Source of the DNA: a virus
Strand: one strand, 5' to 3'
Length of the DNA: 46,657 nt
Virus genome (UHGV): UHGV-0180138
In this document: positions 1 to 46,657 of the stretch, piece after piece
Numbering within the stretch: the stretch's first letter is position 1
Layout: each line of letters starts with the position of its first letter
Position numbers and translations under genes: made by a program
Notes under the pieces: generated by a model
What the model was told of the DNA's origin: nothing
The model's input: only the letters and a program-made list of their open reading frames with translations
The model's database searches: none

Positions 1-431
1 TCATGACCCTGACATGACCCGGTCATGACCCCATCATGACCCTTAGGCGGCAAACTAGTTAGTTCACCTGAAGAAATCTTTTCCCTTAGATCTCTTATGG
101 CGTTTCTATATCCACTCTTTGAAGTCATTGATTGGTCTAATCTTTTTGCTAACGACAGACATCTCACGACACCATGCGAGCAATCGAATAAACCAACTTC
201 GATGAAGTATCTCATCATTTCTTCTACACGTTTCGGAGTTGATCCGACGTTACGGGCAATAATTCTCGCATCGTGTTTTAGTTCGAATGTCAGATTATGT
301 TGGTCTACTTCGTAAGCTATTAACTCGATGCAATACCAGTAAAGACCGTACCCTTCCAGACCATAATCAAGCAAAACGTTTTGAAGTTTTTCGTCGCGGT
401 TCGCATCGCTATCGTGCTTAAACCACTTCAT
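1..431 (-). CDS. replication initiator / replisome-organizer-like protein (truncated by left window edge)
   Basis: Open frame from ATG at 431-429 (minus) running off the window edge; N-terminus MKWFKHDSDANRDEKLQNVLLDYGLEGYGLYWYCIELIAY resembles phage replisome-organizer/DnaD-like N-terminal domains; start 2 nt after stop of upstream gene (coupled); not in ORF track because it is open-ended. Confidence 0.45.
   Translation of the reverse strand, partial: MKWFKHDSDANRDEKLQNVLLDYGLEGYGLYWYCIELIAYEVDQHNLTFELKHDARIIARNVGSTPKRVEEMMRYFIEVGLFDCSHGVVRCLSLAKRLDQSMTSKSGYRNAIRDLREKISSGELTSLPPKGHDGVMTGSCQGH
2..45. repeat. iteron-like repeats: four copies of CATGACCC at 11-bp period, including perfect palindrome GGTCATGACC
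   Basis: Direct reading: tcATGACCctgacATGACCcGGTCATGACCccatcATGACCctt; lies inside the replication-protein reading frame, analogous to ori-lambda iterons inside gene O. Confidence 0.4.
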
Positions 432-433
432 TT

Positions 434-688
434 CTATTCCTCCGGCAACATCAATACATAGACATCACTGAATGCATCTGGACGACAAATAAATCCTTTA
501 TGCGTTAACGCGACGAAAGCATCATGCACCGTATGAACAGGAAGTTCACACATTGCGGCTACTTCTTCGCGTGATACGTGCGTCCGGCGTTTATTGTCTG
601 TCTTTTCTGCCAACGCCATTAAGACAAGTTTTTGAATCGGGCTGTTAAGTTTTACCTTCCATGCCTCATTCATCAGGTGCATACTCAT
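434..688 (-). CDS. winged-helix DNA-binding protein, replication-O N-terminal-like
   Basis: 84 aa; segment LNSPIQKLVLMALAEKTDNKRRTHVSREEVAAMCELPVHTVHDAFVALTHKGFI matches the pattern of phage replication protein O N-terminal winged-helix domains; first gene of leftward operon. Confidence 0.5.
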   Translation of the reverse strand: MSMHLMNEAWKVKLNSPIQKLVLMALAEKTDNKRRTHVSREEVAAMCELPVHTVHDAFVALTHKGFICRPDAFSDVYVLMLPEE

Positions 689-994
689 TGATTTTTCTCC
701 TATGGTTAAAATGAACGCGCTGGCGGATATCCCATTATCATTAGATAGCAGTGATTGACCGCTTAACAGATCCCGCCGTTGCGTGATATTTGTTTTTCGC
801 TTCGCAGCGACACCTGGTTTTTAAAGAGCATAAGGTATGCGCCTTTTTGTGCTATTCCGTTATCTTTTTTCTTGCGTCTTTGCAACTATGGCCTTACCTT
901 GTCTGCAAGTTTACAGAATGGCGTTTTTGGGTCAAGACTTGAAAAATACATTTTGTGACTTGTATCAAACTTTTTGAGGTTATAGGGTAGCGAC
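689..994. promoter_or_regulatory. divergent control region between leftward replication operon and rightward repressor gene
   Basis: 306-bp non-coding gap between divergently oriented genes; contains variant GTTTACAGAATGGCG motif (909-923) and a TTTTTCGCTTCGCAGCG stretch (about 803-822) resembling the element at 23859 and 36726. Confidence 0.5.
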
Positions 995-1642
995 ATGAAA
1001 ACAAAATGGTATGACTTAGCAAAGCAGCTCATGCGAGCGCAAGGTATGAGCCAAGATTCACTCGCGGATCTCATGGGGATAACTAAAGGCGGCCTGTCAC
1101 ACTGGCTTAACGGTCGCCGCGAGCCAAATCTTGAAGATATTGCGCGGATTATGCGGGCGCTTGGTCGTCGGCAATTCACTGTTACACATGATGGAATGGT
1201 CATTGATGATTCTGTTTCTAACACGTTACCGGGAGCGCCGCAGCGTGATTTAGGCAGTTACCCGGTTGTTGACTGGAAGGACACAGTAAACAATATGGAT
1301 GATACAAGGCTATCAACATTACCACACGTTACGACTAGCGTTATTTGTTCAGATGATAGTTACTGGCTGGTTGCCAAAGGTGAATCAATGAACGCACCGC
1401 AAGGGTTGAGTATCCCTGCCGGGACGATGATACTTGTAGACCCGCACGCGCCAGCTATTGACGGCAAACTGGTTATAGCCCAGCTTGAGGAAGGGCAGAT
1501 ACCGACGTTTAAACAGTTGATTATTGATGGAGGTCAAAGGCTTTTACGTTCGCTCAATCCGCTGTATCCGCCAATCCCTATGAATCCAGAATCAAAAATT
1601 ATAGGCGTGGTGGTTGATGCGAAGATTGTAAACCTGCCATAA
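995..1642 (+). CDS. CI/LexA-like repressor (XRE-type HTH + S24 peptidase domain)
   Basis: 215 aa; N-terminal HTH (QDSLADLMGITKGGLSHWLNGRREPNLEDIARIM), C-terminal S24 fold with Ser in GESM and downstream Lys (FKQL); SD-like AGGGTAG before ATG. Confidence 0.85.
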   Translation: MKTKWYDLAKQLMRAQGMSQDSLADLMGITKGGLSHWLNGRREPNLEDIARIMRALGRRQFTVTHDGMVIDDSVSNTLPGAPQRDLGSYPVVDWKDTVNNMDDTRLSTLPHVTTSVICSDDSYWLVAKGESMNAPQGLSIPAGTMILVDPHAPAIDGKLVIAQLEEGQIPTFKQLIIDGGQRLLRSLNPLYPPIPMNPESKIIGVVVDAKIVNLP

Positions 1643-1648
1643 ACATTA

Positions 1649-1672
1649 GCCGCCGGATGGCGGCTTTTCTTT
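1649..1672 (+). terminator. rho-independent terminator after repressor gene
   Basis: GCCGCC-ggat-GGCGGC stem-loop followed by TTTTCTTT. Confidence 0.6.
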
Positions 1673-1751
1673 GCCTGGAAAACGCCAAAACGTAAACAGA
1701 AAACGTTATTTATTGTTTAAATATCAATAACATATAAAATATTTTAAAAAA

Positions 1752-1765
1752 GTATACAAAATGGA
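1752..1765 (+). promoter_or_regulatory. conserved motif GTATACAAAATGGA abutting -35 of early promoter
   Basis: Instance of recurring TACAAAATGG core; ends 1 nt before TTGACT. Confidence 0.5.
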
Positions 1766-1794
1766 TTGACTCGATGTTTTACGGGGCGTATATT
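1766..1794 (+). promoter_or_regulatory. sigma70-type early rightward promoter
   Basis: TTGACT (1766-1771) - 17 nt spacer - TATATT (1789-1794); near-consensus. Confidence 0.65.
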
Positions 1795-2048
1795 GCGAGT
1801 CAAAGGAAGGGCGCAGGTAACAAAAGCAACTTCCTGGCACTTTAAAAATCAGGCTTAACACCTTGTCAACCGTGGAGTAACTCCCCGATGGGGGACCGAA
1901 AGCGGCACTGATAACAAGGCGCATGGGGTGTTTAAAGCGTTACATCCCCCACGAAACCGCACGCAAGGCGACGAGTCAGCTTGCTTGGAGTGAGCAAGGT
2001 CACGCCGGGAACGGCGATGATTGCGGGATTAGTTGAAAGATGTTAAGC

Positions 2049-2086
2049 CGCTCATTAACAATCTGGTCAGCCGCTGGAAGTGCGGC
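2049..2086 (+). promoter_or_regulatory. nut-like site: boxA-like CGCTCATTAA plus boxB-like hairpin
   Basis: CGCTCATTAA (2049-2058) resembles lambda boxA CGCTCTTAA; 11 nt later GCCGC-tggaagt-GCGGC hairpin (2070-2086); sits in a roughly 350-nt leader with several stem-loops between the promoter and the first gene. Confidence 0.35.
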
Positions 2087-2141
2087 AATTAACGAAGATG
2101 ATTTTTATTAATTTTCATCAAGGATATACGGAGATCAGATT

Positions 2142-2432
2142 ATGAGCGTTACAATTATGTATGGCAAATGTGACAGTAAACTGAATGCCAGGGAACGCAG
2201 AAGGATAAAAAGAGAAAACGAAAGAAAATCATCACCTGCAATCAATAAAACAGACAATGTGGATAAAGCTATTCGATTTGCAAACGAGGAAAGATGCAAA
2301 CCAAATAGCATTAAAGAACGTCGCAAAGGGCCAGTAAAATGGTATACGGAAAATGAAAGCGGCAGCTACTACCACGCAACGCAACCACGCCATTTAGGGG
2401 AAAAACCCCTGGATAAAGTCCGCTACCATTAA
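2142..2432 (+). CDS. small basic protein with arginine-rich motif, N-like antiterminator candidate
   Basis: 96 aa; NARERRRIKRENERK resembles the arginine-rich RNA-binding motif of lambda/P22 N; first gene after nut-like leader; SD GGAGA. Confidence 0.45.
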   Translation: MSVTIMYGKCDSKLNARERRRIKRENERKSSPAINKTDNVDKAIRFANEERCKPNSIKERRKGPVKWYTENESGSYYHATQPRHLGEKPLDKVRYH

Positions 2433-2462
2433 TACAAAATGTAAACATCCGGAGGTGACATT

Positions 2463-2585
2463 ATGGTTATTCGGGCGCTTCAATTCAAACTGGCGGTAGC
2501 GGAAATGCTTCACGATGCCGAAATGTGGAGCGCCGCGAATAAAGCCTTATACGTAGTGTTAACAGCGAAGGAGATTAAAGGGTGA
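2463..2585 (+). CDS. hypothetical small protein (40 aa)
   Basis: ATG preceded by GGAGGTG; stop overlaps GTG start of erf (GTGA); below ORF-track size cutoff. Confidence 0.3.
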   Translation: MVIRALQFKLAVAEMLHDAEMWSAANKALYVVLTAKEIKG

Positions 2586-3247
2586 AAACAGAGTTACATA
2601 AAAAACTATGGACGATTCAGCAAACGCTGAACGCGCCGAAGAATCAGCGTAATAATTTTGGCGGGTATAATTACAGGTCGGCGGAGGATATTTTAGAGGC
2701 GGTTAAACCACTGCTTCAAAATATCACGCTGACTGTTAGTGATGAAATTGTCCTGATCGGCAATCGCTATTATGTGAAAGCTACGGCGACGCTAAGCGAC
2801 GGTGAAGACGTAATAGCGGTAACTGCTTATGCCAGGGAGGAAGAAAGCAAGAAGGGTATGGATGCCAGCCAGCTAACAGGAGCAACATCAAGTTACGCGC
2901 GGAAATATGCTTTGAACGGTTTATTCTGCATAGATGATGCTCGCGATCCTGATACTGATGCTTACGCGAAGCAGACAGGCCAGCAGCCGCGACAACAGAA
3001 AAACCCACCAAAACAACAACCTAAGCAGCAAGGGCAACAACAAGGTCAGCAGCCGAAAGCGCCGCCAAATCCTGATGAAGTGTTGGCGCGTTTCTGTGAT
3101 GCGGCAGCGAAAGCGCCGGACGCTAACAAGTTGCGCGAGATCTTCGGCAAGTGCTGGAAGCTACTGCCTAAAGATTCAGAACAGCAACAGAAAGCGAAAG
3201 ACGTTTATGACATTCGCTTAAAAGAAATTAACGGGGAGATCAGTTAA
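2582..3247 (+). CDS. erf: Erf-family single-strand annealing protein
   Basis: 221 aa; GATSSYARKYALNGLF motif typical of Erf family; GTG start with AAGGAG SD; Gln/Pro-rich linker before C-terminal domain. Confidence 0.8.
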   Translation: MKTELHKKLWTIQQTLNAPKNQRNNFGGYNYRSAEDILEAVKPLLQNITLTVSDEIVLIGNRYYVKATATLSDGEDVIAVTAYAREEESKKGMDASQLTGATSSYARKYALNGLFCIDDARDPDTDAYAKQTGQQPRQQKNPPKQQPKQQGQQQGQQPKAPPNPDEVLARFCDAAAKAPDANKLREIFGKCWKLLPKDSEQQQKAKDVYDIRLKEINGEIS

Positions 3248-3654
3248 TGAGTTTAAATTCAATTACGCTGGGCGGGAATATCGGTAATGATATGGAGGTT
3301 CGCTACACGCAAAACGGAAAAGCGATTGGTAGTTTTCCGTTAGCTGTAACGAATGGCTACGGCGATAATAAGCGGACAATGTGGGTCACTTGCCTGGTAT
3401 TTGGCGAGCGTGCGGAAAAATTAGCGCCACATATCCGCAAGGGTGGGAAAATTGTTGTAAGCGGTCGCCTGGATGTTCGGCAATATGACCGGAACGACGG
3501 CACAAAAGGGACGGCGGTTGAAGTGGCGGTTAACGAATTCGAATTTATGAACGTTAACCAACAGGGCCAGCAGCAGAAAGCGCCACCGCCGCAGCAGAAT
3601 AATAACGGGAATAATCCGCCACCGATGGACTTCGATGACGATATCCCGTTCTGA
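3247..3654 (+). CDS. ssb: single-stranded DNA-binding protein
   Basis: 135 aa; OB-fold N-terminal region, Gln/Pro-rich linker and acidic tail DFDDDIPF diagnostic of SSB. Confidence 0.9.
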   Translation: MSLNSITLGGNIGNDMEVRYTQNGKAIGSFPLAVTNGYGDNKRTMWVTCLVFGERAEKLAPHIRKGGKIVVSGRLDVRQYDRNDGTKGTAVEVAVNEFEFMNVNQQGQQQKAPPPQQNNNGNNPPPMDFDDDIPF

Positions 3655-3669
3655 TTAAATAGGTTAGCG

Positions 3670-3948
3670 ATGGGTGATTATTTAAAAGCGCCACCGCCAC
3701 CACGAACAAAAGAGCAAGTATTAAAAGAAGCCCGTGATCAAATCGATCATGGGCTTTTTTTATGCGGCACGGCAGCGGATCGGATGGCAAAAAGATTTAG
3801 TGACCTGTACGCAAAGCAAATATGGTTCGACAACTGGCAGGCAAGTTTTTACCCACTACAGAAAGCTGATGATATGCATTGGCCTGAATATGTCGATCCA
3901 CGTATGCGCAAATATCGCGGGCGTATGGGCCAGGTTATTAACGATTAA
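3670..3948 (+). CDS. hypothetical protein
   Basis: 92-aa ORF in gene train. Confidence 0.5.
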   Translation: MGDYLKAPPPPRTKEQVLKEARDQIDHGLFLCGTAADRMAKRFSDLYAKQIWFDNWQASFYPLQKADDMHWPEYVDPRMRKYRGRMGQVIND

Positions 3949-3961
3949 TGAGGTGTTAATC

Positions 3962-4213
3962 ATGACAGCTACAACATTAAGCGAAAATAACGGTAGAGGT
4001 TTTCAGAGAACTGCGGAAAGCCTTGATGATAGTGATGTATTTGTTGATTTCGGCGGCGGCAACTATGAATTCGAAACGTCTGCGGGCTGGGTTGATAAAT
4101 GGCCTTTCCCTACTCGACAGGAATTAAGCGAACGTAAATCATTTGGCGAAGATGCCGAACGCCTGGCGAATAATAAATGGTTGGATAGATTTATTTCGGA
4201 GGCTGAAAAATGA
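3962..4213 (+). CDS. hypothetical protein
   Basis: Start moved to ATG 3962 (SD GAGGTG) within track ORF 3734-4213. Confidence 0.5.
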   Translation: MTATTLSENNGRGFQRTAESLDDSDVFVDFGGGNYEFETSAGWVDKWPFPTRQELSERKSFGEDAERLANNKWLDRFISEAEK

Positions 4214-4323
4214 ACATAATCAAAATAGCAGCGTTATCCGCTGGAGTTGCAATAGCTGTTGCTTATCTTGCGGCTTCTCTTTATATCACGGTAGCGATCA
4301 TAAAACTGATTACTAATATGTGA
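4210..4323 (+). CDS. small single-helix membrane peptide (37 aa)
   Basis: MNIIKIAALSAGVAIAVAYLAASLYITVAIIKLITNM; ATGA start/stop overlap with upstream gene. Confidence 0.4.
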   Translation: MNIIKIAALSAGVAIAVAYLAASLYITVAIIKLITNM

Positions 4324-4331
4324 GGTTAATC

Positions 4332-4451
4332 ATGAAAGTCGGTAAGGATATTGTGACGGTCGCGTTTTGCGTTATTTGTTTTCTGTTTACGATTGTATTT
4401 TGCGGAGCACTTGCTGCGGTATTGGCTTTTATTGGTAAGGGGGTGATGTGA
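4332..4451 (+). CDS. small single-helix membrane peptide (39 aa)
   Basis: MKVGKDIVTVAFCVICFLFTIVFCGALAAVLAFIGKGVM; SD GAGG; stop overlaps next start. Confidence 0.4.
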   Translation: MKVGKDIVTVAFCVICFLFTIVFCGALAAVLAFIGKGVM

Positions 4452-4723
4452 TGGTTACTTGGAATGTAAAAGAGGGAGATCTTGTTGTTTTGCCTGAATA
4501 TCGTAGTGACCCTGGTCTGGTTGTGCTGAACAAGACATATAACGATCTTGAGCGCCCGATCCTGGTTAAATATCTGGACGGAACAATTATAGAGCCGCGT
4601 TTCTTCGACAAGATTGAACTGAAGGCCCGCAATGTTCGCGTTAAGCCGTTCCGGGCTTATGCTGAAAACCACTGGCGGAAATTGTTCGCCGGACTGAATG
4701 GGATGTTTGGCGTATGGCTATAA
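4448..4723 (+). CDS. hypothetical protein
   Basis: 91-aa ORF; start GTG 4448 or ATG 4451. Confidence 0.5.
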   Translation: MMVTWNVKEGDLVVLPEYRSDPGLVVLNKTYNDLERPILVKYLDGTIIEPRFFDKIELKARNVRVKPFRAYAENHWRKLFAGLNGMFGVWL

Positions 4724-4905
4724 AAGAAGTAAAGGTTAAACACCTGAAAGGCGGGGAGCGCTTAAAGGCGTGGTGGGGCCGTGAATTTACAGCTACTGCT
4801 TTCAGATTCAGGCAAGGCGGAGAGGTCATTATATACGACGAAAACATGGATGAAGTTGGTAAATGGCATCTTGAGCAATACGTCGAGGTGTTAAATGAAA
4901 ATTAA
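4714..4905 (+). CDS. hypothetical protein
   Basis: 63-aa ORF in gene train. Confidence 0.45.
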   Translation: MAIKEVKVKHLKGGERLKAWWGREFTATAFRFRQGGEVIIYDENMDEVGKWHLEQYVEVLNEN

Positions 4906-5227
4906 ATTCCATAAAGCATATGATAGCGAAACAAACAAGCTATCACTATTTATCGAATTCGAACGCCGGATCGTGGTTGTGCCCTGGGCGCGGCGCTTCA
5001 ATGACGCTGGCGGTCGGCGACAATTCGCGGTCGATATGCTGTTACGTGGTTGCGGCCTTATGCGTTCGCTATCTGATTTAAAACGAATGATGCCGGGATC
5101 GTTCGGTCAGATTGATGAAATAGAAATAAGCCCGGAAGAACTGAAACGGGAGCGTGATTTATTCCTTTCAAGCGAAGGAAACCCGTTTAATTCAGAAACA
5201 GAAATGAAATGGCATCACCCACTATAA
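4895..5227 (+). CDS. hypothetical protein
   Basis: 110-aa ORF. Confidence 0.5.
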   Translation: MKIKFHKAYDSETNKLSLFIEFERRIVVVPWARRFNDAGGRRQFAVDMLLRGCGLMRSLSDLKRMMPGSFGQIDEIEISPEELKRERDLFLSSEGNPFNSETEMKWHHPL

Positions 5228-5240
5228 AAGGATAAATATC

Positions 5241-5861
5241 ATGAACGACATCAAAACAGCTTACTCTCTCGGTAGTGAAGGTATGTTGATCACTCGCTAT
5301 ACAGATGATGCAAACTTTCACGAAGTGGAAATTAAAGATTATCACGAAGTATTGAAAGATATGGAAGCTGGCGCGTATGACGCTGATTTGAATCTGGCGC
5401 TACAGGTTGTTGATATTGTGATGGGTGCGTCAATCCGCGATTACGTGTCTTTAAGTATGGAAGAAAAAACATCGGTAGCGCGTTATGTATTCTCTCTTAC
5501 TTTTGTGAAGCGCATGGAGGAAGAATTCGGACGCGTACCAGTGCCGGAAGAGGTTGATCCGCTCGCGTTCGGAAGTGCTGTTATTTTCCCGTTGAACAAG
5601 GATCAGCTTGGTAGTGTTTCACTGCATTCTATGCGCGGCCTGATGAAAAACATCTTTGAAGTTAAGATGTTGCAGAAATGCATTGAGGAAGGCCACAAAG
5701 AAGAAGAAGTAAAAGCGTTCATGCCATTGTTTTACGGTGAAATGGTTGGCAATGATATGCGCGCAAATGATTTCGGTGTACAGGCGGCTATCGCTGTGCT
5801 TAATGATGCACGGAAAAACGCACAGCCAATGCCTAAACAGGAAAAACGTGTACTGCATTAA
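5241..5861 (+). CDS. hypothetical protein
   Basis: 206-aa ORF; no recognisable motif. Confidence 0.6.
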   Translation: MNDIKTAYSLGSEGMLITRYTDDANFHEVEIKDYHEVLKDMEAGAYDADLNLALQVVDIVMGASIRDYVSLSMEEKTSVARYVFSLTFVKRMEEEFGRVPVPEEVDPLAFGSAVIFPLNKDQLGSVSLHSMRGLMKNIFEVKMLQKCIEEGHKEEEVKAFMPLFYGEMVGNDMRANDFGVQAAIAVLNDARKNAQPMPKQEKRVLH

Positions 5862-5960
5862 CCGAGTGATTCCGATCACATAAATATACATTATGTATTG
5901 TGATCGCATATCCGTTTTGTAAGCCAAAATCAAAAGGTTTACGGTGCGGAGGAAGCAAAA

Positions 5961-6179
5961 ATGGAACGCGAATTGATGCTTTATTGCGTAGAAGGTGGCG
6001 TAGGTCACGATGCCTACGTCGCCGGGAAAGGCTATCCAGCCGATGAAGTGCTTTCTAATATGCACTTCAGAGAAAATGAAAGCCAGGTGTCTGTGTGGAA
6101 ACGATGCATTGATGGTATTGAGGTTGTAAGTATAGAACGGTATTTAGGCACGTTTGATTACGGTGTTATTGAGGCTTAA
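5961..6179 (+). CDS. hypothetical protein
   Basis: 72-aa ORF. Confidence 0.45.
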   Translation: MERELMLYCVEGGVGHDAYVAGKGYPADEVLSNMHFRENESQVSVWKRCIDGIEVVSIERYLGTFDYGVIEA

Positions 6180-6181
6180 TT

Positions 6182-6274
6182 ATGGACGATACATTGTTTT
6201 ATATGTGCTGTTGCTGGGGTTTTATTGCCTTATGCCTGTTTATCAGGTGGTTTATTGAATACCATATGAGGTGA
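6182..6274 (+). CDS. small Cys/Trp-rich hydrophobic peptide (30 aa)
   Basis: MDDTLFYMCCCWGFIALCLFIRWFIEYHMR; below track cutoff. Confidence 0.3.
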   Translation: MDDTLFYMCCCWGFIALCLFIRWFIEYHMR

Positions 6275-6277
6275 TTT

Positions 6278-6469
6278 ATGAAATGCGTTGCATATTACAG
6301 GCTACCGGATAACGCCAAGTTAGCTGGGATCGGTCAACTTGGCTGTTATTACTATAACTCAATCGGTGATATTTACTTTGTAAATATTGTTGGTGGTGTG
6401 CAGCATTTTCGCTTGATGACTTGCACATTAAAAGAACTAAAACAGGCGGTAAAAATGTATGAAGTATAA
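6278..6469 (+). CDS. hypothetical protein
   Basis: 63-aa ORF, SD GAGGTGA. Confidence 0.5.
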   Translation: MKCVAYYRLPDNAKLAGIGQLGCYYYNSIGDIYFVNIVGGVQHFRLMTCTLKELKQAVKMYEV

Positions 6470-6662
6470 ACGCTATAAAGAATGGAAAATACCGGAATCA
6501 GCAACAAAAGCAGCGCCAGGAAATCATTCTGGTGTTTACTTTTTTATGGATGGCAAATGGTATTTCGGCAGCAGGCCAGATCGCTATTATCAGGAAATAT
6601 GCAAGCCTCACGTATGGGATATTAAAGAGCGCGTGAAAGGCGGTGTGATTGAGGACGTTTAG
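6459..6662 (+). CDS. hypothetical protein
   Basis: 67-aa ORF. Confidence 0.5.
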   Translation: MKYKRYKEWKIPESATKAAPGNHSGVYFFMDGKWYFGSRPDRYYQEICKPHVWDIKERVKGGVIEDV

Positions 6663-6663
6663 A

Positions 6664-6891
6664 ATGATGCGTGCACTTATTGACTTCATTATGGGCTGGC
6701 TATTTTGTTCTTTTTTTGTATTCTCATGTATAGCTACGGTTTTTATTGGAATTTTATGCGGTGTGTCTTTTGTTACATGGGAACTACCAGAAATGCCATC
6801 ACCTGATGATGCGCTTTATATGTTAAGGATCATTATTGCTGTTAGTGTATTTGTTGGGTTCTTTTTCGCTGATTCTACTGATGATTTATGA
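6664..6891 (+). CDS. hypothetical membrane protein
   Basis: Two predicted hydrophobic helices; start taken at ATG 6664 after SD GAGGA. Confidence 0.5.
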   Translation: MMRALIDFIMGWLFCSFFVFSCIATVFIGILCGVSFVTWELPEMPSPDDALYMLRIIIAVSVFVGFFFADSTDDL

Positions 6892-7126
6892 AATGGCTTT
6901 ATTTAACCTGTCAGAGCCGCAATTTAACGCCGTAAAAACTGCCGCGCGTGCGGCGCTTTCTGCCTGCAAAACGGAGGTAGAAAGAAACGGCTACAGCGAT
7001 AAAGCTACGCGGCTGATATTAGAAAAGCATTATCGCAAGGTCGCCCCGCTAATCAGTATTGAGCGTTTTGTGTGGTTGGTGGGGTATCTGAATAACCGCT
7101 GGGGAACAGATCAGGATTATTTCTAA
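6881..7126 (+). CDS. hypothetical protein
   Basis: ORF; start uncertain (ATG 6881 or 6893). Confidence 0.4.
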   Translation: MIYEMALFNLSEPQFNAVKTAARAALSACKTEVERNGYSDKATRLILEKHYRKVAPLISIERFVWLVGYLNNRWGTDQDYF

Positions 7127-7135
7127 GGGGGCGTA

Positions 7136-7675
7136 ATGAAAAATGATTACGGCGGCAGCCATACGCCGAAAGAAATAAAGGACTTATGGCAAACGCCAAA
7201 ACCCGTTTTTAGAGGAATGGATCGTGAATTCGAATTCGTCGCGGACGTGGCGGCAAACAAGGCAAACGCATTAATCCCGCGATATATAACCGAAGAAATG
7301 GACACGCTGCATTATCCGTGGGGAGCGGTGGCAATGCCTGGTGAGTATGTCTGGCTTAATCCGCCATATTCGAATCCGGGGCCATTCGTTGATAAGGCAG
7401 CGATGGAACATCACCGAAATCATATTGGCTGTGTAATGTTGTTGCCCGCTGATATCTCTGTTGGCTGGTTTATGAACGGCGTGGAGACGGCAAACGAATG
7501 CCGATTAATCACGCGCGGGCGGCTGGCGTTTATCAATGCTGCGACAGGGAAACCAGCAAGCGGAAACAATAAGGGTAGCTTGTTTTTGATCTGGCATCCA
7601 CGGTGCAGACATGAATGTATTTTCACGCAGATAACACGTAAAGAGCTATATGCAAGAGGTGCAGAAAATGAGTAA
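7136..7675 (+). CDS. phage Dam-like DNA N6-adenine methyltransferase
   Basis: 179 aa; DLWQTP near N-terminus and NPPYS catalytic motif, typical of phage Dam-type MTases. Confidence 0.8.
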   Translation: MKNDYGGSHTPKEIKDLWQTPKPVFRGMDREFEFVADVAANKANALIPRYITEEMDTLHYPWGAVAMPGEYVWLNPPYSNPGPFVDKAAMEHHRNHIGCVMLLPADISVGWFMNGVETANECRLITRGRLAFINAATGKPASGNNKGSLFLIWHPRCRHECIFTQITRKELYARGAENE

Positions 7676-8180
7676 AGCGGCTGAATTGCTGAGACTTGCG
7701 GCTGAAACTATCGAGGCAAGAGGGGGACAAAACGGATACGATCGAAAAGAAGAAAAATCAGCGCCAAAAATAGCGGCTATTTTCAACGCTAAGATGAATG
7801 CAAATTTGACCCCGCTTGATGTATGGGATCTAATGATTTGCCTCAAGGAAGCGCGTTTAGGGGCTATTCTCGCTAATGGAACTGATCCGCTCGACACTCT
7901 TATAGACCTTATTGCTTATAACGCGCTTAAGGCCGAACAAATATTAACGGAGCGGGAGGAAGAGCAAAAGAAAAAACAGGGCGTTTTTGATCTCCCTATC
8001 GGTGGATTGAAGAAAACTTTTGCTGACCTTGCCGGACCAGAACCATCTATTGTACCGGGGACAATCCCACCCGTGATGTTTAACGGTGGTGAGATTACTA
8101 ATCGGCTTGATGTGAAGTTTGACAACGAATCGCTATTACGCGCGGCGGGGTATCATAAAAATGGAAAGGGTGACAATTGA
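7668..8180 (+). CDS. hypothetical protein
   Basis: ATG 7668 with SD GAGGTG; overlaps Dam stop. Confidence 0.55.
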   Translation: MSKAAELLRLAAETIEARGGQNGYDRKEEKSAPKIAAIFNAKMNANLTPLDVWDLMICLKEARLGAILANGTDPLDTLIDLIAYNALKAEQILTEREEEQKKKQGVFDLPIGGLKKTFADLAGPEPSIVPGTIPPVMFNGGEITNRLDVKFDNESLLRAAGYHKNGKGDN

Positions 8181-8664
8181 CAGGTTATTAGCCTGCGTTT
8201 ATGTCGCCGTTTTTGTGATCATCAATCTTATTGTTAATCATTGCGGCCCGTGGGTAATTCCGATCACCACGGTAGCCGCCGTGTGTGTCAATATGATGAT
8301 CCGTGACCTCCTGTTATATGACGGCGGCCTGAAATGGTCGGCTACAACATGCGCCGCCGCTGGCGCAATCACGGTGCTGATAAATTACGACGCCGGAATG
8401 GTGGCGATCGCGTCATTCGTCGCGGTTGTTTCCGGTGCGCTTATTTCTGGCGGCGTTTACCGGGTTTTGCCTGGTGGCTTTGATTCTAAACGTTGGCCTG
8501 CAAATATAGCTTCAGCCATTGGTGATGCGTTAATTTTCCCGACGCTATCGTTTATGGCATTTATGCCGGAAATATCAGCTATGCAATTCATCTCAAAAAT
8601 GGCAGCGGTAACGGTGATTACTATCATCATGCGCCGCTATTTCACGTTTGAGGGCAGAAAATGA
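8161..8664 (+). CDS. multi-pass membrane protein, possible YhhQ/VUT-type transporter
   Basis: About five hydrophobic segments; loose resemblance to queuosine-precursor transporter family; assignment weak. Confidence 0.45.
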   Translation: MERVTIDRLLACVYVAVFVIINLIVNHCGPWVIPITTVAAVCVNMMIRDLLLYDGGLKWSATTCAAAGAITVLINYDAGMVAIASFVAVVSGALISGGVYRVLPGGFDSKRWPANIASAIGDALIFPTLSFMAFMPEISAMQFISKMAAVTVITIIMRRYFTFEGRK

Positions 8665-9188
8665 ATTGGGATGATTATTTTATATACAATCCGGACACGG
8701 GTAAGTTGTACTGGAAATATAGAAATGACATAGAAGAATCAAGGCGTAAACAATGGAATGCGTGTAATGCTGGTCATGAAGTTGGGCATATTGGCGGAAG
8801 CGGTGGGTATCTTAATACAACGCTTACCGTGGGTGGAAAGCGTTATAATTTAAAGGTGCATAGAATATGTTACGAGATGTACTATGGACCAATACCTGAA
8901 GGTAAGGAGGTTGATCATATAAATCACGTTAAAACAGATAATCGAGCCATCAATCTTGGATTAAAAGACCATAAAGATAATATGCGCAACATGTCTTTAA
9001 TGGTAAACAATACCAGTGGGTGCGCTGGTATCCATAAAAATAAACATGGTAAATGGGTTGTTAGAATCGGTGGAGGCAAAAGAGGTAATAGAATTTATAT
9101 AGGGTGTTTTTCTGATATTAATGACGCAATAAAAGCTAGGCGCGACGCTGAAAAAGAGTATGGCTATCATGAAAATCACGGCAAATAG
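8661..9188 (+). CDS. HNH endonuclease (HNH_3 + AP2-like domain)
   Basis: VHRICYEMYYGPIPEGKEVDHINHVKTDNRAINL HNH motif; paralog of 21849-22352. Confidence 0.75.
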   Translation: MNWDDYFIYNPDTGKLYWKYRNDIEESRRKQWNACNAGHEVGHIGGSGGYLNTTLTVGGKRYNLKVHRICYEMYYGPIPEGKEVDHINHVKTDNRAINLGLKDHKDNMRNMSLMVNNTSGCAGIHKNKHGKWVVRIGGGKRGNRIYIGCFSDINDAIKARRDAEKEYGYHENHGK

Positions 9189-9879
9189 AACGGCTTATTC
9201 AATGTTTGATGGATCTGGAATCATGCTTCTTGAGTATGCGAAGGCTGGTTATCAGTGCTATTGTTTTAATGCTGATGAGGGCAATCATGGTGAATATTTT
9301 ATTAAAATGAAACATAAAAATTTGCATTATGTGAATATATGGATTGATGAAAATTTTATTGATAACATCATCAAAATGGATATCCAGAAGCCTGATATTG
9401 TATTTGGCTTTCCAGACTGTACTATGTTTGCGCAGTCTGGTAGTAAACATGTTCGTGATAATAACGATGTTATGGTGGCGCTAAAAAATGCAATCATGGT
9501 TGAAAGTGTAGGTAATTATTTTGGTGTTCCGTGGATGGCTGAAAATCCTGTAGGAAGACTGTCAACATTATGGCGCAAGCCAGATTTTTATTTTAATCCG
9601 CGTGATTTCGGTAATTATCTTGATGAATCTGATGGATCGTTTCATCCAAAAATGCCGTTGAAGGATGGGTATACCAAAAAAACAGCTATTTGGCATGGCA
9701 ACGGATTTATTGAGCCTAAGCGCAATCCTTTAAGCGACAATGAAGGTGTGATGTTTTTTTGGGGTTGGCGATGGTTAGGAGGCAAATCAGCAAAGACAAA
9801 ACAGCTTCGTTCACTCACACCGCGCGGCTTTGCCCGTGCTGTATTCCTGGCTAACCATGACCGCGTTTTACCGGACTAA
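9160..9879 (+). CDS. short DNA cytosine-C5 methyltransferase-like protein
   Basis: 239 aa; motif I-like FDGSGIM, motif IV-like GFPDCTMFAQSG (cf. GFPCQ), motif VI-like ENPVG (cf. ENV); unusually short, no obvious target-recognition domain. Confidence 0.5.
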   Translation: MAIMKITANRTAYSMFDGSGIMLLEYAKAGYQCYCFNADEGNHGEYFIKMKHKNLHYVNIWIDENFIDNIIKMDIQKPDIVFGFPDCTMFAQSGSKHVRDNNDVMVALKNAIMVESVGNYFGVPWMAENPVGRLSTLWRKPDFYFNPRDFGNYLDESDGSFHPKMPLKDGYTKKTAIWHGNGFIEPKRNPLSDNEGVMFFWGWRWLGGKSAKTKQLRSLTPRGFARAVFLANHDRVLPD

Positions 9880-9880
9880 A

Positions 9881-9961
9881 GTTTACAAAATGGCGTCATT
9901 GCGTGATGCGGATCACATAATGGCGCTTTTTGCCTTGTTTTGGGGTATCCATTTTGTATAC
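9881..9961. promoter_or_regulatory. inverted pair of conserved motif (GTTTACAAAATGGCG at 9881-9895 plus; GTATACAAAATGGA at 9961-9948 minus)
   Basis: Direct reading; intergenic gap after methyltransferase gene. Confidence 0.5.
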
Positions 9962-10038
9962 TTCAAGCAAACAAAATGCTCTTTAAAAATCCGGCAGCGC
10001 TGAAATGCGTAGAAATCACCTGAAAAGGAGAGAGCATT

Positions 10039-10215
10039 ATGTCTTTTGATGATTACCAATGGCATGACGACTATGAACGAGAAAGCGTCATGCGTGCAAT
10101 GTGCAATGTATGCAGCACGAAGAAAGGAGGCTGTAACGAGTGCAACGAATGCTTAGATCATTGGCTAAGGGCCGGACACGCCGAAAGGCTGAACGAAACA
10201 GAGAATCAAAAATAA
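10039..10215 (+). CDS. small Cys-rich protein (58 aa), zinc-ribbon-like
   Basis: ATG with SD AAGGAGAG; CNVCSTKKGGCNECNEC; below track cutoff. Confidence 0.4.
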   Translation: MSFDDYQWHDDYERESVMRAMCNVCSTKKGGCNECNECLDHWLRAGHAERLNETENQK

Positions 10216-10229
10216 TCGGGGTGGTTTTT

Positions 10230-10835
10230 ATGCAAAACCCTAAAAAACCCATAAGACGCCGTTGCAAATGCTGCGGCGTTTTTTTTGAGCCTAAATATCA
10301 CAATCAAACGTGGTGCAGCGATGAATGTCTGGAAGAACTGAAGTTTGATCAGCTATGTCGCGACCGTGAGAAGGCTATGAAGGCTATGGAGCGGAAGAAA
10401 CGCCGGGATAGCCAGCGTGAAGAACGCAACCGGAAGCGTAAACAGTTAAATCCGCGTAGTTATTGGTTAAAGCAGGCGCAATCGGTATTTAATGCATATA
10501 TCCGCGAACGCGACGCGGGTCAGCCGTGTATATCTTGCGGGACTTATTACGGCGATCAGTGTTCCTGGGATGCCGGGCACTATAGAACGGTTGCTGCCGC
10601 AGGGCACCTTCGTTTTAACGAAGATAACTGCCATCGCCAATGCAGGCACTGCAACCAGACATTAGACGGCAACATAGCAGCTTATCGCCCTGCACTGATT
10701 AGAAAAATTGGCCTCGCCAGGGTGGAAGCGCTGGAGAACAACAACGATACGCATAAATGGACGATCGAAGAATGTAAAGAGATTATAAAAATCTATCAGG
10801 CGAAATTGGACGCCTTAAGGAGAAAGGCAGCATGA
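10230..10835 (+). CDS. ninG: NinG/Rap-family recombination endonuclease
   Basis: Strong similarity pattern to lambda NinG (CISCG...WDAGHYRT...LRFNE...HRWTIEECK); start at in-frame ATG 10230 within track ORF. Confidence 0.8.
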   Translation: MQNPKKPIRRRCKCCGVFFEPKYHNQTWCSDECLEELKFDQLCRDREKAMKAMERKKRRDSQREERNRKRKQLNPRSYWLKQAQSVFNAYIRERDAGQPCISCGTYYGDQCSWDAGHYRTVAAAGHLRFNEDNCHRQCRHCNQTLDGNIAAYRPALIRKIGLARVEALENNNDTHKWTIEECKEIIKIYQAKLDALRRKAA

Positions 10836-11239
10836 ATGAATATTCTTTTAGCCTGCCTTACCCGCCATCGAATAACCGCTATTACCGACATTCGCGCGGT
10901 TTTCACTATATCAGCAAAGTGGGGAAGGAATACCGGGAACAAGTAAAAGACATCATCGAATTATTAAATTTAGACATTAACCTATCTTGCCGACTGGCAA
11001 TCGCCATTTATGCCGCGCCGCCGGATAACCGGATCAGAGATCTGGATAATATCCCAAAATGCCTTTTTGACAGCCTTACTTACGCCGGATTCTGGACTGA
11101 CGACGGACAAATCGACTCAATAAAAATTGTACGCTGCCGGAAGGTAAAAGGCGGGCGATTGTTTATCAAGGTACGCGAACGCGGCGACCTGCTACCGGAT
11201 ATTGACGAATACGCGACCAATATGTGGAGTGAGCAATGA
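10832..11239 (+). CDS. rusA: Holliday junction resolvase RusA
   Basis: PYPPSNNRYYRHSRG and DLDNIPKCLFDSLTYAGFWTDDGQI match RusA. Confidence 0.85.
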   Translation: MNEYSFSLPYPPSNNRYYRHSRGFHYISKVGKEYREQVKDIIELLNLDINLSCRLAIAIYAAPPDNRIRDLDNIPKCLFDSLTYAGFWTDDGQIDSIKIVRCRKVKGGRLFIKVRERGDLLPDIDEYATNMWSEQ

Positions 11240-11418
11240 AAAACGAAGTTAAAGATCTGCAAATAGATATTCAGCGCGACGAACGTGATTTAGAGACGGT
11301 CCGACAAATCCAGGCTTTCCACATGCGCGAATTACTTGCGCTGAAAGAGTTTGAAAGAAAGCTGGTGCAATCCATTTCTGATCGTAAATGCCTTATTGCT
11401 CGTTACGGGGGGAAATAA
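11236..11418 (+). CDS. hypothetical protein
   Basis: 60-aa ORF. Confidence 0.45.
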   Translation: MKNEVKDLQIDIQRDERDLETVRQIQAFHMRELLALKEFERKLVQSISDRKCLIARYGGK

Positions 11419-12140
11419 TGAATTTAGAATCCATTCTGAAATTCCACTTCCCAAAATCACCGCGATTATCAGACGAAAGCCGGGGAACATCACCTGATGC
11501 ACTTAATACTACTGATGCGCTTACCGCCGCTGGTATGGCGCAATCGCGCGTAGAGCTTGGTTATAGCGCTTTTCTAGGGAAGATGGAACTATCACAAGCC
11601 GAAAAACACAGGGCCGTAGTTTTGCTTACAGAGCGTTTAAGAGCTATGGCAAAAGATTACGAATACGTCATGGAACTGGAGGAGAGCCAGCGCAATGATT
11701 TTATTATTCTTGTTGCCGTTTTCGCGTTTCGGGATTATTGCCAAAGCGCCGCGACGGAAAAAACTTGTATGGAGTGCGGCGGATATAAATTTACGTTTGA
11801 CGAATACGGAGAAAAACACCTTTGCAAAAAATGCAAGGGGCACGGGAAAGTTCGCAATCATTGTAAACAATGCAAGGGGCGCGGCGAGATACCGGATAAA
11901 ACAGCCAGCAATGCGGCAGAAATGCCAGTCTTCAAAACGTGCCAGCACTGTGGCGGGCGCGGGTACTCGCGTTTCCCGGTAGATCTCGTCCGGCAGGCTG
12001 TTAACCAGCTTGTTTTCCCGGTAAGCCGATCAACATGGTGGAAGAAATACAGGGTTTTCTATGAGGACGCCATAGCGGAGCTATTCAAAGAAGAAGCCCG
12101 CGCGGAAAGCGAAATCAAGCGAGTGACACGGGGTGAATAA
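11418..12140 (+). CDS. Q-like late regulator candidate with four CxxCxGxG zinc-finger repeats
   Basis: Follows ninG-rusA as Q does in lambdoid phages; CMECGG/CKKCKGHG/CKQCKGRG/CQHCGGRG; start ATG 11418 overlaps upstream stop; function inferred from position. Confidence 0.35.
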   Translation: MNLESILKFHFPKSPRLSDESRGTSPDALNTTDALTAAGMAQSRVELGYSAFLGKMELSQAEKHRAVVLLTERLRAMAKDYEYVMELEESQRNDFIILVAVFAFRDYCQSAATEKTCMECGGYKFTFDEYGEKHLCKKCKGHGKVRNHCKQCKGRGEIPDKTASNAAEMPVFKTCQHCGGRGYSRFPVDLVRQAVNQLVFPVSRSTWWKKYRVFYEDAIAELFKEEARAESEIKRVTRGE

Positions 12141-12340
12141 TGGATAAGCTGGAAATAAACGATCAGTTCGCTGTTATCTTATTTGAAGACAAAACAGGCG
12201 GCGCATGGTGTAAGAAAGTTACTGGTGCGGAAGCGCGTTTAATATTAGGTATGGCAAGCGCGTTAAATGAAGGCGAATTGCCTGCCATTCCTGTTAAGCC
12301 AGTGCATATCTATAAGCGGGGCGATGATGAAAATAATTAA
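12140..12340 (+). CDS. hypothetical protein
   Basis: 66-aa ORF. Confidence 0.45.
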   Translation: MDKLEINDQFAVILFEDKTGGAWCKKVTGAEARLILGMASALNEGELPAIPVKPVHIYKRGDDENN

Positions 12341-12674
12341 TATCGGGTGGTTATATTGCGAAAACTGCTACGAAGACGGCATGCTCGTTAAGACTGAAAA
12401 AGGTTGTGGCCTCTTTCTGTATCAAGGCGATAAGTTTGTTTGTCCGCGATGCGGTGGTAGTGGTGAGATAGAAATTATTGAAGATAACGCCGAAGCGCCA
12501 GAACCAGAGCGCATTGTCCTTGACGAAAAAATAAAAATTCATCCTGATTTATTACAGCAAATTATCGATCACGTATCGGCAGCAGCAATCTACAGCAATA
12601 ACAATTATCAGCGTGAAATTAACGTCAAACGTGCGATTGAGCAGTATTTCGAGGGTGATGATAATGAAGCCTAA
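12324..12674 (+). CDS. hypothetical protein with CxxC...CxxC zinc-ribbon motif
   Basis: CENC...CPRCGG. Confidence 0.5.
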   Translation: MMKIINIGWLYCENCYEDGMLVKTEKGCGLFLYQGDKFVCPRCGGSGEIEIIEDNAEAPEPERIVLDEKIKIHPDLLQQIIDHVSAAAIYSNNNYQREINVKRAIEQYFEGDDNEA

Positions 12675-12936
12675 ATTAAAAGAACATATTTACCGCCAGT
12701 TGGTTAACGAGCTTGCGGATACAGCACGATATTACGCCGGGACACAACAGCTACGCGGGCGGCTATCTTCGGTTGTTAACCGCTATATTGATGCCGGATG
12801 CCATCGCAAAGGTGAAATTACGATGGATGAAGCCATCAAGCGCCGGACGGCTGAATGGTCAGTTAGTAACACCGGATTGACCGGATACATTGAAGGCTAT
12901 AACGACTGTTTACAGGATCATAGCGATGGCAAGTAA
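12664..12936 (+). CDS. hypothetical protein
   Basis: ATG 12664 with SD GAGGGTG. Confidence 0.5.
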   Translation: MKPKLKEHIYRQLVNELADTARYYAGTQQLRGRLSSVVNRYIDAGCHRKGEITMDEAIKRRTAEWSVSNTGLTGYIEGYNDCLQDHSDGK

Positions 12937-13234
12937 AGATCTACATTTAAACCTGAAAGGAGAATACTTTTACGCTATCCGGGCGAGAAAGAAGGTGGAG
13001 GAATACCGACTTTATAATGACTACTGGCGTAAACGCCTGGAAGGGCGGGAATATGAACGCCTGATCATTAAGCTGGGCTATCCAGCCAGCCACGAAACAC
13101 ACCGGATCATAAACCTGCCTTATTTCGGGTATGAAGTGAAAACTATCACACATCCATTGTTCGGCCCTGATCCTGTAAAGGTATTCGCAATTAAGTGTGA
13201 TGTGAATTGGATGTTAAGGTGGGGTGAGCAATGA
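12926..13234 (+). CDS. hypothetical protein
   Basis: ATG 12926 within track ORF 12890-13234. Confidence 0.5.
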   Translation: MASKDLHLNLKGEYFYAIRARKKVEEYRLYNDYWRKRLEGREYERLIIKLGYPASHETHRIINLPYFGYEVKTITHPLFGPDPVKVFAIKCDVNWMLRWGEQ

Positions 13235-13446
13235 AAAAAGCTGGCCTGTCAATTAACCGCGTATTGTGCGGCGACGAAAACGAGATCCGCATAGAAATTA
13301 AATTTAGCACAGGTAAAGAGATAATCCTTTACACGACACCTGAAAACCTGACGCTGGCACTTACTGGTAAATCTGAAACGCCGTGCGACGTCAGGTTACG
13401 CAATATTGAAATCAAGGAATTAAGGAAGGGTAAAAATGAAAAGTAA
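13231..13446 (+). CDS. hypothetical protein
   Basis: 71-aa ORF. Confidence 0.45.
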   Translation: MKKAGLSINRVLCGDENEIRIEIKFSTGKEIILYTTPENLTLALTGKSETPCDVRLRNIEIKELRKGKNEK

Positions 13447-13654
13447 CCGTAAACGCCTGGTAAGGGCGTACGATAAAGCATTAAAGGCTTTTGATGACCT
13501 GCGACACAATAAGCGCCAGCGCCGCAAGTGGGCGCGAATGCTTGTTAATGAATGGCATTATCCTGATGCTGCCTTGATAGAAGGCGCACCGCCATTTACA
13601 CAGGAGCAAGCCGACGAAGTGGCTAACGATAACGTTTACTATATGATGTGGTGA
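13436..13654 (+). CDS. hypothetical protein, paralog A of tandem pair
   Basis: MKSNRKRLVRAYDKAL...DNVYYMMW; first 17 nt identical to next gene. Confidence 0.55.
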   Translation: MKSNRKRLVRAYDKALKAFDDLRHNKRQRRKWARMLVNEWHYPDAALIEGAPPFTQEQADEVANDNVYYMMW

Positions 13655-13658
13655 CAAT

Positions 13659-13895
13659 ATGAAAAGTAACCGTAAGCGCATGATAAGAGCATATGATAGA
13701 GCGTTAATCGAATTTAACGAACTATCACGCAGTAAGCGCCGCCGCAGACAATTCGCGCGACTTCTTTTTCATGTATGGCACGACGCTGATTTCTTTTTTG
13801 ATGCCAGACATATAACACAGGAAGATGCGGATAATATAGCTTACGATAACGTTTACTACATATTAAGAAGGTGGGAATATGAAAATAATCATTGA
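13659..13895 (+). CDS. hypothetical protein, paralog B of tandem pair
   Basis: MKSNRKRMIRAYDRAL...DNVYYILRRW. Confidence 0.55.
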   Translation: MKSNRKRMIRAYDRALIEFNELSRSKRRRRQFARLLFHVWHDADFFFDARHITQEDADNIAYDNVYYILRRWEYENNH

Positions 13896-14244
13896 TTACC
13901 TTTGCCATGTATTCAATACAATTTTCGGCTTTTATCAACAACCGTTTCTCAAAGAATGGGATTCGATGCTAAACGACATCCTCGACAAAGGATTAATAAT
14001 GGAGGTTGACGAGCTTACAATCAAAATTAATTACGAAGGTGATGAATACCAAATCTGGGTAGGTAATAGATGGTATGCATACGCTCATCTTTATTCGCTA
14101 AATGGAAAACTCATCCCTAGCAGACAGGAATTTAGACCGCGTTTCCGCACAATGCGCCGACTGCATGATCTGCATATGAATATATTTGAAGATCAGGAAG
14201 AACGGGAACTATTCAAAATTTACGGGGATAAATCATGGAGCTAA
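13879..14244 (+). CDS. hypothetical protein
   Basis: 121-aa ORF. Confidence 0.5.
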   Translation: MKIIIDYLCHVFNTIFGFYQQPFLKEWDSMLNDILDKGLIMEVDELTIKINYEGDEYQIWVGNRWYAYAHLYSLNGKLIPSRQEFRPRFRTMRRLHDLHMNIFEDQEERELFKIYGDKSWS

Positions 14245-14465
14245 AAATCTGGCAGGCTATCGACGTAGTTGATAACGAATTATCCATGTTTGCCACTGAT
14301 GGAAAGCGCGTGGTGATCGCTACATGGACGCATAACCATGATGATATTGTTTTTCGTCGCAAGGCTGCGGAGTGGCTTTTCTCTGACAACGGCTACACGA
14401 TGAATATCATGCAGCTTTCCAGAATGAAGGATGAAAAGCTGGTAGACAGCTACACAACTGCATAG
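14235..14465 (+). CDS. hypothetical protein
   Basis: 76-aa ORF. Confidence 0.45.
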   Translation: MELKIWQAIDVVDNELSMFATDGKRVVIATWTHNHDDIVFRRKAAEWLFSDNGYTMNIMQLSRMKDEKLVDSYTTA

Positions 14466-14475
14466 CGGGGTAAAT

Positions 14476-14709
14476 ATGCGTATCTATGAACACAAGCGGG
14501 ATAAAACCCGCTTTTTTGTTCGTGCTGGCGTGGCGTACCAGTATCACGACTGCGGATATATTGAGGCGCTTGCTTACGACCTTGATTTCGAACAAGAAAA
14601 AGAATGGTTTGACTTTAAGATTTACCGGAAGCGCAAACCGACGCGCGACGAGCGCCACGCTATCCGTGATTTCTTAATCAGCATTGACCGCTGGGAGGCA
14701 GAGGAATGA
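14476..14709 (+). CDS. hypothetical protein
   Basis: 77-aa ORF. Confidence 0.45.
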   Translation: MRIYEHKRDKTRFFVRAGVAYQYHDCGYIEALAYDLDFEQEKEWFDFKIYRKRKPTRDERHAIRDFLISIDRWEAEE

Positions 14710-14999
14710 AAACGAAGAAAACAGCAGATCAGAAAGCGTTAGTTATCGCTACAACGGACGTGTCGTTATTCACGAAGGGTGAAGAAATAGATCTTAAATT
14801 GCTTTTCGGTATGTTTGAGCCGCACGAAAAGCCGTGGTTTGTTCATGAAGATAAACAGGGAAATATGCGTGTCGTAGTGCCGGATAAAAACAGCGACATA
14901 TTTTTCGCTATTCCAGATCCGTTGCATGACGGTGAAGTGCTGGCGGTATTGTTGATTGCTGATGCTGTTACTTATAAGGGTAAAAAATATGAAAGTTAA
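14706..14999 (+). CDS. hypothetical protein
   Basis: 97-aa ORF. Confidence 0.5.
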   Translation: MKTKKTADQKALVIATTDVSLFTKGEEIDLKLLFGMFEPHEKPWFVHEDKQGNMRVVVPDKNSDIFFAIPDPLHDGEVLAVLLIADAVTYKGKKYES

Positions 15000-15216
15000 A
15001 TTCTTGCACGATCACGGATACCCGTCATTAAAACGCGTGGTAGGGGAAACGGTAGACGTTGTTCATTCTGATGATGTGACCTGCGTCATTATGGGTAAAG
15101 ACCTTATCGCTCACGGTGCTGATGATCACTACATTAACCCGGCGTGGTCATATACGTTTAGCCTGGGCGACTTCGTAGGCGATAAGGGTCGCGGTCTGCA
15201 AGTGGTCGAGGGTTAA
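14989..15216 (+). CDS. hypothetical protein
   Basis: ATG 14989 within track ORF. Confidence 0.45.
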   Translation: MKVKFLHDHGYPSLKRVVGETVDVVHSDDVTCVIMGKDLIAHGADDHYINPAWSYTFSLGDFVGDKGRGLQVVEG

Positions 15217-15220
15217 TATT

Positions 15221-15436
15221 ATGGACGTTTACGAGGATCTATACCTACAGACAAATAGCCGCACTTTTTATTTTCTGAAAAGCGGCGTCGTATATCGCAG
15301 CGACGACGGGGTGATAATGAAAGAGTGGTTATTTAAGCGTAAAGACCTACTTGATGATCTGGTTTTTGCCGGGATATTCCGTAAACGTCCGGCTAACCTG
15401 GAAGAAGAAATGCTGATCGACGAGGTATTAAAATGA
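15221..15436 (+). CDS. hypothetical protein
   Basis: 71-aa ORF. Confidence 0.45.
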   Translation: MDVYEDLYLQTNSRTFYFLKSGVVYRSDDGVIMKEWLFKRKDLLDDLVFAGIFRKRPANLEEEMLIDEVLK

Positions 15437-15684
15437 AAATCAAGGTAAGTTATTTCAGGGCGAAAGATAAGGCCACTGGACGGATGATGGCTATCCTGGT
15501 TAACGAAGCGAATTATATGTTTTTCCTTCAACCGTGGTGTATTGCCGATCTTAATGACGATTATCGACGTCACGCCGCGCGAAGTGCGGTAGGCATGAAA
15601 GGCTGGCAACCGCGCGACATGCTCAATTATTGCGACTGGAATCTGATAGCGAAATACACGGTCGATTATAAAGGGGTTTTCTAA
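15433..15684 (+). CDS. hypothetical protein
   Basis: 83-aa ORF. Confidence 0.5.
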   Translation: MKIKVSYFRAKDKATGRMMAILVNEANYMFFLQPWCIADLNDDYRRHAARSAVGMKGWQPRDMLNYCDWNLIAKYTVDYKGVF

Positions 15685-15890
15685 TGTATGTTCGATGCAC
15701 TGAATCAAAAACATTATGCTTTGAGGTTGGCGGAATATATACCGTAGATCACCTGACTGGTGATGAAAATAACATCCAATACATTAAAGACGATCACGGC
15801 GACGCGTGGCGCTATTGGGATTGTTACGCACGGGGACACGTTACCAGTCATTTCGGTACGGAAGCGATCGCGCGTTTTGTTAAATGGTAA
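15684..15890 (+). CDS. small protein, member 1 of four-gene tandem paralog family
   Basis: VRCTESKTLCFEVGGIYT...DDHGDAWRYW; shared pattern C-x-ES-K-x-x-F-x-x-G-x-Y ... D-x-x-G-x-x-W. Confidence 0.5.
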   Translation: MYVRCTESKTLCFEVGGIYTVDHLTGDENNIQYIKDDHGDAWRYWDCYARGHVTSHFGTEAIARFVKW

Positions 15891-15899
15891 GGGGTAAGC

Positions 15900-16151
15900 A
15901 TGAAGCATTTATATTTTGAGGTATTGCATACGCGCGACCGCAATATTTTTGAAGAAGGTAAGATCTATTGCGGCGTTCAACTACACGGCGCACCGGGCGG
16001 TGAGGCGATGGCGATAACTGGTGATGATGATAAGGTTTATTTTGCTTATGTCACACGCTTTCCACACACTGACAAGGTTTATTATCGCATCGTGCATGAC
16101 TTCCATGGCGTAGCTGTATTTTGTGACCGCGAAGGCAGTAAACCGGAATAG
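15900..16151 (+). CDS. small protein, member 2 of tandem paralog family
   Basis: More divergent; FEEGKIYCG ... GDDDKVYFAY. Confidence 0.45.
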   Translation: MKHLYFEVLHTRDRNIFEEGKIYCGVQLHGAPGGEAMAITGDDDKVYFAYVTRFPHTDKVYYRIVHDFHGVAVFCDREGSKPE

Positions 16152-16160
16152 GTGGTGGTT

Positions 16161-16421
16161 ATGAGTCGGAAACATAGATACCAGTGCACGTACTCACGAT
16201 GCGGCGCGTTTTTTAAGAATGGCAAGATCTACGAGGTTGGCGCGGCATTGGTTGACGCAAAGGATCAGGAATATATTCACGCTATCACTGACGACCAGGG
16301 CCAGTTATGGCGCTTTTATAAGATGGGGTATGGCACGGCGCTTGTTTATGCGCGTGCTGGTGGTGGTGCTTTTGCTGCATTTTCGTATGTAGGGGGTGTG
16401 GGAAATGATTTTAACGTGTAA
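16161..16421 (+). CDS. small protein, member 3 of tandem paralog family
   Basis: ATG 16161 after SD GGTGGTGG; CTYSRCGAFFKNGKIYEV ... DDQGQLWRFY. Confidence 0.5.
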   Translation: MSRKHRYQCTYSRCGAFFKNGKIYEVGAALVDAKDQEYIHAITDDQGQLWRFYKMGYGTALVYARAGGGAFAAFSYVGGVGNDFNV

Positions 16422-16623
16422 TGAGTCGAAATTAGGCTGTTTTGAGGAAGGCGCACAGTATACGGCTGAAAAACCAATGGGATTGTCCCCTAAATTTCCG
16501 TTTATCGTCGTGACTGACACTTACGGTCACTTATGGTATGCAGGGCCGCTAGGCGGTATTGGTCGTTATGTTGTCCGTAGTTGTGATGGGGCGATGAAAG
16601 TTACCTTTACGGAAGAAACATAA
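16405..16623 (+). CDS. small protein, member 4 of tandem paralog family
   Basis: ATG 16405 after SD GGGGGTG; LTCNESKLGCFEEGAQYT ... DTYGHLWYAG. Confidence 0.5.
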   Translation: MILTCNESKLGCFEEGAQYTAEKPMGLSPKFPFIVVTDTYGHLWYAGPLGGIGRYVVRSCDGAMKVTFTEET

Positions 16624-16641
16624 ATGTGATCTACCTCGCAA

Positions 16642-23904: not shown

Positions 23905-25284
23905 ATGCCATCCAATTTAGAATTGGCGGTTAATGCTGCCTTGTCACAACGCCAGGCGGCCTTTGCCCGCTATGCAGCCGCTAACCCATTCACTATGGGG
24001 ATCGACGCTAAACGTAACGCCGCGTGGAGTGAATACGGATTCAAAGAAGAGCTTACCTATACTGATCTATATAAGCTGTATCGTCGCGGTGGTATTGCTC
24101 ACGGGGCCATTGAAAAAATTATCACCACATGCTGGCGCGATAGCCCGGTGCTGATAGAAGGCACTGAAGACGAGAAAGCGGAAACGGAAACACCCTGGGA
24201 AAGAGAAATAAAGAAACAATTCGATAACCGATTCTGGCGTGTTATTGCTGAATGCGATCGCCGTCGCCTGGTTGGTCGTTATGCCGGACTATTGATTCAC
24301 GTCAAAGATAACCAGCCGTGGGATCGTCCAGTAACAAAAGGGGTAGGCATCGCTAAATTCACTCCTGTATGGGCTGGCGCACTAACACCAAAGGACTTCG
24401 ATGAAAACCCGGATAGCGATAACTACGGTCTGCCGACATGGTGGGAATACAAAGAACGCATCAACAGCAAGACCATCGCAAGGAAAATACATCCAGACCG
24501 GATATTTATCTTTGGTGACTATTCTGATGATGCTATCGCTTTCCTTGAGCCATCCTATAACGCTTTTGTTTCGCTGGAGAAAGTGGAAGGTGGTAGCGGT
24601 GAGTCATTCCTGAAGAACGCCGCACGCCAGCTTGCCATCTCATTCGACAAAGAAATTGACTTCCGCTCACTGGCTGCAACGTATGACTGCGACGTCACAG
24701 AGTTACGCGAAAAATTCAATGAAGCCGCAGCGGAAATGAATAAAGGTAATGATGTGATGATGGCGTTACAGGGCGCAACAGTAAGCCCGCTGGTAACTGC
24801 CGTATCTGACCCGTCCGCAACCTATGATGTAAACCTGCAAACCGCCGCCGCTGGTATCGACATTCCAACGCGGATCCTAGTTGGGAATCAACAGGGTGAA
24901 CGAGCATCAACTGAAGATCTCCGCTATTTCAATAACCGATGCATGACCCGCCGCCAGGAAATCGGAGGCGAGCTTGAAGAACTATTCCGCAAACTGGCAG
25001 ACCTACGCCTTACCAGTGAGCCACGCGACATATCAGTGCTATGGGATGACCTCAACGCTATGACCAAAGCCGAACTACTGGAAGCGGCACACAAGATGGC
25101 GCAAATCAATCAGGCATGTCTTGCTACTGGTGAGCAGGTATTCAGCGGTAATGAGATCCGCGAAGCTGCCGGATATGAAGGGCCAACGCAGGAAGTAGAA
25201 GTGGAAGACGAGGACGATAAAGATGAAGATGAAAGTAAAGAGAATAATCAAAAAGATTCCGCCGTCCGCGATAATGCCATCTAA
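23905..25284 (+). CDS. portal protein
   Basis: About 460 aa directly after terL; acidic C-terminus; start set at ATG 23905 with SD AGGAG. Confidence 0.7.
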   Translation: MPSNLELAVNAALSQRQAAFARYAAANPFTMGIDAKRNAAWSEYGFKEELTYTDLYKLYRRGGIAHGAIEKIITTCWRDSPVLIEGTEDEKAETETPWEREIKKQFDNRFWRVIAECDRRRLVGRYAGLLIHVKDNQPWDRPVTKGVGIAKFTPVWAGALTPKDFDENPDSDNYGLPTWWEYKERINSKTIARKIHPDRIFIFGDYSDDAIAFLEPSYNAFVSLEKVEGGSGESFLKNAARQLAISFDKEIDFRSLAATYDCDVTELREKFNEAAAEMNKGNDVMMALQGATVSPLVTAVSDPSATYDVNLQTAAAGIDIPTRILVGNQQGERASTEDLRYFNNRCMTRRQEIGGELEELFRKLADLRLTSEPRDISVLWDDLNAMTKAELLEAAHKMAQINQACLATGEQVFSGNEIREAAGYEGPTQEVEVEDEDDKDEDESKENNQKDSAVRDNAI

Positions 25285-26170
25285 CACCGAAGACCCGACC
25301 ATGACAGGTAAGTTACGGTCGGGAGCTATTAAGCGTTTCAAATCCTGCCTGAAGAAAATAGCCGATCCATATATCGCCATACTGGACAAAATACAATATA
25401 GCCTGGCTGTTAATAAGAAATACACATTCCAGATTTACATGGATGAATTGCACGACATGCTGGAGGACGCCAGCGACATGATTGATGAGATATTCGAGCT
25501 AACCGACCCGGAAAGTTTTTGGTTCTGGCAGGAATACGTGAAGGTCGCGTATCAGCGAGGCACGGCACAGGAATACGCCAACCTTGCTAATCAGTCTGTC
25601 ACTTACTCAAGCGCTTACCCTGATGTATCCGCCGTGCTATCAAGTACAACCTACCGCACGCGCCTTGCCATGGTGCGTACCCGTGTATTTGAAGAAATGC
25701 GCGGGCTGACCGCACAGATCAAAAAGGATATGGCCCGGCGATTAACTGAAGGCATGGCCCGTGGTTTAAATCCACTGGAAATAGCGCGCATATTGAATCA
25801 GGAAACGCAATTGCCACTGTACAGGTGCAAACGTATTGCCCGAACTGAAATATGCACAGCGTTACGCACAGCACGTATGGATGAGGCCGAAGCGGCGACA
25901 GAAGAATTTAATCTGCGCACTATGCAAATGCACATTTCGGCATTATCACCGACTACCAGGCTATCGCACGCGCAGCGGCACGGGAAAACATACACCATAG
26001 ATGAGCAGCGCGAATGGTGGAGCAGATCCCCAAATTCTATTAACTGCAAATGTAGCACGATTACCGTATTAGTTGACGAAGACGGTAACATATTAAACGA
26101 AAGAATATTAGATCGGGCGCAAGAAAACTATAAAGTTGCGCACGCTAAATATGGCGAAGATTGGGAGTAA
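25274..26170 (+). CDS. minor head / head morphogenesis protein (Mu F / SPP1 gp7-like)
   Basis: Position after portal; conserved C-terminal region (RTEICTALRTARMDEA...); start uncertain (25223, 25274 or 25301). Confidence 0.55.
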   Translation: MPSNTEDPTMTGKLRSGAIKRFKSCLKKIADPYIAILDKIQYSLAVNKKYTFQIYMDELHDMLEDASDMIDEIFELTDPESFWFWQEYVKVAYQRGTAQEYANLANQSVTYSSAYPDVSAVLSSTTYRTRLAMVRTRVFEEMRGLTAQIKKDMARRLTEGMARGLNPLEIARILNQETQLPLYRCKRIARTEICTALRTARMDEAEAATEEFNLRTMQMHISALSPTTRLSHAQRHGKTYTIDEQREWWSRSPNSINCKCSTITVLVDEDGNILNERILDRAQENYKVAHAKYGEDWE

Positions 26171-26174
26171 AACC

Positions 26175-27443
26175 GTGAGTAAAGAACTGATTCAGGTTAA
26201 TACCAAATTAACCGCTAATACAATCCGCCGTGAAACGTATAACGGGCGGGAGCATATTGTTGTTCCGTCATATACGCTGCCATTCAATATTGTTATGAAT
26301 CGCGAGTATTACCCGGAAGCTGAAATTATCGCTAATTACCAGTCACTGGAGGGTACACTTGCCCCGCTGGGCCATCCTACCGTTGACGGTAAATTTGTTT
26401 CCGCATTTAGCCCGGAAGGATTAAACACGGGTTTTTGTGGAGCGTGGAACAGAAACGTTGAATTACGCGGCAATCGTGTTTATGTGGAAAAGTGGGTGGA
26501 TATTGAAACAGCCAGCCACTCAGAACAAGGCCGGGAATTGTTGAGCAGGCTGGAAGCACTGGAGAAAGGAGAAAGCAAGGATCCTATCTGGTCGTCCGTC
26601 GCTGTATATCGTCAACGTATGCCAGCTACTGAAGAGATGAAAGCCCAGGGCGCTGACAGCGTTGTTAAAATTATGTCGATCGATCATGACGCTATTTTGC
26701 TGCATGAGCCGCCAGCCGCCTCACCTGAACAGGGTGTAGGGTTGATGGTTAATACTGACCAGGCGAAACCGTTAATGGCGGTGGCAATGAAAGAAAACAG
26801 CTACCGCACGCTTGAGAAACAATTAACCGACGCGGCGCGGGAATTATTCCCTGATGCCGATTATGTGTACGTGGTGGACTTCACTGATAAAGAGGTGACG
26901 ATCGCCACTAATACTGAAAGTGCTCAAGTTTGCGCATATGAAAAACAGGCTGATAAAATTATTCTCAATAATGGCGAGCTTGCAACCAACGAGGAAAGTA
27001 AATCCTGGTTTGCTCAGTTCGCTGAACACCTTTCTAATCTTTTCTCCCTGAATGAAAAAATTAAGGCCAATAAATCGGAGGACGATCCCATGCCTTTGAC
27101 CAAAGAAGAACGCGCCGAACTGGTAAAAGAAATTAACGAAGGCTTAGCCGCCAATATCGCTAATGCAGTAGCAGAGGCATTAAAACCAGTACAGGCAAGC
27201 GTGGAAGAATTACAGACCAACCAGAAAGCAATTAAAGAAGAAATTGCAGCAAATGCAAATAAAGAAGTAGCAGAAAAACGCGCCGCAGTAGCAAAAGTAC
27301 ACGGCGAAATTGTTGCTAACGCATTAAATGGTGAAGCGTTAGAAGCAATGTTTAAATCCCTGGGTAAAGCAGCGCCGATGGCAACCAACGCAGCAAGCGA
27401 AGGTAAAAAAGGCGAAGTACCAGACTTTAACACTTATTTCTAA
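26175..27443 (+). CDS. scaffolding protein candidate
   Basis: Between minor head protein and capsid genes; C-terminal half alpha-helical, Ala/Glu/Lys-rich; GTG start after SD GGGAG (alternative ATG 26136 or 26151). Confidence 0.5.
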   Translation: MSKELIQVNTKLTANTIRRETYNGREHIVVPSYTLPFNIVMNREYYPEAEIIANYQSLEGTLAPLGHPTVDGKFVSAFSPEGLNTGFCGAWNRNVELRGNRVYVEKWVDIETASHSEQGRELLSRLEALEKGESKDPIWSSVAVYRQRMPATEEMKAQGADSVVKIMSIDHDAILLHEPPAASPEQGVGLMVNTDQAKPLMAVAMKENSYRTLEKQLTDAARELFPDADYVYVVDFTDKEVTIATNTESAQVCAYEKQADKIILNNGELATNEESKSWFAQFAEHLSNLFSLNEKIKANKSEDDPMPLTKEERAELVKEINEGLAANIANAVAEALKPVQASVEELQTNQKAIKEEIAANANKEVAEKRAAVAKVHGEIVANALNGEALEAMFKSLGKAAPMATNAASEGKKGEVPDFNTYF

Positions 27444-27459
27444 TTAAAAGGGGATCACA

Positions 27460-27888
27460 ATGTTTCGTTTTCGTCGTGTAAATATTGATGGCAAGTCAAT
27501 TACCGAAACCTATGCAGCCAATGAGGCGGTGAAGCCTGGTGAACTGGTTAAACTGGCTGAAGGTAAATTCGCTAAAGCAGCCCTTGCAGATGTTGGCAAG
27601 GCCCAACTTTTCATCGTTAACCCGGCATTCCATGAAGGCAAAACCATTGCTGATGAAATTGCTAAAGGCGCAACCGTTGTTGCTGATTATGTGGAGCAGG
27701 GCCGTGAGTTTGCTCTTCGTGTCCCTGCCGCAGCATACAAAAAGGGGGCAGCTATCGCTTTCACGGCTACTGGCGTCAAGCTGTTTACCGAGCCACTTGA
27801 GTCAGCACCCGCAGATCCGATTGTCGCATACTGCCAGGAAGACGTAACCCTGGAAGCGGAAGACTTTATCCGCGTTCGCGTCGCTTAA
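27460..27888 (+). CDS. head decoration / accessory capsid protein candidate
   Basis: 142-aa ORF immediately upstream of major capsid gene; assignment by position. Confidence 0.4.
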   Translation: MFRFRRVNIDGKSITETYAANEAVKPGELVKLAEGKFAKAALADVGKAQLFIVNPAFHEGKTIADEIAKGATVVADYVEQGREFALRVPAAAYKKGAAIAFTATGVKLFTEPLESAPADPIVAYCQEDVTLEAEDFIRVRVA

Positions 27889-27904
27889 TTTAAAAGGGGG
27901 AAAC

Positions 27905-28969
27905 ATGTACTTTACTAAAGAAAACCTTGCTACCAACGCCCGTATGCAGGGCCATTGGAAAGAACTGTGGGCGCAACGCAATATCTTCAACGAGCAGCAC
28001 AACGCCATGATTGCAGCAAATCAGGCAAATATGACCGCTGAAATGTTGACCTGTAACGCCGTCGGCGGCTTCGCAAAAGATTTCTGGAAAGAAATCGATA
28101 ACCAGATTATCGAACTGAACACCGAAGAAATCGGTATTGAAATCGTCAACGACCTGATGGGTGTGCAAACCGTACTGCCTATCGGTAAAACGCTGAAAAT
28201 GTACAGCGTATCCGGCGACATCAACGATGAAGTCGTGATGTCTATGGATGGTCAAGCGCCGCACGGCTTTGATCACACCGAATACGGCAGCGATGGCGAC
28301 CCGATCCCGATGTTCGCGGCTGGTTATGGTGTCAACTGGCGTCTTGCTCAAGGTCTGAATACTGTAGGTATCGATCTCGCCCTGGATAGCCAACGCCTGA
28401 AACTGAAAAAATTCAATAAAGCCCGCGTACAGTTCTATCTGAACGGTAACGACAATATCGTGGTAGATGGTCATAAAGCAATGGGTATTAAAAACCACAA
28501 AAACACCCAGCAACTTAAACTGAAATCTGTCGCTAAAATCGACCTGACCACCGCGACTTTCGATAAGATTATTGAATTCTTTACCACTGGTGAGTTCGGG
28601 AAACTGGCCCGCGCCAACTTCGTAGCTAAATACGATGTAATGTGGGTATCGCCAGAAATCATGGCTAACCTGGCACGCCCACACATCGTTAATGGCGCAA
28701 TTGTTGGTAGTGTACTGGATGTTATCAAGCCGTTTGTCCCGGTTGATGATATTCGCCAGACCTATGCGCTGACTGGCAACGAATTTATCGCTTATCAGCG
28801 TAGCCGCAGCGTCATCACCCCGCTGATTGGTATGACCACTGGCGTAGTTCCGTTACCGCGCATGATGCCGACTGATAACTACAACTTCCGCATTATGTCC
28901 GCCGAGGGTCTACAGATCACCTGTGATATGAAAGGTCGTTCAGGTGTGGTCTACGGCAGCAATACCTGA
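27905..28969 (+). CDS. major capsid protein
   Basis: 354 aa; position after scaffold/decoration genes, strong SD AAGGGGGA, followed by strong terminator. Confidence 0.7.
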   Translation: MYFTKENLATNARMQGHWKELWAQRNIFNEQHNAMIAANQANMTAEMLTCNAVGGFAKDFWKEIDNQIIELNTEEIGIEIVNDLMGVQTVLPIGKTLKMYSVSGDINDEVVMSMDGQAPHGFDHTEYGSDGDPIPMFAAGYGVNWRLAQGLNTVGIDLALDSQRLKLKKFNKARVQFYLNGNDNIVVDGHKAMGIKNHKNTQQLKLKSVAKIDLTTATFDKIIEFFTTGEFGKLARANFVAKYDVMWVSPEIMANLARPHIVNGAIVGSVLDVIKPFVPVDDIRQTYALTGNEFIAYQRSRSVITPLIGMTTGVVPLPRMMPTDNYNFRIMSAEGLQITCDMKGRSGVVYGSNT

Positions 28970-28986
28970 TTGATATGTTTCTGTAA

Positions 28987-29017
28987 CTCCCCGGCGCGAT
29001 GCCGGGGAGTTTTTTTG
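28987..29017 (+). terminator. rho-independent terminator after capsid gene
   Basis: CTCCCCGGC-gcgat-GCCGGGGAG followed by TTTTTTT. Confidence 0.75.
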
Positions 29018-29034
29018 TATGTGGAGAAAACAAA

Positions 29035-29421
29035 ATGGTCACTACAGAACAGGCGCGGGAATATCTTGAAAGCCAGGGTATTGACCTGCCAGACATTATC
29101 TTATCTTTGCTGGTGGAGCAGGCAAATAGCGTTAATGAATGCCTTGACGCCAACTATCCGGCCTCCACTGCAACATTGATTCAGCTTTATCTGATTGGAC
29201 TGTTAGGACTCAGCCAGGCTGATAAATACGTCTCATCGCAGACGGGTCCGAACGGTGCAAGCCAGTCATACCGCTATGTCGATTTCAACAAACGATGGAA
29301 GGCGGCCTATTCGTTGCTTTACTCACTTGATAAACATCACTGTACAGCCGAACTAATTCCAGCAGATCCAGAAAACACCGCGCACGCCGGACTGTGGATA
29401 GGTAAAAGCGGGAGGATGTAA
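29035..29421 (+). CDS. head-tail connector / head completion protein candidate
   Basis: ATG 29035 with SD GGAGAAA; positional assignment. Confidence 0.45.
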   Translation: MVTTEQAREYLESQGIDLPDIILSLLVEQANSVNECLDANYPASTATLIQLYLIGLLGLSQADKYVSSQTGPNGASQSYRYVDFNKRWKAAYSLLYSLDKHHCTAELIPADPENTAHAGLWIGKSGRM

Positions 29422-29423
29422 CA

Positions 29424-29609
29424 ATGTGGAACGACCTGACATTACCGGATCCGCTATTGCCGAAACTGTTTACCCGCGTGTGGGTGAAGACAGACACCGG
29501 GCGACAGGTGGCAGCATACCTCAATGATGCTGGTGAATGGGTAATTCTTTGCCCGCGCGTGGCTAAAACCCATCCGAAAATCGTTAAATGGAGCTATGGC
29601 TATGAGTAA
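29424..29609 (+). CDS. hypothetical structural-module protein
   Basis: 61-aa ORF. Confidence 0.45.
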   Translation: MWNDLTLPDPLLPKLFTRVWVKTDTGRQVAAYLNDAGEWVILCPRVAKTHPKIVKWSYGYE

Positions 29610-29970
29610 GATCGCGAGATTCAGCTATAAGGCATTAGTCACCATTTACCCCGTAACGCGTGACGACTGGACAAACTCCGATGTATACGGCGCACCATAC
29701 CTGGTTGATTGCGCATGGGAACGCACGGACGGCACTGCAACAGACGCAAACGGGAATGAGGTTAGCAACACAATAACCGTATATACCGAACTGCTTCATA
29801 ATTTGCAGCCAGTACAGCGCCCGGAAATTGGCTGGATGGTCGCAACTGGTGACACCACTGATATTTCCGACCCGCTGGCGGCAGGCGCGAACGTTATAAC
29901 TGGGATCGTTAAATGGGATATGGGTCTATTTTACGACACGCCGGATTATAAGATCGTGACAGGGGGTTAA
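29596..29970 (+). CDS. head-tail joining protein candidate
   Basis: 124-aa ORF in head-tail junction block. Confidence 0.45.
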   Translation: MAMSKIARFSYKALVTIYPVTRDDWTNSDVYGAPYLVDCAWERTDGTATDANGNEVSNTITVYTELLHNLQPVQRPEIGWMVATGDTTDISDPLAAGANVITGIVKWDMGLFYDTPDYKIVTGG

Positions 29971-29972
29971 TC

Positions 29973-30437
29973 ATGCCTATCAAGGGTGTTAAACGTGTCA
30001 GGGAGCGATTAAAGCAGGAGCTAAAGGAAATCACAGATAAGAAAACTCATGAGGTGTTATGGCGAGTAGGGATGCTGGCTGGTGGCTTCGCGGCGAACAT
30101 GACACCAGTTGATACGGGTTTTTTAATTAACAGCCAATTTCAATATATAGGTGACACGGCGGAGGGTATGCAGTTACGGCTGGGATATACGGCACGTTAC
30201 GCTGAATGGGTGCACAATATGCCAGGCACATTAAAAGGCCAGCCGCGCGAACATTTCGGGAAAACAAATAACCTTTCAGATTTCGGGCCGAAACAGGTAA
30301 TTGAGTTCGGCGGCGGTACTGGCAAGGGTAAATATTGGGATCCAAACGCGGAGCCGGAATTTTTGCGTAAGGCATTCGAAGATCCAAACAACGCCGACGA
30401 TATTTATAAAGAGATTGTAGAAGGTTACAAAGTATGA
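29973..30437 (+). CDS. HK97 gp10-family tail component
   Basis: 154 aa; PVDTGFLINSQ resembles the DTG-L-x-S motif of HK97 gp10 family. Confidence 0.55.
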   Translation: MPIKGVKRVRERLKQELKEITDKKTHEVLWRVGMLAGGFAANMTPVDTGFLINSQFQYIGDTAEGMQLRLGYTARYAEWVHNMPGTLKGQPREHFGKTNNLSDFGPKQVIEFGGGTGKGKYWDPNAEPEFLRKAFEDPNNADDIYKEIVEGYKV

Positions 30438-30820
30438 AACGCAGCGAAGTCTACGACAATATAAGAGACTGGATACAGTCTCACGGATACGATGAGGGCT
30501 ATATTTTGCAGGCCCGTTTCTGGAATGAGCGAAGTAATTCGAATAATGACAGATACATCGTGATCCAGCAGAACGGCGGCGCGGCTGGTGAAGAAGCAAT
30601 AACCCGTGATTATTTCCGCATCCTGGTTATTTCTGCGCGTAATGATGCAAATATAAGTGAAGTGGAAGACCTTGCTGACGCCATCCGTCAAAGTATGTTA
30701 ACAGAATATAAAACTGATAAAATTACACACATGAAGCCAGTAGGCGCTATTCCTGCAATGCAGACAAGAGAAGGGCGCTTTATTTTTACCGTAGCTTTCC
30801 AAACCATCATATCCAGATAA
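30434..30820 (+). CDS. tail completion / terminator protein candidate
   Basis: 128-aa ORF before major tail gene. Confidence 0.4.
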   Translation: MKRSEVYDNIRDWIQSHGYDEGYILQARFWNERSNSNNDRYIVIQQNGGAAGEEAITRDYFRILVISARNDANISEVEDLADAIRQSMLTEYKTDKITHMKPVGAIPAMQTREGRFIFTVAFQTIISR

Positions 30821-30832
30821 GAGGTAATAAAC

Positions 30833-31309
30833 ATGTCTCAGACTTGCGAAAAAGGCGCGTTTTTAGGCCGCGACGTTGCTGTATTCTACGCTATCGCTTG
30901 TCCTAACGCGAAACCTGAAGACAGCACTTATAAAGCGTTAGGCATGATGCGCGGCAAAACACTTTCCGTAGAATGGGAAACCGCAGACGCCACCGCTGAT
31001 AAATCAGCAGACTACACCAAAGAATCACTTGTCACTTACAAATCTGTTTCTTTCTCAGGTGACGGCGTATCCCGTACTGAAGAAATTCATAATCAGAAGG
31101 CACTTAAACGCCACGTTATTAACCCAGGGGAAACAACCGGATCGCAACCTTATGTTTGGCTTAAAATTGTTTCCCCGGCTGATGTAACTGAGGGTCCATT
31201 CCTTTGCACGACCTTTAAAGAGGAAGACCCGAACGATGATGTTTCCACCTGGTCTATTGAGTGTTCAAGTGCTGGTAAGGTGACGGTTGGCGACATCCCC
31301 GCAGCGTAG
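30833..31309 (+). CDS. major tail (tube) protein candidate
   Basis: 158-aa ORF, followed by terminator, upstream of chaperone and tape measure. Confidence 0.55.
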   Translation: MSQTCEKGAFLGRDVAVFYAIACPNAKPEDSTYKALGMMRGKTLSVEWETADATADKSADYTKESLVTYKSVSFSGDGVSRTEEIHNQKALKRHVINPGETTGSQPYVWLKIVSPADVTEGPFLCTTFKEEDPNDDVSTWSIECSSAGKVTVGDIPAA

Positions 31310-31326
31310 CAATAAATATTAACATC

Positions 31327-31350
31327 GGGGCCATCTGGCCCCTTTCTTTT
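31327..31350 (+). terminator. rho-independent terminator
   Basis: GGGGCC-atct-GGCCCC followed by TTTCTTTT. Confidence 0.65.
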
Positions 31351-31362
31351 AAGGCGACAGCT

Positions 31363-32040
31363 ATGATCCATGTTCGAACGGGACAATTTGCTGCTGTGGT
31401 AGACGGAAGGCGGTACGTGTTTAATCCATGCTTCGCTGCGATAGCTAAGATCGGTAGTGACAGCGAACTGGTCGAATACTTCGCAACCATACACGGTGGC
31501 AAATATCCATCACGATTGCCAGCAGATCCAGGCCTACGCAATCGCATTCTGGCGCGGTGTTATGGTGAAATAGTTCAGACATCAATGCACATCCTGAAAT
31601 GTTGCTCAGACGACGAAATAGGCCCGTTATTGGGTGAGTGTAGTTTTACCCCTTCAGGCAAGTTGCGACTAAAACCAGGCTTGATGCCTACTGATGACGT
31701 TATCACGCTGGCGCAGCATTGCATGTACCACGGCTTAATCGGTGACGGGCCGGAAGAAGAGTCCGGAGAAATCCCGGAAGGGGAATATAAGCCGACTTTT
31801 AACGTCCTTGAATTCGTCTATTCTGCCGTTGCTCACCTGGGCTTGTCAGAATCGGAAGCATGGAATATGACAATGACCGGATATAGGGCCGCTGTACGCG
31901 CTAAAACGCCGCCAGACGAAAGAAACGAGAGAAGCAAGCCAAACATTCACATAAATAAACGTGCTTATGACGAGCAAATGGAGGCCGCTAAAAAGGCACT
32001 AGAAAGAATAAAAAATCGTGAGCAAGAAAAAGCCCGGTAG
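31363..32040 (+). CDS. tail assembly chaperone candidate
   Basis: 225-aa ORF between major tail gene and tape measure; no slippery site identified. Confidence 0.4.
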   Translation: MIHVRTGQFAAVVDGRRYVFNPCFAAIAKIGSDSELVEYFATIHGGKYPSRLPADPGLRNRILARCYGEIVQTSMHILKCCSDDEIGPLLGECSFTPSGKLRLKPGLMPTDDVITLAQHCMYHGLIGDGPEEESGEIPEGEYKPTFNVLEFVYSAVAHLGLSESEAWNMTMTGYRAAVRAKTPPDERNERSKPNIHINKRAYDEQMEAAKKALERIKNREQEKAR

Positions 32041-32055
32041 ATCCGGGCGTTTTGC
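32032..32055. terminator. bidirectional terminator hairpin
   Basis: GCCCGG-tagat-CCGGGC with T-run on plus strand and T-rich flank on minus strand; separates convergent genes. Confidence 0.5.
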
Positions 32056-32429
32056 TAATTGAAATCTTTAATTGCTGTACCTGGTGAACTGTGTGTGATT
32101 GTATTGTATACAGACTTTGCCTTACTGCGATCTTTCCATTCTTTTAGGATGCAGTTATCAAACTTTGCGATAACCCTTGAAGGGGATAATTCTTCAACAT
32201 CCATGTAAGTAAATCCTATCGTGCTGGTTACTGAATACCATACGTGATAACTATAATTACCGTCATGCTCGATTCTTTGTGGTTCCCCCATTATTTTATT
32301 CACTTGCTCACAAGTCATTCCAACTTGCAATTTTTTATCAGCTAACTTAACGAAATCAGTTGATCTTGCGCACCCTGTAAGAGCTAAAGCCATAACACCA
32401 ATGAGAACCGCTTTGATTATGTTTTTCAT
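32055..32429 (-). CDS. lipoprotein with BamE/SmpA-OmlA-like domain
   Basis: Signal peptide plus lipobox LTGC; LQVGMTCEQVNKIMGEPQRIE resembles BamE-family motif. Confidence 0.55.
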   Translation of the reverse strand: MKNIIKAVLIGVMALALTGCARSTDFVKLADKKLQVGMTCEQVNKIMGEPQRIEHDGNYSYHVWYSVTSTIGFTYMDVEELSPSRVIAKFDNCILKEWKDRSKAKSVYNTITHSSPGTAIKDFN

Positions 32430-32439
32430 GATTTACCCC

Positions 32440-33099
32440 TTAATTCCAGTTGCAAGCGTTTTTCACTTTGTCGATGTGGTTATAAAGACCATCAATGTTA
32501 AACACCGCTTTCTCAATGTCGCCAGCTTCCGGCACTACTTCAATGATGAATTGTTTTTCGTTAACCATTTTTTTAATCATTGGGATGGCTTTTTTGCCGT
32601 CCCATAATCCAAGAGCTTTATAATTAGTTGACCGTCCCCACTCAGTAGCTACAGCTTTGTGAACGCCGATCCGGTAGTTAATATAAGTAGTGTCCCCGGC
32701 GTCAGTTACATGGTGTGACCATGCTACGAACATTTTTGTTTTATTACCCTGGCAAGCGATTGTTAATACCGGTTTATTCTTATCCTGTGCCTTCAGTGTC
32801 GGGAAAGCATCAAGACTTCCGCTGAATTGTTCTGCTTTCACAAAAAGGAATACGTTTTTTGCGTCCTGCATATCATCTTTTCTTTCAACTACAAGCCACT
32901 GTTTACCAGCATTTTCTTTTTCTAACTGTGCATCGTATGCGGCTTGTTTTGCTTGTTGTTCTGCAAGCCATTTAGCATTTTTCTCTGCTAATGCTTGTTG
33001 TTCTTGATTGGTCACTATAGGCGCTTTTTCATTATCCTCATTGCAACCAACCAGACCCAATACCGCCGCAATCATTGCCACTTTTGCTAACCGTTTCAT
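32440..33099 (-). CDS. lipoprotein (219 aa)
   Basis: Signal peptide plus lipobox LVGC; Gln/Ala/Lys-rich linker then globular domain. Confidence 0.6.
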   Translation of the reverse strand: MKRLAKVAMIAAVLGLVGCNEDNEKAPIVTNQEQQALAEKNAKWLAEQQAKQAAYDAQLEKENAGKQWLVVERKDDMQDAKNVFLFVKAEQFSGSLDAFPTLKAQDKNKPVLTIACQGNKTKMFVAWSHHVTDAGDTTYINYRIGVHKAVATEWGRSTNYKALGLWDGKKAIPMIKKMVNEKQFIIEVVPEAGDIEKAVFNIDGLYNHIDKVKNACNWN

Positions 33100-33146
33100 A
33101 ACCCACCACGCTAACTTGATTTACTGACCTTTCCCTTTGGCTTCCT

Positions 33147-33186
33147 TATACAAAATGGAGTCGTTGAAGTAAAGCCATTTTGTATA
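33147..33186. promoter_or_regulatory. perfect inverted repeat of conserved motif: TATACAAAATGG (33147-33158) / CCATTTTGTATA (33175-33186), 16-bp spacer
   Basis: Direct reading; between leftward lipoprotein genes and rightward tape measure gene. Confidence 0.55.
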
Positions 33187-33226
33187 AAATAGATACACAG
33201 ATCACATTTTTGCATGAGGTTAAATC

Positions 33227-35572
33227 ATGGCTACCAGTGTAGGTACAATTTATTACGAAGTTGATGCAAAAACTGGTCAACTTCTCGTTGCACAACGACA
33301 GGCAGACCAGGCCTTTGACCGTATAGAGCGCGGCGCAAAACAGGCTGACCGCCAGGTAAACACCCTGAAAACATCCATCAAGGCACTGACCAGGGTTATC
33401 CATTTGCTAATTGCTGCGGAGGCTGTGCGCCAATTTATGGATATGGCGGAGCAAGCAAAAATGCTTCGCGTAAAAATCAAAATGCTTACGGGCGATGCGG
33501 AGTCCGCCGGACGGGTTTTCGACGGCCTGAAAGCAATATCCAGGGAAACGGGGCAGAGCCTGAAGGATACTGGCGAACTATGGCAGGGCCTGGCTATCTC
33601 ACTGAAGAACACGTCAGCTACGGAAGGGCAATTGCTTAACCTGGTTGGCACTATTCAGAAAATGGGGGCGTTAGGCGGCGCATCAGCGGAACAGATGTCT
33701 AACTCTATGCGCCAGTTCCGCCAGTCTATAGACGGCGGCGTGCTGCGTGCTGAAGAATTTAACAGCCTACTTGAAAACACCCCGACCATCGTACAAACAA
33801 TGGCCCGCCATATGGGATTATCAATGGGCCAGTTCCGCGCTGAAATGCTGGACGGCAAGATCACGGCAGAAAGGATGGTTAACGCAATCCAGGCGGCTAC
33901 GCAGGAAACAAACGAGCAGTTCGCGCAGTTGCCTCGCACATCCGGTATGGCTATCAATGAGCTTAAAGTCGAAATCATGGGCCTTGTTGAGCAGCTTGAT
34001 GATCTTTTCGGCGTATCAGATGGCGTAGTCTCAGCTATCGACTTGATCACAAAAGGCGTTAAGGGGTTAGGTGAGGGCGCTAAATTCGCTAAAACCTGCT
34101 TCGATACACTCAAAACGGCTGGTGGCGAATTCATCGACATGTTTGATGATGTGGCTGTGAAGGCTGGCGAGGTGGCAGAGAAGATCATCGCAATGGTGAC
34201 GCCAATCAAGGCGCTTATGGACGCTTATAAATGGATGAAGGAGGTTGTAGATAAGCGCAAGGAAGAACTAAATAACAATCCTACAAAAATGTTCGGACCG
34301 TTAGTAGGCCAGGTGATGACGCTTAAAAATGATCTCGATGCAGTTCGCAAGAAAGGTGAGGAAGCGAAAGAAGCGTTAACTGCACCAGATGACGGAACTA
34401 TTACCGGATTCGATAAGCCAGTGGACAAGCCTAAAAAGGGTAAGAAAACTGGCAGCAAGAAAAGCAAAGAGGATACGCTTGGTGACAAAGGCATAAGCGT
34501 TTCCGACATGTACAACAGAGACGCCGCCGCCATGCGCAAAGCGTTAGAGAACGGAAAAGCCATTGATGCTGCGTTCGCCCAGGGAAAAATAACCCTGCTT
34601 GAGTACCGCGCCGCTCAAAAGGGGATTGGCAAGGAACTGAAGGAAGAATTAGCACAGATTCCGGTAGATGAATTGCGTGATAAATGGTCGCAAATAGTTA
34701 GCCCGATGGACCAGCTAAAAGGCGAAGTTAACCCCATCCAGCAGGCACAAAATGAATGGGCCGTCCGTAAGCAAATGCTTATCGACCTGGGCGCTACCGA
34801 AGCGCAACAGAAACAGGAATTGTTAGCCTATGAGCAGCAGATCCGCGATCTGAAATGGGAGCAATGGCAGGCGCAAAGCCAGACAAACGGCCTGATCGGT
34901 GATTGCGTTAATGGCCTTAAAGGTGGTATGAGCAATGCGCTTGTTGGCCTGTTAAACGGCACTCAATCATTGAGTGATGTTTTTGCTAACTTAGGCAGCA
35001 ATATACTTGGGAATATCGGTAACAGACTTTCGGACATAGCTGCCAACTGGATAGCAGATCAAATCATGATGGAGACACAAAGCAAAGCCACGCAGGCCAG
35101 CACAACGGCAAGCGCGGTTGCCGCTCAGGGAAGCATTGCGGCGGCGGCGGCCCCAGCCGCGGCGGCAACTGCGGCATCAACTGGCGGCAGCTGGGCGGCG
35201 GCTGGTTCGGCGGCACTTACCGCGATCATGTCGCTGGCTACGTCAATTTTTGGTGGCGGGCGTTATAATGGTGGTTCGGTTAACGGTGGTAGCCTGTATC
35301 GCGTAGGGGAACACGGTAAGCCGGAATTATTCCAGACTAATAACGGTCGTCAGTATATGATACCTGGCGAAAATGGCAGAGTAATTCCTAATCGTGACAT
35401 TGGCGGCGGCGGTGGCATCAACATGCCAGTGACCATCAACGTCCAGACCACGAACGGATTCAGCGACGATGACAGCCGCAGACTTGAGCAGACGATGGAA
35501 CGTGTAGCTATGAAGATGATAACAAGGGAATCTCAAAGACCGGGCGGAATGTTGCAACCGCGCCGCAAATAA
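33227..35572 (+). CDS. tail tape measure protein
   Basis: 781 aa, largely alpha-helical with Gly/Ala-rich C-terminal part; precedes M-L-K-I-J block; SD GAGG. Confidence 0.85.
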   Translation: MATSVGTIYYEVDAKTGQLLVAQRQADQAFDRIERGAKQADRQVNTLKTSIKALTRVIHLLIAAEAVRQFMDMAEQAKMLRVKIKMLTGDAESAGRVFDGLKAISRETGQSLKDTGELWQGLAISLKNTSATEGQLLNLVGTIQKMGALGGASAEQMSNSMRQFRQSIDGGVLRAEEFNSLLENTPTIVQTMARHMGLSMGQFRAEMLDGKITAERMVNAIQAATQETNEQFAQLPRTSGMAINELKVEIMGLVEQLDDLFGVSDGVVSAIDLITKGVKGLGEGAKFAKTCFDTLKTAGGEFIDMFDDVAVKAGEVAEKIIAMVTPIKALMDAYKWMKEVVDKRKEELNNNPTKMFGPLVGQVMTLKNDLDAVRKKGEEAKEALTAPDDGTITGFDKPVDKPKKGKKTGSKKSKEDTLGDKGISVSDMYNRDAAAMRKALENGKAIDAAFAQGKITLLEYRAAQKGIGKELKEELAQIPVDELRDKWSQIVSPMDQLKGEVNPIQQAQNEWAVRKQMLIDLGATEAQQKQELLAYEQQIRDLKWEQWQAQSQTNGLIGDCVNGLKGGMSNALVGLLNGTQSLSDVFANLGSNILGNIGNRLSDIAANWIADQIMMETQSKATQASTTASAVAAQGSIAAAAAPAAAATAASTGGSWAAAGSAALTAIMSLATSIFGGGRYNGGSVNGGSLYRVGEHGKPELFQTNNGRQYMIPGENGRVIPNRDIGGGGGINMPVTINVQTTNGFSDDDSRRLEQTMERVAMKMITRESQRPGGMLQPRRK

Positions 35573-35577
35573 CACTA

Positions 35578-35604
35578 AGGCCGCTTATAGCGGCCTTTAT
35601 TTTA
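35578..35604 (+). terminator. rho-independent terminator after tape measure gene
   Basis: AGGCCGC-ttata-GCGGCCT followed by TTATTTT. Confidence 0.65.
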
Positions 35605-35889
35605 CATGGTGAGAATATAAATCAAACAGCACAGGAATACAGGTGCGGCGAAGTCGCAAACGCTAGCCATATTCCATGCTTTAGGTAAGAATCCGCCATA
35701 CCACGGCATTCTTTCCCGTTTTCCACCGCAAAATTCCGCTATGTAACGATATTCAGCCTGCGTGTGTTCCCGTGCAAAAAAGAATGTACATCCAATCAGG
35801 CCGCCAGTGAGATAATCACCAGTAAGCAGGCCGATAACAACCTGCATAGCCGCCGCAGCAAGTGCGTGACCAATAACGGTTAAATCCAT
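35602..35889 (-). CDS. small membrane protein
   Basis: 95 aa, three hydrophobic segments; last gene of leftward cassette. Confidence 0.5.
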   Translation of the reverse strand: MDLTVIGHALAAAAMQVVIGLLTGDYLTGGLIGCTFFFAREHTQAEYRYIAEFCGGKRERMPWYGGFLPKAWNMASVCDFAAPVFLCCLIYILTM

Positions 35890-35891
35890 AG

Positions 35892-36077
35892 TTAATCCCC
35901 CTGATCGTTCTCAAATGTGCCATCTACAAATTTTTGAAGCCCGGCGATAAGTTGTGTAGCCTGCGATTTTTCAATTACGATGGTGTCACTCCCCATAAGT
36001 TCGGTTATCCACAGCCGGTCATTCTCATCAAGATCTAACCTAACTCCGTAACATAACTCTGTTTCGTCAATAATCAT
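35892..36077 (-). CDS. small acidic protein
   Basis: 61-aa ORF in leftward cassette. Confidence 0.45.
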   Translation of the reverse strand: MIIDETELCYGVRLDLDENDRLWITELMGSDTIVIEKSQATQLIAGLQKFVDGTFENDQGD

Positions 36078-36186
36078 TTTTCCCCCTATAATCTTCCGTT
36101 ACGTGCGATGTACCCCCTGCCGAACATCACTAGCCAGATGTTCCAGATCTCACGCCAGGTATATTTCTCATCCTCCATACCCCACC

Positions 36187-36441
36187 TCACTTATGGCAAC
36201 CGCGCACGCCAGATAATTCATTAAATTTGTGATGCTCGACGATTACCCATGCTTTCAAGTCTTGGCTATAAACACGCCAATCTAAATTGGCGCGGAAGGC
36301 GTAGCCGTAGCCGTCCTTTAATTTTTTGGGTGCAACATCTTTGTTTAAAAACGCGTTCAGAAGTTCTTTTGCTTTTTTGATTACGTGTCCAGGTGCGTTT
36401 TTCTGTGCTTTCAGGTTTTTGTCAATCGCTACCAGTTTCAT
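36187..36441 (-). CDS. RelE/YoeB/ParE-superfamily toxin-like protein (candidate)
   Basis: 84 aa; pattern VIKKAKELLNAFLNKD...KKLKDGYGYAFRANLDWRVYSQDLKAWVIVEHHK resembles RelE/ParE fold (helices then strand with W/Y-R-V-Y and V-I-V-x-x-H); SD GGGGTGAG; motif-level only. Confidence 0.35.
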   Translation of the reverse strand: MKLVAIDKNLKAQKNAPGHVIKKAKELLNAFLNKDVAPKKLKDGYGYAFRANLDWRVYSQDLKAWVIVEHHKFNELSGVRGCHK

Positions 36442-36458
36442 AACTCACCCCATCATCC

Positions 36459-36614
36459 TTAGTTAAGTTCCTTCAGGAAGAAGTCCCGGTATTCATCTTC
36501 TTTCGCATTCATCATGAATTGACCGTATTTGAATGCGTCGTCGAAACCCTTAACGATTGCTATTTCCACTTGTTCGAATGCGTTGTTTAGCATTACCACT
36601 ACATAGCGTTTCAT
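36459..36614 (-). CDS. small protein, possible partner of downstream toxin-like gene
   Basis: Start set at ATG 36614 after strong SD AAGGAGG (track ORF extends to 36689); 51 aa. Confidence 0.45.
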   Translation of the reverse strand: MKRYVVVMLNNAFEQVEIAIVKGFDDAFKYGQFMMNAKEDEYRDFFLKELN

Positions 36615-36684
36615 TTTGGGCCTCCTTCGTTGGTACTGCTTTTCTTCTTGCTTTCTGTATACATCTTGTTTAGTGCCATGTGAA

Positions 36685-36699
36685 GCCATTTTGTAAACT
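36685..36699 (-). promoter_or_regulatory. conserved motif AGTTTACAAAATGGC (minus orientation) at head of leftward cassette
   Basis: Reverse complement of GCCATTTTGTAAACT; oriented with the leftward genes. Confidence 0.5.
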
Positions 36700-36725
36700 A
36701 GCTATAATCATTGTGATGTAGATCT

Positions 36726-36757
36726 CATTTTTCGCGTAGAAGCGCGTAAAGATATAT
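36726..36757 (+). promoter_or_regulatory. second copy of conserved element (CATTTTTCGCGTAGAAGCGCGTAAAGATATAT) upstream of tail gene M
   Basis: 27 of 31 positions identical with 23859-23889. Confidence 0.45.
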
Positions 36758-36782
36758 ACAAAGTGTAACTTATGGGGGTTTT

Positions 36783-37136
36783 ATGCCGGAAGTGTTCAGA
36801 TGGACGCCGCAACGAAGCTACAGCGTGACCAGGGAGCCAGACGTATCTGTTGTTAAGCTGGGCGATGGTTATGAGCAAAGACAGGTAAAAGGTATCAATC
36901 CATTGCTTGATAGCTACACCCTGGTGTTTAAAGGCAGTAGCGCCGGATGTGGTGATAGTGGAAACGTAGCAATCCAGGCGGAAGCATTCTTGAGGGCGCG
37001 CGGCGCGGTCGAGGCTTTTTACTGGTCGCCGTCGATGGATAACGTGCAAAGGCTTTTTGTTTGCCGTAGTTGGAGCATGACCAAAGACGGACCGCTATAC
37101 ACGCTAAACGCAACATTTGAGCAAGTTATTAATTAA
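36783..37136 (+). CDS. minor tail protein M (lambda gpM-like)
   Basis: FRW...GDGYEQRQ...FYWSPS...FEQVIN parallels lambda gpM (FRW...FGDGYSQR...FLWTPP...FEQVVN). Confidence 0.8.
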   Translation: MPEVFRWTPQRSYSVTREPDVSVVKLGDGYEQRQVKGINPLLDSYTLVFKGSSAGCGDSGNVAIQAEAFLRARGAVEAFYWSPSMDNVQRLFVCRSWSMTKDGPLYTLNATFEQVIN

Positions 37137-37146
37137 GGGAGGGGAT

Positions 37147-37329
37147 ATGCCTTATTTTTGTGTAGTGGAGCGCACTGGCGCTTTTACATTGTTTGCCGAC
37201 TATGAAATTAATGATCTCACTGTACGGGCTGATAACGGTGAGACGTGGTATCTCCATGATATGGGTGATGGATATGTTGGCTGTACGACATGGGACGGAA
37301 AAGAAGTAGCATTTCTATCCTACGATTAA
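37147..37329 (+). CDS. hypothetical small protein
   Basis: ATG 37147 after SD GGGAGGGG; 60 aa. Confidence 0.45.
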   Translation: MPYFCVVERTGAFTLFADYEINDLTVRADNGETWYLHDMGDGYVGCTTWDGKEVAFLSYD

Positions 37330-37356
37330 AAAACACCCCGCGAGAAGCGGGGTTTA
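37327..37356. terminator. terminator hairpin (mainly for leftward cassette)
   Basis: ACCCCGC-gagaa-GCGGGGT; A-run upstream gives T-run on minus strand; near-identical stem to terminator at 44815. Confidence 0.55.
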
Positions 37357-37429
37357 TAGTGTTGATAGCAGAATGCATAACAATCCAATAATGATAATAA
37401 TCATTTCCAGAACGTAATGTTCGCACATC

Positions 37430-37678
37430 TCATAACGCCCCCTTCAAATATGTCAATCCCTTATCAGTGACGAATGAATGATTCACCTGGTTTTCATCCG
37501 TCATGATGATGAATAACTTTTCCTGTAGGTGTTTCGCTTTCGGGTACAGCGTTAAGCAGACCTGGTACAAAATCCCGCGCTCAATCAGCAAATCAATAAA
37601 TTCGTGCTCATGATAACCGATAAGGCGGGCGGCCTGTTTCAACGTGTATACATAGTCACCGTGATTGCGCCGCGCCAT
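37430..37678 (-). CDS. putative HTH DNA-binding protein
   Basis: 82 aa; YTLKQAARLIGYHEHEFIDLLIERGIL resembles an HTH. Confidence 0.45.
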   Translation of the reverse strand: MARRNHGDYVYTLKQAARLIGYHEHEFIDLLIERGILYQVCLTLYPKAKHLQEKLFIIMTDENQVNHSFVTDKGLTYLKGAL

Positions 37679-37686
37679 ATTGCCAC

Positions 37687-38049
37687 CTATTTATCGAAGC
37701 AGCCTAAGTTATCAATACAGAAGTCTTTAGCGGCTTTTTCGTATTCCTGTTTTGCTTTCGGATCGTCTGCCGGGAAACCTTTCGCGTGTATTTCACCAGG
37801 GCAAGACTGGTCCATAGAATCTGCATAATAAGCAGTGAAGCTACTATTAATATCTTTCGGGTTCATAGCGTTGTCCTCGTCTGGTTCGTCGTCTGGTATT
37901 TCTATCGGGTTAACTGTAAAGTCACATGCTCTGTTCCAGCACCGGAGAATCTCAAGTCCTTCTCCGCGTGCATTTTCATACGTTTCGAATAACCCCAGGT
38001 ATTCCCATTCTTGCCTATCAGTCCAAACATCTAAGCGCCATTTTCTCAT
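37687..38049 (-). CDS. hypothetical acidic protein
   Basis: Start set at ATG 38049 after SD GGTGGG (track ORF extends to 38103). Confidence 0.45.
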   Translation of the reverse strand: MRKWRLDVWTDRQEWEYLGLFETYENARGEGLEILRCWNRACDFTVNPIEIPDDEPDEDNAMNPKDINSSFTAYYADSMDQSCPGEIHAKGFPADDPKAKQEYEKAAKDFCIDNLGCFDK

Positions 38050-38218
38050 TTCGCCCACCATTGAATTTAATAGGTTTAATCCGGTAGCCCATGACTCGAT
38101 CATCTTTTTCTGATAGGTCTAAGGCCGTATCTAATGCGTCGCCAGGATTATCGAATTCAGCCTCGACATCACGCCCATTACTCATAAATAAGGTGAGTAT
38201 CCATAACTTATCATTCAT
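38018..38218 (-). CDS. hypothetical small protein
   Basis: 66-aa ORF, first gene of leftward cassette. Confidence 0.45.
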   Translation of the reverse strand: MNDKLWILTLFMSNGRDVEAEFDNPGDALDTALDLSEKDDRVMGYRIKPIKFNGGRNEKMALRCLD

Positions 38219-38232
38219 CCTGCGCCCCTTGT

Positions 38233-38247
38233 TCCATTTTGTTAACT
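38233..38247 (-). promoter_or_regulatory. variant of conserved motif (AGTTAACAAAATGGA, minus orientation) upstream of leftward cassette
   Basis: One-base variant of GTTTACAAAATGG; oriented with leftward genes. Confidence 0.4.
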
Positions 38248-38348
38248 TACCCTCCGTTTGAGTAAAATATACATATTGTAAAAACCGCGATCAATCCATT
38301 TTGGTATGATTTAGCGTGACGCAGATCACAAAATCAGAAGGTGAATAA

Positions 38349-39053
38349 ATGCGCAATATACCTACAGAAATGATTATTGATTCCGTCGATGCCGGAGTCG
38401 GCGCGGTCATTGACCTGTTCGAACTGGACCTTACGCCAATGGGTGGCGAGGTTATCCGCTTCCATTCCGGCGCAAACGGCTATTACGGCCCGGTTATCTG
38501 GAAGGGCGTGGCTTACAACAGCTACCCGATCGAGGCGACGGGCTTCGAAATGAAAAACGAGGGTGTTTATTCGCGTCCTCAAATGGTTGTAGCCAACATT
38601 GGCGGGCTAATCACAGGGATGAATAACGATTTCAACGACCTGCGAGGAATGAAGGTTACGCGCCGCCAGGTGGAGGTTAAATACCTGGACGCCGTTAACT
38701 TCCCTAACGGCAATCCAGACGCAGATCCATCTATTGAGGCTGTATCTTTTTACGTCGTTGAAGCAATGAGCGAAGAAACAGCGGATCAGGTGCAATATGA
38801 ATTGTCAACGCCAATTGATGCAGATAAAGCCGTTATCCCAGGGCGCACCATCCTTGCTGACGTTTGTCAGTGGCAATACAGAGGCGACGGGTGCATGTAT
38901 TCTGGCGGCCCGGTCGCAACTGATAAAGATACACCAACAAGTGACCCAACGTTAGACAAATGCAGCCACCGCCTTAGCGGTTGCCGTTTGCGTTTTCCGC
39001 GTCCGGCAGCACTGCCGATCTCCTGTTTCCCTGGTTCCAGCAAGGTAGGTTAA
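38349..39053 (+). CDS. minor tail protein L (lambda gpL-like)
   Basis: LFELDLTPMGGE...GFE...TGM...LDAVNFPNGNPDADP...PGR..LA..CQWQYRGDGC.YSG...PTSD..DKCSHRLSGC parallels lambda gpL. Confidence 0.85.
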   Translation: MRNIPTEMIIDSVDAGVGAVIDLFELDLTPMGGEVIRFHSGANGYYGPVIWKGVAYNSYPIEATGFEMKNEGVYSRPQMVVANIGGLITGMNNDFNDLRGMKVTRRQVEVKYLDAVNFPNGNPDADPSIEAVSFYVVEAMSEETADQVQYELSTPIDADKAVIPGRTILADVCQWQYRGDGCMYSGGPVATDKDTPTSDPTLDKCSHRLSGCRLRFPRPAALPISCFPGSSKVG

Positions 39054-39055
39054 TC

Positions 39056-39787
39056 ATGGGGATGGAAGACAAAATGTCGCGTTATGCCGCCGCGCATCCG
39101 TTTGAGGAAGTTTGCGGACTTGTAATAGATAACGAGTATTTTTACCCGTGCGCTAACGTGTCTGAAACACCTTACAACAGCTTCAAGATTTCGCCGGACG
39201 ATTACATCAAAGCGGACGAATTGGGCGTTATAACCGCCGTTTTCCACTCCCACGTTGGTGATATTCCTGTATTGTCAGCGCGGGATCGACAGCAACAGGT
39301 TATTTCCGGGCTACCCTGGTTTTTATATTCCGGCGGCAAGATCAGGAAATTCCGTCCGGTTGCGCACCTGCTAGGCCGTAAATTCGTACACGGAACGACA
39401 GACTGTTACGCGCTTTTCCGCGACGCATATCACCTTTGCGGTGTAGATCTGCCTGACTTCGAGCGCCTTGATGGCTGGTGGCTTCGCGGTGAAAACCTGT
39501 ATTTAAAAAACCTGCCATTGAACGGGTTTTATCAGGTTGATGCGCAAAGCATACAGCCTGGTGATGTGATCATTCGCCAGCCATTCAAAGGCGCTGACCC
39601 GTGTCACGCAATGATTTACCTGGGTGATAACACGGTTTTGCATCATGACCATGCCGGATTATTAAGCCGCCGCGAGCAAATGCGGCCTGCTTATGTTCGA
39701 CAAACGCATTCAATATGGAGATCTGATAAATGCTCAAATTTAGATTTACGGGCAATCTTCGAAGATATTACGGCAAAGTGTGTTTAA
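39056..39787 (+). CDS. tail assembly protein K (lambda gpK-like, JAB/MPN plus NlpC/P60)
   Basis: EVCGLV...HSH...LPWFLY...KFRPVAHLLGRKFVHGTTDCYALFRDAYHLCG...PGDV...H parallels lambda gpK; start ATG 39056 right after L stop. Confidence 0.85.
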   Translation: MGMEDKMSRYAAAHPFEEVCGLVIDNEYFYPCANVSETPYNSFKISPDDYIKADELGVITAVFHSHVGDIPVLSARDRQQQVISGLPWFLYSGGKIRKFRPVAHLLGRKFVHGTTDCYALFRDAYHLCGVDLPDFERLDGWWLRGENLYLKNLPLNGFYQVDAQSIQPGDVIIRQPFKGADPCHAMIYLGDNTVLHHDHAGLLSRREQMRPAYVRQTHSIWRSDKCSNLDLRAIFEDITAKCV

Positions 39788-40260
39788 ACGTTGATACGCC
39801 AGCGCAAGGACTTGGCTTATTGGTTGCGCAGAATTATGAGTTCAAGAAGGCGTTTTTAAGCACCCCATTACGCTTACGAATTGCCGGGAAAGATTATGAC
39901 GAAAACACCGCGCCCGCAGCGGTTAATAGTAAATACCCGGATGGGACTACCGTCATTGTTGCGCCAGTAGTTGAAGGCGGTATCGCTGGGATTGGTGTTG
40001 TAGGTTGGATCTTGATTGGTGTTTCAGTGGTTAGCGTTGCGTTCTCAATCTTTATGTCACGCAACATGAAGATAAAAACATCAGCAGAAAGCGCACAAGA
40101 TAACACCATAACGAACAACACCTACACCAGCGTTGAAAACAAGGTAGGACAAGGCAGGCCAGTGCCAATCCTATTAGGTGAGATGAAAATAGGTTCAAAC
40201 GTCGGATCGTTAGGCATAGACACAAGTAACAACAAAGACGCCCTAGACGTTGTAAGTTAA
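39730..40260 (+). CDS. tail assembly protein I (lambda gpI-like)
   Basis: RIAGKDY...PDG..V...GQGRPVPILLGEMKIGS parallels lambda gpI. Confidence 0.75.
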   Translation: MLKFRFTGNLRRYYGKVCLNVDTPAQGLGLLVAQNYEFKKAFLSTPLRLRIAGKDYDENTAPAAVNSKYPDGTTVIVAPVVEGGIAGIGVVGWILIGVSVVSVAFSIFMSRNMKIKTSAESAQDNTITNNTYTSVENKVGQGRPVPILLGEMKIGSNVGSLGIDTSNNKDALDVVS

Positions 40261-40273
40261 CAGGAGAAAAGCC

Positions 40274-43200
40274 ATGAGTAGCGGCGGCGGCAAAGCCAAA
40301 ACACCAACATTATTGAACGATAACCTGTATCATAAACAGTTTTATCGTGTTTTAGATATTCTCAGCGAAGGGCCGATATACGGTCCGGTAAACCAGAAAG
40401 CGCCACTGAATGACGTGATGCTTAATGACACGCCTGTTACTGACGCAAACGGGAATACATCAATCCCGGGGATTAGTATAGCCTGGCGCAACGGCACGGC
40501 TGATCAATCTCCGATTAATGGTTTTAATGCCATCGAGTCAACCGTTATTGTCAACGCAAAGGTAACTCACGACACGCCAATAATCAGGACTGTTTCAGAT
40601 CCAAACGTTACCCGCGTCAGGTTGAATCTTGGTGTTGATGCTCTCGTTCAATCAGATAATAAGGGCAACCAATATAATACATCTGTCATGTTGATGGTGG
40701 ATGTTAAACCGTCATCATCTTCTACGTGGTCGCTGGTTAAAGATATACACATTGGTCCTGGTAAACAAAGCGGTGAATATCTGGAAGCTCACATCATTAA
40801 AGCGCCGGATGAAAAACCGTTTGATATTCGCGTTCGTCGCGTAACACCAGACAGCAACAGTGATCTATTGCAGAATGATACGCGGTGGAGTAGCTACAGC
40901 GAAATCATAGACGATAATCTGTCTTATCCTCATACCGCTGTAGCTGGCGCCGTAATTGACCATGATCAGTATACTGATACGCCTACCCGCACCTATCACC
41001 TTCGTGGCCTGATTGTTGATGTGCCTGACAACTACAACCCTGAAACGCGCACATATTCAGGTTTATGGCTTGGTGGATTTAAAAAGGCGTATACCAATAA
41101 CCCTGCATGGCTTTTCCGGTATCTGGTTAAAAACGAGCGCTTTGGGCTTGCTCGACATGCTGGTTACATTGATGTTGATGATGGCGCTTTGTACGTGCTT
41201 TCTCAATACTGCGATCAGTTGGTTGATGATGGCTATGGTGGCCTTGAACCTCGCATGACGCTTAACGCTTACATTACAGAGCAAATGAGCGCCCGCGATT
41301 TACTGGACAATATCGCCGGGATGTTCCGAGGCATCGCGTTATGGGACGGACAACGCCTTACCGTGATGATTGATGCGCCACAAGACCCGATCGCCACCAT
41401 CACAAACGCAAACGTCGTTGATGGTGCGTTCACTCGTTCAAGTATCGCCCGAGCAGAATGCTACAACGCCGTGATTGTATCATGGACTGACCCGGAAAAC
41501 GGCTGGGAGCAATCAAAAGAGTATGTGGCAGATGATGAGCTAATCGCCCGTGATGGTTATAACGAAACCACGTTGGAGGCGTTCGGGTGCACTTCACGCG
41601 GGCAAGCGCACCGCGCTGGTAAATGGCTGATAGAAACAGCAAAACGCGAGCCGTCAAAATTCACGTTTAAAATGGCCCGTGATGCGATTCACTTTACGCC
41701 AGGGGATATAATCGAGATCCTCGACAATAACCGCGCAGGCGCGCGTTTAGGCGGTCGTATCGTGGCGAACAATGGGAAAGTGATAACGGTCGATAAAGTC
41801 GATTCAGAATACATTGCAGCAGGCGACACCATCAGTTTACTTGATGGCGATGGCAAATTTAAAAAACATCAGATCACTGGTGTTAACGGGAACAAAATCA
41901 CACTGGCAGCAGCCCCGGCATGGATTCGGAACGGTACTGTTTTTGCTGTATCAACCGAATCTGCAAAACCCGTTTTATGTCGAATCATCAGCGTAGCAGA
42001 AACTGAAAACAACAGCGTGTACACCATCGAAGCAGCGCAACATGACCCGAAAAAACAAGCAGTAGTCGATGAAGGCGCTATATTTGAAATCAACAACGAC
42101 ACGCTTAATCACTTCCGCGTGCCGAGCATTGAAAATCTGAAGGTGGTAAACATTGGATCTGAAACGGTTCAATGCCGCGCAACATGGGAGACACAGACAA
42201 CAACACATCGCATGACCTTTGAGATCCGCATATATAACACAGATGGTGCGGTTGTTAAAAGCTACGAAACAACGAAATACAGTTATGATTTTTATGGCAT
42301 CGACGCTGGCGCGTATTCGTTAGGCGTTCGCGGAAGAAATGATACTGGCATGAAGGGCGCTGAAAGTATTGTTGATCTTGTTATTGGTGCGCCAGCCTCG
42401 CCAATAGGCGTTAACTGGGTTCCAGGTGTATTTCAGGCTACAGTGTACCCGATAAGCAAAACAACGCTAACAACTGATACAGCGTATGAGTTCTACTATG
42501 CAGGGAAAAACCAGATTACAGATCCTGCAAAAATAACCACGTCTGCGCAGTTTACCGGGCGCGGGTATCAGTGGACGTTCGGTGGAATGAACACGGGCCA
42601 TACTTATTACGTTTATGTGCGCACGCGCAATGCCTTTGGCGTGTCAGACTTCGTTGAGGCGTCAGGTAAGCCAACTGAAAACTTCGATGAAATCAGCGAC
42701 TATGTCACCAAAGACGTGATGAACTCAGAGCAATTTAAGGAATTGGTAAGTGATATTAAGGATCTTGGTGATCGCACTGATATTATAGAAAGCGCAACCG
42801 CCGACCTTAAAACAGCAACCGCCGACCTTAAAACAGCTACAGATGGCCTTAAAACTGATACAGATACACTTAAAAAAGACACCGAAGACCTTTATAAAAA
42901 AGTCGAAGAAAACGCCGATGGAATAGGCAAACATGAGGTAAGAATAGACTCATTAGAGGTATCAAACGAAAACGTTAATAACGAACTGGCACAGACAAAA
43001 GCAAGTTTACAAAACGCTTCGCTTGCTCTGATCAACAACTCGCTTGCTCAAACTAACACGCGGGTTACTCTTACCGCTCAATATAAGAAAGGTCGCAACG
43101 AAACAAAGGCACAGATTGACCGTATCGACAACGTTATCGCAGATGAGAAAAAATCGACAGCGGAATCACTGGAAACCATCACAGCAGAAATAAGCGCGAT

Positions 43201-46657: not shown

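Follow-up and report, generated by a model that had tools for sequence, protein, structure and literature searches.

A tandem array of small paralogous proteins with a predicted SH3-like barrel fold in the Q-to-holin interval of an mEpimmI-type E. coli phage

Introduction

Gp54-Bas11 is a non-essential phage protein of 66 aa (PDB 9AXB, PF25180), which binds directly to the pseudo-zinc-finger sensor domain of CapRel-SJ46 (Zhang et al., Nature 2024, PMC11578894). The fold of Gp54 has been called very rare, and even its close homologues do not activate CapRel-SJ46 (PMC11578894). Gp54-Bas11 is known only as a trigger of CapRel-SJ46, and the authors suggested that it may inhibit another defence system (PMC11578894). 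It is among the very few phage proteins that are known to be directly sensed by a bacterial immune protein.

The DUF7244 proteins (PF23896) belong to the SH3 clan and are encoded by a shell gene found in 188 of 522 Drexlerviridae (Eremina et al. 2026, PMC13164509). Where present, this gene is always located beside the lysis cassette, and a role as a lysis aid has been proposed from the co-localisation only (PMC13164509).

The mEpimmI phage group was described by Negrete-Mendez et al. 2025 (PMC11893012). According to the passages of that report searched here, these phages depend on Nus factors, and most of their flexible genes, termed hypothetical, sit in a 'regulation cluster'. Here we analyse an array of small genes from a phage of this group. 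The fold class and the amplification of accessory genes in phages are already known, whereas the sequence family, its Gp54-like predicted fold, a possible bridge to DUF7244 and the gene-by-gene cassette dynamics are new.

Results

Location and organisation of the array

The window, which is the whole stretch of 46,657 nucleotides analysed here, belongs to a mEpimmI-type (mEp021-like) temperate E. coli phage. Its closest relatives by DNA are the phages MagusPhagus and mEp044 (83-88% identity), and related prophages are present in 35 of 5426 complete E. coli genomes. Both N-like and Q antiterminators are encoded by this phage group. The landmarks around the array are as follows.

10140-10835, NinG
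10832-11239, RusA
11388-12140, Q antiterminator (PF03589)
Q-to-holin interval, + strand, about 28 small ORFs
18498-18698, HP1-family holin
Downstream of the holin, lysozyme and Rz

The stop codon of Q overlaps the ATG of the next ORF, and a late promoter directly after Q was sought and not found. The array lies in the accessory interval flanked by the Q antiterminator at one side and the holin at the other. The preliminary description had placed it in a pre-lysis region, which is correct as a statement of position alone, since the array end (16623) and the holin start (18498) lie about 1.9 kb apart, with roughly nine ORFs and an intrinsic terminator in between. The array and its borders comprise the following features.

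15433-15684, + strand, left-flank gene of 83 aa, conserved and outside the family (phrog_38609, PHROG E 9e-58)
15684-15890, + strand, paralogue A, 68 aa, subtype A, represented by phrog_31142
15900-16151, + strand, paralogue B, 83 aa, without the conserved Cys and Trp and the most divergent of the four
16161-16421, + strand, paralogue C, 86 aa from ATG 16161 or 89 aa from GTG 16152
16405-16623, + strand, paralogue D, 72 aa from ATG 16405 or 75 aa from GTG 16396
16647-16680, + strand, intrinsic-terminator hairpin with a 15-bp stem and a U-rich 3' side

The four genes, currently annotated as 'hypothetical protein' only, are co-oriented and translationally packed with the upstream genes of the same operon. 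The ATG of A overlaps the stop codon of the upstream gene (TAATG), the A/B and B/C gaps measure 9 nt each, and C and D overlap by 17 nt. A G-rich Shine-Dalgarno site precedes every ATG, reading AGGTGGTGG for C and GGGGGTGTGGGA for D. No promoter was predicted inside the array, and no sigma-70-like promoter was predicted in or just upstream of it on the + strand. Four minus-strand ORFs (15268-15714, 15714-15908, 15981-16175 and 16305-16520) were rejected as spurious, as both selection and homology follow the + frame.

The two borders of the array are conserved. The left-flank gene DNA is found in all relatives, including mEp021, up to a breakpoint at 15686-15692. At the right edge, the terminator hairpin (RNA fold -28.3 kcal/mol, z -3.4) is kept directly after the last paralogue, whichever one this is (L006, L011), and the equivalent site in mEp044 is annotated as terminator T7.

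The four genes form one family

Pairwise identities among the paralogues are low (19-34%). BLASTP against a local database of 25 ORFs gave E-values of 4.7e-6 for A-D, 3e-5 for A-C and 0.018 for B-C, with comparable values from phmmer, and the similarity between B and A is undetectable pairwise. Profiles relate all four proteins. When HMMs leaving out one subtype at a time were searched against the 390 window ORFs of at least 35 aa, the HMMs of the other subtypes recovered the left-out proteins at 4e-19 (A), 5e-13 (D), 5e-11 (C) and 4e-5 (B), with the best non-member at about 0.005-0.04. In addition, the independently built phrog_31142 matches A at 1.6e-40 and C at 5e-5. Within each type, dN/dS calculated from 6-10 orthologues per type from related loci amounts to 0.12-0.18 (0.12 for C and 0.15 for D), which argues that A-D are real, constrained and expressed proteins.

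The low identities and the missing pairwise signal between B and A could also arise if the similarity were due to chance or composition, or if the ORFs were non-coding. This explanation was tested and rejected by the leave-one-out HMMs and the dN/dS values; the consistent Shine-Dalgarno sites, together with confident and concordant structure models of the two most distant members, likewise stand against it, and its probability is negligible. A-D are tandem paralogues that have diverged within a single family of small proteins. The preliminary description, which had recognised four tandem paralogous genes here and read them as a local amplification with divergence, agrees with this result on both points, given the significant mutual similarity, the adjacent and co-oriented genes, and the variation in copy number and subtype reported below.

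The alignment of the family reveals the core C-x-[EY]-S-...-F-x-x-G-x-x-Y, followed by D-x-G-x-x-W, and the shared residues are significant rather than a product of chance. F13 and Y19 are invariant, G16 and F65 are near-invariant, and the Cys of strand 1 is widely conserved, and a D-x-G-x-x-W hairpin is also present. B retains just F-x-x-G-x-x-Y and has neither Cys nor Trp. The motif reported earlier therefore stands in its C, [EY]S, F, G and Y core; its spacings (G-x-Y and D-x-x-G-x-x-W) are replaced by those given above, and it does not extend to the Cys and Trp positions of B.

The residues conserved across subtypes are mostly located at hydrophobic-core or turn positions (F13, G16, Y19, D-x-G-x-x-W and F65), in addition to one Cys, and the family alignment contains no obvious catalytic constellation among them. 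The parts that vary between subtypes are the loops, the β1-β2 segment and the termini (C-termini). This distribution of core and turn residues on the one hand and variable loops and termini on the other points to binding scaffolds rather than enzymes.

Possibly related and unrelated neighbours

Two further features of the interval were compared with the family.

17755-18009, + strand, possible degenerate fifth member with marginal HMM matches (E 0.005-0.045)
13436-13654 and 13659-13895, + strand, separate duplicated pair of 72 and 78 aa (phrog_8758)

The N-terminal half of ORF 17755 carries F-x-x-G-x-x-Y...DDDGD, and a strongly acidic tail (pI 4.05) comes after it. Two independent natural chimeras join a family member to this ORF at the DDxGD motif, namely P0031 (A::17755) and P0067 (G::17755), and the junction with ORF 17755 shows an 8-nt microhomology, ACGGCGAC. 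ORF 14706 also gave a marginal match to the family HMM. Three ORFs suspected by eye as members (16874, 17175 and 17448) gained no support from HMM or phmmer searches and were discarded. When the ORFs of 17 loci were all searched iteratively by HMM, the result settled on the tandem array and one dispersed subtype; the Q-holin region as a whole is therefore no single superfamily.

The pair at 13436-13895 is a true duplication, in agreement with the preliminary description (53% identity, E 1e-24; PHROG matches at 2e-25 and 1e-23), and occurs in one or two copies in relatives. It is unrelated to the four-gene family.

Predicted fold and comparison with Gp54

The AlphaFold2 model of A, calculated from a 20-sequence family alignment with no templates, has a pLDDT of 88.2 and a pTM of 0.73, and contains six strands and a 9-residue β1-β2 loop. 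The model of B, the most divergent paralogue, likewise forms a six-stranded barrel (pLDDT 81.9). Neither a signal peptide nor a TM segment was found in A-D, and their GRAVY values are negative. Each protein is thus predicted to be a soluble, cytoplasmic, six-stranded SH3-like β-barrel of about 70-85 aa with a long β1-β2 loop.

The combination of a six-stranded β-barrel and a long β1-β2 loop corresponds to the fold of Gp54 in 9AXB, a match of predicted models with one crystal structure. No similarity to Gp54 was detected by sequence or profile. Neither A-D nor 22 family members matched PF25180 at E <= 1 (gathering score 27 bits), while the positive control, Bas11 gp54, scored 116 bits (6e-34). 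Consistently, hhalign of the family against Gp54-Bas11, represented either by its own sequence or by an alignment of 12 sequences, returned probabilities of 0.2-0.4%. These null comparisons place the relationship with Gp54 at the level of the fold alone. The family profile had no match among PDB sequences either. A Foldseek search of BFVD retrieved many small uncharacterised proteins with TM scores of 0.7-0.83, several of them per genome, such as three in phage NBD2. Most of these matches come from T1-like phages.

An SH3-like fold is also compatible with small nucleic-acid-binding barrels of the KOW, Sm or Tudor-like kind, which would tune antitermination, translation or RNA stability in a phage group that is Nus-dependent and encodes N-like and Q antiterminators. 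The basic pI of C (8.95) would suit such a function, but A, B and D are mildly acidic (pI 5.2-6.0) and the family alignment holds no conserved basic patch. Moreover, these genes differ from core regulatory genes in being dispensable and in varying in number. A nucleic-acid-binding role is therefore improbable.

Relationship with DUF7244 and other named families

Scans of A-D against Pfam, PHROGs, PADLOC and NCBIfam found no above-threshold family save the uninformative phrog_31142. Below the threshold, A matches DUF7244 with 19.4 bits (E 1.2e-3; gathering threshold 27 bits), and no match was obtained for B, C, D or the other subtypes; bas11_0041, the positive control, scored 92.5 bits. The family profile aligns with that of DUF7244, a shallow alignment of Bas11 gp41-type sequences with 75-93% identity, at an hhalign probability of 53% and E 1.3e-4 (38% identity over 39 columns). 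The pattern K-C-x-E-x-S...G-x-x-Y...I-K-D-x-x-G is common to both. Gp54 and DUF7244 have no profile similarity to each other.

A metagenomic protein of 270 aa with DUF6501 and DUF7244-like repeats, P0051, is marginally significant in the same type of comparison (hhalign 61%, E 8e-5). Its repeats carry C-x-x-S...G-K-x-Y...I-x-D-D-x-G, and its four domains are contained in one polypeptide, encoded on a 1.4-kb contig whose context is uninformative, rather than in four genes. Three other multi-repeat proteins (P0045, P0047 and P0052) possess only the D-G-x-V-W hairpin of lectin-like or propeller-like repeats and were set aside as motif convergence. The periplasmic lysozyme inhibitors of the PliC/MliC type were rejected as well, because neither their signal peptide or lipobox nor their eight-stranded barrel is present in the family.

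The likeness to DUF7244 raises the question of whether the paralogues are DUF7244-related lysis-accessory SH3 proteins, modulating endolysin, holin or cell-wall interactions late in infection. The sub-threshold match of A, the profile alignment with its common residue pattern, the SH3-clan membership of DUF7244 and its invariable proximity to the Drexlerviridae lysis cassette (PMC13164509), and the location of the array between Q and holin all agree with this reading. However, the lysis role of DUF7244 is itself a co-localisation hypothesis, and three of the four paralogues have no Pfam match to it. The array is not adjacent to the holin as DUF7244 is, but is set apart from it by the ORFs and the terminator described above, and mEp021 has the same type of holin-lysozyme-Rz cassette without the array. 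In addition, the proteins lack an export signal, and one uniform peptidoglycan or endolysin target would hardly explain the presence of four to five diverged paralogues. We consider a lysis function rather unlikely; if correct, it would settle the hypothesis on standalone SH3 proteins in phages of Gram-negative bacteria.

Distribution and cassette turnover

Two word-indexed profile searches of metagenome protein sets (5.8e9 proteins) retrieved just 43-45 proteins, all orthologues of the family subtypes, and every match with a source name comes from E. coli or its (pro)phages. An exhaustive hmmsearch of 1.84e9 cluster representatives, which also brought up P0051 and the hairpin-only repeat proteins, yielded no further convincing full-length relative, and scanning one genome from each GTDB species recovered none. 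At the sequence level, the family is restricted to temperate E. coli phages of the mEpimmI (mEp021-like) type.

We compared 18 related loci, defining subtypes at an identity of at least 60% within a type. The family HMM finds 0-5 tandem copies in these loci, drawn from about 10 subtypes. mEp021 has none, L006 and L007 have one each, and the maximum is five tandem copies and one dispersed copy. The dispersed member, subtype H, adjoins RusA in two loci. The relatives carry the copies as separate genes and not as a single one; fusion or deletion chimeras occur occasionally.

Nucleotide comparison locates the homology breakpoints at gene boundaries (15684-15692, 15888-15895, 16150, 16616-16620 and 16715-16720), and the genes accordingly act as individually exchangeable cassettes. 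L005, L009 and L010 contain A as well as C and D and lack B. In L006 the terminator comes straight after A, while A is replaced by a 45%-identical subtype in L001, L012 and L015. In mEp021, the segment 15692-16865 is missing altogether; because this phage is viable, the block is dispensable. In line with this, databases contain frameshifted copies (P0017, P0027, P0030, P0038 and P0048) and in-frame fusions to downstream genes (P0019, P0043, P0056, P0041, P0031 and P0067), variants whose occurrence in prophages likewise indicates dispensability. The block is a dispensable, rapidly reshuffled accessory module.

Cassette turnover of this type is a general habit of phage accessory genes and points to no particular target.

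Accessory genes that are variable, bounded by a terminator and found mostly in prophages resemble many 'morons', which are expressed from the prophage and benefit the lysogen, for example as superinfection-exclusion or fitness factors. The array shares these features, but it has no predicted promoter of its own on the + strand and is translationally packed with the upstream genes of its operon. Moreover, the frequency of frameshifted copies in prophages argues against strong selection in the lysogen. A moron-like role is accordingly doubtful, to a degree similar to nucleic-acid binding.

Discussion

We propose that the SH3-like tandem paralogues would act stoichiometrically, as protein-binding modules, on host, defence or competing-phage proteins during lytic growth. 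Each paralogue may recognise a different protein, a possibility suggested by the fact that the diverged copies were gained and lost independently. Similar to Gp54-Bas11, they could serve as inhibitors or triggers of bacterial immune sensors. The proposal as a whole stands at about an even chance of being right, whereas our confidence in its structural and evolutionary part is much higher. Against the proposal stand the null sequence and profile comparisons with Gp54, the lack of PADLOC and NCBIfam matches, and the fact that the sole sequence-level link beyond the family leads to DUF7244, whose proposed role is in lysis. A role in host interaction or counter-defence, for its part, is what we infer from the dispensability of the genes, the turnover of the cassettes and the fold match with Gp54-Bas11.

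A more far-reaching form of this proposal is that the array constitutes a 'battery' of diversified Gp54-fold barrels, each of which would bind and thereby inhibit or decoy a different bacterial immune sensor, for instance a zinc-finger-like sensor domain of the CapRel type, with Gp54-Bas11, DUF7244 and the present family belonging to one superfamily. We regard this extension as unlikely. If it were true, the gain and loss of cassettes at gene boundaries would visibly record an arms race of temperate phages with E. coli defence systems, and the superfamily would represent widespread phage immune-modulating mini-barrels.

A Gp54-like fold is now predicted, with good confidence, in a sequence-unrelated family whose members reach four or five copies and are reshuffled one gene at a time. 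The family resides in a common group of gut E. coli prophages, and about ten natural variants are available for asking how Gp54-like barrels benefit the phage and whether they trigger or block defence.

The flexible genes of the mEpimmI 'regulation cluster' (PMC11893012) concern the same phage group and the same genome region as the array; the passages searched there mention neither the paralogues as a family nor their fold or variable copy number.

The likeness to DUF7244 is weak but consistent over β1-β4, including the Cys of strand 1, the G-x-x-Y strand and the D-x-x-G hairpin. In both cases a small standalone barrel, SH3-like by prediction in the present family, is encoded by an accessory gene upstream of the lysis genes. 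DUF7244 proteins such as bas11_0041 have 56 aa and, as described, a minimal SH3 topology, and are encoded by a single-copy gene directly before the holin, whereas members of the present family comprise 68-86 aa and six predicted strands and are encoded by a four-gene array 1.9 kb upstream of the holin.

With Gp54-Bas11, the family shares the properties of small, soluble and non-essential proteins, the predicted six-stranded barrel with its prominent β1-β2 loop, and a gene located in a stretch of small hypothetical genes in a siphovirus of E. coli. The gene for Gp54 occurs once in its genome, that of a virulent T1-like phage, and on the side opposite the lysis genes, whereas the temperate mEpimmI phage studied here carries four copies in tandem. 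We assign the family to neither PF25180 nor PF23896 and regard it as a new sequence family in the class of SH3-like/Gp54-like barrels.

Fusions and a possible fifth family member

Related E. coli prophages encode in-frame fusions carrying family N-termini (P0019, P0043, P0056, and P0041). The C-terminal partner in these proteins is the C-terminus of the homologue of either ORF 17448-17771 or ORF 16874-17188, and the fusions to the former involve three different junctions. These proteins show that deletions across the array and its downstream genes recur. One additional ORF has family-like features:

17755-18009, + strand: ORF of 84 aa (phrog_25234) with a family-like N-terminal half and an acidic C-terminal tail

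The N-terminal half of this ORF carries the family-like pattern F-x-x-G-x-x-Y ... DDDGD (HMM E 0.005-0.045). The tail behind it is extremely acidic, with a pI of 4.05 and a net charge near -17. The same type of C-terminus is fused in two independent database chimeras, P0031 and P0067, whose N-termini derive from paralogue A and from subtype G of related phages, respectively. In both chimeras, the junction is located exactly at the DDxGD motif, at which A and ORF 17755-18009 have the 8-nt stretch ACGGCGAC in common. ORF 17755-18009 may represent a degenerate fifth family member.

Repeat proteins and comparator proteins

P0051, encoded on a metagenome contig whose small size leaves no genomic context (L019, 239-1051), is a 270-aa protein composed of four fused repeats with the domain pattern C-x-D-x-S-G-R-K-x-L-x-x-G-K-x-Y...I-x-D-D-K-G. 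It matches DUF6501 (1e-10) and the standalone SH3 family DUF7244 (9e-6); its similarity to the family profile reaches an hhalign probability of 61%. Exhaustive searching additionally retrieved the long proteins P0045, P0047, and P0052, which contain five to seven repeats of the type ...F-x-T-G-x-D-G-x-V-W/Y-H-R.... These proteins match the family profile only in the D-G-x-x-W hairpin part, and we rejected them as homologues: the hairpin motif has probably arisen by convergence in lectin- or propeller-like repeats.

Both comparators, the DUF7244 protein and Gp54, are encoded by a single phage, the T1-like Bas11 (L004):

33759-33929: gp41, DUF7244 standalone SH3 protein, directly upstream of the holin gene
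39780-39980: Gp54, within a cluster of small hypothetical genes on the minus strand

Comparison of these two Bas11 proteins revealed no profile similarity between them.

Another paralogous pair and a possible further one

13436-13654 and 13659-13895, + strand: second duplicated pair
14476-14709 and 15221-15436, + strand: candidate paralogue pair

The preliminary description had proposed a second duplication at 13436-13895, which is borne out by 53% identity between the two proteins (E 1e-24). Both are basic (pI about 9.7) and match phrog_8758 only over its C-terminal half (positions 71-151); relatives carry one or two copies. This pair is not related to the four-gene family A-D. ORFs 14476-14709 and 15221-15436, likewise located between Q and holin, may also be diverged paralogues of each other (phmmer E 1.3e-3 in a set of 25 ORFs) and would then be a third pair. 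The second of these ORFs has a homologue in the related phage mEp021, gp41, annotated from mass spectrometry as 'virion structural protein'.

Putative transcription signals between Q and holin

The Q-to-holin interval (12140-18498) spans about 6.3 kb and contains about 28 small ORFs, whereas that of mEp021 is shorter, with about 2.0 kb and 8 ORFs. In the sequence TAATG at 12140, the stop codon of Q and the start codon of the following ORF overlap, so that no intergenic room remains right behind Q for a late promoter of the lambda type. Candidate signals in the interval include:

14383-14410, + strand: sigma-70-like promoter match (10/12, best in the region), in coding sequence
14494-14513, + strand: strong terminator-like hairpin with T-run, inside ORF 14476-14709
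18455-18473, + strand: GC-rich hairpin with T-run, 25 nt before the holin start codon

Judged from its position, the last hairpin is probably the counterpart of mEp021 terminator t5/TERM_5, which is annotated just upstream of holin and listed as experimentally demonstrated there. The hairpin at 14494-14513 lies about 85 nt downstream of the promoter match, an arrangement that recalls a promoter-plus-terminator unit (pR'/tR'-like) but is situated within coding sequence.

Follow-up and report, generated by a model that had tools for sequence, protein, structure and literature searches.

Llp of phage T5 is a lipoprotein encoded by the phage. Another such lipoprotein is Cor of phages phi80, N15 and HK022 (PMC3594210). 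Among the mEpimmI coliphages, the lipoproteins Lpp021 and Lpp010 exclude phages when expressed (PMC11893012). HK97 gp15, characterized by Cumby et al. (2012), is made by the prophage and stops incoming DNA while leaving the receptor unmasked, an effect that depends on the incoming tail (PMC3594210). Morons were defined by Juhala et al. (2000) as extra DNA between genes that adjoin each other in related phages, with deviant base composition, its own promoter and terminator, and expression from the prophage (PMC3594210). The protein SDIC4B, whose fold is VasI-like, provides 10- to 200-fold protection against phages on its own (bioRxiv 10.1101/2024.01.28.577318), and a VasI-domain gene is ORF1 of the Citrobacter rodentium phage phiSM (PMC6456863).

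The window analyzed here, the entire 46,657-nucleotide stretch UHGV-0180138, derives from a temperate coliphage of the mEpimmI (mEp021-like) group. Between two of its tail genes lies a unit of two lipoprotein genes that is a real feature and probably a moron.

Organization and boundaries of the cassette

An earlier note on this DNA, made from the sequence alone, had placed two leftward genes between the tail chaperone and tape measure genes. Both ORFs are present on the minus strand, antisense to the tail genes, and form a self-contained insert between the DUF6246 and tape measure genes, with the following features (positions in the window):

31363–32040, plus strand: left flank, DUF6246 backbone gene in the tail-assembly-chaperone position (Pfam DUF6246, E 6e-54; phrog_791)
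32032–32048, both strands: bidirectional intrinsic terminator at the left cargo boundary, stem-loop GCCCGG-TAGAT-CCGGGC, from a terminator scan
32055–32429, minus strand: second gene, precursor of a 124-aa lipoprotein, BamE/OsmE/BLIP-like
32430–32439, minus strand: intergenic spacer of 10 nt, TAA-GGGGTAAATC-ATG, read directly from the sequence
32440–33099, minus strand: promoter-proximal gene, precursor of a 219-aa lipoprotein, VasI-like
33145–33173, minus strand: candidate sigma-70 promoter of the operon, assigned by eye: TTTACT (33173–33168), 17 nt, TATAAG (33150–33145)
33147–33186, no strand: palindromic double motif at the right cargo boundary, between the lipoprotein operon and the divergent tape measure gene
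33227–35572, plus strand: right flank, tape measure backbone gene (Pfam TMP_3, E 6.7e-50; phrog_1538)

The description of the upstream gene as a tail chaperone is one of position; its family is DUF6246, with Phage_TAC_11 reached only at E 0.05. The two lipoprotein genes are only 10 nt apart and therefore form one operon; the spacer contains a GGGG Shine-Dalgarno-like run 6 nt upstream of the second ATG. Across the insert, G+C is 0.38–0.41 as against about 0.50 in the flanks, a fall of about 10 points. An ORF on the plus strand (32690–33007), contained within the VasI-like gene, was dismissed as an antisense artefact.

Both boundaries proposed in the earlier note were borne out. The terminator scores as a stem-loop in both directions, the minus strand offering the better T-run (TTTTTCTT); the DUF6246 stop codon sits in its loop, the leftward operon ends at the same hairpin, and the hairpin is kept in mEp013, mEp554, MagusPhagus and mEp010 regardless of cargo. 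At the right boundary, the "inverted conserved motif" is a perfect 12-bp palindrome, TATACAAAATGG-N16-CCATTTTGTATA (0 matches in 100 shuffles), and amounts to two copies of a motif spread across the phage, [T/A][T/A]TACAAAATGG, for which there are 12 occurrences at no more than one mismatch against 1.8 expected. This boundary, too, is kept in relatives with other cargo. Two readings of the motif were rejected: as an RNA hairpin or terminator, given that most copies are single and followed by no T-run, and as a −35 element, given that no −10 element lies at the right distance.

The motif sits 1–5 nt upstream of −35-like hexamers. In the candidate promoter of the lipoprotein operon, 9 of 12 positions match the sigma-70 pattern; a stricter promoter scan did not call the site, and the same arrangement is kept ahead of other cargo genes in the slot. 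The promoter-adjacent motif also precedes the repressor gene and early, lysis and tail genes, and the operon could be a lytic-phase unit rather than one expressed from the prophage.

Lipoprotein signal peptides of both products

The earlier note had read lipoboxes LVGC and LTGC in the two products, and signal-peptide analysis upheld both. The signal peptide of the 219-aa protein is MKRLAKVAMIAAVLGLVG|C, with the lipobox cysteine at position 19 and Asn at +2, and that of the 124-aa protein is MKNIIKAVLIGVMALALTG|C, with the cysteine at position 20 and Ala at +2. Each has a positive n-region, a hydrophobic h-region and a lipobox of the form [LVI][ASTVI][GAS]C, laid out as MKRLAK-VAMIAAVLG-LVGC in the larger protein and MKNIIK-AVLIGVMALA-LTGC in the smaller. 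A scan of the 46.6-kb window that took in every ORF of 40 aa or longer found lipobox signal peptides in only three genes, the two of the cassette and the Rz1-type o-spanin gene at 19387–19581. The Leu, Gly and Cys positions of the lipobox are invariant among homologues of 54–98% identity, and the mature part of each lipoprotein holds two invariant cysteines. Because neither protein has Asp at +2, Lol-dependent sorting is predicted for both, and by the +2 rule both would reside in the outer membrane.

Domain content of the two lipoproteins

The 219-aa protein contains a VasI/TagO domain (Pfam PF11319, E 1.4e-15, 57.9 bits against a gathering threshold of 26.5), an identity that does not appear in the earlier note. 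After the lipobox Cys19, some 10 disordered residues link to a long helix (31–63), which is followed by a VasI/IalB-like beta-sandwich (68–219) in which Cys116 and Cys216 are invariant. The residues shared invariantly with canonical VasI are W68, C116, T121, R143, G164-L165-W166, G168, P173, P190, F200, C216 and W218. The phage proteins form a narrow clade of their own, with only 5 of 1,875 representative hits at E 1e-30 or better.

For the 124-aa protein, the BamE/SmpA-OmlA-like motif noted earlier is real (residues 32–51, with fold-level support) but falls short of the Pfam threshold (E 5e-4, 20.2 bits against 23.2); the same weak match is common to 8 of the 9 members of the family, which is the phage-restricted phrog_18614. 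Its score against the OsmE model NF008423 is 16.9, below the cut-off of 65. The predicted fold appears to be a BamE/OsmE/BLIP-like alpha-beta domain (alpha-alpha-beta-beta-beta in those proteins), although the structural alignments are only 14–19% identical and one of five model predictions was confident. The invariant cysteines here are Cys40 and Cys93. A structure search of BFVD with the model returned weak matches only (TM about 0.37), and a PDB search with the family profile gave only chance matches to glycerol kinase.

Neither protein, searched singly, matched a PDB sequence, and neither matched a defence family in PADLOC-DB 2.0.0 at E 0.1 or better, a release that dates from 2023 and precedes SDIC4.

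A slot for exchangeable cargo

Two of the properties by which morons are defined are evident: in comparison with mEp013, mEp554, mEp010, mEp021, MagusPhagus and prophages, the insert is extra DNA, with constant boundaries and varying content, and relative to its flanks its base composition deviates through the dip in G+C. In one locus (L006), the DUF6246 and tape measure genes are directly adjacent. Among relatives, the cassette genes are found together, singly or with other partners. Every alternative cargo is leftward and encodes a secreted or membrane protein, and the promoter-proximal cargo genes have their first 10–15 signal-peptide codons in common. That the slot is swappable across the phage group is an observation additional to the account in the earlier note.

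The cassette is rare, being present in 16 of 5,426 E. coli genomes, with no tie to pathotype in the match list; its carriers include clinical isolates from cerebrospinal fluid (CSF) and STEC strains. Unrelated temperate phages repeatedly carry VasI-domain genes among their accessory cargo. In Brucella phage BiPBO1, such a gene comes immediately after that for the repressor; in P2-family phages, it occupies the ogr-int accessory region, adjoining a gene for a zinc-ribbon membrane protein; and in an alphaproteobacterial prophage, it is antisense in the early region.

Proposed role and alternatives

Our preferred reading, to which we assign a probability of roughly 0.45, is that the cassette is a two-gene moron that changes the envelope of the lysogen such that incoming phages fail, by a route other than masking of the phage's own receptor. 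The cassette would be horizontally acquired, separately transcribed cargo of the chaperone/tape-measure slot, transcribed leftward from its own promoter beside the palindromic motif and ended by the bidirectional terminator. Both products would leave the cytoplasm through Sec and receive their lipid on the lipobox cysteine, and Lol would then deliver them to the outer membrane, on its inner leaflet, with one disulfide probable in each mature domain. There, the 219-aa product would hold out a beta-sandwich of the VasI/IalB type on its helical stalk, and the 124-aa product a protein-binding domain of the BamE/OsmE/BLIP type. The lipoproteins may bind a periplasmic or outer-membrane component, or else the tail tip or tape measure of an entering phage, and the outcome would be superinfection exclusion or defence at the level of the envelope. 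Superinfection exclusion, which the earlier note offered as a reasonable guess by analogy with other phages, stays plausible; it has indirect support because Lpp lipoproteins of the same group exclude phages and a protein with the VasI fold defends against them. Location in the outer membrane, prophage expression, any anti-phage effect and the target of the cassette are what we infer.

Should the cassette exclude phages, this would be the first function for a family of about 1,900 representative clusters, which genome pipelines label "T6SS-associated TagO/VasI" without a known role, and one that could be tested simply by plating phages on E. coli K-12. An HK97-type moron slot would then serve, in an unrelated gut-prevalent phage group, as a swap site for exported proteins with one common leader, a convenient natural collection in which to look for phage defences that act at the envelope. 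A broader version of this proposal, which we consider doubtful, holds that the VasI domain is mainly a periplasmic anti-phage module carried as prophage-expressed cargo by several temperate lineages, and that the slot is an envelope-defence cassette site. Under that version, the mEpimmI slot would plug various mature domains in behind a conserved "export leader" of promoter, ribosome-binding site and signal peptide, and the slot proteins would act on the periplasmic passage of incoming tails, not on receptors.

The cassette might instead encode a lysogenic-conversion factor unrelated to phages, comparable to Bor, Lom or Ipe, that alters the physiology of the envelope; tolerance of osmotic or envelope stress, vesiculation, resistance to serum and interaction with the host are examples of what it might affect. 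The OsmE/BamE-like fold of the smaller protein is in line with such a role, as is the protein that the VasI domain matches best in structure, the invasion-associated protein B of Bartonella, but these fold matches are distant (8–19% identity). Lysogens of mEp021 are reported to be haemolytic by virtue of the small phage protein Ipe (PMC11893012; PMC6379469), and the CSF and STEC carriers would suit a conversion factor; against this stand the rarity of the cassette and the lack of a pathotype link in the match list. Moreover, the unrelated exported proteins in the same slot of relatives fit a conflict function with fast turnover better, and we regard conversion as unlikely.

Still less probable is masking of the Cor/Llp type, to which the earlier note had appealed, whereby one or both lipoproteins would bind the outer-membrane receptor of the phage and so prevent it from adsorbing or ejecting its DNA; this could happen in lysogens, or at a late stage of infection as a way to shield progeny from debris. 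The tail module does encode these predicted outer-membrane lipoproteins, and the Lpp types of the group track the receptor, type A going with OmpA users and type C with LamB users (PMC11893012). No leftward lipobox ORF follows J in the window, so the cassette could fill the role of the Lpp gene that is missing downstream of J. However, the VasI-like gene is 95–99% identical in 15 E. coli prophages, whereas the last ~540 nt of the J gene of the window match none of the 5,426 genomes, the last ~140 J residues of the window bear no relation to those of prophage N25, and the VasI-carrying prophages show at least four patterns of match to J in its 3′ part. The cassette is thus about 99% conserved in prophages with unrelated receptor-binding J C-termini, which speaks against masking of the phage's own receptor; it does not co-vary with the receptor-binding domain of J, and the simplest model of exclusion is thereby removed. 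The mature domains are without similarity to Lpp010 or Lpp021, with BLASTP aligning the signal peptides only (the comparison covered Lpp types A and C), and are likewise unrelated to Cor or Llp. Finally, mEp013 carries the 124-aa gene together with a type-C Lpp, and prophage N25 carries, besides the cassette, a gene after J for another small secreted protein; the cassette is therefore not simply the group's replacement for Lpp.

We also give little credence to the proposal that the VasI-like lipoprotein, possibly assisted by the BamE-like one, acts on a host type VI secretion system (T6SS) as a modulator or, as an immunity or accessory factor borne by the prophage, protects the periplasm of the lysogen from T6SS effectors. 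The 219-aa protein reaches 45.8 bits against the cut-off of 124.2 for the T6SS equivalog NCBIfam TIGR03360, and its identity to non-phage relatives does not exceed about 30%. The canonical N-terminus, a type I signal peptide followed by C-x8-RLxC[YF]D, was not found in it; this motif is present in most VasI representatives, and the phage clade has the lipobox and helix instead. In every locus seen, the gene lies between siphophage tail genes and never within a T6SS cluster. In a small sample of relatives, several on contigs too short to be informative, five had readable neighbourhoods, and these lay in a prophage, in small islands or beside HTH genes, none (0 of 5) in a T6SS locus. The 124-aa model resembles BtiO no more closely than it does BamE, OsmE or BLIP, the 124-aa gene also occurs in mEp013, the record host of which is E. 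coli K-12, and even canonical VasI/TagO is listed without a known function (PMC13584744). The name "TagO" on these prophage genes should not be taken as evidence for a type VI secretion function or for virulence.

A role in tail assembly or lysis was rejected, given that the genes are missing from most relatives, that their products are exported lipoproteins and that the phage has its own Rz/Rz1 pair.

Comparison with known systems

HK97 gene 15 is the archetypal moron, and the cassette occupies the same position, between the tail assembly chaperone and tape measure genes (PMC3594210). Like the moron described there, it has deviating G+C and is probably a separate transcription unit, and like gene 15 it encodes envelope protein. 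The mechanistic class of gp15 is the one that best fits the uncoupling of the cassette from J. Gene 15, however, encodes just one protein, gp15, a small YebO-family member located in the inner membrane, whereas the cassette, in a different phage group, encodes in antisense two outer-membrane-type lipoproteins with unrelated folds.

With Lpp021, Lpp010, Cor and Llp, the cassette shares lipobox lipoproteins encoded by leftward genes within the tail region, and Lpp021 and Lpp010 come from the same phage group. The latter two are proteins of 72–82 aa, encoded just downstream of J, that track the receptor type (PMC11893012); the cassette proteins, of 124 and 219 aa, occupy another slot, do not track the J C-terminus and have unrelated mature sequences.

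For the individual proteins, the 124-aa product differs from BamE, OsmE and BLIP in an extra C-terminal tail, a part in which the confidence of the model is low. VasI/TagO (PF11319, TIGR03360) and the 219-aa protein share a homologous beta-sandwich with all family-invariant residues, including the Cys pair and GLW, but VasI/TagO is a T6SS accessory protein with a type I signal peptide and C-x8-RLxCYD, whereas the phage protein has a lipid anchor and a helical stalk and lies outside T6SS. SDIC4B, from defence islands of Serratia and Enterobacteria, resembles the 219-aa protein as a VasI-like fold outside T6SS loci in conflict-associated cargo (bioRxiv 10.1101/2024.01.28.577318), going by its authors' description of the fold. 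By their account, SDIC4B is without BLAST-level similarity to T6SS VasI, whereas the 219-aa protein matches Pfam VasI directly; and SDIC4B occurs in association with BrxR rather than in a phage tail module.

Results

Genome layout and the two lipoprotein genes

The window belongs to the mEpimmI group of temperate coliphages (mEp021-like, "Nus-dependent non-lambdoid"), which PMC11893012 describes. For the region, matches of 80-91% were obtained to the phages mEp013, mEp554, mEp515 and MagusPhagus, and of up to 96% to 34 E. coli chromosomes. A repressor gene with HTH and S24 domains (995-1642) lies at the window start and is followed by early, lysis, head and tail genes. By its location after the tail tube gene, the DUF6246 gene (31363-32040, plus strand) occupies the tail-assembly-chaperone position. 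Between it and the tape measure gene (33227-35572, plus strand), an interval hereafter called the slot, the two leftward ORFs described in the earlier note were recovered:

32055-32429, minus strand: 124-aa small lipoprotein gene, ORF confirmed
32440-33099, minus strand: 219-aa VasI-like lipoprotein gene, ORF confirmed

The lipoboxes that the note had read in the two products are borne out: both leaders are textbook (MKRLAK, hydrophobic core and LVG-C19 in the 219-aa protein; MKNIIK, core and LTG-C20 in the 124-aa protein), and homologues as distant as 54-66% identity keep every lipobox residue. When every ORF of at least 40 aa in the window was scanned, lipobox signal peptides were found in only three genes, namely these two and an Rz1-type o-spanin gene (19387-19581; lipobox LSGC) nested within an Rz-like ORF (19179-19649) located 3' of the lysozyme gene (18619-19191). 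Lipoproteins without Asp at position +2 are sorted to the outer membrane; the +2 residues are Asn (219-aa) and Ala (124-aa), so that by this rule both should go there. Each mature part has exactly two further cysteines, both invariant (C116/C216 and C40/C93, respectively), a pattern that would fit one periplasmic disulfide per lipoprotein. The genes are arranged as an operon, spaced by 10 nt with a GGGG run ahead of the second ATG, and the G+C content is 0.38-0.41 in the insert versus about 0.50 on either flank. The cassette is a genuine two-gene moron, a piece of phage cargo apparently acquired horizontally and probably transcribed on its own, for two predicted outer-membrane lipoproteins.

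Boundaries, promoter and a recurrent motif

Both bracketing elements of the earlier note, a bidirectional terminator and an inverted conserved motif, are present, the latter as a perfect palindrome:

32032-32048, scoring on both strands: terminator stem-loop, with the better T-run on the minus strand
33147-33186: 12-bp perfect palindrome with a 16-nt spacer
33173-33168 (TTTACT), 17 nt, 33150-33145 (TATAAG), minus strand: candidate sigma-70 promoter, read by eye
910, 1753, 9882, 9960 (minus), 16644, 33147, 33186 (minus), 36697 (minus), 38245 (minus), 44896: motif copies, strands as marked

The motif, AAG-[T/A][T/A]TACAAAATGG-(N)GTCATTG, heads about 10 transcription units in both orientations, matching the orientation of the downstream genes, with 12 hits at no more than one mismatch in the window versus 1.8 expected and a -35-like TTGnnn 1-5 nt beyond it. 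Units preceded by it are those of the repressor, the tape measure, a tail fibre, the lysis region and an N-like early gene, together with every leftward island in the tail module. In mEpimmI phages, it probably serves as a promoter element or as a binding site for a regulator; no description of it was found in PMC11893012. The candidate promoter directly after the minus-strand motif copy, which could plausibly drive the cassette leftward, is conserved ahead of other slot cargo; a stricter promoter scan did not call TTTACT-17-TATAAG.

Upstream of the tape measure gene is a separate region bearing the motif (33147-33226), and the DUF6246 stop codon falls within the loop of the terminator; therefore, the tail genes seem to form several transcription units or to depend on antitermination, unlike the single late operon of lambda.

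Two more leftward islands, each with the motif upstream, lie between tail genes:

35602-36689, minus strand: island after the tape measure gene
37687-38103, minus strand: island after a minor tail gene

In the former, a ParE-like toxin-domain protein (36187-36441; Pfam E 1.5e-7) adjoins a small ORF (36459-36689; phrog_29810), possibly as a toxin-antitoxin pair; PADLOC gave no match. The interval between J, the gene with the receptor-binding C-terminus, and the next tail fibre gene (44809-44943) is without a leftward gene in the window; the same place holds an Lpp exclusion lipoprotein in mEp010 and mEp021 and, in prophage N25 (15729-15974 of its locus, L034), an extra small secreted protein of 81 aa that has no lipobox but a type I signal peptide. 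By this comparison, the interval is a second variable slot for exported proteins.

Exchangeable cargo behind a shared export leader

The terminator hairpin and the palindrome with the tape measure leader are kept in relatives regardless of the cargo between them, and every alternative cargo is leftward and exported.

Slot cargo in the window and related loci (L-numbers)
Window and 14 E. coli prophages: VasI-like gene and 124-aa gene
L005 and strain M1/5: VasI-like gene alone
L035/L036: 129-aa secreted helical protein and 127-aa homologue of the small lipoprotein
mEp013: 59-aa membrane protein and small lipoprotein
L037: small lipoprotein alone
mEp010, mEp021, MagusPhagus: 138-aa secreted protein
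mEp554: small membrane proteins, minus strand

At another related locus (L006), the DUF6246 gene adjoins the tape measure gene and the VasI-like gene is on the other side. For mEp554 (L002; PP180005.1, 3754-4175), the ORFs deposited in the slot, mEp554_92 and _93, are on the plus strand; two minus-strand ORFs, one of 104 aa with two predicted membrane helices and one of 35 aa, agree better with the cargo at all other loci, so that the strand given in the record is probably in error.

Promoter-proximal cargo genes have in common the RBS and the first 10-15 signal-peptide codons (MKRLAKVAM...), the first 30 nt of the CDS being 77-93% identical in DNA, with random identity beyond; cargo directly beside the motif shares the promoter and 5'UTR too. 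The signals end in a lipobox or a signal-peptidase-I site, and the mature proteins behind the common leader (the VasI-like lipoprotein, the 129-aa helical periplasmic protein and the 138-aa periplasmic protein) are mutually unrelated. Thus, the slot behaves like a conserved expression-and-export leader with swappable mature domains.

Shared-leader regions
Window: 33040-33186
L035: 5488-5653
L005: 5910-6075
L004: 2732-2897
L003: 4095-4260
L001: 4221-4386

VasI-domain proteins in temperate phages

The 219-aa protein matches Pfam VasI (PF11319; E 1.4e-15, 57.9 bits against a gathering score of 26.5) and phrog_1848, and retains all invariant residues of canonical members (W68, C116, T121, R143, GLW164-166, G168, P173, P190, F200, C216, W218). 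Canonical VasI has a type I signal peptide and a C-x8-RLxCYD motif, whereas this protein, a lipoprotein variant of the domain, has a lipid anchor together with a helix spanning about 33 residues instead. In an exhaustive profile search, only 5 of the 1,875 representative clusters with E of 1e-3 or below reached 1e-30; therefore, the phage clade is a narrow offshoot of a large family. The 124-aa protein (phrog_18614; about 10 homologue clusters, all in E. coli/Shigella phage contexts) gave sub-threshold matches to BamE, DUF7738 and OsmE and probably has a BamE/OsmE/BLIP-like fold.

By tblastn, VasI-domain genes occur in 24 of 50,697 phage records, among them P2-family phages of E. coli, Klebsiella and Citrobacter and phages of Pasteurella and Labrenzia. 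In Brucella phage BiPBO1 (L040; NC_031264.1, 2910-4327), the VasI-domain gene gp67 immediately follows the repressor gene gp68 in the same orientation. We liken this place to that of lambda rexAB-type prophage functions, and it is typical of exclusion genes expressed from prophages. In the P2-family phages 500465-2 and P88 (two records), the gene lies past ogr in an accessory region whose far end in P88 is int. There, a two-gene unit (P88, L039, NC_049391.1, 3436-4666; 500465-2, L038, 4358-5588) encodes a zinc-ribbon membrane protein of 110 aa and a secreted VasI-domain protein of 297 aa containing three C-x8-RLxCYD repeats. This unit might be equivalent to SDIC4, a two-gene defence system described in a Serratia preprint. 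SDIC4B of enterobacterial defence islands, which has a VasI-like fold, is reported in that preprint as sufficient for 10-200-fold phage protection and unlinked to T6SS loci; it is tied to the window protein by the reported fold only.

Discussion

An envelope-level anti-phage or superinfection-exclusion role, exerted other than by masking the phage's own receptor, is the reading we favor, with a probability of roughly 45%. Lysogenic conversion of a non-phage kind is unlikely. The haemolysis-inducing Ipe locus includes ORF-4.4, with alternative starts giving 83, 82, 77 or 72 aa (PMC6379469); gp81 of mEp021 (L007; MH706966.1, 17677-17895), which is the exclusion lipoprotein Lpp021, has the same length of 72 aa, and a plasmid table names the cloned gene "short lpp021" (PMC11893012). 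Ipe and Lpp021 may be the same gene, in which case a lipoprotein moron of the mEpimmI group would be expressed in lysogens and perturb the envelope.

The receptor blocking of the Cor/Llp type that the earlier note had proposed is not supported. Lpp021 and Lpp010 (82 aa), encoded just downstream of J, exclude phages when expressed, and Lpp types follow the receptor used (PMC11893012). The likeness of the cassette lipoproteins to Lpp010 and Lpp021 is confined to the signal peptide, and the lipobox scan of ORFs of at least 40 aa found no Lpp-type gene after J in the window. Across 15 complete E. coli genomes, the VasI-like gene keeps 95-99% identity, while the receptor-binding ends of J differ: the last ~540 nt of the window J gene matched 0 of 5,426 genomes, the J proteins of the window and N25 are 87% identical overall with unrelated last ~140 residues, and VasI carriers show at least four different match patterns to the 3' part of J. 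Because the cassette is uncoupled from the receptor-binding end of J, and N25 and mEp013 (which has the small lipoprotein and a type-C Lpp) carry further exported proteins, masking of the phage's own receptor appears distinctly unlikely; the data agree better with a mechanism directed against other phages or against a conserved step.

A T6SS-related role, to which the RefSeq name "type VI secretion system-associated protein TagO" would point, is similarly improbable: the score against TIGR03360 is only 45.8 bits (equivalog cut-off 124.2), and none of the five nearest relatives of the phage clade with readable neighbourhoods lies in a T6SS locus, one being in a prophage antisense to its neighbours, one in a small island beside a RhuM/Fic gene, one near a resolvase and two adjoining HTH regulators. 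Papers naming vasI do so only for a member of Vibrio T6SS clusters or for its co-expression with T6SS genes, TagO/VasI function is entered as "unknown" in a 2026 review (PMC13584744), and ORF1 of the C. rodentium prophage phiSM is listed as "T6SS VasI family protein" by annotation alone (PMC6456863). For these prophage genes, the name TagO is best regarded as an over-annotation.

Under the favored exclusion role, the conserved step could be the crossing of the periplasm by the tail tip, tape measure or DNA, as for HK97 gp15. Phage morons encoding envelope proteins are already known, and the cassette belongs to that kind; less ordinary, and worth experiment, are the recurrence of VasI-domain cargo across temperate phages and a swap site with a shared export leader. 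HK97 gene 15, the first element called a moron, occupies the same genomic position as the cassette, and its prophage-expressed product blocks DNA entry (PMC3594210).

Follow-up and report, generated by a model that had tools for sequence, protein, structure and literature searches.

An 84-aa gene in a leftward cassette of a temperate coliphage encodes a member of the Pfam family PF24732 ('ParE-like toxin domain'). Our leading interpretation, to which we give a probability of roughly 45%, is that its product is an accessory, probably RNase-type effector of the RelE/ParE fold, which is controlled mainly at transcription and is linked to a dispensable, lineage-specific partner, the 51-aa product of the upstream gene. 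According to this interpretation, the 84-aa protein would act as an mRNA- or ribosome-directed endoribonuclease-type effector. A sigma-70-type promoter of its own, inside the rightward late tail operon, would drive leftward transcription of its gene along with the 51-aa gene and variable cargo. The activity of the protein would be controlled mainly at transcription by a phage element, possibly by CRP, and by antisense late transcription. The tightly linked, lineage-specific 51-aa protein would not be an obligatory antidote, though it may buffer or otherwise modulate the 84-aa protein. The analysis bears out the modelled fold, membership in the family, purifying selection, the linkage statistics, the intact copies that lack the partner and the promoter elements held in common. 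We infer the RNase activity, its target, when the gene is expressed, and any part it plays in defence, exclusion or the shut-off of the host.

A leftward cassette in the tail operon

The window (the whole stretch of 46,657 nucleotides that was analysed) matches the mEp021 ('mEpimmI') group of temperate coliphages. Over the matched part, its identity is 89.5% to MagusPhagus, 87.6% to mEp515 and 80.3% to mEp021. In the annotated relatives, the gene order runs from the tape-measure gene through a block of small leftward genes to minor tail protein M; a small rightward gene comes next, then a second leftward block, and finally L, K, I and J. The initial annotation had described four leftward genes at 35602-36614 that interrupt an otherwise lambda-like tail order. 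All four ORFs are indeed present there on the minus strand, and the relatives also have a leftward block between the tape-measure gene and M. The coordinates of these and other features are collected in Table 1.

Table 1. Features of the cassette, its flanks and its predicted control region, with positions in the window.
Feature	Position	Strand	Remarks
CI-like repressor gene	995-1642		Opposite end of the window from the cassette
N-like antiterminator gene	2142-2432		Opposite end of the window from the cassette
Tape-measure gene	33227-35572		Flank of the cassette; as annotated in homologous phages and prophages
Bidirectional intrinsic terminator	35577-35597		Between the tape-measure stop and the cassette end
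95-aa hydrophobic membrane-type protein	35602-35889	-	phrog_1443; variable cargo
61-aa strongly acidic protein	35892-36077	-	phrog_13627; pI 4.05; variable cargo
34-aa ORF	36086-36190	-	GTG overlaps the 84-aa stop; or 30 aa from ATG 36178
84-aa gene, RelE/ParE superfamily (predicted)	36187-36441	-	PF24732 ParE_like; phrog_1525; pI 9.9
51-aa gene, supposed antitoxin	36459-36614	-	phrog_29810; pI 4.85; Shine-Dalgarno AAGGAGG
Predicted sigma-70 promoter	36656-36684	-	-35 TTCACA 36684-36679, 17-bp spacer, -10 TATACA 36661-36656
Conserved element ACAAAATGG	36686-36694	-	Directly upstream of the -35 hexamer
CRP-like palindrome TGAGATCTACATCACA, TGTGA-N6-TCACA type	36712-36727	-	~60-75 bp upstream of the predicted transcription start
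gpM gene	36783-37136		Other flank of the cassette; as annotated in homologous phages and prophages
gpL gene	38349-39053

The 51-aa gene has the strong ribosome-binding site that was attributed to it, with AAGGAGG situated 7 nt ahead of the ATG. It is separated by 17 nt from the 84-aa gene on the same strand, and one predicted promoter lies ahead of both. Some annotators use upstream ATGs, which give 68-76-aa versions of the protein. We prefer the 51-aa start because these upstream ATGs fall inside or upstream of the predicted promoter. A small acidic protein and a membrane protein had also been described in the cassette, and these correspond to the 61-aa product (pI 4.05) and the hydrophobic 95-aa product. 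Close copies of the 61-aa gene (77-90% identity) occur in only 5 related loci, and all but one of these copies are accompanied by the 95-aa gene. A fifth small ORF, located at 36086-36190, had been overlooked. It is 72-90% identical in approximately 60% of relatives, and a 30-aa CDS annotated in MagusPhagus matches it, while L003 and similar relatives have a 49-aa ORF that opens with the same MRW.

Median pairwise dN/dS, calculated from 25-41 distinct alleles, is 0.037 for the 51-aa gene, while the 84-aa gene and the essential tail gene M both have 0.066. Based on these values, the genes are genuine, with the 84-aa and 51-aa genes under purifying selection. The description of the cassette as bracketed by terminators held at one end only. 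Beyond its last gene there is a strong bidirectional hairpin, with a 9-bp stem (6 GC pairs) and a run of T on each strand, and a terminator is annotated at the equivalent site in mEp021. At the promoter end (36615-36782), however, a search for a terminator-like site found none. Rfam gave no credible non-coding RNA over positions 35300-38500. None of the five cassette proteins matches a PADLOC model at E <= 1, and in NCBIfam they are unmatched except for a chance-level match of the 51-aa protein.

Fold and likely target of the 84-aa protein

The 84-aa protein matches PF24732 over residues 19-74 with 31.7 bits (gathering threshold 24.4; E = 1.5e-7). NCBIfam and PADLOC have no match for it, and PDB searches with the sequence and with its profile gave no meaningful match. 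Its close homologues form only 14 clusters, all of them assigned to PF24732, and an exhaustive HMMER search of 1.84 billion representatives returned only 11 proteins, so at the sequence level the family is small. A profile search added distant PF24732 members from Enterobacter, Hafnia and metagenomes.

A first AlphaFold model, built from 13 close homologues, had a pLDDT of 66 and gave only noise in Foldseek; it was superseded by a second model. This second model, based on a 28-sequence alignment (A3), has a pLDDT of 84.4 and a pTM of 0.70. Along the chain, it has two strands (residues 3-7, 10-13), a helix (18-32), three further strands (47-50, 55-59, 65-69) and a second helix (70-77), i.e., a beta-beta-alpha-beta-beta-beta-alpha topology. 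The helix-then-strand pattern reported for the protein can be seen in this predicted model, which differs from canonical toxins in having an N-terminal beta-hairpin in place of the first helix. We took the RelE/ParE fold to mean a compact alpha/beta domain of approximately 80-100 aa with an N-terminal helical segment on a 3-4-stranded antiparallel sheet, and the model has this architecture. The best Foldseek match is YoeB (probability 0.96), followed by YafQ and HigB, and ParE2-PaaA2 structures are also among the fold-search matches. The model thus agrees with the RelE/YoeB-like fold that the initial annotation had suggested, and it supports placement in the RelE/ParE toxin superfamily, of whose fold the 84-aa protein is a phage-borne branch.

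The name of the family could suggest that the protein is a ParE-type gyrase poison, and not an RNase. This alternative bears on the target, and not on the question of an antitoxin. In its favour are the Pfam name, ParE_like, and the RefSeq product name 'ParE family toxin-like protein'. However, these names appear to be based on the fold, and our literature search found no paper on PF24732. In addition, HigB, RelE, YafQ and YoeB rank slightly above every ParE entry in both fold searches. At the level of the fold, the resemblance to ParE is thus weaker than that to the RNases.

Conserved residues also bear on the choice between these targets. Throughout PF24732, whose members are 20-30% identical, K40, L41 and R56 are invariant, and H70, Y/F73 and N/D74 are conserved in most members. 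The catalytic sets of known toxins are E46, R65, H83 and Y84 in YoeB, and His/Asp/His in YafQ. R56 lies in the middle strand, within 'DWRVY'. It stands opposite R65 of YoeB ('EHRLVY'), i.e., at the position of RelE R61, in an alignment by hhalign that falls short of significance. In the same non-significant alignment, the catalytic Glu46 of YoeB faces a Lys, and acidic catalytic residues of the YoeB type are absent. The 84-aa protein also has a His and then an aromatic residue after its last strand, which recalls R81 and Y87 of RelE. In RelE, the key cleavage residues are R61, R81 and Y87 (PMC2807027). Because the hhalign comparisons of the 84-aa profile with E. coli YoeB, YafQ and RelE were not significant, this mapping onto RelE-type toxins is tentative.

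Given the residue conservation, the net charge of +9 with a pI of 9.9, and the higher ranking of RNase toxins over ParE in the fold searches, we lean towards the view that the 84-aa protein would act as an mRNA- or ribosome-directed effector of the endoribonuclease type, of the RelE/YafQ/HigB kind. With an Arg conserved at the putative RelE R61/YoeB R65 position and a His after the last strand, we regard a gyrase poison as quite improbable.

Linkage and loss of the 51-aa gene

We compared 55 mEp021-like loci, which were drawn from IMG/VR, GenBank phages, Logan/NCBI contigs and E. coli genomes. In 51 of these loci (93%), the 84-aa gene is immediately preceded by the 51-aa gene, which is also found in all seven sequenced mEp-type phages. 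Moreover, each of the 42 IMG/VR loci with the 51-aa protein also carries the 84-aa gene. The 51-aa protein is mildly acidic and the 84-aa protein is very basic (pI 4.85 versus 9.9).

Such features are consistent with a canonical type II pair, as was initially proposed. The 51-aa protein would then bind and neutralise an 84-aa toxin, the pair would be made in the lysogen from the leftward promoter, and the outcome would be abortive infection, exclusion of other phages or stabilisation of the prophage. Besides the toxin fold of the 84-aa protein, this proposal can draw on the antitoxin-like gene order (a small upstream gene with a strong Shine-Dalgarno sequence and a 17-nt gap), the complementary charges, the co-occurrence in 51/55 loci, the fact that the 51-aa gene is never alone (42/42) and the strong purifying selection on both genes. 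The lack of a DNA-binding domain would have a precedent in PaaA2, the antitoxin of the prophage-encoded paaR2-paaA2-parE2 system. The antisense, self-promoted position within the late operon also resembles that of taiEcA of phi80, a defence gene that is expressed in the lysogen (PMC11364771).

However, four of the 55 loci have an intact 84-aa gene and no 51-aa gene: L007 (from GCA_964047275.1), E. coli UMNK88 (NC_017641), and L053 and L056, two IMG/VR genomes of 53-57 kb. In an alignment (A4), these loci are cleanly deleted between the ATGAAAC that opens the 51-aa gene and the one that opens the 84-aa gene, which brings the 84-aa ORF right up to the conserved promoter, with AGGGGGA as its Shine-Dalgarno sequence. 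The partner-less 84-aa proteins retain every conserved residue, and dN/dS among their genes is approximately 0.05-0.1. Between the genes of L007 and UMNK88, for example, dN is 0.05 and dS approximately 1.0, such that the differences are mostly synonymous. The L007 protein (P0010) is identical to copies that have a 51-aa partner. In the UMNK88 genome there is only one matching place, with no trans copy evident. Because the four loci have one common deletion junction, they reflect a single deletion event that was later recombined onto different alleles. All four keep the downstream 30-aa ORF, which could serve as an alternative neutraliser.

Since related phages keep an intact 84-aa gene without it, the 51-aa gene is probably not a required antidote. 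Judging from these loci, the toxin-like gene can be alone and the supposed antitoxin never is, which is the reverse of the expectation for an addiction pair. The two genes also do not co-vary: one and the same 51-aa sequence occurs beside ten distinct 84-aa proteins, whose mutual identity goes down to 60%, and the pairwise divergences of the two proteins are uncorrelated (r = 0.06).

Searches with the 51-aa protein gave no Pfam match at E <= 1, only a chance-level match in NCBIfam (11.6 bits, cut-off 500; E = 0.14), nothing in PADLOC and an empty plasmid search. Comparison of its profile with the PDB yielded no plausible match, the chance-level hit being CagT (E = 0.034, with no significant stretch). 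The protein has no recognisable DNA- or toxin-binding domain such as RHH, HTH, AbrB or Phd/YefM, and no relative was detected outside the mEp021-type phage group. We also considered whether the 51-aa gene and the gene of 51-66 aa that heads the second leftward cassette are paralogues. This idea was rejected, as there was no BLASTP alignment and the hhalign probability was 0.3%; the reading of the 51-aa gene as a generic 'leader' gene was rejected with it.

PF24732 is also found in other phages, such as Escherichia phage Sortsne (68 bits) and Serratia phage OS31 (64.8 bits). A further member, gp471 of the jumbo Klebsiella phage K64-1 (40.7 bits), is annotated as a 'YafQ-like ribonuclease toxin'. 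Genes of this family additionally occur in Enterobacter and Hafnia islands, amid arrays of small unknown genes. Distant PF24732 genes are usually coupled to an upstream gene (4-nt overlap in Hafnia, Sortsne and OS31; 20 nt in Enterobacter). This tight coupling resembles that of mix-and-match toxin-antitoxin operons. The upstream neighbours belong to at least five unrelated families, namely the 51-aa, 118-aa and 125-aa proteins, ParB-HTH proteins and DUF5417, and the others are unlike the 51-aa protein. An antitoxin motif common to the 51-aa protein and to the upstream or downstream neighbours of distant PF24732 genes was also sought, and rejected because no similarity was found. The presence of the family in other phage groups, beside unrelated neighbours and with no antitoxin domain, would fit an effector that acts at the time of infection.

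The proposal of an antitoxin-toxin pair is therefore borne out as far as the toxin-like fold and the small co-oriented gene upstream in one operon (51/55 loci) are concerned. It does not fit the natural deletion of the 51-aa gene, through a single event, in four loci where promoter, Shine-Dalgarno sequence and a selected 84-aa gene persist, nor the lack of an antitoxin domain. Taking this together with the reversed asymmetry, the lack of co-variation, a 51-aa protein that is unmatched in databases and unlike the neighbours of other PF24732 genes, and the lack of a PADLOC model for either protein, we consider a canonical type II pair less likely than our leading interpretation, yet still a serious rival.

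It is important to emphasize that several observations count against our leading interpretation, that of a transcriptionally controlled effector with a dispensable partner. The 51-aa gene is constrained, present in 93% of loci, never alone and oppositely charged, all of which fits an antitoxin. Self-promoted leftward genes in late operons are classically expressed in the lysogen, as with Tai of phi80 (PMC11364771), and such expression would call for an antidote. The N-terminal beta-hairpin, the non-significant alignments with YoeB, YafQ and RelE and the Lys that faces Glu46 of YoeB count against the RNase part. Finally, the partner-less loci go back to one event and all retain the 30-aa ORF, and coupling to an upstream gene is usual in distant PF24732 genes.

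A different explanation for the tolerance of the 84-aa protein without its partner is that the RelE fold has been repurposed and is not toxic. The protein might then bind RNA or ribosomes as a regulator, or might titrate host antitoxins or toxins as an anti-defence decoy, and the 51-aa protein would have an unrelated job. The atypical N-terminal topology, the modest structural scores and the absence of YoeB-type acidic catalytic residues are compatible with this explanation, as is the occurrence of the family in several phage groups and satellite-like islands among small accessory genes. However, the conservation of K40, R56 and H70 with Y/F73 at 20-30% identity looks like that of an active site and not of a scaffold, and a strong positive charge is typical of active RelE-type toxins. 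Overall, we judge a non-toxic role to be rather unlikely.

Regulation, significance and known systems

The cassette promoter itself is below the threshold of the promoter scan, and we infer a sigma-70 promoter by analogy with the better promoters of cassette 2 and of the N gene. The initial annotation had noted that the cassette is headed by a conserved motif, and in fact ACAAAATGG(C/A)TT stands at the head of each of the three leftward cassettes. When one mismatch is tolerated, the element has 10 matches in the window, compared with 1.8 expected, and 0/100 shuffles reach 10. It occurs in the same register at the N-gene promoter (1756), cassette 0 (33183), cassette 2 (38304) and position 16647, and a variant is found at 945, next to the repressor gene. 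The N-like gene, which is beside the CI-like repressor gene, has a promoter (TTGACT-N17-TATATT) with the same layout of ACAAAATGG, -35, N17 and -10. In alignment A4, ACAAAATGG is near-invariant, the exceptions being single positions with G in one locus and T in three loci that lack the 51-aa gene.

Sites of the TGTGA-N6-TCACA type are similarly enriched, with 7 in the window at <= 1 mismatch, compared with 1.17 expected (0/100 shuffles reach 7). Five of the seven adjoin ACAAAATGG elements. These sites are similar to CRP sites and lie at class-I-like distances, although a phage protein could bind them equally well. Because early promoters beside the repressor have the ACAAAATGG element too, the cassette may be part of a regulatory circuit of the phage itself, which would explain the tolerance of a partner-less toxin-like gene. 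It is this promoter, with an element shared by early promoters beside the CI-like repressor gene, that leads us to propose mainly transcriptional control. In phi80, taiEcA offers a precedent that points the other way, for an antisense gene inside a late operon that is expressed in the lysogen and damped by late transcription (PMC11364771).

On a broader scale, PF24732 could be a phage-wide family of RelE-fold effectors that, in the manner of RegB, have no dedicated antitoxin. The 51-aa ORFan would then be an optional modulator, and the cassettes would form a ACAAAATGG/CRP-like regulon. The effectors would reside in regulated antisense cassettes in temperate mEp021-type phages and in accessory-gene regions in other phage groups, and they would cut host or phage mRNAs or counter host defences. 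We regard this generalization as speculative and somewhat unlikely as a whole.

The 84-aa-type gene is carried by 36 of 5426 complete E. coli genomes (<1%), in which it already bears the RefSeq name, and our scan of species-representative genomes, one per species, found no locus. We found no experimental characterisation of PF24732 in the literature, and the paper on the mEp021 group (PMC11893012) does not discuss the leftward cassettes. Wider importance is limited by this rarity and by the fact that the gene is already in Pfam and RefSeq. Phage genes with a RelE/ParE fold are usually labelled 'toxin', with an antitoxin assumed, and the present loci offer a natural contrast: behind one and the same promoter, the same toxin-like protein occurs both alongside its supposed antidote and on its own. 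Should the 84-aa protein be an active, antitoxin-free RNase, it would be a temperate-phage addition to the RegB-type phage nucleases and would advise caution against automatic toxin-antitoxin annotation of PF24732 genes. If the two genes are instead a classical pair, they would add another prophage module to a type already known, and the 51-aa proteins would be a new family of antitoxins.

Among the closest known systems is PF24732 itself, for which the 84-aa protein scores above the curated cut-off and to which its close relatives are also assigned. However, the name of this family reflects the fold, and not a demonstrated ParE activity or a defined antitoxin. The type II toxins RelE, YoeB, YafQ and HigB, which are ribosome-dependent mRNA interferases, have no significant sequence similarity to the 84-aa protein, in which a beta-hairpin replaces their first helix. 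In addition, the upstream partner lacks a domain of the RelB, YefM, DinJ or HigA type and is dispensable in nature. The ParE2-PaaA2 system (paaR2-paaA2-parE2) of an E. coli O157 prophage differs in having a third, regulator gene and a toxin that targets gyrase, and a search of the PDB found nothing similar to the 51-aa protein.

The cassette is like taiEcA/atiEcA of phi80, antisense 'moron' or non-contiguous-operon defence genes, in consisting of leftward, self-promoted genes within a rightward late operon, to which late transcription is antisense (PMC11364771), but the proteins and their functions differ. Moreover, the predicted cassette promoter has an element of the phage's early promoters, such that expression in the lysogen is not assured. 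T4 RegB is a 153-aa protein with catalytic His48 and His68; it has no sequence relationship to the 84-aa protein and is absent among the fold-search matches listed for the 84-aa model. It is nonetheless our preferred working model for the 84-aa protein, in the sense of a likeness of mechanism and not of membership in the same family: RegB is an RNase of phage origin that adopts the RelE/YoeB fold, has no antitoxin known for it and is controlled by the timing of its early promoter (PMC3014915).

A promoter element shared by the leftward cassettes

In this genome, the element ACAAAATGG(C/A)TT lies directly 5' of -35/-10 hexamers resembling those of sigma-70 promoters, at a constant register, and it occurs 10 times in the window, versus 1.8 times expected. 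Its locations include the promoter of the N-like antiterminator gene, a position beside the CI-like repressor gene, position 16647 and the heads of all three leftward cassettes in the tail region. Some copies are followed, 12-16 nt downstream, by an inverted partner, CCATTTTGT (at 33150 and 16670). For this phage group it could serve as an operator, as a site for an activator or as a proximal UP element.

Palindromes resembling CRP sites (TGTGA-N6-TCACA, no more than one mismatch) are also enriched in the window, with seven found versus 1.17 expected, a number reached in none of 100 shuffles. Five of the seven are just 5' of ACAAAATGG promoters, at approximately the distance of class-I CRP sites. 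Judging from these matches, the accessory cassettes may be under cAMP-CRP control, or a phage regulator may bind the palindromes.

Coordinates of features in the window and in related loci (L-numbers)
Feature	Coordinates	Strand	Remark
ACAAAATGG(C/A)TT copy	945-956	-
ACAAAATGG(C/A)TT copy	1756-1767	+
ACAAAATGG(C/A)TT copy	9885-9896	+
ACAAAATGG(C/A)TT copy	9946-9957	-
ACAAAATGG(C/A)TT copy	16647-16658	+
ACAAAATGG(C/A)TT copy	33172-33183	-
ACAAAATGG(C/A)TT copy	36683-36694	-
ACAAAATGG(C/A)TT copy	38293-38304	-
CRP-like palindromes	954-969; 5865-5880; 9902-9917; 13135-13150; 16625-16640; 36712-36727; 38315-38330		at most one mismatch
Membrane protein, 95 aa	35602-35889	-	phrog_1443
Very acidic protein, 61 aa	35892-36077	-	pI 4.05; phrog_13627
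Terminator	37335-37353		past second-cassette genes
51-aa gene deletion	L007 3826-4012; L025 1843-2030; L053 2326-2512; L056		L025, E. coli UMNK88
PF24732 + ParB-HTH gene pair	L024 668-1701		Serratia phage OS31
PF24732 + ParB-HTH gene pair	L009 2397-3213		Enterobacter asburiae island

The 51-aa gene and other upstream partners

In many database entries the 51-aa gene, the upstream partner of the 84-aa toxin-family (PF24732) gene, is given a length of 68 or 76 aa, with the start placed at upstream ATGs (36615-36689, minus strand). One of these ATGs is within the ACAAAATGG promoter element, and both are 5' of the predicted transcription start; the longer calls are probably over-extended annotations.

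The 51-aa gene is naturally deleted in four related loci, with endpoints exactly at two 7-nt ATGAAAC repeats that are the starts of the 51-aa and 84-aa genes. Because the junction is identical in all four, yet their 84-aa alleles differ (dS ~1), the sequences suggest a single deletion that was spread by recombination.

Every PF24732 sublineage retains an upstream partner of its own. In two distant lineages, Serratia phage OS31 and an Enterobacter asburiae island, the end of a gene encoding a ParB-HTH domain overlaps with the PF24732 gene; identity between the two ParB-like proteins is 39%. The overlapped gene in Hafnia and Enterobacter hormaechei is DUF5417, while a conserved 118-aa gene precedes the PF24732 gene in K64-1-like jumbo phages.

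Accessory genes in the tail region

A second leftward cassette (37430-38218, minus strand) separates gpM and a 60-aa gene from gpL. The gene at its head encodes 66 aa in the window versus 51 aa in the majority of relatives, since loss of the stop lets reading continue into the next ORF; this head gene has no detectable relationship to the 51-aa gene of the first cassette. Next come two leftward genes, one for phrog_38567, a protein of 138 aa, and one whose 82-aa product has a KilAC/ANT domain (Pfam PF03374, 28.1 bits). A third leftward cassette (32055-33099, minus strand), just 5' of the tape-measure gene and headed by the same promoter motif, encodes a 219-aa protein (phrog_1848) with a lipoprotein-type signal (...LGLVGC) and a 124-aa ORF, both leftward. 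This cassette may have a surface-related or exclusion role.

In the first cassette, the 95-aa and 61-aa genes co-occur in only four related loci (L048, L054, L061 and L069). Elsewhere their slot holds different small genes or, in mEp515 and E. coli E21845, a gene for an HNH endonuclease. Because its content varies in this way among related loci, the H-M junction is a hot spot for accessory cargo. HK97 gp15 is a superinfection-exclusion protein, and the 95-aa membrane protein, adjoining the tape-measure gene, recalls such proteins by analogy.

Follow-up and report, generated by a model that had tools for sequence, protein, structure and literature searches.

Which role might a group of leftward genes play when it lies between two tail genes of a temperate phage, and does it belong to the tail machinery or to the cargo carried within it? 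This question is raised by positions 37430-38218 of UHGV virus genome UHGV-0180138, a DNA of 46,657 nucleotides that is referred to here as the window. Our analysis places the window among the mEp021-like (mEpimmI) coliphages, temperate phages with E. coli as host.

A leftward gene block at the M-L junction

The block is bordered on the left by tail gene M (36783-37136, plus strand; PF05939, E 8.6e-28) and on the right by tail gene L (38349-39053, plus strand; PF05100, E 4.3e-71). Between them we found minus-strand genes for proteins of 66, 120, and 82 amino acids (genes 1 to 3) and an additional ORF of 24 amino acids (gene 4). The three minus-strand genes that had been predicted to interrupt M-L synteny are located where they were placed, and M and L are nearly contiguous in one close relative and in 16 of 36 outgroup loci, as described below. 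The fourth small ORF was overlooked in the earlier reading, as was a plus-strand partner ORF of 60 amino acids. The G+C content of the M-L block is 0.41-0.46, compared to 0.50-0.52 for the adjoining tail genes, and it is low in all three leftward blocks within the tail region. Across 43-45 related loci (dS 0.3-0.8), the median dN/dS is 0.10 for the 82-aa gene and 0.21 for the 66-aa gene, while the N and C halves of the 120-aa gene have values of 0.22 and 0.12, respectively. Since dN/dS is low across related loci, our data indicate that the leftward ORFs are real genes under purifying selection rather than chance ORFs.

We found the cassette in all but one of 45 close relatives. The exception, a 53.9-kb contig of metagenomic origin (L039) whose L protein is 94% identical, lacks the whole block; its M-L gap is 132 nt, and it retains a promoter remnant. 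In the next-closest phage group (L approximately 71% identical), the M-L gap is 46 nt in 16 of 36 loci and the other 20 loci contain unrelated inserts at this junction. Most of those examined are pairs of convergent ORFs on the plus and minus strands; a NucC-like PD-(D/E)xK nuclease is among them. These data indicate that the M-L junction is a cargo hotspot in related phages. The original prediction proposed a comparison with insert-free relatives and named conservation of the genes in all relatives, as tail-assembly components, as the outcome that would speak against it. We found instead that the cassette is missing in L039 and in the nearest outgroup, a pattern that speaks for an accessory insert at a hotspot and against tail machinery, yet the cassette is carried by all but one of the close relatives. 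Its absence from one otherwise syntenic relative, the metagenomic L039, argues that it is apparently dispensable for tail building.

Because the cassette is nearly fixed in the family, and because a KilAC-like gene is listed among the 59 core proteins of a manual pangenome of 48 genomes (PMC11893012), the cassette is an old, retained insert and not a sporadic one. It also occurs in 35 of 5,426 complete E. coli genomes. The extra genes within the cassette vary among relatives, with some of them separating the 120-aa from the 82-aa gene, and one relative (L032) contains remnants of an HNH homing endonuclease within the block.

Products of the cassette and of the partner ORF

Gene 1 (38018-38218, minus strand) was delimited by its ORF model and encodes an acidic protein of 66 amino acids that belongs to PHROG 29559 (function unknown). 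It consists of a 51-aa core and a 15-aa extension gained through stop-codon loss; the product is 51 amino acids long in most relatives, and the form found in the window overlaps gene 2 by 32 nt. Gene 2 (37687-38049, minus strand), defined by family search and alignment, starts at MRKWRL, which is equivalent to the MQKYSL start of relatives. Its 120-aa product is acidic, as originally described, with a pI of 4.3 and a net charge of -13. The protein is composed of a variable beta-beta-alpha-beta domain (residues 1-52), an acidic linker, and a C-terminal module (residues 62-120, referred to here as the C module) in which Cys83, His88, and Cys111 are conserved. Among relatives, amino-acid identity has a median of 47% in the N-terminal domain and 90% in the C module. 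AlphaFold models residues 1-50 with pLDDT above 90 and the C-terminal part with low confidence. Gene 1 aligns with the N-terminal domain of gene 2 over 46 columns (hhalign E 2.9e-5, probability 74%); on profile comparison it is a paralogue of this domain, and the 66-aa protein and the N-terminal domain probably represent a duplicated, fast-diverging pair.

Fold searches with the 120-aa protein were uninformative, and several candidate relationships were rejected. The protein had been considered as a relative of HepS/Tai (HEPN), but the match to HepS had an E value of 0.37 in a profile search against PDB sequences, the aligned part lacks Rx4H, and direct BLASTP against phi80 TaiEcA and AtiEcA gave no match. 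Matches of the C module to a multihaem cytochrome and to OmpA-like repeats (SMDQSC..H; HAKGxPADD) are short motif coincidences. The HAKG..PADD stretch is an optional insertion that is missing from 50-aa stand-alone forms of the C module. The 51-aa gene that comes first in the H-M cassette was likewise dismissed as a paralogue (hhalign probability below 1%).

The C module is also found in other phages as stand-alone proteins of 48-66 amino acids, and it is accompanied by small membrane peptides in unrelated phages. The unrelated contexts in which both occur include a Mu-type portal and PhoH/ClpP genes, and examples are a PhoH/ClpP phage contig (L088) and a 137-kb contig (L094). L088 has no megablast match to isolated phages, and L094 matches them solely via a lipoprotein gene. 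This gene follows the pair in L094 and is 84-86% identical at the DNA level to lipoprotein genes of mEpimmI-family phages; the copy in MagusPhagus lies just downstream of J. A tblastn search with the 82-aa protein found no KilAC near the C module in L084-L089, and none of the genes called near the C module in L091-L095 has a KilAC/ANT match on record. These data suggest that the C module is mobile as a pair with the small membrane peptide that ends the cassette. Since the pair adjoins a superinfection-exclusion lipoprotein homologue in another phage, there is a hint, which we regard as doubtful, that it may act in the envelope, entry exclusion, or counter-defence. The phages with a C module include probably virulent ones, so a role in the lytic cycle would fit at least as well as one in the lysogen.

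Gene 3 (37430-37678, minus strand) is the most conserved gene of the cassette and encodes a stand-alone KilAC (ANT) protein of 82 amino acids. It scores 28.1 bits against Pfam PF03374, above the gathering threshold of 25.3, with residues 10-79 aligned to positions 23-102 of the 108 in the model, and its database relatives bear the same Pfam tag. A predicted fold that resembles MerR/excisionase winged HTH domains agrees with the HTH-like character that had been assigned to this protein. In GenBank and RefSeq the gene is already labelled 'putative antirepressor' or 'KilAC domain-containing'. The protein consists of the KilAC domain only, and we found none of the fusions to KilA-N, Bro-N, AntA/B, or pRha by which canonical antirepressors, of the P1 Ant/KilA and P22 Ant type, are recognised.

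Several characterised proteins carry a KilAC domain. AriS inhibits the SOS response through its KilAC domain (PMC9043618), growth is inhibited by the KilA-C domain of phi11 Gp07 (PMC5944126), and CreP, a stand-alone KilAC protein, is a bacteriostatic inhibitor of cell division (bioRxiv 10.1101/2024.01.05.574328). Like the 103-aa CreP of A. baylyi, the gene 3 product consists of KilAC alone; however, it is shorter than CreP and the C-terminal parts of AriS (Listeria phage phi10403S) and phi11 Gp07 and is distant from them in sequence. By analogy with these proteins, we tentatively propose the 82-aa protein as the likeliest effector of the cassette. Alternatively, it might regulate its own operon as an HTH protein bound to the palindrome over the -10 hexamer, a notion that we consider rather questionable.

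The newly identified gene 4 (37354-37428, minus strand) encodes a hydrophobic peptide of 24 amino acids, MCEHYVLEMIIIIIGLLCILLSTL, with a GRAVY of 2.06. It is preceded by the RBS GAAGGGGG, and its stop codon abuts the terminator. The gene is open in 14 related loci, with pN/pS of 0.17-0.46 at pS of 0.66-0.79, and 23 related loci contain an unrelated membrane peptide of 38-49 amino acids in its place. Overall, in 7 of 44 loci the small membrane-peptide gene has a frameshift or no start codon. No match to isolated phages was found by tblastn of the 24-aa peptide, probably due to low-complexity filtering. The plus-strand partner (37147-37329) lies directly after M, is convergent to the cassette, and encodes an acidic protein of 60 amino acids that belongs to PHROG 3249 (function unknown). 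This ORF has a strong RBS (AAGGGAGG) and a dN/dS of 0.07, and it is gained and lost jointly with the cassette, with both missing in L039 and the outgroup.

Promoter region and terminator

A promoter scan placed a core promoter of the sigma-70 type upstream of gene 1 (38266-38294, minus strand), with TTGATC as the -35, a 17-nt spacer, and TATATT as the -10. The generic scan is not enriched over shuffled sequences (4 found, 5.4 expected), and the case for this promoter comes from its conservation in relatives rather than from the scan: both hexamers are unchanged across 34 distinct related sequences. The unit had also been described as headed by a variant of a conserved motif. Indeed, TACCAAAATGG (38296-38306, minus strand) is a one-base-insertion form of TACAAAATGG; it is located at about -48 to -38, adjoins the -35 on its upstream side, and is conserved in relatives. 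At seven or more further promoter-like sites of the window, the TACAAAATGG motif (TAC(C)AAAATGG type) directly adjoins the -35. It also heads the early promoter that precedes the N-like gene, and a variant is found upstream of the repressor gene. Given these other locations, the motif is uninformative on when the unit is expressed.

Further upstream we found a CRP-like site, TGTGATCTGCGTCACG (38315-38330, minus strand), which matches 9 of the 10 half-site positions of TGTGA-N6-TCACA. Its half-sites are invariant in the 34 distinct relatives and the 6-nt spacer varies. The window contains seven CRP-like sites, compared to 1.6 expected from shuffles, and five of the seven are in regulatory gaps. 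With the transcription start placed from the -10, the centre of the site lies at approximately -63.5 (-62.5 in relatives without one A), which puts it 1-2 bp away from -61.5, where class I sites classically lie. Promoter, transcription start, and CRP dependence are all predictions from sequence. The -10 is overlapped by a palindrome, TACAATAT-GT-ATATTTTA (38263-38280), a candidate operator that is the sole such site in the window. Its core is found in every related locus, and the palindrome is a perfect 8-2-8 in relatives with G at the variable position. We sought operators of the main repressor in positions 650-2150 and found no clear repeated operator; none is defined in PMC11893012.

The cassette ends at a predicted bidirectional intrinsic terminator (37328-37353). 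Its hairpin (37335-37353) has a 7-bp G+C stem, ACCCCGC-n5-GCGGGGT, with a T6 run behind it on the minus strand and TTTATA behind it on the plus strand; folding yields -14.2 and -14.6 kcal/mol, with z of about -4.3. Among relatives the stem is kept and the loop varies. A hairpin after J (44815-44832, plus strand) with a calculated energy of about -14 kcal/mol, ACCCCGC-n4-GCGGGGT followed by TTTATA, has the same stem and differs in its loop, n4 instead of n5, in line with the near-match that was initially noticed.

Interpretation of the cassette and relation to known systems

At the sequence level, the cassette has its own promoter and terminator, is missing in syntenic relatives, deviates in G+C, and has a C module and membrane peptide that recur in unrelated phage contigs, which are the features of a moron. 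We think it probable that the cassette is an autonomous moron-type accessory operon that lies antisense within the late tail operon, forming a non-contiguous operon. Host RNA polymerase would transcribe the unit leftward while late transcription is off, in the lysogen and/or in early infection, and the upstream TGTGA-N6-TCAC site would probably let CRP-cAMP boost this transcription. During late growth, Q-type antiterminated transcription from the left would pass the bidirectional hairpin, collide with the leftward unit, and damp it. The products of the cassette would target the host or competing phages and not the virion. The cassette proteins matched no PADLOC, NCBIfam, or function-annotated PHROG family.

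The promoter motif that is common to the cassette and the early promoter upstream of the N-like gene would also suit an early lytic accessory operon for anti-defence or host takeover, expressed only once infection or induction has occurred and otherwise kept silent by the prophage repressor. Stand-alone C-module genes are found among the small genes of large, probably virulent phage contigs, where lysogen functions would be senseless, and small acidic proteins whose N-terminal domains diverge as fast as those described above are typical of arms-race proteins. Furthermore, the palindrome over the -10 could serve as a repressor operator; however, it is unique to the cassette promoter and missing at the early promoter, so control by the main repressor is not indicated, and the operator consensus of that repressor is not defined (PMC11893012). 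Since no known anti-defence family was matched, and dN/dS below 0.25 does not demonstrate positive selection, we consider an early lytic operon improbable. The same palindrome would suit autoregulation of a toxin-antitoxin or abortive-infection module, in which a KilAC toxin would be restrained by the acidic 120-aa protein, with the disordered C module folding onto KilAC. Stand-alone KilAC proteins are toxic in the cases of CreP (bioRxiv 10.1101/2024.01.05.574328) and phi11 Gp07 (PMC5944126), and the acidic upstream partner resembles many antitoxins in having a folded N-terminal domain and a conserved tail that is modelled at low pLDDT. No other parts of the cassette are as conserved as the C module and the KilAC protein, and these two occur together in 44 of 44 cassette-bearing loci. 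Their co-occurrence is not obligate, however, since the C module has no KilAC neighbour in L084-L089, L091, and L094, and an extra gene lies between the 120-aa and 82-aa genes in some relatives. Moreover, Pfam, PADLOC, and NCBIfam gave no match to a toxin-antitoxin or abortive-infection family (a UPF0175 match of 17 bits is below the cut-off of 27.9), and a module of this type is decidedly unlikely.

The position between the tip genes M and L, the presence in 44 of 45 close relatives, and the core status of the KilAC-like gene in the published pangenome (PMC11893012) could be taken to mean that these are conserved tail-assembly or structural accessory factors, such as chaperones of the tip complex. 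This is very unlikely, given that the block is oriented against the late operon from its own promoter to its own terminator, is variable in gene content, and is missing from L039 and the nearest outgroup, which have the same M and L genes. In addition, the C module and membrane peptide occur in phages of unrelated genome context, and KilAC domains serve in regulation or act on the host rather than having a structural role. Nor do the broken membrane-peptide genes in 7 of 44 loci, the homing endonuclease remnants in L032, and the deletion of the whole block in one relative make a convincing case that the block is selfish or decaying filler that now serves no function: purifying selection acts on each of the four genes and on the plus-strand partner, and both the promoter and the terminator have been conserved at a dS of 0.3-0.8 in the adjoining genes, so that we regard filler as extremely unlikely. 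Returning to the accessory operon, a more specific and, in our judgement, unlikely version would be that the C module and membrane peptide, together with KilAC and the duplicated domain, form an unrecognised mobile system for exclusion, defence, or counter-defence. Temperate and virulent coliphages would exchange this system, its expression would respond to CRP and run antisense to the late tail operon, and the 60-aa ORF would provide self-immunity in the manner of a Tai/Ati-like pair.

The cassette is a well-delimited example of a familiar, ordinary kind of feature. Phage mEp021 (MH706966, gp71-gp74) and other mEpimmI phages and prophages have the same three gene families at the same M-L position and in the same orientation, and the DNA of the region is 84-88% identical between mEp021-type cassettes and the window. 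The window differs in that the 51-aa gene is extended to 66 amino acids, mEp021's extra gene gp72 is absent, and the membrane peptide has 24 amino acids in place of the 45 in mEp021, in which that gene exists without annotation. The published literature assigns no function to any of the mEpimmI cassette genes (PMC11893012). The moron concept and HK97 gp15 have been reviewed (PMC3594210). With tail-cluster morons of the HK97 gp15 type, the cassette shares an independent unit between late genes that is missing in syntenic relatives, lower G+C, horizontal spread, and a small membrane protein. Unlike HK97 gp15, it comprises four genes instead of one, is antisense to the late operon, and is nearly fixed; the likeness drawn here is one of architecture. 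Near-fixation (44 of 45 loci) is unusual for a purely optional moron.

A second parallel is offered by phi80, in which taiEcA runs counter to the late operon under Q control; the gene is active in the lysogen, and supplying Q lowers its expression (PMC11364771). As with phi80 taiEcA/atiEcA, a unit of opposite orientation interrupts the late operon and a small late-operon ORF is adjacent, here the 60-aa ORF, but the phi80 pair sits before the packaging genes and the unit in the window lies between M and L. Neither TaiEcA, which has 204 amino acids and an RNDLAH motif, nor AtiEcA is similar in sequence to the M-L block proteins compared: BLASTP against phi80 orf63/orf64 covered the 66-, 120-, and 82-aa proteins, the 60-aa ORF product, and the other leftward proteins of the tail region, and found nothing for the four from the M-L block. 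The best phi80 match overall (E 0.008 in a two-sequence database) was to an unrelated 84-aa protein of the H-M block.

Cargo antisense to late operons has repeatedly proved to encode prophage functions in defence or exclusion; HK97 gp15 and phi80 Tai are examples. For this reason, a near-fixed, selected unit of four genes that includes a candidate KilAC effector and a small protein and membrane peptide that move horizontally as a pair is a reasonable place to seek a new host-directed or phage-competition function. The cassette is also a candidate site for catabolite (CRP) control of prophage accessory genes. In a collection isolated from human faeces, mEpimmI phages reportedly equal lambdoid phages in frequency (PMC11893012).

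A predicted antisense transcription unit between tail genes M and L

The window belongs to a temperate Escherichia coli siphophage of the mEp021-like group (mEpimmI), and its segment 36700-39100 shares 84-88% DNA identity with MagusPhagus, mEp515, mEp013, mEp554, mEp044, mEp010, and mEp021. Its tail region contains the tape-measure gene (33227-35572), M (36783-37136; PF05939), L (38349-39053; PF05100), K and I, and J (40274-44809). Three leftward blocks (32055-33099, 35602-36614, and the cassette between M and L) lie in this region, each with a G+C content below that of the surrounding tail genes. Our data show that the M-L cassette has its own conserved promoter and terminator, is antisense to the late operon, and carries genes under purifying selection.

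The original prediction placed three minus-strand ORFs between M and L, and we confirmed them as a 66-aa gene that starts the unit (38018-38218), a 120-aa gene (37687-38049), and an 82-aa gene (37430-37678). Relatives set the gene model of the 120-aa protein, whose start, MRKWRL, is the counterpart of their MQKYSL. In most relatives the product of the first gene is 51 aa long, and several further C-terminal extensions are present in its family; in the window its stop codon is lost, giving a 32-nt overlap with the next start. Its true start is uncertain by 6-7 codons, since many relatives have an in-frame upstream ATG (MARRCEM...). In those relatives, this ATG replaces a mini-ORF of the window, ATGGAACAAGGGGCGCAGGATGAATGA (MEQGAQDE; 38219-38245), which runs from 38236 across the start codon of the 66-aa gene in a different frame. 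Across 43-45 related loci, median dN/dS was 0.21 for the 66-aa gene, 0.22 and 0.12 for the N and C parts of the 120-aa gene, and 0.10 for the 82-aa gene, with reference values of 0.07 for M and 0.04 for L. All three ORFs are real genes.

A fourth gene was overlooked in the original prediction. This 24-codon minus-strand ORF, MCEHYVLEMIIIIIGLLCILLSTL (37354-37428; ribosome-binding site GAAGGGGG), begins two bases past the stop codon of the 82-aa gene and runs right up to the terminator stem. It is open at exactly 24 codons in 14 related loci, with pS of 0.66-0.79 (synonymous sites near saturation) and pN/pS of 0.17-0.46. At 23 other loci, among them those of all six Mexican mEp phages, the last position of the cassette belongs to an unrelated 38-49-aa membrane peptide (MKIEVLALI...); a frameshift or the loss of the start codon affects its gene in 7 loci. 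The 45-aa version at the cassette 3' end of mEp021 (MH706966 42732-42866) is unannotated in the GenBank record.

The unit ends in a minus-strand hairpin, ACCCCGC-TTCTC-GCGGGGT, followed by T6 (37353-37335; -14.2 kcal/mol, z = -4.35), in which the loop changes among relatives while the stem is kept. As had been claimed, the ACCCCGC/GCGGGGT stem is also that of the plus-strand hairpin after J (44815-44838; ACCCCGC-TACA-GCGGGGT-TTATA), and on the plus strand the cassette hairpin reads as the stem and then TTTATA, exactly as after J.

The 130-nt gap ahead of L is strongly conserved across 34 distinct related sequences. On the minus strand it contains a CRP-like site, TGTGATCTGCGTCACG (38330-38315), then TACCAAAATGG (38306-38296), and then a -35 TTGATC and a -10 TATATT separated by 17 nt (38294-38266). 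TACCAAAATGG, directly before the -35, is the variant of a conserved motif that had been predicted at the cassette head. Across the -10 lies an 18-bp palindrome, TACAATAT-GT-ATAT(T/G)TA (38263-38280), which occurs once in the window, is kept in every relative, and is a perfect 8-2-8 in about a third of them. This palindrome may be the operator of a regulator specific to the cassette, for example, the 82-aa HTH-like protein.

The 10-nt motif itself, TACAAAATGG, always abuts a -35-like hexamer. It lies immediately 5' of the -35 at at least seven other promoter-like sites (1757, 9886, 9956, 16648, 33151, 33182, and 36693), with the cassette copy at 38303 and a variant at 909-923. All three leftward tail cassettes carry it, as does the early promoter ahead of the N-like gene; a variant precedes the repressor gene, and one copy stands before the region at 16.6 kb, which possibly contains lysis or late genes. 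The motif is probably a shared promoter-upstream element, and it is located at about -48 to -38, which we take to be the position expected of a proximal UP-element subsite.

Among the 34 distinct relatives, the TGTGA/TCAC half-sites of TGTGATCTGCGTCACG are invariant and its 6-nt spacer is variable, which we read as the footprint of a CRP-type dimer-binding site. Its center is at approximately -63.5, with the start inferred from the -10, and is thus near, yet off, the classical class I position. We found seven CRP-like sites (TGTGA-N6-TCACA) in the window (954, 5865, 9902, 13135, 16625, 36712, and 38315); 1.6 were expected, and none of 200 shuffles gave more than 5. Regulatory gaps contain five of the seven, among them the sites heading two leftward tail-region cassettes, one that precedes the repressor gene, and one that separates the divergent motif copies at 9886 and 9956. 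These data suggest catabolite control of several phage promoters; CRP is unmentioned in the published paper on the mEpimmI phage group (PMC11893012).

Distribution and exchange of the cassette

We compared 45 close loci, from 3 GenBank phages and 42 IMG/VR contigs and not all independent of one another; 44 have the 120-aa and 82-aa genes. The predicted interruption of M-L synteny was borne out by comparison with relatives. In L039, a close relative (IMGVR_UViG_3300045988_076424, a 53.9-kb contig; M 97% and L 94% identical), the M-L gap is 132 nt, and a natural clean deletion (3860-4000) has removed a plus-strand 60-aa ORF together with the terminator and every leftward gene. The promoter remains with its CRP-like site and motif, now directed into the end of M. 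Within the next-closest group (L approximately 71% identical), M and L are 46 nt apart in 16 of 36 loci, and inserts of 179-1302 nt occupy the junction in the other 20. In most of the inserts examined, a small plus-strand ORF and a leftward ORF converge. One contig of this group, L058, encodes at 3024-3830 (minus strand) a 268-aa NucC-like PD-(D/E)xK nuclease (DUF6602; PADLOC PD_DExK, E 2.7e-26), a defense-like gene that is convergent with a 110-aa plus-strand ORF; other cargo includes an aspartyl-protease-like protein and a Cys-rich protein. The M-L junction is a cargo hotspot. Gene content also varies within the mEpimmI cassette; the extras are a gene of 75-81 aa that separates the 120-aa gene from the 82-aa gene, genes of 58 and 67 aa, and HNH remnants. 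Prophages with the cassette were found in 35 of 5,426 complete E. coli genomes. The KilAC-like protein was among 59 core proteins identified manually in a published pangenome of 48 genomes, outside the confirmed 50-gene core and with no function given (PMC11893012). Overall, one relative with otherwise conserved synteny and many outgroup loci lack the cassette, part of which has undergone horizontal exchange.

The 120-aa protein has a small family, with 54 clusters in one search and 15 representatives in an exhaustive one, every source-named member being from E. coli. Residues 1-50 are confidently predicted to form a beta-beta-alpha-beta domain and diverge fast (47% median identity); an acidic linker joins this N domain to a near-invariant C module (37687-37872) with conserved Cys83, His88, and Cys111 and a low-confidence structure prediction. 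The 66-aa protein aligns end to end with the N domain (hhalign E 2.9e-5, probability 74%), giving moderate support to a tandem duplication. Stand-alone homologues of 48-66 aa in contigs of other uncultured phages start at the same residue as the C module, an internal Met that is almost invariant (MNPKDIN or MKYDIDN). This suggests that the 120-aa protein is a gene fusion, and translation might also start separately inside it.

Stand-alone C modules of 50-56 aa were found in three large contigs of unrelated phages, L094, L088, and L091. In L088 (4001-4325; a phage encoding PhoH and ClpP) and L094 (5001-5581; a 137-kb contig), the module is directly followed by a 47-aa membrane peptide of the same family as the peptide ending the cassette of mEp phages. 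The gene after the peptide in L094 encodes an 82-aa lipoprotein with 84-86% DNA identity to mEpimmI-family lipoprotein genes, the one in MagusPhagus being located just 3' of J; superinfection exclusion has been assayed for lipoproteins of this family (PMC11893012). L091 (5001-5440) has the module and peptide, the peptide gene apparently disrupted, followed by the same ACCCCGC...GCGGGGTTTAT hairpin. The C module and small membrane peptide therefore behave as a mobile pair that needs no KilAC gene, and these contigs indicate recent gene exchange between phage types.

Possible roles

We propose that the cassette is a moron-type unit read by host RNA polymerase while late transcription is off, its promoter possibly boosted by CRP-cAMP. 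At the sequence level it corresponds to a moron (PMC3594210), and it shares the architecture of a non-contiguous operon. Convergent antiterminated late transcription would damp the cassette, as has been demonstrated for the opposite-strand taiEcA of phi80 (PMC11364771). BLASTP of the 66-, 120-, and 82-aa proteins and the plus-strand 60-aa ORF against the phi80 proteins gave no Tai/Ati homologue. The plus-strand 60-aa ORF that follows M comes and goes with the cassette and would hold the position of a late-expressed partner; its co-inheritance may instead reflect physical linkage alone.

The 82-aa protein matches KilAC (PF03374), and isolated KilAC domains have been reported to inhibit SOS (PMC9043618), to block cell division bacteriostatically (bioRxiv 10.1101/2024.01.05.574328), and to inhibit growth (PMC5944126). 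By analogy, it may act on the host. Autoregulation is the main alternative, because the protein has an HTH-like fold and a unique palindrome covers the -10. It is not a canonical two-domain antirepressor. The C module, the membrane peptides, and, in one case, the homologue of an exclusion-family lipoprotein hint at an envelope or entry-related role. No cassette protein matched toxin-antitoxin, defense, or anti-defense families, and database records already list the orthologues, labeled as hypothetical or KilAC proteins. The original observation was confirmed and its interpretation is supported overall: the cassette is a better-delimited example of a familiar kind, of note for its mobile C module and membrane-peptide pair, its CRP-like control, and its near-fixation as an antisense operon that seems dispensable.

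Other leftward blocks of the tail region

A second leftward cassette (35577-36760), between the tape-measure gene and M, has four ORFs, all matching PHROGs of unknown function: 51 aa (36459-36614), 84 aa (36187-36441), 61 aa (35892-36077), and a hydrophobic 95 aa, probably a membrane protein (35602-35889). Its head carries TACAAAATGG (36693) and a CRP-like site (36712), and it ends in a bidirectional hairpin (35577-35597). The ORF finder's 76-aa ORF begins within the motif, and the homologous gene is the 51-aa version. The third block (32055-33226; G+C 0.38-0.41) holds 219-aa and 124-aa genes, also matching PHROGs of unknown function, just upstream of the tape-measure gene. Between this pair and the tape-measure gene, two inverted motif copies, at 33151 (+) and 33182 (-), suggest divergent promoters.
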